A DNA stretch of 11,064 nucleotides from a virus. The position numbers and the translations under genes were made by a program. Shown here piece by piece: positions 1 through 11,064 of the stretch. Where the stretch lies: UHGV virus genome UHGV-1652352. One strand, given 5' to 3'. Each line of letters starts with the position of its first letter. Within the stretch, counting starts at the first letter, position 1. The notes beneath the pieces are model-generated. The model searched no databases, was not told where the DNA came from, and saw nothing but the letters and a program-made list of their open reading frames with translations.

Positions 1-92
1 ATCCAGTGGTCATAGCAGTCGCTGATGTTCTCGGCTTCGATAACTCTGTTGAATGGTTCTCCATTCCATTCACCTGTAACTCGGAAGTGCAT
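1..92 (-). CDS. hypothetical protein, 5' part only (runs off the window start)
   Basis: Minus-strand ATG at 92..90 opens a frame (MHFRVTGEWNGEPFNRVIEAENISDCYDHW...) that continues to position 1. No clear SD. It overlaps plus-strand track ORF 25..360, which I judge spurious. Confidence 0.2.
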   Translation of the reverse strand, partial: MHFRVTGEWNGEPFNRVIEAENISDCYDHW

Positions 93-103
93 TTATCATC
101 GCC

Positions 104-130
104 ATAAAACAAAACTCGCCGTAGCGAGTT
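104..130 (-). terminator. candidate intrinsic terminator downstream of the ASCH-like gene
   Basis: On the minus strand: 7-bp stem AACTCGC / GCGAGTT with 4-nt loop (113..130), followed by a U-rich run TTTTGTTTTAT (RC of 104..114). Confidence 0.35.
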
Positions 131-164
131 CAGATAAAAGAAATCCCCGCGAGTGCGAGGATTG

Positions 165-449
165 TTATTCATTGCCGATATTCACTTTTATCGCGAACAC
201 CTTTACCGGTTTATCACCGAAGTGCGGATGTGTGATTGTCTTGATTTCATATCCGTCATACGGGACGTCAATTCTGCGGCTGGAATCGTCGCGCTTCGGA
301 TATCCCTTTGTGATAATCAGGCGGTCATATTCCCGGAACATAATTCGCTTATTCCAGTAGTCATTACACAGGCGATACTCTTCCGTTTTCTCTCCGCGAA
401 TCATGGCATCGAAGTATTCACCTTTGACAGCAAGTTGCAGGTTAGCCAC
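165..449 (-). CDS. ASCH-domain-like protein (94 aa)
   Basis: Track ORF 165..449. GTG start at 449..447 preceded by GGAGG with a 6-nt spacer. Contains a GxKxxExR motif (RGEKTEEYR) typical of ASCH domains. Its start overlaps the stop of the upstream Ea22-like gene. Confidence 0.55.
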   Translation of the reverse strand: MANLQLAVKGEYFDAMIRGEKTEEYRLCNDYWNKRIMFREYDRLIITKGYPKRDDSSRRIDVPYDGYEIKTITHPHFGDKPVKVFAIKVNIGNE

Positions 450-1239
450 GGTTAACCTCCAGTTGTGGTGCTGCTTCTATAGCAGCCCTGTAACCAGCAG
501 CATGACCGCGAAAGTTAGCAATCTCTGATAGCCACGCTTTAATCATGGCCTGAGTTGGCTCCTTCGGCACCATAACCCAACCATCCGGAGTTACCGGAGA
601 GTTGCCAGCCTGAACAGTAGGCATATCAGGACCTTTGCGAATCGCCCTGGCAAGATCGATTGGGTCGTCGTACAACCAGTCACCTGTTTGCGGATGATTG
701 GCTTCTGCCAATTGTGCAGCCCACTCCAGGCCGTCTTTGTGTCCTTGAAGATAGTCCAGCGGCAACTCATCATGTTCACTTACAGGTTCGGCCCCATGAA
801 GCATAGCGGCGCGGCATGCGTTCCAGCCTTGAGCCTTAGCTATTGCCACAACTGCATCGGTAAAGAACATTCTCGTGGTATCTGGCTCCGGCATTTCATC
901 CGGCACCGCTTGCTGCGTTAACCGTGGAGCCGTCAGCGACTCCAATTCAGCAATCCGCTTCTCTGCTGCTTCCAGTTCATCAAGTAGCGCCAGCACGGTA
1001 GCTGGACTGGCTGCGGCGATGAATTCAGCATTGGCCTGCTGTTCCATTTGGAAATCTTCATCGAAGCCGCTTTCTGGATGCGCTCCTTCAATTCTGCAAA
1101 TGGGAATATATCCAGCAATTTCACGATGAATTAGCGCATCATCACAATCAAATCGGCTCTCTCCATATTCGAGCGACCACACCCCACACGTTGCTTTTTC
1201 TGCCTTAGCACGCAGTGCCTGATAGTCAATTTCGCTCAC
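442..1239 (-). CDS. Ead/Ea22-like lambdoid early protein (265 aa from the GTG start)
   Basis: Track ORF 442..1260. I place the start at GTG 1239..1237 because AAGGAGG sits 6 nt upstream and the product then begins [16 protein letters not shown], as I recall for Ea22-like proteins. This start overlaps the stop of the upstream small ORF (GTGA). Confidence 0.7.
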
Positions 1240-1403
1240 TGTTTGCCTCCTTTGCGCCACATCGCATTCAGATATTTGTTTTGATTCACTGATGGAAAAG
1301 AATTTCTCTTAAGCAATTCCTCTCTCGATGGCATTGGCTTTACGCGTTGGCGAATAATCATTTCTGCCGGAAGAATGCCGGGATTGTATGCAAGTCCTCT
1401 CAT
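1236..1403 (-). CDS. small hypothetical protein (55 aa)
   Basis: Downstream part of track ORF 1236..1553. Internal ATG at 1403..1401 is preceded by GAGGA with a 7-nt spacer. Its stop overlaps the Ea22-like start. The longer 105-aa version would overlap the 97-aa gene in another frame. Confidence 0.35.
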
Positions 1404-1413
1404 GGTAAATTCC

Positions 1414-1707
1414 TCAGTCATTACTGATAGCGCCATAGCGTGATCGATAATTACGCAGGCGCGGGTCAATTTCAGGGAAGTGGGTATATGTGGCTTTGCG
1501 GAACGGTCGGATTGATGTCTGGTAAATTCGCTCGCGTTCTTCTTTCTCTGCAAGCCATATACAATGACGAAATTCCTTTTCCTCTTTCGTTTCCTGCGGT
1601 AGCGACATTATCAGGTCATAGTTTTTTCTGAATTTATCCAGCACCTCCGATACGGAATTGCCGGAACAGCGGCGCGGGTCATCCGCACCATACTGAGGCG
1701 CTGGCAT
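1414..1707 (-). CDS. hypothetical protein (97 aa)
   Basis: Track ORF 1414..1707. ATG at 1707 is preceded by AGGAG with a 6-nt spacer, immediately after the SSB stop. Confidence 0.55.
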
Positions 1708-1720
1708 GATTTTCTCCTGA

Positions 1721-2227
1721 TTAAATTGCGTGAATAGCGTGACGAGGGAAGGGGAGAGTTACTGGTGCAAAGGGTATATCGTCGTCAAAATCCATCGGAG
1801 GTTCGTTGTGTTGTGCTGGTGATGATTGCTGCTGTGGCTTCTGTGATTGCCTGCTGGCTGCTTGTTGTTTGCTGTCGCCAATGCCGCCAAGCATCTGCAT
1901 CACGCCATTAATTCCGACATGAACCTCGGTTGTGTAACGGTCTTGCCCTGACTGGTCTTTCCACTTTCTGGTTCTCAGCATTCCCTCGAAATAAATCTGA
2001 TCACCTTTTTTCACATACTGCCCCACGACCTCAGCCAGTTTCCCGGATACAGCAACACGATGCCATTCAGTCAATTCCTTTTGCTCGCCAGTATTTTTAT
2101 CTCGCCATTGTTCTGACGTGGCTATTGTCAGGTTAGCGAACGCTGTTCCTGATGGTGAGTATCGAACTTCCGGGTCTTGTCCTACCCGACCAAGGATAAT
2201 CACCTTATTTACGCCTCTGCTTGCCAT
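1721..2227 (-). CDS. ssb: single-stranded DNA-binding protein with a C-terminal extension past the DDDIPF tip
   Basis: Track ORF 1721..2227. N-terminus [23 protein letters not shown] and the ...TEWHRV..., ...[11 protein letters not shown]... blocks match the SSB OB-fold. The acidic tail [10 protein letters not shown] is present but followed by 15 more residues ([15 protein letters not shown]) before TAA. Confidence 0.9.
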
Positions 2228-2935
2228 TTATGCCGCCTGTTTTAGTTCGTTAACTCTGATGTTCATTATCTGAACGCATTTAGCCTGCGCCTCCTCGTTG
2301 CCAGCCATTAATTGCCAGTCACGCTGATAACGCTCGATGAGTTTTTTCTTGTCAGTTTCTGTTGACGCATAATCGCTGAAGTCTTTCAGGATTTGTTCGC
2401 AGTCAACCGATGGAGATTTCTGGTTGGTATTTTCTGGTGATGGTTTGTTATCTGATGCTGGGATTGCCCATCCCGGAAGCGATGGAGGGAGCCAGTAAAA
2501 TCCTGTTCCATCCTTCAGTTTTGCCCTGTGCCACCCCTGCTTTTTATCGAGAGATGTTTGTGCGAAACCTTCCTCAAGGTTATACAGATACCGACCGATT
2601 CCCCACTGAACGGCAGCGCGCTTCATTGCACCGGAACGACCACCTTTGACGGCTTCTACCTGCGTGTTTTCAGCAGCATCCCATTTGGTTACCCATTCGG
2701 AATCAATCTTTATTGATATGCCGCATTCAACGCCGCCGTTGTTGGGAATATCGCGGTATTCATTGCGCCATCCTGCTTTGCCGCAAACATCGTCCAGGCG
2801 TTTCATGATTGCCCGGTTCGTGACATAAGCCAGCACCATAGCCCACACCTTGCCATCGCGTGTTTTACCGCTTTGCTGTATTCGCCATTCGATATCTTCA
2901 GGGCTGAATGGCTCATCGAATTTGTTCAAATCCAT
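2228..2935 (-). CDS. single-strand annealing protein, Rad52/Sak- or Erf-like recombinase (235 aa)
   Basis: Track ORF 2228..2935. SD GAGGTG 5 nt before the ATG. Sits directly upstream of ssb (stop and start adjacent, TAAATG), the usual annealing-protein + SSB arrangement. Family assignment is from recollection, not a search. Confidence 0.7.
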   Translation of the reverse strand: MDLNKFDEPFSPEDIEWRIQQSGKTRDGKVWAMVLAYVTNRAIMKRLDDVCGKAGWRNEYRDIPNNGGVECGISIKIDSEWVTKWDAAENTQVEAVKGGRSGAMKRAAVQWGIGRYLYNLEEGFAQTSLDKKQGWHRAKLKDGTGFYWLPPSLPGWAIPASDNKPSPENTNQKSPSVDCEQILKDFSDYASTETDKKKLIERYQRDWQLMAGNEEAQAKCVQIMNIRVNELKQAA

Positions 2936-2943
2936 AATTCACC

Positions 2944-3114
2944 TCAGAATGGACAATGCCCAAGGAAATAACGCTGATTTAATACTTCGACTCGGGACAA
3001 ATTAAGGCATACCCGCATTCCTTCGCGGTCACCATTATGGCGATACCAGAGAGCTTTCTGCGTGTACATGCGTCTCTGTAACTTGCTCTCCTTCACTGTG
3101 GTTGCAAGTGACAT
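2944..3114 (-). CDS. small hypothetical ORF (56 aa), alternative to 3035..3193
   Basis: Not in the track (below its length cutoff). ATG 3114..3112 is preceded by AAGGAG with a 6-nt spacer; stop at 2946..2944. Overlaps 3035..3193 by about 80 nt in another frame, so probably only one of the two is real. Confidence 0.3.
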   Translation of the reverse strand: MSLATTVKESKLQRRMYTQKALWYRHNGDREGMRVCLNLSRVEVLNQRYFLGHCPF

Positions 3115-3193
3115 GAATATCTCCTTCGTTACCGATTAATTCTTTCATCTGACGAATGAATTCTTCGTCTGACCAGTTATCTGTAAAACTCAT
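3035..3193 (-). CDS. small hypothetical ORF (52 aa)
   Basis: ATG 3193..3191 overlaps the TGA of the upstream 50-aa ORF (ATGA). Product MSFTDNWSDEEFIRQMKELIGNEGDIHVTCNHSEGEQVTETHVHAESSLVSP. Weak SD (AGGAA immediately adjacent). Confidence 0.3.
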   Translation of the reverse strand: MSFTDNWSDEEFIRQMKELIGNEGDIHVTCNHSEGEQVTETHVHAESSLVSP

Positions 3194-3342
3194 TTCCTGC
3201 GATACCACGGAAGGTTGATAGCTGATTTCATCGCTTTATTTGCTTCAAGCCACATTTTTGAATCACCAATAAATCTGGCTATTACTGCTTTGTTTTGTGC
3301 CGCACGAAGCATCTGGTGATTGATGGCTATTTCATTGCGCAT
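3190..3342 (-). CDS. small hypothetical ORF (50 aa)
   Basis: ATG 3342..3340 is preceded by GGAGG with a 4-nt spacer and overlaps the end of the cIII-like gene. Product MRNEIAINHQMLRAAQNKAVIARFIGDSKMWLEANKAMKSAINLPWYRRK. Confidence 0.4.
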   Translation of the reverse strand: MRNEIAINHQMLRAAQNKAVIARFIGDSKMWLEANKAMKSAINLPWYRRK

Positions 3343-3461
3343 AACGCCTCCAGTTGTTTCTTTGCTGCTCTGATTAATTGTTTAACTCGGCGTGATAATT
3401 CAGATTCGTGCGGGTAGAAAGCGGACATGACGCCGCTACCCGCGAGCTGAAAGTGCATCAT
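3327..3461 (-). CDS. cIII: cIII-like small protein (44 aa), putative FtsH-inhibitor peptide
   Basis: Tandem ATG at 3461..3456 preceded by AAGGAG with a 6-nt spacer. Product MMHFQLAGSGVMSAFYPHESELSRRVKQLIRAAKKQLEALCAMK has the P-x-ES-x-L-x-R...L-R helix pattern I recall from lambda CIII (PSESLLERITRKLRDGW). The longer track ORF (start 3566) would run through a terminator hairpin. Confidence 0.5.
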   Translation of the reverse strand: MMHFQLAGSGVMSAFYPHESELSRRVKQLIRAAKKQLEALCAMK

Positions 3462-3523
3462 GGGTAACTCCTTATATTTGATTGCATAACGAAAACGCCT
3501 CGAGTGAAGCGTTATTGGTATGC

Positions 3524-3551
3524 ATATAAAAAAGCCCTCACACTGGAGGGC
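3524..3551 (-). terminator. candidate intrinsic terminator within the pL operon
   Basis: On the minus strand: GC-rich 6-bp stem GCCCTC / GAGGGC with 6-nt loop (3534..3551), followed directly by TTTTTTATAT (RC of 3524..3533). Confidence 0.5.
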
Positions 3552-3604
3552 AAAGAAGATTTCCAATAATCAGAACAAGTCGGCTCCTGTTTAGTTACGA
3601 GCGA

Positions 3605-3650
3605 CACTGCTCCGTGTATTCACTCGTTGGAATGAATACACAGTGCAGTG
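3605..3650. repeat. 18-bp imperfect inverted repeat with 10-bp spacer
   Basis: Left arm CACTGCTCCGTGTATTCA (3605..3622) versus the reverse complement of the right arm TGAATACACAGTGCAGTG (3633..3650): 16 of 18 positions match. Spacer CTCGTTGGAA. Intergenic, between the 80-aa gene and the cIII-like gene. Confidence 0.45.
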
Positions 3651-3679
3651 TTTATTCTGTTGCTTATTCCAAAGCAAAT

Positions 3680-3922
3680 TTAACCATCAACAAACTCTTC
3701 TGGTAATTTATCAACCAGTTGATGACTTATTATCAGCCATTTGCCATCCTTCGTTTCGTATGCATATTTCTGGTCTTTTATCATCATGTGTTCGGCTACT
3801 GCCCTAACTGCCTGATCGGTGACATCTTCTCTCTTTCCTACCCACATTCCTTTTTCAGTGTTTAATGTTCCTTGAAAAATACGACCGCTTAATGGGCTTG
3901 CGCCCATAGTTTTTACTCTCAT
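3680..3922 (-). CDS. hypothetical early protein (80 aa)
   Basis: Track ORF 3680..3922. Weak SD (GAGAG). Position corresponds to the N-to-cIII accessory slot of lambda (ral/sieB/ea10 region), but I see no sequence resemblance to those. Confidence 0.5.
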   Translation of the reverse strand: MRVKTMGASPLSGRIFQGTLNTEKGMWVGKREDVTDQAVRAVAEHMMIKDQKYAYETKDGKWLIISHQLVDKLPEEFVDG

Positions 3923-3986
3923 GTATCAGCTCTCAAATAAGTGGTTTGCTGCCAAAACAATGAACCATCCGGAAATTCCAGATAGT

Positions 3987-4211
3987 TCATAATTCACTCT
4001 TCAATACTTCCAACTTACTAATCGCCGATAGATATCCGCGCTGATAGGGCATCATCATTCCTTCGAGCTTGCCACTTCTTAACTCCTCCCTGAGCAATTG
4101 TATTGCTTGATCAATAACCTCTGACTTAGCGTCCTTTATGGCTTGCTTGCGGGGCTTTGCTTTCTGCTTTGGCAGATTTCTCAAGCATGATGGAATGTAT
4201 GTCTGATTCAT
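3987..4211 (-). CDS. hypothetical early protein (74 aa)
   Basis: Track ORF 3987..4214. The GTG at 4214 abuts the N stop; the ATG at 4211..4209 with GAGGT 5 nt upstream is the likely start. Confidence 0.5.
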   Translation of the reverse strand: MNQTYIPSCLRNLPKQKAKPRKQAIKDAKSEVIDQAIQLLREELRSGKLEGMMMPYQRGYLSAISKLEVLKSEL

Positions 4212-4214
4212 CAC

Positions 4215-4487
4215 TTACCTCGCTGTCAGTTGTTTTGATTTCCGGTATCCTGCCGCGTAAAGAGCTACGTTTGGCAGGCAAATACTTCCACTGCGTTCAT
4301 CTTCTTCCTTACAGCGAAGGCTTCCGAGTGATGCTGCTTTATCTGCTCTGACGCAACCAGAGAGCTTTAGCGCAATTTTTCGCGCCAGTGCTTCATTACT
4401 GCGTCGCTCGGCAATAAGTTCTGCTCTGCGAGCTTTGTAGCGGCTTTTTGCCGTACCTTTGGATTCTTTCCAGACAATGGTTACCAT
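4215..4487 (-). CDS. N: antitermination protein N-like (P22 gp24-like, 90 aa)
   Basis: Within track ORF 4215..4517; start ATG 4487..4485 with AAGGAG and 6-nt spacer. Arginine-rich N-terminal motif (GTAKSRYKARRAELIAERR) and a C-terminus LPNVALYAAGYRKSKQLTAR that matches my recollection of P22 gp24. Lies downstream of a nut site and candidate pL. Confidence 0.75.
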   Translation of the reverse strand: MVTIVWKESKGTAKSRYKARRAELIAERRSNEALARKIALKLSGCVRADKAASLGSLRCKEEDERSGSICLPNVALYAAGYRKSKQLTAR

Positions 4488-4597
4488 GATGGTCTCCTTT
4501 AAGTGGCTTTGGCGCATGACGCGTCGAGGTGCTTATCTTCTCGATCGCTGTCTTGCAGCTGCAATTCGCGCCATCCCCAAAACCACTCAAGTTCTGG

Positions 4598-4638
4598 TCT
4601 CAACGGTTAGGTTGAGAGTCCGTCGATGTTAAAGAGCC
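4598..4638 (-). promoter_or_regulatory. nutL: nutL-like site (boxA + boxB hairpin)
   Basis: Minus strand reads GGCTCTTTAACA (boxA-like, RC of 4627..4638), 9-nt spacer, then hairpin TCTCAAC-CTAACC-GTTGAGA (4598..4617). Same architecture and same CUAACC loop as the nutR candidate. Confidence 0.6.
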
Positions 4639-4685
4639 TGCCAATCTGTTCCTTGTGGCGTCTCAGCGTCCTGCTGATGGAAATG

Positions 4686-4747
4686 ATAGTCACATATTGT
4701 GATTTAATGGTCAATCACAAAATGTGTAAAATAAAGGTGTGACACGT
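4686..4747 (-). promoter_or_regulatory. candidate pL promoter(s) with oL operator palindromes
   Basis: Operator-like palindromes TCACA-TAT-TGTGA (4690..4702) and TCACA-AAA-TGTGT (4715..4727), plus a GTGTGACACG element (4737..4746). Two candidate leftward sigma-70 promoters overlap them: TTTACA (RC 4725..4730), 17 nt, TTAAAT (RC 4702..4707); or TTGACC (RC 4709..4714), 17 nt, GACTAT. Confidence 0.5.
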
Positions 4748-4963
4748 TATGTGTATGATTTTTTTGTGTAAATAGTTTTACCCGCGATGGTTTTGCTTAC
4801 TTAAGTCGGTGGCAACAGCAGGATGGGTGCTGAAAAGTTCGAAAAACGAGCGAAGGGGGGGTGGCGAGATGGCGGGATATGGGAGTTGTATTAAGAATTA
4901 TAGTAATTTAATCAATAGTTTGGACCGGCGGGCAGGTGCTGTCCTGATAGTGATCGGCGGGCA

Positions 4964-4990
4964 ATAAAAAACCCGGCTCGGTGGCCGGGT
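4964..4990 (-). terminator. intrinsic terminator ending the cI-side cassette
   Basis: Minus strand: stop of the 310-aa gene (4999..4997), then hairpin CCCGGC-CACCGA-GCCGGG (RC of 4972..4989), then TTTTTTATT. Textbook stem plus U-tract. Confidence 0.65.
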
Positions 4991-4996
4991 GAGATA

Positions 4997-5929
4997 TTAA
5001 AGAACCGATTTAACAAGATGGTTTTTACGGTACAGACCTATGCGATCATTGTGAATCTCAGTAGTCTCCACTAAAAGAGAAACAATCTGTCCGACCTTGT
5101 GTTTTTTTTGTATTAAATCTAGCATTTCAATCGGATAGGAAGCCTTTAAATGTTCACCACCAACATCAAGCTCCAGCTTCCCATATTTGGATAGAACGAC
5201 CAGTTCGCCTGTAACCGTTTCAGTAATGGGAGGGGATGAAATGGTTGATGTAAGTCTACTCACCAAGTACTTAATTTTATTGGAGTCAATAGTTGCCACC
5301 TTGGTGCCATTACTAAATGGACCGGTCCAACTTGCATCAAATGTTAAGTTGTGTTTATCGCATTCCTCTACGATTCTCTTAAGGCTTACAGTGGAATTGT
5401 ATCCAATTTCAGCGACGTGATTCATGAAGTTGTTGTCGTCATCGCTTAACAACAAATCGAATATGCCTTTTACAGCCTTGCTGGGTACTGTTTCTACTAA
5501 TTCTGCTATTCCTGTAGAGAAGGTGACGCCCAATTTTGTAGACCCAGGGGATAAATCAGCCAGCCTGAGGTTTAAGGAGCTTTTCACGTCGTAGGGAACT
5601 TTTTTTGAGTCCTTGCCTGAGGCAATTTTGTGTGTTGCTCTTTGTATTAGCGCTGCAAGATTTGTTGAAATAGCCCCAAGCAGCTCTAAAGGAATAGAGC
5701 CAAAGTCAACCTCAGAGCCTTTCAGCCGCAGCTCAAAAAAATCGATAAGTGGGTGCCGACTATCTTGCTTTAATTTTTCGGCCTTCAAATCGCTCAGATG
5801 AGAATCCATGGAGCGATAAAGAAGCATGTCAGCAAAGGACCTGGTTTTGTTTTGCTTCATTGCATCGACTTCTTTTTGAATGAAATCAATGCGTTTATCG
5901 CAATTTTTAAACATTGATTTATCATTCAT
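4997..5929 (-). CDS. hypothetical protein (310 aa), partner of the nucleotidyltransferase-like gene; candidate effector
   Basis: Track ORF 4997..5929. ATG 5929..5927 overlaps the TGA of the upstream gene (ATGA), with GAGGA 7 nt upstream. AT-rich by eye. No Walker motif, transmembrane segment or other motif I can recognise. Confidence 0.8.
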   Translation of the reverse strand: MNDKSMFKNCDKRIDFIQKEVDAMKQNKTRSFADMLLYRSMDSHLSDLKAEKLKQDSRHPLIDFFELRLKGSEVDFGSIPLELLGAISTNLAALIQRATHKIASGKDSKKVPYDVKSSLNLRLADLSPGSTKLGVTFSTGIAELVETVPSKAVKGIFDLLLSDDDNNFMNHVAEIGYNSTVSLKRIVEECDKHNLTFDASWTGPFSNGTKVATIDSNKIKYLVSRLTSTISSPPITETVTGELVVLSKYGKLELDVGGEHLKASYPIEMLDLIQKKHKVGQIVSLLVETTEIHNDRIGLYRKNHLVKSVL

Positions 5930-6405
5930 AAAAAAATCCTCACTAACCCTTTCGGGTTTTCACTGCGATCAAAACCAAACCAACCGCGCCAGTAGCTACG
6001 CCAGTACTCATAATCATAGTTAGGGTCATCTAAATTCTTCATGAGTAGTAGGACATCAATTTTGTAGTTTTGTTTGATGTAGTTTCGGTCAAGCAAATTA
6101 TCGACGCGGCCCCGAAGCATGACAGGTATTGAGTTTATATTGCTATAGTCACATACCAACAAAATATCAATATCATCAGGCTCTGGTTTAGACGTGGTGT
6201 ATGAACCATCAACCCATATTTCTGTAAAACAGCCATATTGAGCAGATAATTCTCGAATAGATTCGAGTAGCTGTATAAAATTACAGTATAGCATGCCTCG
6301 CCTGGATGATGAAGGAAAGCAATCGACACAATACGATTTTAATCCAGCTTCATCCATGTCATGGAACCCTGGCTCAAACAGGGGTGGGTAATTAATTTTA
6401 TCCAT
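5926..6405 (-). CDS. minimal nucleotidyltransferase (Pol-beta fold, MNT-like) domain protein (159 aa)
   Basis: Track ORF 5926..6405. AAGG about 6 nt upstream of ATG 6405. Carries the NTase signature h-G-S-x(9-13)-D-h-D-h: VDGSYTTSKPEPDDIDILLV, close to the GSxARG...SDxDLLV pattern of MNT-type enzymes. Confidence 0.8.
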   Translation of the reverse strand: MDKINYPPLFEPGFHDMDEAGLKSYCVDCFPSSSRRGMLYCNFIQLLESIRELSAQYGCFTEIWVDGSYTTSKPEPDDIDILLVCDYSNINSIPVMLRGRVDNLLDRNYIKQNYKIDVLLLMKNLDDPNYDYEYWRSYWRGWFGFDRSENPKGLVRIFL

Positions 6406-6440
6406 AAAAAACCTTGCTATACATTTGTTTTTTTATTAAA

Positions 6441-6468
6441 AATCTAACCACCGAAATGGTGACGGCAA
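6441..6468 (-). promoter_or_regulatory. candidate promoter for the two-gene cassette
   Basis: In the 148-bp AT-rich gap between cI and the NTase-like gene, minus strand reads TTGCCG (RC 6463..6468), 16 nt, TAGATT (RC 6441..6446), about 40 nt upstream of the ATG. A weak match, by eye only. Confidence 0.25.
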
Positions 6469-6553
6469 GATGTTACATGGGGTTACAATCAGCCAATACA
6501 CCGCATTAAATAATTTTTTCACCAGCTATGCGCCGACCAGAACACCTTGCCCA

Positions 6554-7201
6554 TCACCCAAACGTCTCTTCAGGCCACTGCGCCTTAACTACCTTGCCTA
6601 TGATGCGGCAGCTATGGTCGCAATCCAGGGTTCTATATGCCGGGTTTAAAGGTACCAGGTAACTAACCCCTGCATCCTTCTCATACTTCTTGAACGTTGC
6701 CTCTGAATCACCATTTGCAGAAGCCACGCAGAAATCCCCAGACTCTACCGGCTCAGCCGGATCAACGAGTATCAGCATGCCTTCCGGAAAACTTGGACGA
6801 ACCCCCTGAGGCGCCGTCATTGAATGCCCCTTCACCTCAAGCCAGAAAGCTTTTTCGCTGGCTTTTGTGGTCGTTGGGACCCATGCCTTTGCATCGCTGG
6901 CTGTGTAGCTTCCCACCTCCGAAAATGGCCCGGCCTGCACTGAAGAAAATAACGGGTATTCATATTGGCGAAATACGGCGTCTGAATCCTCGCCAAACAT
7001 TATTTTTGCCGGAGATACGCCGAGTGCCGCCCCAAGAACCAGCGCGTCATCCGCGCTAACCTTTCTTGTTCCTAACTCGTAGTTCCCCAGGCGTGAAGGC
7101 GCAGCCCAGCCGCAAAGCTTGGCCAATTGAGCCTGGCTAAGTCCTTTAGCTTCTCTAAGGGACTTGATCCTTTCCCCGATAATTTCATGCATCGTTTTCA
7201 T
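6554..7201 (-). CDS. cI: CI-type prophage repressor (HTH-XRE + S24 LexA-like peptidase domain)
   Basis: Track ORF 6554..7201. N-terminal HTH ([24 protein letters not shown]), Ala-Gly cleavage site (VQAGPF), Ser-Lys dyad (GHSM ... FKKYEKD). Divergent from cro across an operator region. The start could instead be the ATG at 7192. Confidence 0.9.
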
Positions 7202-7309
7202 CCCTTAAATGTAACACGCAACGTGATTGAACTCTGTACACGAATTGAGGTTGACTGTTAATCACAAATTGTGTGTAATGGGTGTGTGATTAATACTAGG
7301 GAGACCGCA
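7202..7309. promoter_or_regulatory. oR operator region with pR and probable pRM
   Basis: Candidate pR on plus strand: TTGACT (7251..7256), 17 nt, TGTAAT (7274..7279). Operator-like palindromes ACACG-CAA-CGTGA (7214..7226) and TCACA-AAT-TGTGT (7262..7274), plus a TGTGA half-site (7286..7290); same family as oL. pRM not pinned down. Confidence 0.6.
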
Positions 7310-7528
7310 ATGAACAAAATTGCCCAGCAGCGAAAAAAAATCGGAGTTTCGCAAGCTGTACTAGCTTCGGCAATTGGTTGGGGGCAATCCCGCATCGCCA
7401 ACTATGAGCTGAATATCCGTACTCCTGGCCTTAACGATTGCCGAATGATCGTAGAAGGCCTCAGGAAGTTAGGGTGCCAATGTTCTTTGGATGATGTTTT
7501 CCCTCCATCCAGTAACAAAGCCGCCTAA
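7310..7528 (+). CDS. cro: Cro-type repressor (HTH-XRE, 72 aa)
   Basis: ATG 7310 preceded by AGGGAG (6-nt spacer), inside track ORF 7271..7528. HTH (VSQAVLASAIGWGQSRIANYELN) resembles the cI HTH. First gene downstream of pR. Confidence 0.8.
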   Translation: MNKIAQQRKKIGVSQAVLASAIGWGQSRIANYELNIRTPGLNDCRMIVEGLRKLGCQCSLDDVFPPSSNKAA

Positions 7529-7536
7529 GCAGTACC

Positions 7537-7577
7537 CGCTCTTTAACAGTCATGGCCTTTCACCTCTAACCGGGTGA
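7537..7577 (+). promoter_or_regulatory. nutR: nutR-like site (boxA + boxB hairpin)
   Basis: boxA CGCTCTTTAACA (7537..7548), 11-nt spacer, hairpin TCACCT-CTAACC-GGGTGA (7560..7577; one G-U pair). Loop identical to the nutL candidate. Confidence 0.65.
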
Positions 7578-7645
7578 GCAAACATCAGCGGCAAATCCAT
7601 TGGGTGTGCCGCTATAACTCAATATCAATATAGGAAAATTAACAA

Positions 7646-7942
7646 ATGACACAAGCAAGTTACAGCAAGCCAACACAGCGAGAAATTGATCGCGCTGAAA
7701 CTGATTTACTCATCAACCTGTCAACGCTTACCCAGCGCGGTCTGGCAAAGATGATTGGCTGTCATGAATCGAAGATAAGCAGAACGGACTGGAGATTTAT
7801 TGCTTCGGTCTTGTGTGCTTTCGGAATGGCATCAGACATCAGTCCGATTAGCAGGGCTTTTAAGTATGCGCTTGATGAAATCACAAAGAAAAAATCCCCG
7901 GCTGCCACCGAGGATTTTAAGCAAATTGATATGCAATTCTGA
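7646..7942 (+). CDS. cII: CII-like transcriptional activator (98 aa)
   Basis: Track ORF 7646..7942. C-terminus [18 protein letters not shown] parallels lambda CII (KKRPAATERSEQIQMEF); HTH-like block [12 protein letters not shown]. Position after cro and nutR. Confidence 0.85.
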
Positions 7943-7974
7943 GGGAATTACTGGATCAATCCACAGGAGTAATT

Positions 7975-8121
7975 ATGACAAAACAACTCAGTCCTTACCA
8001 GGACAAAATTCACAAACACATACTACGTGATCGCTTCCTGTCCAGCTTCAAGCAGCCTGGTCGATTCCGGTCTGAGTTGGAAAAAGTGAAGCTGATGCAG
8101 AAGGAGAAAGGTCATGAGTAA
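7975..8121 (+). CDS. small hypothetical ORF (48 aa) between cII and O
   Basis: ATG 7975 preceded by AGGAG with a 5-nt spacer. Stop TAA 8119..8121 overlaps the start of O by 8 nt. Product [48 protein letters not shown]. Confidence 0.4.
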
Positions 8122-8974
8122 TATTGCAACCGTAACACATTTAAGGCCTTCACAACGGCCTGTGGAGCGTCGTGTGGCAGAAGTTGAAGATGGTTATACC
8201 CGTCTTGCAAATGCCCTGTATGAAGAGCTTATCGGCGCAGATTTAACGAAAAATCAGAGCAAGGTTGCCCACGCCATATGCCGTAAAACATACGGCTACG
8301 GTAAAAAGATGGATCGCATCTCTGATAGTCAGTTAGCTCAAATTACCAGGCTGCCAAGACAGAAGGTAAACAAGGCCAAGAATGAGCTTATCGCGATGAA
8401 GGTTATCCTTCGCGAAGGCCAGCAAATCGGGCCTAACAAGAACATCGAGGAATGGCAAATCGAAGGGTGTCACTACTCTGGTGATAATGTCACTGCATTG
8501 GTGACAAAAAGTGTCACCAAAACGGTGACAGCGCTGTCACCAAAACAGGGACACACAAAAGAAACTATTACAAAAGAAAAAAGAAATAATAAAAACACTA
8601 TGTCCGAAAGTGTTCGGACGGAGTGTGAAAAATCACCTGACCGTCACGAAGAAACCGACAAGGCATTCGAGGAAATATTCTGGTGTGCAGGCATGCGGAA
8701 AGCCGGGAAGAAAAACGCAGCTTCGGCATTCAGAACACAGTTCAGGGAATGGCGTAAAACTACCAGGGGTACGGCAAGCGAGTTTGCCACGATGCTGGCA
8801 GAAGACATCGCATGCAGGAATGGTAAGCAGTTCGGATTCGACAGGTTGTTACCATCGAGCTACCTGAACGGTCAGCGCTGGAACGACGAGAAGCCAGAAA
8901 CCATTCAACCACAATCCAAACCATCATCCGCAATCACCGTATCGAAAACTGGCTACGTGTTTTTCGACAGGTGA
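8114..8974 (+). CDS. O: replication initiator O-like protein (lambda O N-terminal domain, divergent C-terminal domain)
   Basis: Track ORF 8114..8974, AAGGAG SD. N-terminal blocks [50 protein letters not shown] and PNKNIEEW match my recollection of lambda O. The C-terminal third does not resemble the lambda O P-binding domain. Confidence 0.85.
8467..8619. repeat. candidate origin inside O: iterons, AT-rich tract, palindrome
   Basis: Palindromic iterons GGTGACA-N-TGTCACC at 8500..8518 and 8524..8541, with degenerate copies at 8467..8494. Then an A-rich tract (8553..8600), then 7-bp-arm palindrome GTCCGAA-AGTG-TTCGGAC (8602..8619). Same layout as ori-lambda in the middle of O. Confidence 0.6.
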
Positions 8975-8977
8975 ACC

Positions 8978-9085
8978 ATGAAATCAAAAATCAAATCGCT
9001 ACTGGTCGCTGGTTATAACCACGGCTGGTTAAGTATTTCGTTTGTCGATTTCTGGTTTAAAAATCTCAATCTGAGGGAATCATGA
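8978..9085 (+). CDS. small hypothetical ORF (35 aa), translationally coupled to primase-helicase
   Basis: ATG 8978 with AGGTG 4 nt upstream; stop TGA 9083..9085 overlaps the primase-helicase ATG (ATGA). Product MKSKIKSLLVAGYNHGWLSISFVDFWFKNLNLRES. Confidence 0.3.
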   Translation: MKSKIKSLLVAGYNHGWLSISFVDFWFKNLNLRES

Positions 9086-10962
9086 CGCCAAGTGAACTCA
9101 GTGACCTGCTTTGGGCGCAGGTTGACAGGGTGGCTCCGCACCTGTTGCCAAACGGCAAGAAAGAGGGGCATGAGTGGGTTGCCGGTAACGTCAACGGTGA
9201 CAAGGGAAACAGCCTTAAGGTCAACCTTAGCGGCAAGAAAAAATGGGCTGATTTCGCTGAGGGAGACGGCGGTGACATGCTTGATTTGTGGATGGCATGT
9301 CGTGGAATTAACCTGCATCAGGCTATGCAGGAAGCGAAAGCCTTTCTCGGAATCAAGGATGACGATCACCATTTCGATGCCAAACGTGAGAAGAAATTCT
9401 CCAGACCTGACCGCAAGAAAATCGCCCGCTACGTTACCAGAACAGAATCCCATCTTGAGTACCTGCAATCGCGTGGCATATCGCCAGAAGTCGTAAAGCG
9501 CTACGAGGTTGTCAGCGGCAAGGTGTGGAATGGAGAACGGGAACTGGATGCTCTGGTGATTCCGTACAAACGCGATGGTGAGTTGTTGCAGGTCAAGCGA
9601 ATCAGCACTGAGCGCCCGGACGGGAAGAAAGTCATTATGGCAGAAGGTGATTGCGAACCTTGTCTGTTCGGATGGCAGGCTCTGGACGCTGGCGTGAGGG
9701 CGGTTGTACTTTGCGAAGGCGAAATTGATTGTATGAGCTATGCGCAATATGGCATCTCGGCGTTATCCGTGCCGTTTGGTGGCGGGAAAGGCGCTAAACA
9801 GCAGTGGATTGAGTTTGAGTATCACAACCTCGACAGGTTTGAGGAAATATTCATCTCGATGGACGTTGATGATGTTGGTCGTGAAGCCGCAAGGGAAATC
9901 GCAAGCCGACTCGGTGAACATCGTTGCCGTCTTGTTACTCTGCCGTACAAAGACATCAACGAATGCCTGATGAACGGTGTTACCGAGGATGAAATCTGGC
10001 AGTACATCGGCACGGCATCCTACTTCGATCCTGAAGAACTCTACAGTGCGCGAGAGTTTTACCAGGACACTATCAACGCTTTCTACGGCAAGCAGCAGTA
10101 TCTGTTTAATCCACTGTGGGAATCTCTGGCAGATAAATTCCAGTTCCGTGAGGCAGAGTTGACGCTGGTCAATGGTGTGAACGGTCACGGAAAAACGGAG
10201 GTTGTAGGGCATATGGCACTTGAGGCAATGCGTCAGGGTGTGAAGACGTGCATCGCGTCACTTGAGCTGAAGCCAGGCATTCTCCTTAAGCGACTTACCC
10301 GTCAGGCGACGTGCTGCAAGATGCCGCCAGTGCTGGAAATTGACTCTGCATTTAAATTTTATGACGAAAGACTTTGGGTGTTTGGCCTGACCGGAACGGC
10401 GAAAGCCGACAGGCTGATCGAAATATTCGACTACGCTCGCCGCCGATACGGCATCCAGTTATTCATCATCGACAGCCTGATGAAATGTGGCATAGGCGAC
10501 GATGACTATAACGGGCAGAAGGCGTTTGTTGACTCGATTTGCGATTTCAAAAACAAAACAAACTCCCACGTCATTCTCGTTACTCACTCGCGAAAAGGTG
10601 ACAGCGAAGAAAAACCAACCGGGAAAATGGACGTAAAAGGATCTGGAGCGATAACAGACCTGACAGACAACCTTTTCATCATCTGGCGTAACAAGGCTCG
10701 CGAGAGAGCGTTACAGAGAGTTCAGAGTGGTGAAAAGATGTCAGAGAAGGACGAACAGCTACTGGCATCTCCGGCATCTGTTTTGATGCTTGAAAAGCAA
10801 CGTAACGGCGAAGGTTGGGAAGGTGGTGTCCCGTTGTTCCTTGACGAGCAATCGCACCAGTTCCTGCAACTTGAATCAGGATCGCCTTATAGCTACATCG
10901 CCAATATGCCGAAATCGGAATATGACGAGGCGTGGCGACAGGAAAACGTGACGGAGTATTAA
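9082..10962 (+). CDS. bifunctional DNA primase / replicative helicase (toprim + DnaB/T7-gp4-like helicase, 626 aa)
   Basis: Track ORF 9082..10962. Toprim motifs (VVLCEGEIDCMSY ... ISMDVDDVGREAA). Walker A GVNGHGKT and Walker B LFIIDSLMK in the C-terminal half. Occupies the position of lambda P. Confidence 0.85.
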   Translation: MTPSELSDLLWAQVDRVAPHLLPNGKKEGHEWVAGNVNGDKGNSLKVNLSGKKKWADFAEGDGGDMLDLWMACRGINLHQAMQEAKAFLGIKDDDHHFDAKREKKFSRPDRKKIARYVTRTESHLEYLQSRGISPEVVKRYEVVSGKVWNGERELDALVIPYKRDGELLQVKRISTERPDGKKVIMAEGDCEPCLFGWQALDAGVRAVVLCEGEIDCMSYAQYGISALSVPFGGGKGAKQQWIEFEYHNLDRFEEIFISMDVDDVGREAAREIASRLGEHRCRLVTLPYKDINECLMNGVTEDEIWQYIGTASYFDPEELYSAREFYQDTINAFYGKQQYLFNPLWESLADKFQFREAELTLVNGVNGHGKTEVVGHMALEAMRQGVKTCIASLELKPGILLKRLTRQATCCKMPPVLEIDSAFKFYDERLWVFGLTGTAKADRLIEIFDYARRRYGIQLFIIDSLMKCGIGDDDYNGQKAFVDSICDFKNKTNSHVILVTHSRKGDSEEKPTGKMDVKGSGAITDLTDNLFIIWRNKARERALQRVQSGEKMSEKDEQLLASPASVLMLEKQRNGEGWEGGVPLFLDEQSHQFLQLESGSPYSYIANMPKSEYDEAWRQENVTEY

Positions 10963-10991
10963 ATGACCATCTACATCACTGAGCTTGTAAC

Positions 10992-11023
10992 AGGCCTGCT
11001 GGTAATCGCAGGCCTTTTTATTT
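10992..11023 (+). terminator. tR2-like intrinsic terminator
   Basis: 8-bp stem AGGCCTGC / GCAGGCCT with loop TGGTAATC (10992..11015), then TTTTTATTT (11016..11023). Sits between the replication gene and ninB, as tR2 does in lambda. Confidence 0.65.
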
Positions 11024-11039
11024 GGGGGAGAGGGAAGTC

Positions 11040-11064
11040 ATGAAAAAACTAACCTTTGAAATTC
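11040..11064 (+). CDS. ninB: NinB-like protein, first 8 codons only (runs off the window end)
   Basis: ATG 11040 preceded by GGGAAG; the product begins MKKLTFEI, matching the lambda NinB N-terminus as I recall it. Confidence 0.5.

What the first reader, a model, noticed from the sequence alone, without database searches (positions are those of the whole stretch)
1721..1768. SSB whose conserved DDDIPF tip is not the C-terminus
Bacterial and phage SSBs normally end in ...DDDIPF-stop, and the free C-terminal Phe is what recruits partner proteins. Here the frame continues for 15 more codons ([15 protein letters not shown]) before TAA. No single-base change would restore a stop right after the Phe codon (TTT GCA ...), so this is not a trivial point mutation. 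If real, this SSB may bind ssDNA but fail to recruit, or act as a competitor of, host SSB-interacting proteins. It could also be a mosaic junction with the downstream gene, whose SD lies inside the extension, or a sequencing or assembly error.
Basis: partly seen in the sequence, partly recalled or inferred. Interest (0 to 1): 0.45.

Follow-up and report, generated by a model that had tools for sequence, protein, structure and literature searches.

The report
Phage SSB with conserved capped tail
This prophage single-stranded-DNA-binding protein really does carry 15 extra residues after the usual DDDIPF end. The add-on is not an error: it is a conserved, selected tail shared by many temperate-phage SSBs of enteric bacteria, and it probably changes which partner proteins the SSB can dock.

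Summary
The ssb gene (window 1721..2227, minus strand, 168 aa) reads ...[29 protein letters not shown].

It is not a sequencing error. The identical protein occurs in phages HK75, mEpX2 and mEp235, and 297 of 5426 complete E. coli genomes hold the tip and extension as one stretch.

It is not a neutral fusion scar. Of the 120 closest protein clusters, 111 carry an extension of exactly 15 residues, with P2 and L5 invariant and H10 nearly so. Synonymous sites are saturated (pN/pS 0.30). The same tip-plus-extension sits on at least four SSB lineages, next to Rad52/Erf, RecT or Sak4-like recombinases, with varied downstream genes.

The tail is predicted to be disordered. SSB family models and all solved SSB structures end at the Phe.

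Close relatives with a free tip (Sf6 type) have an endonuclease gene inserted exactly between the Phe and Ala codons. That gene's product then ends in the 15 residues.

Best reading, inferred: a short linear docking motif caps the Phe alpha-carboxylate that host partner pockets need, and offers a new peptide to an unknown partner.

I found no description of it in the searchable literature. I rate it a new variant of a known kind, of moderate interest.

The parts
1721..2227 (-). ssb gene, 168 codons plus TAA
   Evidence: ORF list. Pfam SSB PF00436, E=1.6e-36. TIGR00621 matches residues 4-153. 57% identical to E. coli K-12 SSB over residues 1-153.
1889..2227 (-). OB-fold ssDNA-binding core (residues 1-113)
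   Evidence: In the AlphaFold2 model, block-mean pLDDT is about 81-89 over residues 11-80 and falls to 62-69 over 81-110. The beta-barrel strands span E8-E113. Solved SSB cores align to residues 1-115.
1802..1888 (-). Disordered Q/P-rich linker (residues 114-142)
   Evidence: pLDDT is below 50. This is the most variable and indel-rich part of the alignment.
1769..1801 (-). Acidic tip [11 protein letters not shown] (residues 143-153), identical to the end of E. coli SSB
   Evidence: It is under purifying selection across relatives: pN/pS 0.16 with pS 0.86.
1724..1768 (-). 15-residue extension [15 protein letters not shown] (residues 154-168), the finding itself
   Evidence: It is present at 15 aa in 111 of the 120 closest clusters. 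pN/pS is 0.30 with saturated synonymous sites. It is predicted disordered. It lies outside the SSB family models and outside every solved SSB.
1721..1723 (-). TAA stop of ssb
   Evidence: The stop position is conserved 15 codons after Phe in relatives.
1708..1720 (-). 13-nt spacer holding the abc2 Shine-Dalgarno sequence (AGGAG at 1714..1718)
   Evidence: Read from the sequence. The SD is outside the extension, contrary to the finding's text.
1414..1707 (-). abc2 (anti-RecBCD protein 2), the next gene in the recombination module
   Evidence: Pfam PF11043, E=4.9e-64.
2228..2935 (-). Rad52/Erf-like single-strand annealing protein gene, abutting the ssb start
   Evidence: Pfam PF04098, E=5e-26.

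Best explanation
SHOWN. The 15 codons are a genuine, selected part of the gene. Together with the acidic tip they form a C-terminal module: [11 protein letters not shown] plus [A/S]-P-(V/I)-(T/G)-L-x-(F/Y)-x-(R/S)-H-x-I-(H/Y)-x-(I/L)-COOH. This module defines a widespread class of temperate-phage SSBs in Enterobacterales. It lies in a disordered tail, evolves under purifying selection, and is found on several unrelated or distant SSB cores.

INFERRED. It works as a short linear docking motif that changes the SSB's partner code.
- Because the Phe is no longer terminal, its alpha-carboxylate is missing. The 'basic lip' of host SSB-partner pockets anchors that group, so classical docking to host partners such as ExoI, RecQ, PriA and chi should be weakened.
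- The conserved extension, with its own hydrophobic free C-terminus, offers a new surface to a partner shared by these hosts or phages. That partner is not identified.
- The still-conserved DFDDDIPF probably keeps a role that does not need a free end. Candidates are binding the SSB's own OB fold in competition with ssDNA, or forming part of a two-part motif.
For: Reality and spread:
- Identical protein in HK75 and mEpX2.
- 297 of 5426 E. coli genomes hold the tip and extension contiguously.
- 111 of 120 nearest clusters in a 5.8-billion-protein database have a 15-aa extension, in Klebsiella, Citrobacter, Enterobacter, Salmonella, Kluyvera and others.
- A species-level genome scan adds Proteus, Providencia, Moellerella, Pantoea and Symbiopectobacterium.

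Selection:
- pS 0.67 against pN 0.20 in the extension. Third positions are nearly random, while P2, L5, H10 and I12 are fixed.
- The linker just upstream is free to vary and to take indels.
- The stop position is fixed.

Module behaviour:
- The same tip plus extension occurs on canonical SSB, on a short 'MAIN...' SSB, on the phrog_743 SSB, and on a fourth phrog_44 lineage.
- In the phrog_743 family most members have a free DDDIPF and a minority carry +15 or +16 residues.
- The tail variant follows the host family, not the core type, with nearly identical DNA between core types.

Not tied to a neighbour:
- Upstream recombinases are Rad52/Erf, RecT or AAA_24.
- Downstream genes are abc2, an exonuclease, DUF1317 or unknowns.
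- P22 Abc1 lacks the tail.

Disorder: pLDDT is below 50 for residues 114-168.

Partner rule: the alpha-carboxyl anchor is a shared and critical feature of SSB-Ct pockets (PMC10164576). The tip also binds the OB fold, mainly through Asp and Phe171 contacts (PMC3936761). A cognate phage SSB tail is needed by its recombinase in HK620 (PMC5928155).
Against: No binding partner was identified, and nothing here measures binding.

Sf6-type phages, and about 100 E. coli prophages, run with the extension split off the SSB by an endonuclease gene. The extension is therefore dispensable for phage viability.

The strict conservation of DDDIPF is not obviously expected if the tip is simply disabled.

The selection test partly used sequences found with a pattern that required P2, L5, F/Y7 and H10. 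The unbiased set gives the same picture, but it is dominated by close relatives.

Shared tail variants within a host family could reflect recombination among co-resident phages and not adaptation to a host partner.
Confidence: 0.5

Rival explanations
1. Pure cap. The extension only blocks the Phe carboxylate, producing an 'insulated' SSB, or a competitor or dominant-negative of host SSB. Its own sequence does not matter.
For: The alpha-carboxyl anchor rule. The OB core is about 57% identical overall to host SSB, so mixed tetramers are conceivable. One-residue caps (DDDIPFN) exist in the phrog_743 family.
Against: A cap needs no particular sequence or length. Yet length 15 and about nine positions are conserved while synonymous sites are saturated. 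DDDIPF itself also stays under selection.
Confidence: 0.15
2. Pro-peptide or degron. The 15 residues are removed to expose IPF-COOH at the right time, or they target the SSB to a C-terminus-reading protease such as ClpXP and so set its level.
For: This would explain why both the tip and the extension are conserved. The end ...RHAIHAI-COOH is hydrophobic with nearby basic residues, loosely like the MuA-type ClpX tag RRKKAI (recalled from memory, not tested). A natural endonuclease insertion cuts the gene exactly at F|A and leaves a working canonical SSB.
Against: No protease site or degron was tested or matched. Conservation extends over the whole 15 residues, more than C-terminal degrons usually need. 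Processive unfoldase-proteases would not stop at Phe153.
Confidence: 0.12
3. The partner is the host sliding clamp. Residues 2-7 of the extension (P-V-T-L-P-F; variants PIGLPY, PVGLQY) act as a clamp-binding motif of the hexapeptide type, like Hda QLSLPL or epsilon QTSMAF. This would tether phage SSB-coated DNA to DnaN.
For: By inspection, hydrophobic, L and F/Y at motif positions 2, 4 and 6 are conserved. The location in a disordered terminus is typical of such motifs. The motif consensus is from memory.
Against: The hallmark Gln at position 1 is always Pro. The equally conserved ...RH-x-I-(H/Y)-x-(I/L) half is unexplained. There is no structural or binding test.
Confidence: 0.08
4. Neutral mosaic scar. 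A deletion fused ssb to the 3' end of a downstream gene (the Sf6 gp26-type endonuclease), and the peptide is a passenger. Alternatively the DNA is kept for a non-coding role, such as the translation start region of abc2.
For: Sf6 gp26 ends in the same 14 residues and shares the DNA up to abc2. The GenBank note on Sf6p26 records this identity.
Against: Endonuclease homologs elsewhere stop aligning at about residues 134-143, and the phrog_2340 profile ends at residue 143. The extension stays with SSB when an exonuclease gene is inserted after the stop. It occurs with many different downstream genes. Third codon positions vary freely while the amino acids are kept.
Confidence: 0.03
5. Sequencing or assembly error that removed a stop codon after IPF.
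For: None beyond the unusual appearance of the sequence.
Against: Hundreds of independent assemblies and several isolated phages have the same reading frame.
Confidence: 0.01

Closest known systems
E. coli chromosomal SSB (b4059) and the bacterial SSB family (PF00436, TIGR00621)
   Same: OB-fold core (57% identity over residues 1-153), a disordered linker, and an identical [13 protein letters not shown] tip.
   Different: The host protein ends at the Phe. This one continues for 15 conserved residues, so the Phe has no free carboxylate. The linker is also shorter and lacks the Gly-rich repeats.
Shigella phage Sf6 gp27 (SSB) and gp26 (endonuclease), and ES18-type Rec modules
   Same: Same Erf-ssb-(x)-abc2 recombination module and a closely related SSB. 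The same 14-15 residues are encoded by the same DNA just upstream of abc2.
   Different: In Sf6 a phrog_2340 endonuclease gene sits exactly between the Phe and Ala codons. The SSB therefore ends ...DDSDIPF-stop, and the 15 residues end the endonuclease instead.
Phage HK620 SSB (HkaK, 'SSB-2') with Sak4
   Same: A phage Rec-module SSB whose last residues (NDYPPF) are needed to stimulate its cognate recombinase (PMC5928155). This is precedent for phage-specific SSB tail codes. The 243-aa phrog_743 SSB with no Pfam match, which carries the extension next to Sak4-like ATPases, may belong to the same kind of SSB as HkaK; this was not tested here.
   Different: HK620's tail still ends in a free Phe. 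Here the Phe is internal, and the module is found with Rad52/Erf, RecT and Sak4-like recombinases alike.
Phage HK75 Rec module (prototype class in PMC12315714)
   Same: Identical SSB, including the extension, and the same gene order Erf-like, ssb, abc2, DUF2737.
   Different: None at the protein level. The paper states that these SSBs have not been studied experimentally. The passages I retrieved by term search do not mention the extension; I did not read the paper in full.

Membership tests
Bacterial/phage homotetrameric SSB (PF00436, TIGR00621) | N-terminal OB-fold ssDNA-binding domain | tested here: met
   Pfam E=1.6e-36. TIGR00621 E=4.5e-49. The AF2 model shows an OB barrel over residues 8-113. 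PDB SSB cores reach E=2e-59.
Bacterial/phage homotetrameric SSB (PF00436, TIGR00621) | Intrinsically disordered linker after the core | tested here: met
   pLDDT is below 50 from residue 114. The segment is variable and indel-rich in the alignment.
Bacterial/phage homotetrameric SSB (PF00436, TIGR00621) | Acidic tip motif D-F-D-D-D-I-P-F | tested here: met
   Residues 146-153 are identical to E. coli SSB.
Bacterial/phage homotetrameric SSB (PF00436, TIGR00621) | The tip Phe is the last residue, giving the free alpha-carboxylate used by partner pockets | tested here: not met
   15 more residues follow. Family models and all solved SSBs align only up to residue 153. The rule is taken from PMC10164576.
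Bacterial/phage homotetrameric SSB (PF00436, TIGR00621) | Tetramer formation, ssDNA binding and recruitment of SSB-interacting proteins | not testable with these tools
   Needs biochemistry. Only single-chain structure prediction was available.
Beta-clamp-binding motif (QL[SD]LF or QLxLxL type) | Gln at position 1 | tested here: not met
   Position 1 is Pro in all 108 extensions tabulated position by position.
Beta-clamp-binding motif (QL[SD]LF or QLxLxL type) | Hydrophobic residues at positions 2, 4 and 6, in a disordered terminus | tested here: met
   V/I, L and F/Y are conserved and the tail is disordered. The consensus is recalled from memory, so this is a lead only.
Beta-clamp-binding motif (QL[SD]LF or QLxLxL type) | Binding to the DnaN cleft | not testable with these tools
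   No complex prediction or binding assay was available.
Free-standing homing-type endonuclease gene (applies to the Sf6 gp26-like insert in relatives, not to this window) | Presence/absence polymorphism at one precise site in otherwise collinear genomes | tested here: met
   The insert lies between the TTT/TTC (Phe) and GCA/GAA codons. The flanks are collinear with the window.
Free-standing homing-type endonuclease gene (applies to the Sf6 gp26-like insert in relatives, not to this window) | Membership of a nuclease family, and recurrent association with the same target gene | tested here: inconclusive
   phrog_2340 'endonuclease', E=2.6e-47, but no Pfam or NCBIfam HNH hit. A 53%-identical homolog sits right after an SSB with a destroyed tip in Vibrio phage D182. 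Cleavage and homing were not tested.

The most novel reading that the evidence does not exclude
Temperate phages of enteric bacteria have evolved a second, private 'SSB tail code'. A portable 26-residue module (acidic tip plus 15-residue cap) switches an SSB off the host's universal IPF-COOH interaction hub and onto a specific, still unknown target, for example the sliding clamp or a conserved phage or host recombination factor. Endonuclease genes that split the module at Phe|Ala toggle the SSB back to the host code.
Probability: 0.25. Interest if true: 0.65.

Novelty: new variant of a known kind. Interest (0 to 1): 0.45.

Why it matters
The last residues of bacterial SSB, with the free carboxylate of the final Phe, are treated as a universal docking signal for more than a dozen genome-maintenance enzymes. 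They are also being pursued as an antibiotic target.

A large, naturally selected family of SSBs keeps that signal but buries it under a conserved 15-residue cap. About 5% of complete E. coli genomes carry one. This family is a ready-made natural experiment on how the signal can be masked or re-addressed. It also bears on how phage recombination modules (Erf, RecT or Sak4 with SSB and anti-RecBCD) insulate their DNA intermediates from host nucleases.

There is a practical side as well. Phage SSBs are now co-expressed to make recombineering portable between hosts. The cap may decide whether such an SSB talks to host proteins.

Tried and rejected
1. Error or one-off mutation: rejected by identical sequences in many phages and genomes.

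2. Extension as a by-product of the abc2 upstream region: rejected.
- P22 Abc1, which occupies the ssb slot, lacks it.
- In mEpX2 and epsilon34 an exonuclease gene separates ssb from abc2, and the extension stays with ssb.

3. Extension derived from the endonuclease: rejected. Homologs and the phrog_2340 profile end before it.

4. A co-occurring partner gene:
- All-against-all clustering of neighbours in 27 loci found none that was universal.
- DUF1317 looked linked to extended phrog_743 SSBs, but it also follows one of the two free-tip members examined, uncalled by the pipeline. The other free-tip member is followed by a different small ORF.

5. Recoding to give IPF-stop: by inspection, +1 and -1 frames at CCC TTT GCA give ...IPLHQ-stop or a long open frame. 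Neither gives a canonical end, and the site is not conserved at the DNA level.

6. Docking of the tail in cis: the single-chain AF2 model leaves residues 114-168 disordered, so this is uninformative.

7. Literature: exact-string searches for LPFPRH, DIPFAP and similar found nothing. Topic searches found no description of the extension.

8. Search of the 1.84-billion representative library with the last 33 residues: it returned mostly fragments, but it revealed a fourth SSB lineage and an Ead/Ea22-tail chimera.

9. PADLOC: the SSB matches no defence-system model.

Full report
WHAT IS THERE

The window is the early region of a lambdoid prophage. On the minus strand it carries Ead/Ea22 (442..1260), DUF2737 (1236..1400), abc2 (1414..1707), ssb (1721..2227) and a Rad52/Erf-like annealing protein (2228..2935). 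Further along are a cI-like repressor, cro-like and CII genes, an O-like replication gene and a primase-helicase.

The ssb ORF encodes 168 residues ending ...[28 protein letters not shown], followed by TAA. The Phe codon is at 1769..1771, the 15 extra codons at 1724..1768 and the stop at 1721..1723. The abc2 Shine-Dalgarno sequence (AGGAG, 1714..1718) is in the 13-nt spacer after the stop, not inside the extension.

IT IS NOT AN ERROR

Megablast of the ssb-abc2 region finds the same arrangement at 98% identity in phage HK75. Phages mEpX2 and mEp235 match at about 97.6-97.7%, but there an exonuclease gene lies between ssb and abc2.

The HK75 and mEpX2 SSBs are identical to the window protein over all 168 residues. 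E. coli strain ET5 has the same tail.

A 90-nt query spanning the tip and the extension is contiguous in 297 of 5426 complete E. coli genomes, where it is annotated as ssb.

IT IS A FAMILY TRAIT

In a search of 5.8 billion proteins, 111 of the 120 best clusters have exactly 15 residues after the xPF. One has 12 (one HAI unit lost), seven have a free tip and one is frameshifted.

Position by position, P2 and L5 never change and H10 changes in only one of the 111 extended clusters (P0003, His to Leu). The others are restricted:
- A/S at position 1
- V/I at 3
- T/G at 4
- P at 6
- F/Y at 7
- P at 8
- R at 9
- I/V at 12
- H/Y at 13
- A/V at 14
- I/L at 15

A degenerate DNA pattern scan of one genome per species recovered about 24 true hits, all in Enterobacterales. 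They include Proteus, Providencia, Moellerella, Pantoea and a Symbiopectobacterium plasmid. There, 116 of the hits follow the xPF of an SSB.

SELECTION

Across 24 distinct DNA versions of the 15 codons, the uncorrected synonymous difference is 0.67, essentially saturated. The non-synonymous difference is 0.20, giving pN/pS of 0.30. Third positions have entropies of 1-2 bits, while first and second positions of P2, L5, H10 and I12 are fixed. The tip itself gives pN/pS of 0.16.

A caveat applies. Some of these sequences were found with a pattern that demanded P2, L5, F/Y7 and H10. The unbiased protein set agrees with them.

The linker immediately upstream varies freely and takes indels. The contrast shows that the peptide is what is being kept, not the DNA.

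A PORTABLE MODULE

The same tip plus extension is attached to at least four SSB cores:
- the canonical E. coli-like core
- a short 'MAINxITxSGNVGKD' SSB (PF00436)
- a 243-aa phrog_743 SSB with no Pfam match
- a further phrog_44 lineage

In the phrog_743 family, 96 of 120 clusters end in a free DDDIPF, 9 have +15 residues, 4 have +16 and 3 have a single extra Asn. There the extension corresponds to 45 nt that replace a 14-nt spacer.

Tail variants follow the host family, not the core type. Enterobacteriaceae phages have [10 protein letters not shown](A/T)IHAI, and Morganellaceae phages have APIGLPYPRHAIYVI. The DNA is almost identical between core types. This shows exchange of the 3' module. 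It fits adaptation to a host partner, but it also fits simple recombination among co-resident phages.

NO LINKED NEIGHBOUR

The gene upstream is Rad52/Erf-like, RecT, or one of two AAA_24 (Sak4-like) ATPases. The gene downstream is abc2, a DnaQ-like exonuclease, DUF1317 or an unknown. P22 Abc1, which occupies the ssb slot, lacks the tail. No gene co-occurs with the extension across 27 loci.

THE SF6 ARRANGEMENT

Sf6 gp27 is a close relative that ends ...DDSDIPF-stop. The next gene, gp26, ends ...[17 protein letters not shown], with DNA identical to the window from there to abc2. In Salmonella prophages the endonuclease ends ...[17 protein letters not shown].

Codon alignment places the insert exactly between the Phe and Ala codons.

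Homologs of the endonuclease in other phages align only to about residues 134-143, and the phrog_2340 profile ends at residue 143. The 15 residues therefore belong to SSB and were captured by the inserted gene.

About 108 further E. coli genomes match only part of the 90-nt query. The three listed match only the extension half, and the two I opened have the split form, with the endonuclease left unannotated.

A 53%-identical endonuclease follows an SSB with a destroyed tip (DFDDDRS-stop) in Vibrio phage D182. This suggests that the endonuclease family targets the conserved DNA encoding the SSB tip.

Because Sf6 is a viable phage, the extension is not essential.

STRUCTURE

AlphaFold2, run with a 35-sequence alignment, gives an ordered OB fold (strands spanning residues 8-113) and pLDDT below 50 for residues 114-168. 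TIGR00621 and every solved SSB align only to residue 153. The extension is thus a short linear motif in a disordered tail.

MECHANISM (INFERRED)

SSB-partner pockets share three features: a hydrophobic pocket for the last Phe, a basic lip that anchors its alpha-carboxyl group, and a basic ridge for the Asp residues. The carboxyl contact is among the most important of these (PMC10164576). An internal Phe cannot make it, so classical docking should be weakened.

A mere cap, however, needs no conserved sequence, and the DDDIPF is itself still under selection. I therefore favour a composite docking motif that re-addresses the SSB. The tip may also keep its role of binding the protein's own OB fold, which relies on Asp173 and Phe171 contacts and electrostatics (PMC3936761).

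A phage-specific SSB tail code has a precedent in HK620, where the last six residues of its SSB are needed by Sak4 (PMC5928155).

Because the neighbouring recombinase varies, the partner is more likely a host protein or a widely shared phage protein. Candidate ideas are a clamp-binding-like P-(V/I)-x-L-x-(F/Y), a protease tag or pro-peptide, or a pure cap. They are listed as rivals. None could be tested, because only single chains from the window or from search hits could be folded.

NOVELTY

A 2025 survey of lambdoid Rec modules uses HK75 as a prototype and says these SSBs have not been studied experimentally (PMC12315714). The Sf6 GenBank note records the 14-residue identity between gp26 and an E. 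coli SSB. Exact-string and topic searches found no description of the extension.

The protein is a member of the SSB family that fails one defining feature, the free terminal Phe. I class it as a new variant of a known kind.

VERDICT

The feature is real, conserved and selected, and its function is unknown. It is moderately interesting to SSB and phage-recombination specialists and is directly testable with peptides and a one-codon phage mutant.

Noticed in passing
window 4997..6405 (-): A two-gene operon: a 159-aa DUF6932 protein (5926..6405; PADLOC PDC-M63A, E=1.8e-41) and a 310-aa protein with no Pfam match (4997..5929; PDC-M63B, E=7.5e-45). The two overlap by 4 nt. It sits between the early-left genes and the cI-like repressor, which I recall as the slot lambdoid phages commonly use for defence or exclusion genes.
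   Followed up: partly
L005 857..1336 (Sf6 gp26); L013-L015; L195 and L196 about 1060..1545: A 159-aa phrog_2340 endonuclease gene is inserted exactly between the Phe and Ala codons of ssb, so the endonuclease ends in the SSB extension. RefSeq annotation leaves this gene uncalled in the two E. coli genomes I examined.
   Followed up: yes
L197 572..1626 (Vibrio phage D182): An SSB that ends DFDDDRS-stop, with no IPF, is followed 83 nt later by an endonuclease 53% identical to Sf6 gp26. The same nuclease family appears to target the DNA encoding the SSB tip in unrelated phages.
   Followed up: partly
L077 about 1134..1190 (-): An orphan extension (APIGLPYPRHTIYVI-stop) is preceded by a stop codon and unrelated sequence (...SFFQSL*C). 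This may be another kind of insertion at the same junction. Only 60 nt upstream were held.
   Followed up: no
P0122 (120 aa; metagenome or genome protein): A chimera with an Ead/Ea22-like N-terminus fused to the last about 40 residues of this SSB, including the tip and the extension. This is probably a deletion product.
   Followed up: no
P0148, P0206, P0223 (phrog_743 SSB family): SSBs ending DDDIPFN, that is a single-residue cap on the Phe. Four others carry a 16-residue version of the extension ending ...AIS or ...AQS.
   Followed up: no
P0001 (165 aa; cluster of 588 sequences, Salmonella): An extension shortened to [12 protein letters not shown]: one of the two tandem HAI units is deleted, so the protein still ends in HAI.
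   Followed up: no
L003 1574..2041 (E. coli ET5): A different, 155-aa annotated HNH endonuclease gene is inserted between the Erf-like gene and ssb. In mEpX2 and epsilon34 a DnaQ-like exonuclease gene is inserted immediately after the ssb stop. Both ends of ssb are insertion hot spots.
   Followed up: partly
L202 6714..6898 and L203 6705..6872: Small ORFs after free-tip phrog_743 SSBs were not called by the source pipelines. One is a DUF1317 homolog in L203, and L202 holds an unrelated 54-aa ORF. Gene-presence comparisons based on the pre-computed calls would therefore mislead.
   Followed up: yes

Follow-up and report, generated by a model that had tools for sequence, protein, structure and literature searches.

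The window analysed here, an 11,064-nt stretch of the virus genome UHGV-1652352, carries two adjacent genes downstream of a cI-type prophage repressor gene on the same, minus strand. The first, gene A (5926-6405), encodes a 159-aa protein predicted to be a minimal Pol-beta-type nucleotidyltransferase (NTase), and the second, gene B (4997-5929), encodes a soluble partner protein of 310 aa. The two ORFs have four bases in common (5926-5929, ATGA), where the start codon ATG of gene B lies over the stop codon TGA of gene A, an arrangement that would couple their translation. The repressor gene (6554-7201, minus strand) was recognized by Pfam matches to Peptidase_S24 (E = 3.1e-26) and HTH_31/HTH_3, and its counterpart in phage mEpX1 is annotated as cI. 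Between cI and gene A lies an AT-rich spacer of 148 bp (6406-6553, minus strand; 38.5% GC) whose cI-proximal end is a linker conserved among lambdoid phages. At the far end of the cassette, an intrinsic terminator (4971-4990, minus strand), consisting of a 7-bp stem with six GC pairs followed by UUUUUU, closes the cI-A-B unit. This hairpin is strong (dG -14.9 kcal/mol, z = -3.5), none of 200 shuffled sequences folded as well, and VT1-Sakai has a homologous element that carries the annotation "putative rho-independent terminator for pRM transcript". An oL-like palindrome (4691-4726) is located about 245 bp past the terminator, and the N gene lies at 4215-4517. The ORF calls and the computed features thus bear out the layout given in the initial annotation, which had described two same-strand genes of 159 and 310 aa after cI, their ATGA overlap, a 148-bp AT-rich gap and an intrinsic terminator just before the pL/oL region.

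The cassette also stands out in base composition. Its GC content is 40.2%, compared with 47.8% for the remainder of the window and 52.5% for cI, and is below that of every 1409-bp window outside the cassette (lowest, 42.7%), so that an AT richness relative to the flanks first judged by eye is now computed. The cI 3' linker, spacer, genes A and B and terminator together form a block (4953-6578) that is 99.6% identical to positions 5957-7583 of a prophage in E. coli G3/10 (locus L002), with unrelated sequence on both sides. The S24 repressor of that prophage gave no phmmer match to the window cI. The low GC content and the presence of one and the same block behind a different repressor indicate that the cassette is discrete, mobile and horizontally exchanged.

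A possible promoter of its own had been suggested for the cassette within the gap after cI, but this was not sustained. Scanning of the 148-bp gap gave no site scoring 9/12 or better, the best promoter-like match being 8/12 (TTGCCG-16-TAGATT); no conserved promoter was found upstream of 14 homologous cassettes, and the hairpin in the spacer (6447-6466) was weak and not significant (z = -1.7). A separate promoter was therefore rejected, which makes co-transcription with cI more likely. No RNA family from Rfam matched the window. With a repressor gene upstream, no independent promoter found and a strong pRM-type terminator downstream, genes A and B are likely to be expressed from the lysogen.

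The same slot in lambda carries rexAB, the oldest known abortive-infection system. There, too, two genes of low GC content follow cI on the same strand and end at a terminator before oL/pL, and the geometry is similar, with a gap of 112 bp and 40.9% GC in rexAB against 45.2% in cI. The 38 nt over the cI stop codon in the window (6523-6560) are ~95% identical to lambda 37196-37233, the cI/rexA junction, and also to the cI 3' ends of 434, HK544 and SfI. Flanked by cI and oL/pL and encoded on the same strand as cI, the cassette occupies a rexAB-equivalent slot, as had been proposed. The proteins themselves are different, again as first noted: comparison of A and B with RexA and RexB by blastp and HMM gave no match better than E = 0.1, and RexB is a membrane protein with a hydropathy maximum of 2.39, whereas A (maximum 1.25) and B (maximum 1.38, with no hydrophobic membrane segment) are soluble. 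Homology to RexA or RexB was thus rejected.

Protein A matched Pfam DUF6932 (PF22014) with 87.3 bits, against a gathering cut-off of 27. It keeps the GS, the DxD and the third Asp of Pol-beta-type NTases, the DxD being on the strand after the G[GS] motif and the core being of the alpha/beta type usual in this superfamily, and its predicted fold is nearest to the MNT antitoxins. These conserved motifs mark A as a minimal nucleotidyltransferase with an intact catalytic site, and its description as such in the initial annotation is upheld. DUF6932 has additional conserved motifs at the N and C termini, and our literature search found no characterization of this family. A is an acidic protein (pI 4.7).

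As for its partner, which had likewise been described as a protein of no known family, the window B protein has no family in Pfam or NCBIfam, and a Pfam search with 132 B relatives gave nothing meaningful. Three alignments compared with PDB sequence profiles yielded nothing meaningful either. A weak match to SAVED (E = 0.88) and a match to a streptococcal surface protein over 35 residues (E = 0.006) were treated as chance. In the predicted structure, B begins with a helical hairpin, continues with two alpha/beta regions and ends in an OB fold that resembles RuvA/SSB and through which B probably binds nucleic acid. Residues conserved across the B family are G, S, W, R and P, and the single invariant one is Ser130, which is flanked by conserved R68 and R122 and lies beside a flexible Gly-Ser loop with low pLDDT. 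When the Gly-Ser-loop region alone was searched against 5.8 billion proteins, only two fragments were found. A Gly-Ser-loop domain is also common to the PADLOC candidates PDC-M32A and PDC-M02B. Because of a "GS...D" pattern, B was weighed as a second NTase; this was rejected, since the acidic positions are unconserved in the enterobacterial clade (the window protein has A142 and V145) and B is folded differently.

Both proteins were assigned by PADLOC to a single candidate system. A matched the PDC-M63A HMM PDLC04744 (E = 1.8e-41; residues 1-158 on profile positions 1-148 of 152), and B matched the PDC-M63B HMM PDLC04749 (E = 7.5e-45; residues 23-304 on profile positions 20-300 of 309); their genes are neighbours on one strand with a 4-bp overlap. 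The PDC-M63B models also matched all 132 of the diverse B relatives. Thus, while the initial annotation could name no defence system that the pair matches, the cassette is, on its sequence, already catalogued as a member of the known candidate family PDC-M63AB. The conservation of the pair, which had been put forward as a check, was evident at every distance examined. Gene B directly follows gene A in 8/8 close genomic loci, in 7/7 loci of distant A homologues (34-43% identity) and, in a scan of IMG/VR with the A alignment as query, in 79 of 80 viral loci, the lone unpaired locus being cut by a contig end. The 4-bp overlap is kept in 8/8 close loci and in 64 of the 79 viral loci. We consider the family identity and the conserved A/B pairing to be practically certain.

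PDC-M63 was predicted from 45 cassettes by "guilt-by-embedding" in BREX, DISARM and type I RM loci (Payne et al., bioRxiv 10.1101/2024.01.29.577857). In sequence terms the window pair is the same as PDC-M63, itself a computational candidate. The one experiment reported so far, in which a PDC-M63AB carried by a prophage was deleted from E. coli NILS69, showed no defence phenotype with 10 virulent phages. In one study, four of eight randomly chosen PDC/HEC candidates protected.

The genomic contexts of the pair bear on its role. Among viral loci, the pair comes directly after a same-strand HTH or HTH+S24 repressor gene in at least 56 of 77, these repressors fall into at least seven unrelated clusters, and a repressor gene is also directly upstream in loci L005-L009 and L017. 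One locus adjoins YoeB/YefM and a type I RM system, another adjoins a gene for a NACHT/nSTAND3 protein, and a DUF4011 helicase gene neighbours one distant pair. Against these associations we weighed a pure addiction or stabilization toxin-antitoxin (TA) module, serving the persistence of a prophage or island without anti-phage benefit. Overlapping genes for an enzyme and its partner do resemble type VII TA, the module has spread on mobile elements, and the NILS69 deletion, the sole test, was without a defence phenotype. However, the pair lies preferentially just after the repressor gene, across many immunity types, which is the classic site of lysogen-expressed exclusion genes; it occurs in or beside RM and NACHT loci, and disruptions by IS elements are tolerated; we regard pure addiction as improbable. 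Still more improbable, in our judgement, is a non-defence role, in which the pair would act in counter-defence or as an accessory of the phage life cycle, for example by modifying a protein or nucleic acid of host or phage in aid of induction, recombination or replication. Such a role would suit the distant pair found in the early region of a mobile genetic element together with orphan methylase, Lar-like and RadC genes, the pairs that adjoin imuB-dnaE2 or tail genes, and a RuvA/SSB-like OB fold fit for DNA metabolism. On the other hand, the family is also present in plain chromosomal islands outside phages, its placement on the repressor transcript implies expression while lytic genes are off, and its distribution in E. 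coli is patchy (18 + 98 of 5426 genomes), as expected of accessory conflict genes.

Among known NTase systems, the cassette can be compared with HEPN-MNT operons, whose NTase gene likewise precedes and overlaps the partner gene. Like HepT-MntA, a type VII TA system, it encodes an MNT-like minimal NTase upstream of the partner. In HEPN-MNT systems the NTase AMPylates its partner, and the candidate acceptor in B is the invariant S130. Different from that system, B has 310 aa, a mixed alpha/beta and OB-fold architecture and no Rx4-6H motif, and A falls in the separate Pfam family DUF6932. Neither B nor its 132 relatives had a consistent Pfam match to a HEPN RNase, as two different HEPN-type models each matched a single relative (E = 0.005 and 0.016).

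AbiE/MenAT, which is linked to abortive infection, likewise comprises two genes, one of them for a Pol-beta-fold NTase, and NTase-fold toxins that act on the 3' ends of nucleic acids are found in abortive-infection and TA systems. By analogy, A could be the toxic component, nucleotidylylating a nucleic-acid 3' end such as the tRNA acceptor stem, with B as an antitoxin or as a substrate-recognizing OB subunit. The existence of such toxins, an OB fold in B that could present tRNA or ssDNA ends, and one natural IS insertion that truncates A specifically, a frequent fate of toxins, are in keeping with this. The module is nevertheless unlike AbiE/MenAT in gene order and in the partner of A, and A is acidic and half the size of the AbiE/MenT toxins. 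Neither protein matched DUF1814 in Pfam or AbiE in PADLOC, and A specifically has no DUF1814/AbiEii signature. Moreover, one locus tolerates an IS3 element between the two genes that leaves A intact and B uncoupled, which is hard to reconcile with B as an essential antitoxin. A toxic A thus appears rather unlikely to us.

A further comparison concerns systems that act through a signal molecule. As in Hailong (HalAB) and CBASS, an NTase is here paired with a partner that could bind its product, in this case via an OB fold. A might therefore make a nucleotide or oligonucleotide signal or guard molecule that is sensed by the OB fold of B and whose level is altered by infection. CD-NTases and OAS-type enzymes carry a helical substrate-binding domain; A, with only 159 aa, lacks this domain and other CD-NTase features. 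B has neither a transmembrane segment, as the Hailong membrane channel would need, nor a known effector domain, and the pair of a CD-NTase (SMODS) and an effector with a recognized killing domain that marks CBASS is not present. The PADLOC v2.0.0 models for signalling systems, CBASS included, matched neither A nor B; this set may predate Hailong. The invariant Ser in the flexible loop would also go unexplained. We therefore hold a signalling role to be unlikely.

Based on these comparisons, we propose that this PDC-M63AB cassette may be a lysogen-expressed, HEPN-MNT-like exclusion or abortive-infection module in which A nucleotidylylates B, a reading in which our confidence is evenly balanced. 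As an exchangeable "moron", the pair sits beside the repressor gene of a lambdoid prophage, where lambda carries rexAB. In the lysogen, A and B would most likely be read last on the cI (pRM) transcript, which would stop at 4971-4990, and be made in coupled amounts. A would nucleotidylylate B, the likely acceptor being the invariant Ser130 in the flexible Gly-Ser loop, and nucleotidylylated B would be held inactive. Infection by another phage would disturb the A/B balance, and freed B would engage phage or host nucleic acid via its OB fold, blocking phage development. The choice of Ser130 as the residue modified by A is a tentative and somewhat doubtful part of this model. The initial annotation had favoured a lysogen-expressed defence module; this remains the most economical reading given the association with repressors and the RM, TA and NACHT neighbours, although its defence part stays a matter of inference, because PDC-M63 is a candidate by prediction only, the NILS69 deletion was negative and a promoter of its own is unsupported. 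For an anti-phage role of the cassette as such, we see the chances as about equal on either side. A bolder form of the proposal, which we think fairly unlikely, is an abortive-infection or exclusion system of new mechanism, in which A would covalently nucleotidylylate the invariant serine, possibly with a short chain, of a new family of OB-fold effectors and so control whether these bind intermediates of phage replication or recombination, temperate phages of many immunity types having recruited the system to their repressor transcripts as a RexAB-like guard.

One pair of an NTase and an OB-fold protein has repeatedly been placed in the RexAB slot, downstream of repressors from at least seven unrelated families, and the PDC-M63 pair recurs in bacterial defence islands besides prophages. 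Phage mEpX1 infects E. coli K-12, which makes experiments easy to set up. If lysogens prove not to be protected, the cassette would be a useful caution on "guilt-by-position" predictions. If they are protected, it would represent a new type of effector, possibly with protein nucleotidylylation put to a new use in immunity, and would offer a handle on the related candidates PDC-M32 and PDC-M02, with which it has the Gly-Ser-loop domain in common.

Gene A (5926-6405, minus strand, 159 aa) and gene B (4997-5929, minus strand, 310 aa) share the four bases ATGA, as the initial annotation had read from the overlap of their stop and start codons. The described gap is likewise present, cI (HTH + Peptidase_S24) ending 148 bp 5' of A. 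Directly 3' of the B stop lies the proposed terminator, a GC-rich hairpin with a 7-bp stem and a U6 tail (dG -14.9 kcal/mol, z = -3.5), and on the expected pL/oL side are an oL-like palindrome (4691-4726) and then the N gene. AT-richness, earlier judged by eye, was upheld on computation, with 40.2% GC in the cassette, 52.5% in cI and 47.8% in the remaining window; no 1409-bp window elsewhere in the stretch has a GC content as low. As for the suggested dedicated promoter, the cI-A gap contained no match of at least 9/12 (best 8/12), and the sequences preceding 14 homologous cassettes showed no common promoter. The feature is genuine and was correctly described, all structural statements being borne out except that of its own promoter.

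The window covers immunity and early genes of a temperate lambdoid phage, with Ead/Ea22, Abc2 (anti-RecBCD), SSB, a Rad52-type recombinase, cIII, N, the cassette and cI in order on the minus strand, and cro, cII, O and a Toprim/DnaB-type primase-helicase on the plus strand. Escherichia phage mEpX1 matches positions 4296-7985 at 99.3% identity, and both cassette genes are annotated there as 'hypothetical protein'. The homology to mEpX1 ends at 7985, 7986-11064 being different, and the mEpX1 O and DnaC are replaced by a different O protein (8114-8974) and a 626-aa Toprim + DnaB-like primase-helicase (9082-10962), indicating that the replication module is mosaic. In the early-left operon (1414-2935, minus strand), P22-type Abc2, SSB and a Rad52/22-family recombinase stand in place of the Gam/Bet/Exo of lambda.

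The pair is conserved as a unit, a B homologue directly following A in every complete locus examined. This order was found in 8/8 enterobacterial genomic loci, all with the 4-bp overlap, in 7/7 loci of distant A homologues from metagenomes and genomes (34-43% identity; partner identified by HMM, 1e-30 to 1e-44), and in 79 of 80 IMG/VR viral loci, the exception being cut by the contig end and the overlap being exactly 4 bp in 64. No third conserved gene was seen beside the pair in these loci. In at least 56 of 77 viral loci, the same-strand gene directly 5' of the pair encodes an HTH or HTH+S24 repressor; these repressors form at least seven clusters of unrelated sequence, and the pairs concerned include A proteins only 32-36% identical to that of the window. 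A repressor is likewise directly upstream on the same strand in six further comparison loci (L005-L009 and L017). Elsewhere, the pair borders tail or baseplate modules (L003, L004), shares a chromosomal island with YoeB/YefM and a type I RM system (L012), neighbours a NACHT/nSTAND3 protein (L020) or a DUF4011 helicase (L013), adjoins imuB-dnaE2 (L010), or belongs to the early region of an MGE that also carries an orphan methylase and Lar-like and RadC genes (L014). Of 5426 complete E. coli genomes, 18 carry one cassette allele and 98 the other, always on the chromosome.

The rexAB-like position was substantiated by 38 nt spanning the cI stop codon, ~95% identical to lambda at the cI/rexA junction, and the lambda layout (112-bp gap, two genes, low GC) matches that of the cassette. 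This 38-nt linker (6523-6560) is kept at ~95% identity in lambda, 434, HK544, HK639, SfI and others although their repressors and downstream cargo differ, and is probably a recombination linker permitting module swaps. In VT1-Sakai, the flanks of the slot enclose another gene, and the homologue of the cassette terminator is annotated there as ending the pRM transcript. Conversely, an E. coli G3/10 prophage shares the block 4953-6578 (linker, spacer, A, B and terminator) at 99.6% identity behind an S24-type repressor unrelated to the cI of the window. The same flanks with other cargo and the same block with another repressor indicate that the cassette is a swappable unit of the repressor operon. 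Positions 4923-4934 and 4952-4963 form a direct repeat (GACCGGCGGGCA / GATCGGCGGGCA), the latter copy coinciding with the left edge (4953) of the G3/10-shared block. The slot cargo is a 183-aa protein in VT1-Sakai (1600-2151, minus strand) and an overlapping 216-aa and 135-aa pair in Lambdavirus PDP110P1 (3596-4246 and 4234-4641, both minus strand), none of which significantly matched Pfam or PADLOC; the slot between repressor and terminator appears to harbour a pool of uncharacterised cassettes.

Protein A matches Pfam DUF6932 (87 bits; cut-off 27), and its AlphaFold model is very confident (pLDDT 96). Across 43 relatives, with identity down to ~35%, G67-S68, D78xD80, G13, F30, R36, R136-SYWRG, F143 and E149 are invariant, and D117, W142 and G144-F145 are at least 90% conserved. 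Together, the invariant motif residues, the DUF6932 match and the model indicate that A is a divergent minimal Pol-beta-type nucleotidyltransferase (NTase), predicted to be catalytically intact. A 132-aa fragment from a tiny 569-bp ENA contig (P0095), with precomputed CYTH (PF01928) and DUF6932 matches and a weak match to A (E = 7e-4), could be a CYTH-DUF6932 fusion.

For B, no family was found in Pfam or NCBIfam. An exhaustive profile search recovered 270 cluster representatives, nearly all of 300-325 aa, so that B is a widespread family of single architecture. Its model (pLDDT 81) starts with a helical hairpin, continues through two alpha/beta regions and ends in a C-terminal beta-barrel predicted to adopt a RuvA/SSB-type OB fold; Foldseek returned nothing significant outside this barrel. 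In an alignment of 132 sequences (median identity ~23%), S130 is the sole invariant residue. Near-invariant positions include G129, G77, P80, L81, G176 and W201; two others, 63 and 212, are mostly E and W in the family but D and A in the window protein. R68 and R122 are ~84% conserved. In the model, the loop of lowest confidence (123-129) ends at G129-S130. The N-terminal Gly-Ser-loop domain (residues 62-146) also matches PDC-M32A in 22/132 members (best E = 7e-8) and PDC-M02B, less strongly, in 5, which suggests from sequence similarity a domain common to several candidate systems (PDC-M63B, PDC-M32A and PDC-M02B). Both A and B are predicted to be soluble, and neither resembles RexA or RexB, as had been noted.

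The initial annotation could match the pair to no defence system. A and B were in fact matched over their full length by the PADLOC models PDC-M63A (1.8e-41) and PDC-M63B (7.5e-45), so the cassette is already catalogued, as a candidate only. The 145 'phage defence candidates' are predicted systems, selected by filtering from cassettes that lie inside BREX, DISARM or type I RM loci, PDC-M63 being cassette CAS_00189 with a listed count of 45 (Payne et al., bioRxiv 10.1101/2024.01.29.577857). The PDC-M63A family, FAM_00167, also occurs in a commoner cassette, FAM_00167>>FAM_01519 (count 269, marked 'Reject'; supplement file 8, bioRxiv 10.1101/2024.01.29.577857), so the partner gene may differ among relatives of this NTase. 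The only functional test of PDC-M63 found in the literature was negative: deletion of prophage-borne PDC-M63AB from E. coli NILS69 left infection by 10 virulent dsDNA phages unchanged (PMC12409345). In another study, 4/8 randomly picked PDC/HEC candidates were protective, a figure that serves as a rough base rate only. Searches of the literature for DUF6932, the protein accessions and the PHROGs found no mention.

An intact minimal NTase and a soluble protein with a predicted OB fold form an obligate, translationally coupled pair, recurrently located on the repressor strand of temperate phages with a strong terminator and no detectable promoter of its own. In the lysogen, the pair would be transcribed from pRM together with cI, in the manner of lambda cI-rexA-rexB, and would serve its carrier against other phages; a putative defence module expressed by lysogens is a reasonable interpretation. 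In HEPN-MNT systems, the first gene encodes a minimal NTase that silences its partner by AMPylation. The structural matches to A include 7ae2, 8xeh and 5yep, which we take to be HEPN-MNT structures, and HEPN-MNT is the closest characterised analogue for a mechanism. By this analogy, our tentative model has A nucleotidylylating B on the loop bearing the invariant Ser130, a step in which our confidence is low, and loss of the control of A over B would let the OB-fold protein act on nucleic acid. Alternatively, A could synthesise a signal molecule or an oligonucleotide for which B is the receptor. Further rivals are an AbiE/MenT-like toxin activity of A, a pure addiction module and a non-defence role. 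Two independent, natural and tolerated insertions leave B intact: ISVsa5 truncates the 5' end of A in E. coli KL53 (3930-5470), and an IS3 element lies exactly between A and B in E. coli OkiPb01716 (1298-3961). They speak against a strongly toxic unguarded B or A, weakly so because of polarity.

The cassette belongs to PDC-M63, DUF6932 and the Pol-beta NTase superfamily. It differs from HEPN-MNT in that its partner is not HEPN, the defining feature, and lacks at least one defining feature each of RexAB, AbiE/MenAT, CBASS and Hailong, which places it outside every characterised family. Its mode of action may resemble that of type VII TA or abortive-infection modules. New from our analysis are the strong and recurrent link to prophage repressors, the predicted RuvA/SSB-type OB fold of B, the lone invariant serine in its flexible loop, the Gly-Ser-loop domain that B has in common with PDC-M32A and PDC-M02B, and the edges of the mobile block. 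The existence and position of such a cassette are unsurprising to a specialist, and the PDC-M63 family is a good experimental target.

Follow-up and report, generated by a model that had tools for sequence, protein, structure and literature searches.

A predicted DUF6932 nucleotidyltransferase and its 310-aa partner form a PDC-M63 gene pair at the rexAB position of a lambdoid immunity region

The window analysed here, an 11,064-nt stretch of the virus genome UHGV-1652352, carries two adjacent genes on the minus strand of a lambdoid immunity region. Gene A (5926..6405; ATG at 6405, stop codon at 5926-5928) encodes a 159-aa minimal Pol-beta-fold nucleotidyltransferase (NTase) belonging to Pfam DUF6932 and PADLOC PDC-M63A. 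Its coordinates and length had been given correctly in the original prediction, and the open reading frame and its translation placed it on the minus strand. The 310-aa partner named in the same prediction was confirmed at 4997-5929, also on the minus strand; this gene B matched PADLOC PDC-M63B (E=7.5e-45) and no Pfam family. The two genes overlap by 4 nt (ATGA; 5926..5929, minus strand), the stop codon of A running into the start codon of B, which indicates translational coupling, and an intrinsic terminator-like hairpin of 7 pairs, 6 of them G-C, followed by a T run, lies 7 nt past the B stop codon (4971..4990, minus strand). An Rfam search of the whole window revealed no structured RNA and thus no ToxI-like RNA antitoxin.

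Directly upstream of A, on the same strand, is a cI-type repressor with HTH and S24 peptidase domains (6554..7201; Pfam Peptidase_S24 3e-26, HTH_31/HTH_3), and its counterpart in phage mEpX1 is annotated as cI. Operator-like palindromes (OL; 4691..4742) delimit the immunity region on its left side and share sequence with the cI-cro intergenic region, where the matching operator-like sequence (OR) is located at 7257..7289. The 33-nt repeat (4710-4742 versus 7257-7289) has 76% identity, and inverted arms were found at 4691-4704, 4713-4726 and 7260-7273. The A-B pair is situated between cI and OL/PL, in a slot delimited by cI, the OL/OR repeats and N. In lambda, which was also among the matches, the cI-to-OL/PL interval is occupied by rexA-rexB; the pair therefore sits in the rexAB slot. 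Because of this location, A and B are probably transcribed together with cI in lysogens. Like RexA-RexB, they form a two-gene cassette on the cI strand between cI and OL/PL with a terminator after it, and expression in the lysogen is presumed for both cassettes. However, RexA and RexB have no detectable homology to A or B, and RexB is a multi-pass membrane protein whereas hydropathy analysis found no TM-like segment in either protein of the pair (B maximum over 19 residues, 1.38). The GC content of the cassette is below that of its neighbours.

Gene A was originally recognised by an NTase signature, and this claim held. The peptide quoted for it, VDGSYTTSKPEPDDIDILLV, corresponds to residues 65-84 and contains G67-S68, nine residues, D78-I-D80 and then ILLV; codons 67-80 (6166..6207, minus strand) specify the motif through which the NTase fold binds nucleotide and metal. 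The strict pattern GS-x(9-13)-D-h-D-h-h occurred a single time across the six frames of the whole window, and arose in 0.07% of 20,000 composition-preserving shuffles of the gene A protein (2.3% for a looser version). Taken alone, the motif is merely suggestive of an NTase. The identification is firmer than that, since Pfam, the structure model and conservation support it independently. Profile searches placed the protein in DUF6932 (PF22014) at 87.3 bits (threshold 27), with residues 8-157 aligned to positions 7-141 of the 142-position profile, and 32-34 of 51 family members cross-matched the NTase models NTP_transf_2, Polbeta and DNA_pol_B_palm. G67, S68, D78 and D80 were invariant in all 108 distinct homologues from many phyla, and about 20 more positions were invariant or almost so. 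Sequence searches of the PDB with the single protein and with family profiles gave nothing significant; the only alignments were to sub-threshold Pol-beta palms (E ~0.2) in which GS and DxD were aligned.

The predicted structure of A (pLDDT 96.4) showed an NTase fold, with an alpha-beta-alpha-beta-alpha-beta core similar to solved members of the Pol-beta-like superfamily. In this model, helix 34-57 is followed by strand 60-66, the GS pair, strand 79-86 with DxD and strand 116-123. V65-D66-G67-S68 closes the first core strand, as the hG[GS] motif of the superfamily, and D78-I-D80-I, nine residues past S68, begins strand 79-86 as the [DE]h[DE]h motif. D117 (codon 117; 6055..6057, minus strand), at the start of strand 116-123 within I116-D117-V118, is the putative third catalytic carboxylate on the basis of its position in the model and its conservation (Asp in 95 and Glu in 3 of the 108 homologues, i.e. 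98 acidic). The nearest solved structures included the MNT antitoxins of MntA-HepT pairs (PDB 7ae2, 7ae9, 8xeh, 5yep) and stand-alone minimal NTases (2rff, 1ylq, HI0073, 1wot). Judged from sequence and model, gene A encodes a genuine minimal Pol-beta-fold NTase with an intact active site and predicted activity.

Two details of the protein differ from the original prediction. The N-terminal extension, put there at about 55 residues, is an overcount, because helix 34-57, ahead of the strand that ends in GS, belongs to the NTase fold itself as its canonical first helix; the true extension, with strand 13-16 and helix 19-28, has about 33 residues. Within the aromatic-rich C-terminal region, the RSYWRGWFGF part is family-wide, whereas 'DDPNYDYEY' is an insertion restricted to the enterobacterial clade. 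The family-specific motif RSYWRGWFGFxRxExxKG (codons 136-153; 5947..6000, minus strand) covers helix 132-143 and the next loop and may be a substrate-binding element. It was invariant in a 51-sequence alignment, and Y138, W139, F143, G144, R147, K152 and G153 were each at least 83% conserved among 108 sequences. To our knowledge, this motif is absent from MNT-type NTases.

Genes A and B form an obligate two-gene module. A B-like ORF was found immediately downstream of A on the same strand at all 75 assessable A-seeded loci, from many phyla, and an intact A gene was found upstream of B at 59 of 59 assessable B-seeded viral loci; the B-seeded scan used an alignment of closer relatives, and the latter count therefore covers enterobacterial-type partners only. 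Colinearity held end to end for B partners with just 24-27% identity, and the A-B junctions of distant homologues were overlaps or gaps of at most 14 nt. Five loci carried B split into two ORFs beside an intact A, and none carried a disrupted A. This excess was not significant (p ~0.13), because B is twice as long as A, and the asymmetry was not counted as evidence.

The AF2 model of B (pLDDT 93) has three parts, encoded in this order on the minus strand: a helical hairpin, an alpha/beta domain and, at the C-terminus, an OB fold. Residues 1-58 (5756..5929) form an antiparallel hairpin (helices 2-25 and 32-57), the second helix of which carries the conserved motif FAxxLxxxSLxSHxxDL. The middle domain (residues 62-231; 5237..5746) is an orphan alpha/beta domain containing the only invariant residue of B, S130, within G129-S130; residues 62-146 are similar to the N-terminus of the PADLOC candidate PDC-M32A. 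The OB fold (residues 235-309; 5003..5227) was modelled with five strands and a helix between strands 3 and 4, and its fold matches were SSB, PriB and RuvA-type domains. Sequence searches of the PDB with B, as a single protein and as a family profile, gave no significant match, and Pfam found no consistent family among 123 B relatives. Two HEPN families each gave a lone sub-threshold match in 1 of the 123, and the B family has no conserved R/H pair of the HEPN Rx4-6H type. Fold comparison, Pfam on the 123 relatives and hydropathy recognised no catalytic or membrane domain in B.

The hairpin is the sole part of B that is kept in variant partners, which match positions 1-58 of the profile only; the remainder is swapped for TPR repeats or for a short OB-like tail (~70 residues). 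From this pattern we infer that A docks on the hairpin. At one locus (L091), an HsdR-like helicase was first taken as a true variant partner. This assignment is now uncertain, as its hairpin match is weak (E=9e-4) and the helix-2 motif is missing.

Two results go beyond the original prediction: the pair is the catalogued PADLOC candidate PDC-M63, with both models matching adjacent genes (PDC-M63A at E=1.8e-41), and it is an occupant of the rexAB slot. The position downstream of an S24 repressor recurs in unrelated prophages, among them a Rac-like prophage and a distant metagenomic prophage, and A-B likewise lies downstream of a repressor, of one of several types, in at least 41 of the 59 viral loci. 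Another member of the family has YoeB/YefM on one side and a type I R-M system on the other. The DUF6932 gene and its partner are widespread across many bacterial phyla and yet rare and patchy, being present in 18 of 5,426 complete E. coli genomes and giving 131 matches among about 185,000 species representatives. The E. coli pair occupies the rexAB slot of lambdoid prophages, so it is directly open to study in lambda-type lysogens with the sequenced phage mEpX1. PDC-M63 and DUF6932 are catalogue entries without an assigned function. NCBIfam holds no model for either protein, the PHROGs matches of the pair were the unknown-function families 9194 and 6603 only, and DUF6932 is not among DefensePredictor's validated DUFs. 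Literature searches with DUF6932, PF22014, the RefSeq accessions and the PHROG ids found no papers, and the mEpX1 papers contained nothing on these two genes. PDC-M63 was described as a candidate that had never been verified (PMC12409345). In the only published test, removing PDC-M63AB from the E. coli host in which it occurs naturally caused no change in the response to 10 virulent phages (PMC12409345).

Small NTases have recently been found central to the regulation of bacterial immunity, for example MntA, HalB, CloB and the CD-NTases. The original prediction offered three candidate roles for A: a signal synthase, a nucleotidylating antitoxin or a modifier of its partner. The more specific option of an MntA-like antitoxin fails on a feature that defines type VII HEPN-MNT pairs, a HEPN toxin with Rx4-6H beside the MNT: B is instead built of hairpin, alpha/beta and OB-fold parts and is no HEPN protein. 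Compared with MNT proteins (GSx10DxD, ~100-140 aa), A carries the motif with nine intervening residues, has extra N- and C-terminal elements, and its structural matches to MNT are weak. Nor does the pair fit CBASS: A has 159 aa and is not a bilobed CD-NTase of ~300-400 aa, no CD-NTase/SMODS or CBASS model matched, and no Cap effector was found. An assignment to ANT, KNTase or LinB was likewise rejected, because only the N-terminal NTase core aligned (85-101 residues of these 250-265-residue proteins) and A has no C-terminal helical substrate-binding domain. AbiEii and MenT are Pol-beta-fold NTases that act as growth-arresting outputs by adding nucleotides to tRNA 3' ends. These toxins (DUF1814; type IV/VII TA, Abi) have ~280-300 aa, four motifs and an upstream AbiEi- or MenA-type antitoxin; A, at 159 aa and with no such Pfam or PADLOC match, was not assigned to them. 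Hailong (HalB NTase and HalA ion channel) and Clover (CloB NTase and CloA dNTPase) are comparable in layout, both being two-gene anti-phage operons that couple a small NTase to a protein of another kind (PMC13434031). However, the pair belongs to neither: B is soluble and has no TM-like segment, unlike the transmembrane channel HalA, HalB was not among the structure matches of A, and Pfam found no HD/dNTPase domain in B or its 123 relatives.

With regard to function, we are highly confident of one part of our reading, namely that A is an intact DUF6932 NTase within an obligate PDC-M63 pair in the rexAB slot. It is plausible that the pair is an anti-phage module, and its role would most likely be the exclusion of, or abortive defence against, other phages. 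The complete statement, which joins the NTase identity, a prophage defence cassette and a sensor-plus-effector mechanism, is tentative and has a little less than an even chance of being correct. Under this mechanism, B would be a sensor or scaffold whose N-terminal hairpin docks the NTase, and its exchangeable C-terminal part (the orphan domain and OB fold here, TPR repeats or the OB-like tail in variants) would recognise an infection cue. A would be the catalytic output that, once triggered, moves a nucleotide onto a nucleic-acid 3' end or a protein, with MenT and AbiEii, two NTase toxins, as the model; the acceptor site may be formed by the invariant Arg/Lys and the aromatics of RSYWRGWFGF. 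The catalytic role is given to A because it is the only enzyme of the pair. B is read as the recognition part because it has no recognisable catalytic or membrane domain and because TPR and OB folds are typical recognition modules. The five loci with a split B and an intact A would be awkward for a B that served as essential antidote to a constitutively toxic A.

Several observations speak against the sensor-plus-effector mechanism. In MntA-HepT, HalB-HalA and CloB-CloA, the three well-studied two-gene systems built on a small NTase, it is the NTase that acts as negative regulator rather than as output. MenT and AbiEii are about twice the size of A and were undetected as relatives, and the NTase-first gene order is the same as in MNT-HEPN. 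The possible HsdR-like helicase partner would be effector-like rather than sensor-like, though its hairpin match is weak. Furthermore, the deletion had no phenotype for the phages used (PMC12409345). A broader proposal, that PDC-M63 is a new prophage immunity class with a constant NTase output on a hairpin adaptor fused to interchangeable recognition modules, is doubtful. Should it be true, different B partners would couple different infection cues to one nucleotidylation reaction, and this logic would be unlike that of MNT-HEPN, Hailong, Clover and CBASS. The hairpin and swappable modules of B offer a handle on how such systems change what they sense.

The main rival to the sensor-plus-effector mechanism is a guard role for A resembling that of MntA, HalB or CloB, with type VII TA logic, which we consider unlikely by comparison. 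B would here be a latent toxic effector held off by the NTase, either through covalent nucleotidylation of B, as by MntA on HepT, or through a constitutive inhibitory nucleotide or oligonucleotide bound by B, perhaps via its OB fold; infection would remove the mark or ligand and free B. The MNT antitoxins among the closest structures of A, together with the NTase-first order and tight coupling shared with MNT-HEPN, are consistent with this. The small NTases of Hailong and Clover restrain their partners constitutively, HalB producing poly-dA that inhibits HalA and CloB producing p3diT that inhibits CloA (PMC13434031), and these are possible precedents for an NTase product held by the partner. 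An oligonucleotide product could be bound by the OB fold, and possible acceptor sites in B are S130 in its G-S turn and a conserved Ser/His pair of the hairpin. B split beside intact A, and never intact B beside disrupted A, is also the decay pattern of a toxin, but the asymmetry lacks significance. Moreover, B has no recognisable toxic domain, HEPN, transmembrane segment or HD domain, toxicity is improbable for partners built from TPR repeats or from a ~70-residue OB-like tail, and neither HalB nor CloB was among the structural or sequence matches of A. S130 and the OB fold are each absent from some variants, and neither can thus be a universal control point. Nucleotidylation of S130 by A as a universal mechanism was downgraded, since the middle domain is missing in some variant partners, and variants that have lost this domain or the OB fold speak against any one conserved modification site in B outside the hairpin. 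Once the function of the pair is known, an output chemistry not seen before, or else a guard of a new type under NTase control, could come to light.

It is improbable that the pair serves no defence at all and is instead an accessory to the phage life cycle or to the physiology of the host; an enzyme that modifies nucleic-acid ends with the help of an OB-fold cofactor, for instance, might act in the maintenance of lysogeny, in induction or in DNA repair/recombination. The only functional test, which showed no anti-phage phenotype (PMC12409345), would agree with such a role, as would one chromosomal copy that adjoins an imuB-dnaE2 mutagenesis cassette and the similarity of the OB fold to SSB, PriB and RuvA-type domains. 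However, the cassette is rare and patchy, low in GC and mobile between repressor types, its slot is one where exclusion genes are known, and other copies adjoin TA and R-M genes; such traits typify defence cargo rather than core phage functions. A finding that the pair plays no part in defence would be useful too, since PADLOC could then drop it as a candidate.

Slightly less probable still is a CBASS-like arrangement, in which an infection-activated NTase makes a small nucleotide messenger and B binds it and executes the response. The active site of A is intact, CdnC, CdnD, CdnB and CdnE were among its weaker structural matches, and the conserved G-S turns of B (at a helix N-terminus and in a hairpin) could bind phosphate. 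But the 159 residues of A do not include the second lobe that holds the acceptor nucleotide in CD-NTases, no CBASS, Pycsar or other signalling PADLOC model matched, known effector domains and SAVED/STING-type receptor domains are both missing from B, and the TPR variants speak against a conserved ligand pocket. A coincidental GS...DxD motif, or an inactive pseudo-enzyme whose fold is kept only as a scaffold, is very improbable, given that the four motif residues are invariant across phyla with some 20 other positions nearly so, that two thirds of the members cross-match NTase Pfam models and that the motifs lie on the canonical strands of the model.

Our results confirmed that the 159-residue protein encoded by gene A carries a nucleotidyltransferase (NTase) signature, and its assignment as a predicted NTase is well supported by family conservation and the modelled fold. 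The ORF, read from the minus strand at 5926-6405 with an ATG start, had been placed correctly by the original prediction; as had also been proposed, residues 65-84 hold G67-S68, nine residues and then D78-I-D80-I-L-L-V. The strict GS...DxD pattern occurred once across the window's six reading frames. It arose in 0.07% of shuffles of the A protein (2.3% for a looser pattern), so the motif alone is no more than a lead, and the assignment depends on independent lines of evidence. Profile searches agreed with the proposed assignment: A matched Pfam DUF6932 (PF22014) over its whole length with 87 bits (threshold 27), and when 51 diverse family members were scanned singly, NTP_transf_2, Polbeta and DNA_pol_B_palm gave sub-threshold matches in 32-34 of them (best E=9e-6). 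Proteins identical to A are annotated by NCBI as 'DUF6932 family protein'. The AlphaFold2 model, built on the 51-member family alignment (pLDDT 96.4, pTM 0.89), showed the canonical NTase order, with helix 34-57, strand 60-66 leading to GS at its end, strand 79-86 with the DxD at its start and strand 116-123 with D117 at its start. Foldseek comparison of this model, which had been suggested together with the claim, returned 2rff, the MNT antitoxins 7ae2, 7ae9 and 8xeo, CdnC, 1ylq and HI0073 from all PDB chains.

Conservation pointed in the same direction. R36, W64, G67, S68, T71, P76, D78 and D80 were invariant in 108 distinct A homologues from many phyla, and 98 of them had Asp or Glu at the position of D117. 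The original prediction had pointed to an aromatic C-terminal region, of which 'YDYEY' proved to be an insertion of the enterobacterial clade only, whereas RSYWRGWFGFxRxExxKG is a family-specific motif, invariant in the 51-sequence set and mostly retained in the 108-sequence set. That so many positions are fixed in a chain of about 150 residues speaks for a functional enzyme whose substrate site is elaborate. The extra N-terminal residues, put at 55, amount to about 33, because the canonical first NTase helix had been counted in. A metagenomic fragment of 132 aa (P0095) has both CYTH (PF01928) and DUF6932 in precomputed Pfam and may represent a fusion of a CYTH/triphosphate-tunnel domain to DUF6932, the match in this fragment being weak (E=7e-4).

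Genes A and B form one unit. The stop codon of A overlaps the start codon of B (4997-5929, minus strand, 310 aa) as ATGA, and the two proteins match both components of the PADLOC candidate system PDC-M63. Among 80 A-seeded loci from species-representative genomes, 75 had room downstream, and all 75 carried a B-like ORF immediately downstream on the same strand. An intact A lay upstream of B in 59 of 60 B-seeded viral or prophage contigs, the remaining one ending at the contig edge. Partners with 24-27% identity were colinear along their entire length. In five loci (L026, L035, L057, L086 and L151) B was split into two ORFs together spanning the whole profile while A was intact; these split genes could be pseudogenes or sequencing errors, and the asymmetry of disruption between B and A was statistically non-significant. 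The DUF6932 family is rare (131 matches among about 185,000 species; 18 of 5,426 complete E. coli genomes) and occurs in Proteobacteria, Bacteroidota, Firmicutes, Acidobacteriota, Nitrospirota, Verrucomicrobiota and other phyla. It is catalogued, as is PDC-M63, and functionally uncharacterised: our literature search found no mention of DUF6932 or the protein accessions, and DUF6932 is absent from DefensePredictor's newly validated DUFs.

No relative of B was found in Pfam, NCBIfam or PDB sequences, and no consistent Pfam family emerged among 123 B relatives. Only 269 cluster representatives came out of an exhaustive profile search, almost all with a length of 300-325 residues. The model of B (pLDDT 93) has three parts, namely a helical hairpin (residues 2-57), an alpha/beta region (62-231) and a five-stranded barrel with one helix (235-309); S130, within a G-S turn, is the sole invariant residue of the family. 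Residues 62-146 (window 5491-5746) weakly matched the N-terminus of the unverified PADLOC candidate PDC-M32A (E=3e-5), as did 34 of the 123 relatives, about a quarter (best E=7e-8), and this region may be a module common to several unverified candidate systems. A few B relatives additionally matched PDC-M02B. The computed pI is 4.7 for A, an acidic protein, and 8.3 for the basic B, and a sequence scan revealed no TM-like segment in either.

In seven to eight loci the B-like match was confined to the first 58 profile positions, the hairpin. It was followed by TPR repeats in L028, L068 and L082 (TPR_2 E=3e-15), in L065 and L071 by a short strand-rich tail reminiscent of the OB region, and in L055 by about 110 unrelated residues. 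The helix-2 motif FAxxLxxxSLxSHxxDL was retained in these variants. Since these partners match in the hairpin only and differ beyond it, the hairpin is their constant element; we infer that it would contact the NTase and that the remainder of B is exchangeable. At L091:4456-7023, a DUF6932 gene precedes, with overlapping stop and start codons, an 856-aa HsdR-like protein (ResIII, Helicase_C, EcoEI_R_C), whose first 59 or so residues match the hairpin weakly and in which the helix-2 motif is absent. It could be a helicase-type partner variant or merely an adjacent R-M gene.

The window is a segment of a lambdoid phage or prophage; positions 4900-6560 share 99.6% identity with coliphage mEpX1, in which A and B both carry the annotation 'hypothetical'. 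On the minus strand, a cI-type repressor (HTH + S24) is followed by A, B, a strong terminator-like hairpin, about 480 nt in which operator-like palindromes lie that recur in the cI-cro spacer, and the N antiterminator; cro, cII, O and a Toprim/DnaB-type primase-helicase lie on the opposite side of cI. In lambda, rexA-rexB occupy this position. Operator-like palindromes of the type AATCACAA(A/T)(A/T)TGTG occur at 4691-4742 (two, left of the cassette) and 7257-7289 (one, between cI and cro); the two sites share a 33-nt stretch at 76% identity and look like the OL/OR pair of the window's immunity type. GC content is 39-43% in the cassette and 52% in cI. No strong promoter match was found in the cI-A interval, and the gene arrangement suggests that A-B is transcribed from the cI promoter in lysogens. 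A weak terminator-like hairpin between the cI stop and the A start (6447-6466, minus strand; 6 pairs, 3 G-C, interrupted T run) could attenuate read-through from cI.

The same placement was observed elsewhere. The pair directly follows an S24 repressor in a Rac-like prophage (A 61% identical) and in a distant metagenomic prophage (A 40% identical), and neighbours repressors of several types in at least 41 of 59 viral loci. In viral contigs L093-L108, B is 100% identical to that of the window while the adjoining repressors match the window's cI at E=1e-146 to E=1e-7 or undetectably, indicating that cassette and repressor allele reassort. One copy sits between YoeB/YefM and a type I R-M system, and a chromosomal pair (L154:2894-9372) directly follows imuB-like (IMS) and dnaE2-like error-prone polymerase genes on the same strand.

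The architecture of the pair is unlike that of every characterised NTase-based system, and membership in HEPN-MNT, CBASS, Hailong, Clover, AbiE/MenT and Rex was rejected on defining features. We tentatively favour a reading, slightly short of an even chance, in which B would act as sensor and scaffold and A, like the NTase toxins MenT and AbiEii, would be the enzymatic output. It builds on the intact NTase, the obligate partner, the conserved hairpin, the exchangeable recognition-type modules and the accessory slot with presumed lysogen expression; no catalytic or membrane domain was recognised in B. The main rival, which we consider rather unlikely, is that the NTase restrains a toxic partner, as in MntA-HepT, HalB-HalA and CloB-CloA. 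Gene order, the structural neighbours of A and the OB fold of B, a possible oligonucleotide receptor, are consistent with it, but B lacks any toxin-like feature and the TPR and short-tail partner variants argue against it. A role outside defence seems improbable, though it agrees with one negative test: in the single study found to mention PDC-M63, which calls it 'never previously verified experimentally', deleting the system from an E. coli NILS69 prophage left infection by ten virulent phages unaltered (PMC12409345). CBASS-like signalling is unlikely for A, a single-lobe enzyme of 159 aa. The biology of the pair is readily testable in lambda-type lysogens, enzymatic activity and a defence role both being candidate properties only.

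The window matches mEpX1 in the immunity region, but the modules at 1-4600 and 8000-11064 are unlike those of mEpX1. The window has a Rad52-type annealing protein and SSB where mEpX1 has Bet, and O with a 626-aa Toprim/DnaB-type primase-helicase where mEpX1 has O with a DnaC-type loader; such differences are typical lambdoid mosaicism. The early-left region also encodes, on the minus strand, two uncharacterised lambdoid accessory genes, an 80-aa DUF7446 protein (3680-3922) and a 272-aa Ead/Ea22-like protein (442-1260).

What the first reader, a model, noticed from the sequence alone, without database searches (positions are those of the whole stretch)
4997..5929. 310-aa partner protein with no recognisable motif; candidate effector or toxin
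This protein is translationally coupled to the NTase-like gene but shows no Walker motif, no transmembrane segment, and no nuclease or protease signature that I can read. There is an R-x4-H sequence near the N-terminus (RSMDSH), but in an atypical position for a HEPN RNase, so I do not rely on it. A small NTase followed by a larger partner is reminiscent of toxin-antitoxin or sensor-effector logic, but assigning either role here is speculation.
Basis: inference. Interest (0 to 1): 0.65.

Follow-up and report, generated by a model that had tools for sequence, protein, structure and literature searches.

The report
Prophage NTase partner with OB fold
The 310-aa protein is the large subunit of an untested two-gene candidate anti-phage system (PADLOC PDC-M63) carried in the rexAB-equivalent slot of a lambda-like prophage; it has a nucleic-acid-binding-type OB fold and is more likely the sensor or regulator of its nucleotidyltransferase partner than a toxin.

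Summary
The ORF is real: minus strand 4997-5929, 310 aa, with its ATG overlapping the stop of an upstream 159-aa Pol-beta-type nucleotidyltransferase (A, DUF6932; catalytic GS...DxD...D intact). The pair is a 1.5-kb exchangeable cassette (4989-6520) between cI and the PRM-transcript terminator of a lambdoid prophage 99.5% identical to phage mEpX1. That is the slot rexAB holds in lambda and bstA in BTP1.

Both proteins match the PADLOC candidate PDC-M63 (A 2e-41, B 8e-45). That candidate was predicted by embedding in RM/BREX loci and has never been shown to defend; one deletion test against 10 virulent phages was negative.

A and B were adjacent in 15/15 other loci. These lie after prophage repressors or beside Type I RM, a NACHT protein or a Type ISP RM-like gene.

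B is remotely homologous to PDC-M02B, whose small partner is a DUF4365 nuclease. This suggests a shared large sensor/regulator with swappable small enzymes. The effector/toxin reading remains possible. Already catalogued, mechanistically unknown, readily testable.

The parts
4997..5929 (-). Gene B: 310-aa protein (34.5 kDa, pI 8.3); PDC-M63B, phrog_6603; no Pfam domain
   Evidence: ORF; PADLOC 7.5e-45; PHROG 3.4e-147; 268 family clusters; AF2 model pLDDT 81.5, pTM 0.71
5759..5929 (-). B residues 1-57: N-terminal antiparallel helical hairpin (helices 10-25 and 32-56), probably for oligomerisation; contains the non-conserved RSMDSH (residues 39-44)
   Evidence: Secondary structure of the model; only weak coiled-coil-type PDB sequence hits; RSMDSH conservation
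5489..5758 (-). B residues 58-147: the most conserved core (beta1-alpha1-beta2-GS hairpin-beta3), with E63, E66, R68, G77, P80-L81, G105, R122, G129-S130; possibly ferredoxin/palm-like
   Evidence: Conservation; aligns with the PDC-M02B core by hhalign and with PDC-M32A; weak cyclase, Cas10 and Thg1 fold hits
5540..5545 (-). Codons GGG TCT for Gly129-Ser130. Ser130 is invariant in 134 diverse members and Gly129 is kept in 99%. The hairpin sits in the least confident (probably flexible) stretch of the model
   Evidence: conservation; pLDDT 53-66 for residues 121-150; aligned with the invariant G156 and nearly invariant S157 of PDC-M02B; sequence read
5234..5488 (-). B residues 148-232: three-helix subdomain plus a beta-hairpin carrying the nearly invariant W201
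5000..5233 (-). B residues 233-310: C-terminal OB fold (beta1-beta2-beta3-alpha-beta4-beta5)
5926..6405 (-). Gene A: 159-aa minimal Pol-beta-type nucleotidyltransferase (DUF6932, PDC-M63A; 18.8 kDa, pI 4.7). Catalytic G67-S68, D78-x-D80 and D117 intact. Invariant C-terminal RSYWRGWFGFxRxExPKG motif (5947-6000)
   Evidence: Pfam 1.7e-24; PADLOC 1.8e-41; invariant columns in 31 homologues; NTP_transf_2, Polbeta and DNA_pol_B_palm hits in 16-18 of 31 members
5926..5929 (-). ATGA: the start codon of B overlaps the stop codon of A (translational coupling)
   Evidence: an overlap of 4 or 14 nt in 13 of 15 other loci
4971..4990 (-). Intrinsic terminator directly after B (7-bp GC-rich stem plus U6). 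It belongs to the flank shared with VT1-Sakai, where it is annotated as the terminator of the PRM transcript
   Evidence: -13.9 kcal/mol, z -3.0; annotation; flank boundaries
4989..6520 (-). The exchangeable cassette: leader (6406-6520) plus A plus B. It is replaced in VT1-Sakai by an unrelated single gene (H0053), between flanks that are 98% identical
   Evidence: blastn of the window against L002
6554..7201 (-). cI repressor (HTH plus Peptidase_S24), directly upstream of the cassette and co-directional with it. Only a weak hairpin (6447-6466, -7.2 kcal/mol) lies between them
   Evidence: Pfam; annotation; hairpin
4598..4756 (-). nutL (about 4598-4638) and the OL/PL operators and promoter (about 4686-4756), downstream of the terminator. 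PL transcription therefore does not cover the pair
   Evidence: Coordinates transferred from the VT1-Sakai annotation through the 98% alignment; boxA annotation in mEpX1

Best explanation
The 310-aa protein (B) and the upstream minimal nucleotidyltransferase (A) form a two-gene accessory cassette. It is expressed in the lysogen from the cI (PRM/PRE) transcript and most likely acts against superinfecting phages, either by exclusion or by abortive infection. Within the pair, B is most likely the sensing and regulatory subunit. It would be an oligomer built on the N-terminal helical hairpin, whose variable C-terminal OB fold recognises an infection cue. The cue would most plausibly be single-stranded nucleic acid or a phage protein that handles it. 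B's conserved core, around the invariant Gly129-Ser130 hairpin, would contact and control the small enzyme. A, with an intact Pol-beta active site, would then be the catalytic output, nucleotidylylating a cellular or phage target in the way NTase toxins of the MenT/AbiEii kind do. Shown: gene structure, coupling, strict co-inheritance, cassette position, family membership (PDC-M63), the OB fold, intact NTase motifs, and remote homology of B to PDC-M02B. Inferred: expression from PRM, the defence function, the sensor/effector assignment, the ligand and the target.
For: Position: the cassette 4989-6520 lies between cI and the PRM-transcript terminator, and VT1-Sakai carries an unrelated gene between identical flanks. 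This cI-N region is a documented mosaic hotspot holding rexAB and bstA (PMC8585504). Only a weak hairpin separates cI from A, and a strong terminator follows B.

The same placement, directly after a co-directional HTH-S24 or CI-type repressor, recurs in unrelated prophages: L005-L009 and L013.

Other members sit beside Type I RM plus YoeB/YefM (L014), a NACHT STAND protein (L018), and a Type ISP RM-like gene in a prophage (L019). The family was picked as PDC-M63 because members are embedded in BREX, DISARM or RM loci.

A and B were adjacent in 15/15 other loci, overlapping in 13, with correlated divergence, rho 0.63.

A keeps G67-S68, D78, D80 and D117.

For B as the sensor/regulator: B diverges faster than A in 112/120 matched comparisons. 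Its OB domain and hairpin vary most, and its core least. B is homologous to PDC-M02B (hhalign 84%, E 7e-6, 194 columns, GS hairpins aligned; Foldseek E 5e-8; 10/134 members hit M02B HMMs). The small upstream partner of PDC-M02B is a DUF4365 protein, and DUF4365 is the effector nuclease domain of SPARDA systems (PMC10810196).
Against: No member of PDC-M63 has been shown to defend. Deleting PDC-M63AB from E. coli NILS69 changed nothing for 10 virulent dsDNA phages.

Expression from PRM is inferred from anatomy, not measured.

The M02B relationship is remote: 84% probability, and not detected with a single sequence. The argument from swappable partners can be read the other way, with a conserved effector and variable regulators.

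The operon order, small NTase first, and A's affinity to PF01909 resemble MNT-HEPN, where the NTase is the antitoxin.

The OB domain has no conserved basic patch: net charge about 0, with only two aromatic positions and one basic position conserved. Nucleic-acid binding is therefore not assured.

The invariant core residues (E63, E66, R68, R122, S130) look like an active or ligand-binding site, which would suit an enzyme as well as an interface.
Confidence: 0.4

Rival explanations
1. One reading: B is the toxin or effector, and the NTase A is its enzymatic antitoxin or guard. Either A covalently nucleotidylylates B, as MntA poly-AMPylates the HepT toxin in type VII TA systems; here the invariant, flexible Ser130 would be the acceptor. 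Or A makes a short oligonucleotide that B's OB fold holds, keeping B off until a phage nuclease or SSB removes it, as in Hailong (HalB poly-dA and HalA).
For: The operon order and sizes match MNT-HEPN: a small NTase upstream, a larger partner downstream, translationally coupled. A hits the MNT-containing family PF01909 in 16/31 members. MntA neutralises HepT by adenylylation (PMC7641770). Hailong shows that an NTase can be the negative regulator through a DNA signal (review PMC13434031). B has a 100% invariant Ser in a low-confidence, probably flexible hairpin, and an oligonucleotide-binding-type fold. In this phage, A is acidic (pI 4.7) and B is basic (pI 8.3).
Against: B has no HEPN motif or fold, no TM segment, and no nuclease, protease or NADase signature, so no killing activity can be named. 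The basic charge of B is not conserved in the family; median net charge is slightly negative. The homologous PDC-M02B pairs with a DUF4365 nuclease, which is hard to read as an antitoxin. B evolves faster than A, which is unusual for a catalytic effector.
Confidence: 0.28
2. The pair is not an anti-phage system. It could be a toxin-antitoxin-type addiction module that stabilises the prophage and other mobile elements. It could be a lysogen-expressed modifier of host physiology. Or it could be a counter-defence device of mobile elements.
For: The only functional test found no defence. The pair also occurs in a mobile element among methylase, Lar-like anti-restriction and RadC genes (L016/L017), and in chromosomal sites with no defence neighbours (L010, L015). 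It sits beside a YoeB/YefM TA pair in L014. Tight coupling and overlap are typical of TA modules.
Against: The pair recurs in the repressor-downstream slot that holds known exclusion systems. It neighbours RM, NACHT and Type ISP genes. It was selected by embedding in BREX, DISARM or RM loci. These contexts do not separate defence from addiction cleanly, and many TA modules also defend.
Confidence: 0.17
3. B is a phage housekeeping protein, an SSB-like or RuvA-like replication or recombination accessory, and the OB fold reflects that role.
For: The top structural neighbours of the C-terminal domain are SSBs, RuvA domain I, RPA and PriB.
Against: The similarity is at fold level over about 70 residues, with 7-20% identity. 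There is no sequence relationship to any solved protein. The window already encodes an SSB (1721-2227) and a recombinase in the PL operon. B lies outside the PL and PR lytic operons, behind cI. The cassette is absent from phages with the same immunity region. It occurs in only 18 of 5426 complete E. coli genomes, and also in non-phage loci.
Confidence: 0.03

Closest known systems
PADLOC phage defence candidate PDC-M63 (A+B), Payne et al., bioRxiv 10.1101/2024.01.29.577857
   Same: Both proteins match the PDC-M63 HMMs over their full length (A 1.8e-41, B 7.5e-45). All 134 diverse B homologues and all 31 A homologues match too. Gene order and adjacency are the same.
   Different: Nothing differs: this is a member. 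But PDC-M63 is only a computational candidate, with no mechanism and no positive phenotype. The single deletion test was negative.
PDC-M02 (DUF4365 nuclease-like A plus ~380-aa B) and PDC-M32A, other untested PADLOC candidates
   Same: The large subunits share B's conserved core, including the GS hairpin and the GSIPL motif (hhalign 84%, E 7e-6). The overall multi-domain fold is also shared (Foldseek E 5e-8 to LE1-0037). 41/134 B members hit M32A and 10/134 hit M02B. The operon layout is the same: a small enzyme upstream, the large protein downstream.
   Different: The small partner is a DUF4365 PD-(D/E)xK-type nuclease rather than an NTase. The large subunit is about 70 residues longer. Sequence identity is in the noise for single sequences.
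MNT-HEPN (MntA-HepT) type VII toxin-antitoxin systems (PMC7641770)
   Same: A small Pol-beta-type minimal NTase is encoded first, with a larger partner translationally coupled behind it. A hits PF01909 in half of its family. These systems are frequent on mobile elements.
   Different: B is not HEPN. The Rx4-6H pair is kept in only 10% of members. B has an alpha/beta plus OB architecture, not an all-alpha one. There is no recurrent HEPN Pfam hit. A belongs to its own family, DUF6932, with a unique invariant C-terminal motif.
Lambda RexAB and Salmonella BTP1 BstA (prophage exclusion / abortive infection genes downstream of cI; PMC8585504)
   Same: The genomic slot and presumed expression are identical: after the repressor gene, before OL/PL and N, ending in an intrinsic terminator.
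   Different: There is no sequence or domain relationship. There is no membrane protein like RexB, no KilA-N domain like BstA's, and no PADLOC hit to either.
Hailong (HalA ion channel plus HalB NTase; Tan et al. 2025, as summarised in PMC13434031)
   Same: A two-gene system in which a template-independent NTase regulates a partner that binds an oligonucleotide. B's OB fold would suit such a ligand.
   Different: The Hailong effector is a transmembrane channel, and B is soluble. No PADLOC Hailong hit. Oligonucleotide synthesis by A is untested.
AbiE / MenAT (DUF1814 NTase toxins)
   Same: An NTase acts as the toxic output of a two-gene abortive-infection or TA module. This is the role proposed for A in the best explanation.
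   Different: Those toxins are about 280-300-aa DUF1814 proteins encoded downstream of a wHTH or MenA antitoxin. A is 159 aa, DUF6932, encoded upstream, and shows no PADLOC AbiE hit.

Membership tests
PADLOC PDC-M63 | The large subunit matches a PDC-M63B HMM | tested here: met
   7.5e-45 over residues 23-304; six M63B models hit
PADLOC PDC-M63 | The small subunit matches a PDC-M63A HMM and is adjacent on the same strand | tested here: met
   1.8e-41 over residues 1-158; 4-nt overlap
PADLOC PDC-M63 | Anti-phage activity | not testable with these tools
   Never demonstrated. The NILS69 deletion gave no phenotype with 10 virulent phages
HEPN RNase (toxin of MNT-HEPN) | A conserved Rx4-6H catalytic motif | tested here: not met
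   The only occurrence is RSMDSH at residues 39-44. R is kept in 13%, H in 60%, both in 10% of 134 members
HEPN RNase (toxin of MNT-HEPN) | An all-alpha HEPN fold, or a HEPN profile match | tested here: not met
   The model is a helical hairpin plus an alpha/beta core plus an OB fold. HEPN Pfam models hit 1 of 134 members each, at chance level
OB fold (SSB/RPA/RuvA-I type) | A five-stranded beta-barrel with a helix between strands 3 and 4 | tested here: met
OB fold (SSB/RPA/RuvA-I type) | Binding of single-stranded nucleic acid | not testable with these tools
   Only aromatic positions 265 and 304 and basic position 301 are conserved; net charge about 0
Pol-beta-type minimal nucleotidyltransferase (partner A) | hG[GS] x9-13 DxD plus a third carboxylate | tested here: met
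   G67-S68, D78 and D80 are invariant and D117 is kept in at least 90% of 31 homologues. PF01909, PF18765 and PF14792 hits
B-like superfamily (PDC-M63B / M32A / M02B) | A shared core with an invariant Gly-Ser hairpin, and the same multi-domain fold | tested here: met
   hhalign 84%, E 7.3e-6, 194 columns. Foldseek E 5e-8 and 1e-13. HMM cross-hits in 41 and 10 of 134 members. The relationship is remote, so membership is at superfamily level only
Palm / class III cyclase-like fold (B core) | A beta-alpha-beta-beta-alpha-beta core with catalytic carboxylates on beta1 and on the beta2-beta3 hairpin | tested here: inconclusive
   The order of secondary-structure elements fits. The hits to CyaC, Cas10, Cmr2, a uridylate cyclase and Thg1 are weak (E 0.013-0.3). 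The hairpin carries GS, not acidic residues
RexAB | RexA and RexB homologues, RexB being a polytopic membrane protein | tested here: not met
   No PADLOC hit and no TM segment in either protein. Only the genomic slot is shared
CBASS | A CD-NTase (about 300-400 aa) plus an effector with a signal-sensing domain | tested here: not met
   A is 159 aa and matches only PDC-M63A in PADLOC. The only PDB hit to a CD-NTase has E 0.56
AbiE / MenT NTase toxins | A DUF1814 NTase with an upstream wHTH or MenA antitoxin | tested here: not met
   No Pfam or PADLOC match. Gene order is reversed
Hailong | A transmembrane HalA effector gated by NTase-made oligo-dA | tested here: not met
   B has no TM segment and there is no PADLOC hit. 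Oligonucleotide synthesis was not testable

The most novel reading that the evidence does not exclude
B-like proteins (PDC-M63B, M32A, M02B) are a new class of OB-fold infection sensors, built around an invariant Gly-Ser hairpin. They plug into interchangeable small enzymes: a minimal NTase here, a DUF4365 nuclease in PDC-M02. In this cassette, the DUF6932 NTase would be a new kind of nucleotidylylating effector, or would nucleotidylylate B's Ser130 as the on/off switch. That would make this a mechanistically new prophage immunity module occupying the rexAB slot.
Probability: 0.3. Interest if true: 0.75.

Novelty: new variant of a known kind. Interest (0 to 1): 0.5.

Why it matters
Prophage genes expressed with the repressor decide which other phages can grow on a lysogen. 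The cI-N slot has already given rexAB and bstA.

This cassette is a catalogued but untested candidate. It pairs an active-looking minimal NTase with an OB-fold protein that has no Pfam family.

It sits in phage mEpX1, which grows on E. coli K-12, so deletion, toxicity and escape-mutant experiments are straightforward.

The link found here between PDC-M63B, PDC-M32A and PDC-M02B suggests one large sensor/regulator module serving several small enzymes. If confirmed, characterising one system would explain three candidate families at once.

It would also add a new role for NTases in immunity, beside CBASS, MNT-HEPN, AbiE/MenT and Hailong.

Tried and rejected
- **HEPN reading of RSMDSH:** rejected, because the motif is not conserved and the fold is wrong.
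- **Sequence searches of B and of its 134-member profile against PDB chains:** only non-significant coiled-coil hits. The same for A: DNA pol beta palm at E 0.4.
- **Pfam and NCBIfam for B:** nothing.
- **Rfam on the whole window:** nothing.
- **Truncated structure prediction of B residues 1-232, to search the non-OB part alone:** a poor model (pLDDT 67.8) that contradicts the full-length model at residues 58-130. It was not used for fold search.
- **AFDB50 Foldseek:** the library was unavailable.
- **Foldseek against the PDB:** no hit at E <= 0.001. The cyclase, Cas10 and Thg1 hints are kept only as inconclusive.
- **Search for a conserved promoter or operator upstream of gene A in eight Enterobacterales loci:** only a Shine-Dalgarno sequence is shared. 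The sigma-70 scan found nothing in the leader.
- **Which Vassallo PD system contains DUF6575:** could not be determined; the text and the held supplements do not say. No B-family member hits any validated PD-T4, PD-T7 or PD-lambda model in PADLOC.
- **Single-sequence hhalign of LE1-0037 against the B profile:** not significant. It became significant only with a 12-sequence profile.
- **Acidic antitoxin / basic toxin argument:** rejected, because B's charge is not conserved in the family.
- **Housekeeping SSB/RuvA role:** rejected on context.
Full report
**Observation.** The ORF exists as described, on the minus strand: 4997-5929, 310 aa. Its ATG overlaps the TGA of the upstream 159-aa gene (5926-6405) in ATGA, and a GAGGA lies 8 nt upstream. 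It is a real gene. A profile of 41 close homologues finds 268 clusters at 50% identity among 1.84 billion representatives. Nearly all are 300-320 aa and match end to end. It also matches phrog_6603 at 3e-147.

There is no Walker A or B motif, and maximum 19-residue hydropathy is 1.38, so there is no membrane segment. There is no Pfam or NCBIfam hit. RSMDSH is at residues 39-44, in the N-terminal helical hairpin. Arg and His are kept together in only 10% of 134 diverse members. HEPN is therefore excluded.

**Surroundings.** The window is a lambdoid early region:
- SSB and recombinase, then N (4215-4517, PF25694)
- nutL and OL/PL
- the pair
- cI (6554-7201, HTH plus S24)
- cro, cII, O, and a primase-helicase

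Window bases 4600-6560, which span the pair and its flanks, are 99.5% identical to Escherichia phage mEpX1, where both genes are annotated "hypothetical".

VT1-Sakai has 98% identical flanks (window 4219-4988 and 6521-7985) but carries one unrelated gene in between. The pair is therefore a 1.5-kb exchangeable cassette, 4989-6520.

The strong terminator right after B (4971-4990, -13.9 kcal/mol) belongs to the shared flank. In Sakai it is annotated as the terminator of the PRM transcript. The only hairpin between cI and A is weak. PL lies beyond the terminator. So the pair should be transcribed with cI in the lysogen and not from the lytic promoters. This is inferred, not measured.

This is the slot of rexAB in lambda and bstA in BTP1, a recognised mosaic hotspot (PMC8585504). 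This allele is rare: 18 of 5426 complete E. coli genomes, all chromosomal.

**What the pair is.** Both proteins match the PADLOC candidate system PDC-M63 (A 1.8e-41, B 7.5e-45). PDC systems are untested candidates, chosen because members are nested inside BREX, DISARM or Type I RM loci. The one experiment found was negative. Deleting PDC-M63AB from E. coli NILS69 did not change the infectivity of 10 virulent phages.

A is a minimal Pol-beta-type nucleotidyltransferase (DUF6932, 1.7e-24). G67-S68, D78 and D80 are invariant, and D117 is nearly invariant. It also has a remarkable invariant C-terminal motif, RSYWRGWFGFxRxExPKG. Half of its family also hits PF01909, Polbeta or the pol beta palm. 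In PADLOC it hits nothing but PDC-M63A.

**Co-inheritance and context.** In 7 Enterobacterales genomes, and in 8 loci found through distant A homologues (35-45% identity), A is always immediately upstream of a B homologue. That is 15 of 15 loci, with a 4- or 14-nt overlap in 13. The divergences of A and B correlate (rho 0.63).

The contexts are as follows.
- Directly after a co-directional HTH-S24 or CI-type repressor, in unrelated prophages: L005-L009 and L013.
- In a prophage, between a Type ISP RM-like gene and the integrase: L019.
- Beside Type I RM and YoeB/YefM: L014.
- Beside a NACHT STAND protein: L018.
- Beside a DUF4011 helicase: L012.
- In a mobile element with methylase, Lar and RadC genes: L016/L017.
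- In two chromosomal sites with no telling neighbours: L010 and L015.

**Anatomy of B.** The full-length AlphaFold model is good (pLDDT 81.5, pTM 0.71). It has four parts.
- **Residues 10-56:** a helical hairpin.
- **Residues 58-147:** a beta-alpha-beta-beta unit.
- **Residues 148-232:** three helices and a beta-hairpin.
- **Residues 233-310:** a beta1-beta2-beta3-alpha-beta4-beta5 barrel.

Across 134 members (median about 23% identity), Ser130 is invariant. G129, W201, G77, G176, P80-L81 and G241 are kept in at least 90%. E63, R68 and R122 are kept in about 85-90%. The 58-147 core is the most conserved part (34% median pairwise identity). The hairpin, the helical subdomain and the OB domain are all at about 23%. 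The Gly-Ser hairpin falls in the least confident stretch of the model, pLDDT 53-66.

Foldseek against the PDB gives no significant hit. Weak matches to class III cyclases, Cas10/Cmr2 and Thg1 recur (E 0.013-0.3). The order of secondary-structure elements would fit a palm-like core. I treat this as inconclusive.

**Relatives of B.** Foldseek against viral models gives two significant multi-domain matches: a DUF6575 protein (E 1e-13) and Leptospira phage LE1 protein Q6NE06 (E 5e-8). I matched Q6NE06 to LE1-0037 by its length of 381 aa. LE1-0037 is PDC-M02B (1e-64). The gene just upstream, LE1-0038, is PDC-M02A, a DUF4365 protein.

A 12-sequence profile of the M02B family aligns with the B profile at 84% probability (E 7e-6) over 194 columns: B 59-252 against M02B 88-303. 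The GSIPL motif and the Gly-Ser hairpin are in register. Independently, 41 of 134 B members hit PDC-M32A HMMs and 10 hit PDC-M02B HMMs.

DUF4365 is the effector nuclease domain of SPARDA short-Argonaute systems (PMC10810196). DUF6575 is listed among the domains of the 21 experimentally validated E. coli systems of Vassallo et al. (PMC9519451). I could not establish which system it belongs to. No B member hits those PADLOC models.

**Mechanism.** I commit to the following. The cassette is a lysogen-expressed two-gene module directed against superinfecting phages.
- B is the sensing and regulatory subunit. The hairpin drives oligomerisation. The variable OB fold recognises the cue, probably single-stranded nucleic acid or a phage protein that handles it. 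The conserved core is the contact or switch.
- A is the catalytic output, a nucleotidylylating enzyme.

The reasons for this assignment are these.
- B-like proteins are the constant large partner of different small enzymes (an NTase, or a DUF4365 nuclease), and the nuclease is an effector-type domain.
- B diverges faster than A in 112 of 120 matched comparisons (43% against 26% median identity).
- B has no toxic-type domain.

The steps actually shown are gene structure, coupling, co-inheritance, cassette position, PDC-M63 membership, the OB fold, the intact NTase site, and the remote M02B homology. Everything about activity, ligand, target and phenotype is inferred.

**The main rival.** That could happen by nucleotidylylation, as MntA does to HepT (PMC7641770), with Ser130 as an obvious acceptor. 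Or it could happen through an NTase-made oligonucleotide held by the OB fold, as in Hailong (PMC13434031). The operon order and A's affinity to PF01909 favour this reading. The missing killing domain and the M02 analogy count against it.

A non-defence addiction or counter-defence role cannot be excluded, given the negative NILS69 result and the L016/L017 context. A housekeeping SSB/RuvA role is unlikely. The phage already has an SSB. The cassette lies outside the lytic operons. It is absent from phages with the same immunity region, and it occurs outside phages.

**Novelty and verdict.** The pair is already catalogued as an untested candidate, PDC-M63, so recognising it as a possible defence module is not new. 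It is not a member of any characterised system: tests for HEPN, RexAB, BstA, CBASS, AbiE/MenT and Hailong all fail.

In the library I could search, three points appear undescribed: the OB fold, the invariant Gly-Ser core, and the superfamily link to PDC-M02B and PDC-M32A with swappable small enzymes. I rate it a new variant of a known kind, the two-gene NTase-containing prophage conflict module.

Interest is moderate, 0.5. The mechanism is open. The phage is tractable in E. coli K-12. One characterisation could explain three candidate families. Against that, there is no positive phenotype and one negative test.

Noticed in passing
window 4219-4988 and 6521-7985, compared with L002 (VT1-Sakai): The immunity region (cI, cro, cII, OL/PL, OR, nutL, N) is 98% identical to that of the Stx1 phage VT1-Sakai. 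That phage carries a different, unannotated 183-aa gene (H0053; no Pfam hit) in the cI-downstream slot. H0053 is therefore another uncharacterised candidate moron in the same hotspot.
   Followed up: partly
window 1-4295 and 7986-11064: The window matches mEpX1 only over 4296-7985. Outside that range it is mosaic. The replication module here is an O-like protein plus a 626-aa primase-helicase (9082-10962), whereas mEpX1 has O plus DnaC. The gene left of N is a 75-aa phrog_5305 protein, where mEpX1 has Nun. So the window comes from a relative of mEpX1, probably one of the 17 E. coli prophages whose pair is 100% identical, and not from mEpX1 itself.
   Followed up: partly
window 5947-6000 (-), residues 136-153 of protein A: The NTase has an 18-residue aromatic- and Arg-rich C-terminal motif, RSYWRGWFGFxRxExPKG. 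It is almost invariant down to 35% overall identity and is more conserved than the catalytic region. It has no counterpart that I know of in MNT or other minimal NTases. It may be the substrate- or partner-binding element.
   Followed up: partly
window 6447-6466 (-): There is a weak hairpin followed by a poor U-tract in the cassette-specific leader between cI and gene A (-7.2 kcal/mol, z -1.6). A weak -35/-10-like pair (TTGCCG, 16 nt, TAGATT) overlaps it. It could attenuate read-through or add a minor promoter, as PLIT does for rexB, but it may be nothing.
   Followed up: partly
L020 (Leptospira phage LE1) 38735-40413 (-): The Leptospira plasmid-prophage LE1 carries a complete PDC-M02 pair: a DUF4365 nuclease-like gene plus a 381-aa B-like protein, annotated as hypothetical.
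   Followed up: yes
L010/L011 399-3626 and 4001-5372: In one environmental bacterium the A-B pair lies directly downstream of an imuB-dnaE2-type error-prone polymerase cassette and next to a DinB-family (DUF1572) gene. This could be coincidence or a link to DNA-damage or ssDNA biology.
   Followed up: no
window 3680-3922 (-) and 3987-4214 (-): Two small conserved phage genes of unknown function lie in the PL operon just after N: a DUF7446 protein (5e-29) and a phrog_5305 protein (8e-38).
   Followed up: no
window 9013-9747 (-): A 244-aa ORF lies antisense to the start of the primase-helicase gene. It is almost certainly a shadow ORF and not a gene.
   Followed up: no
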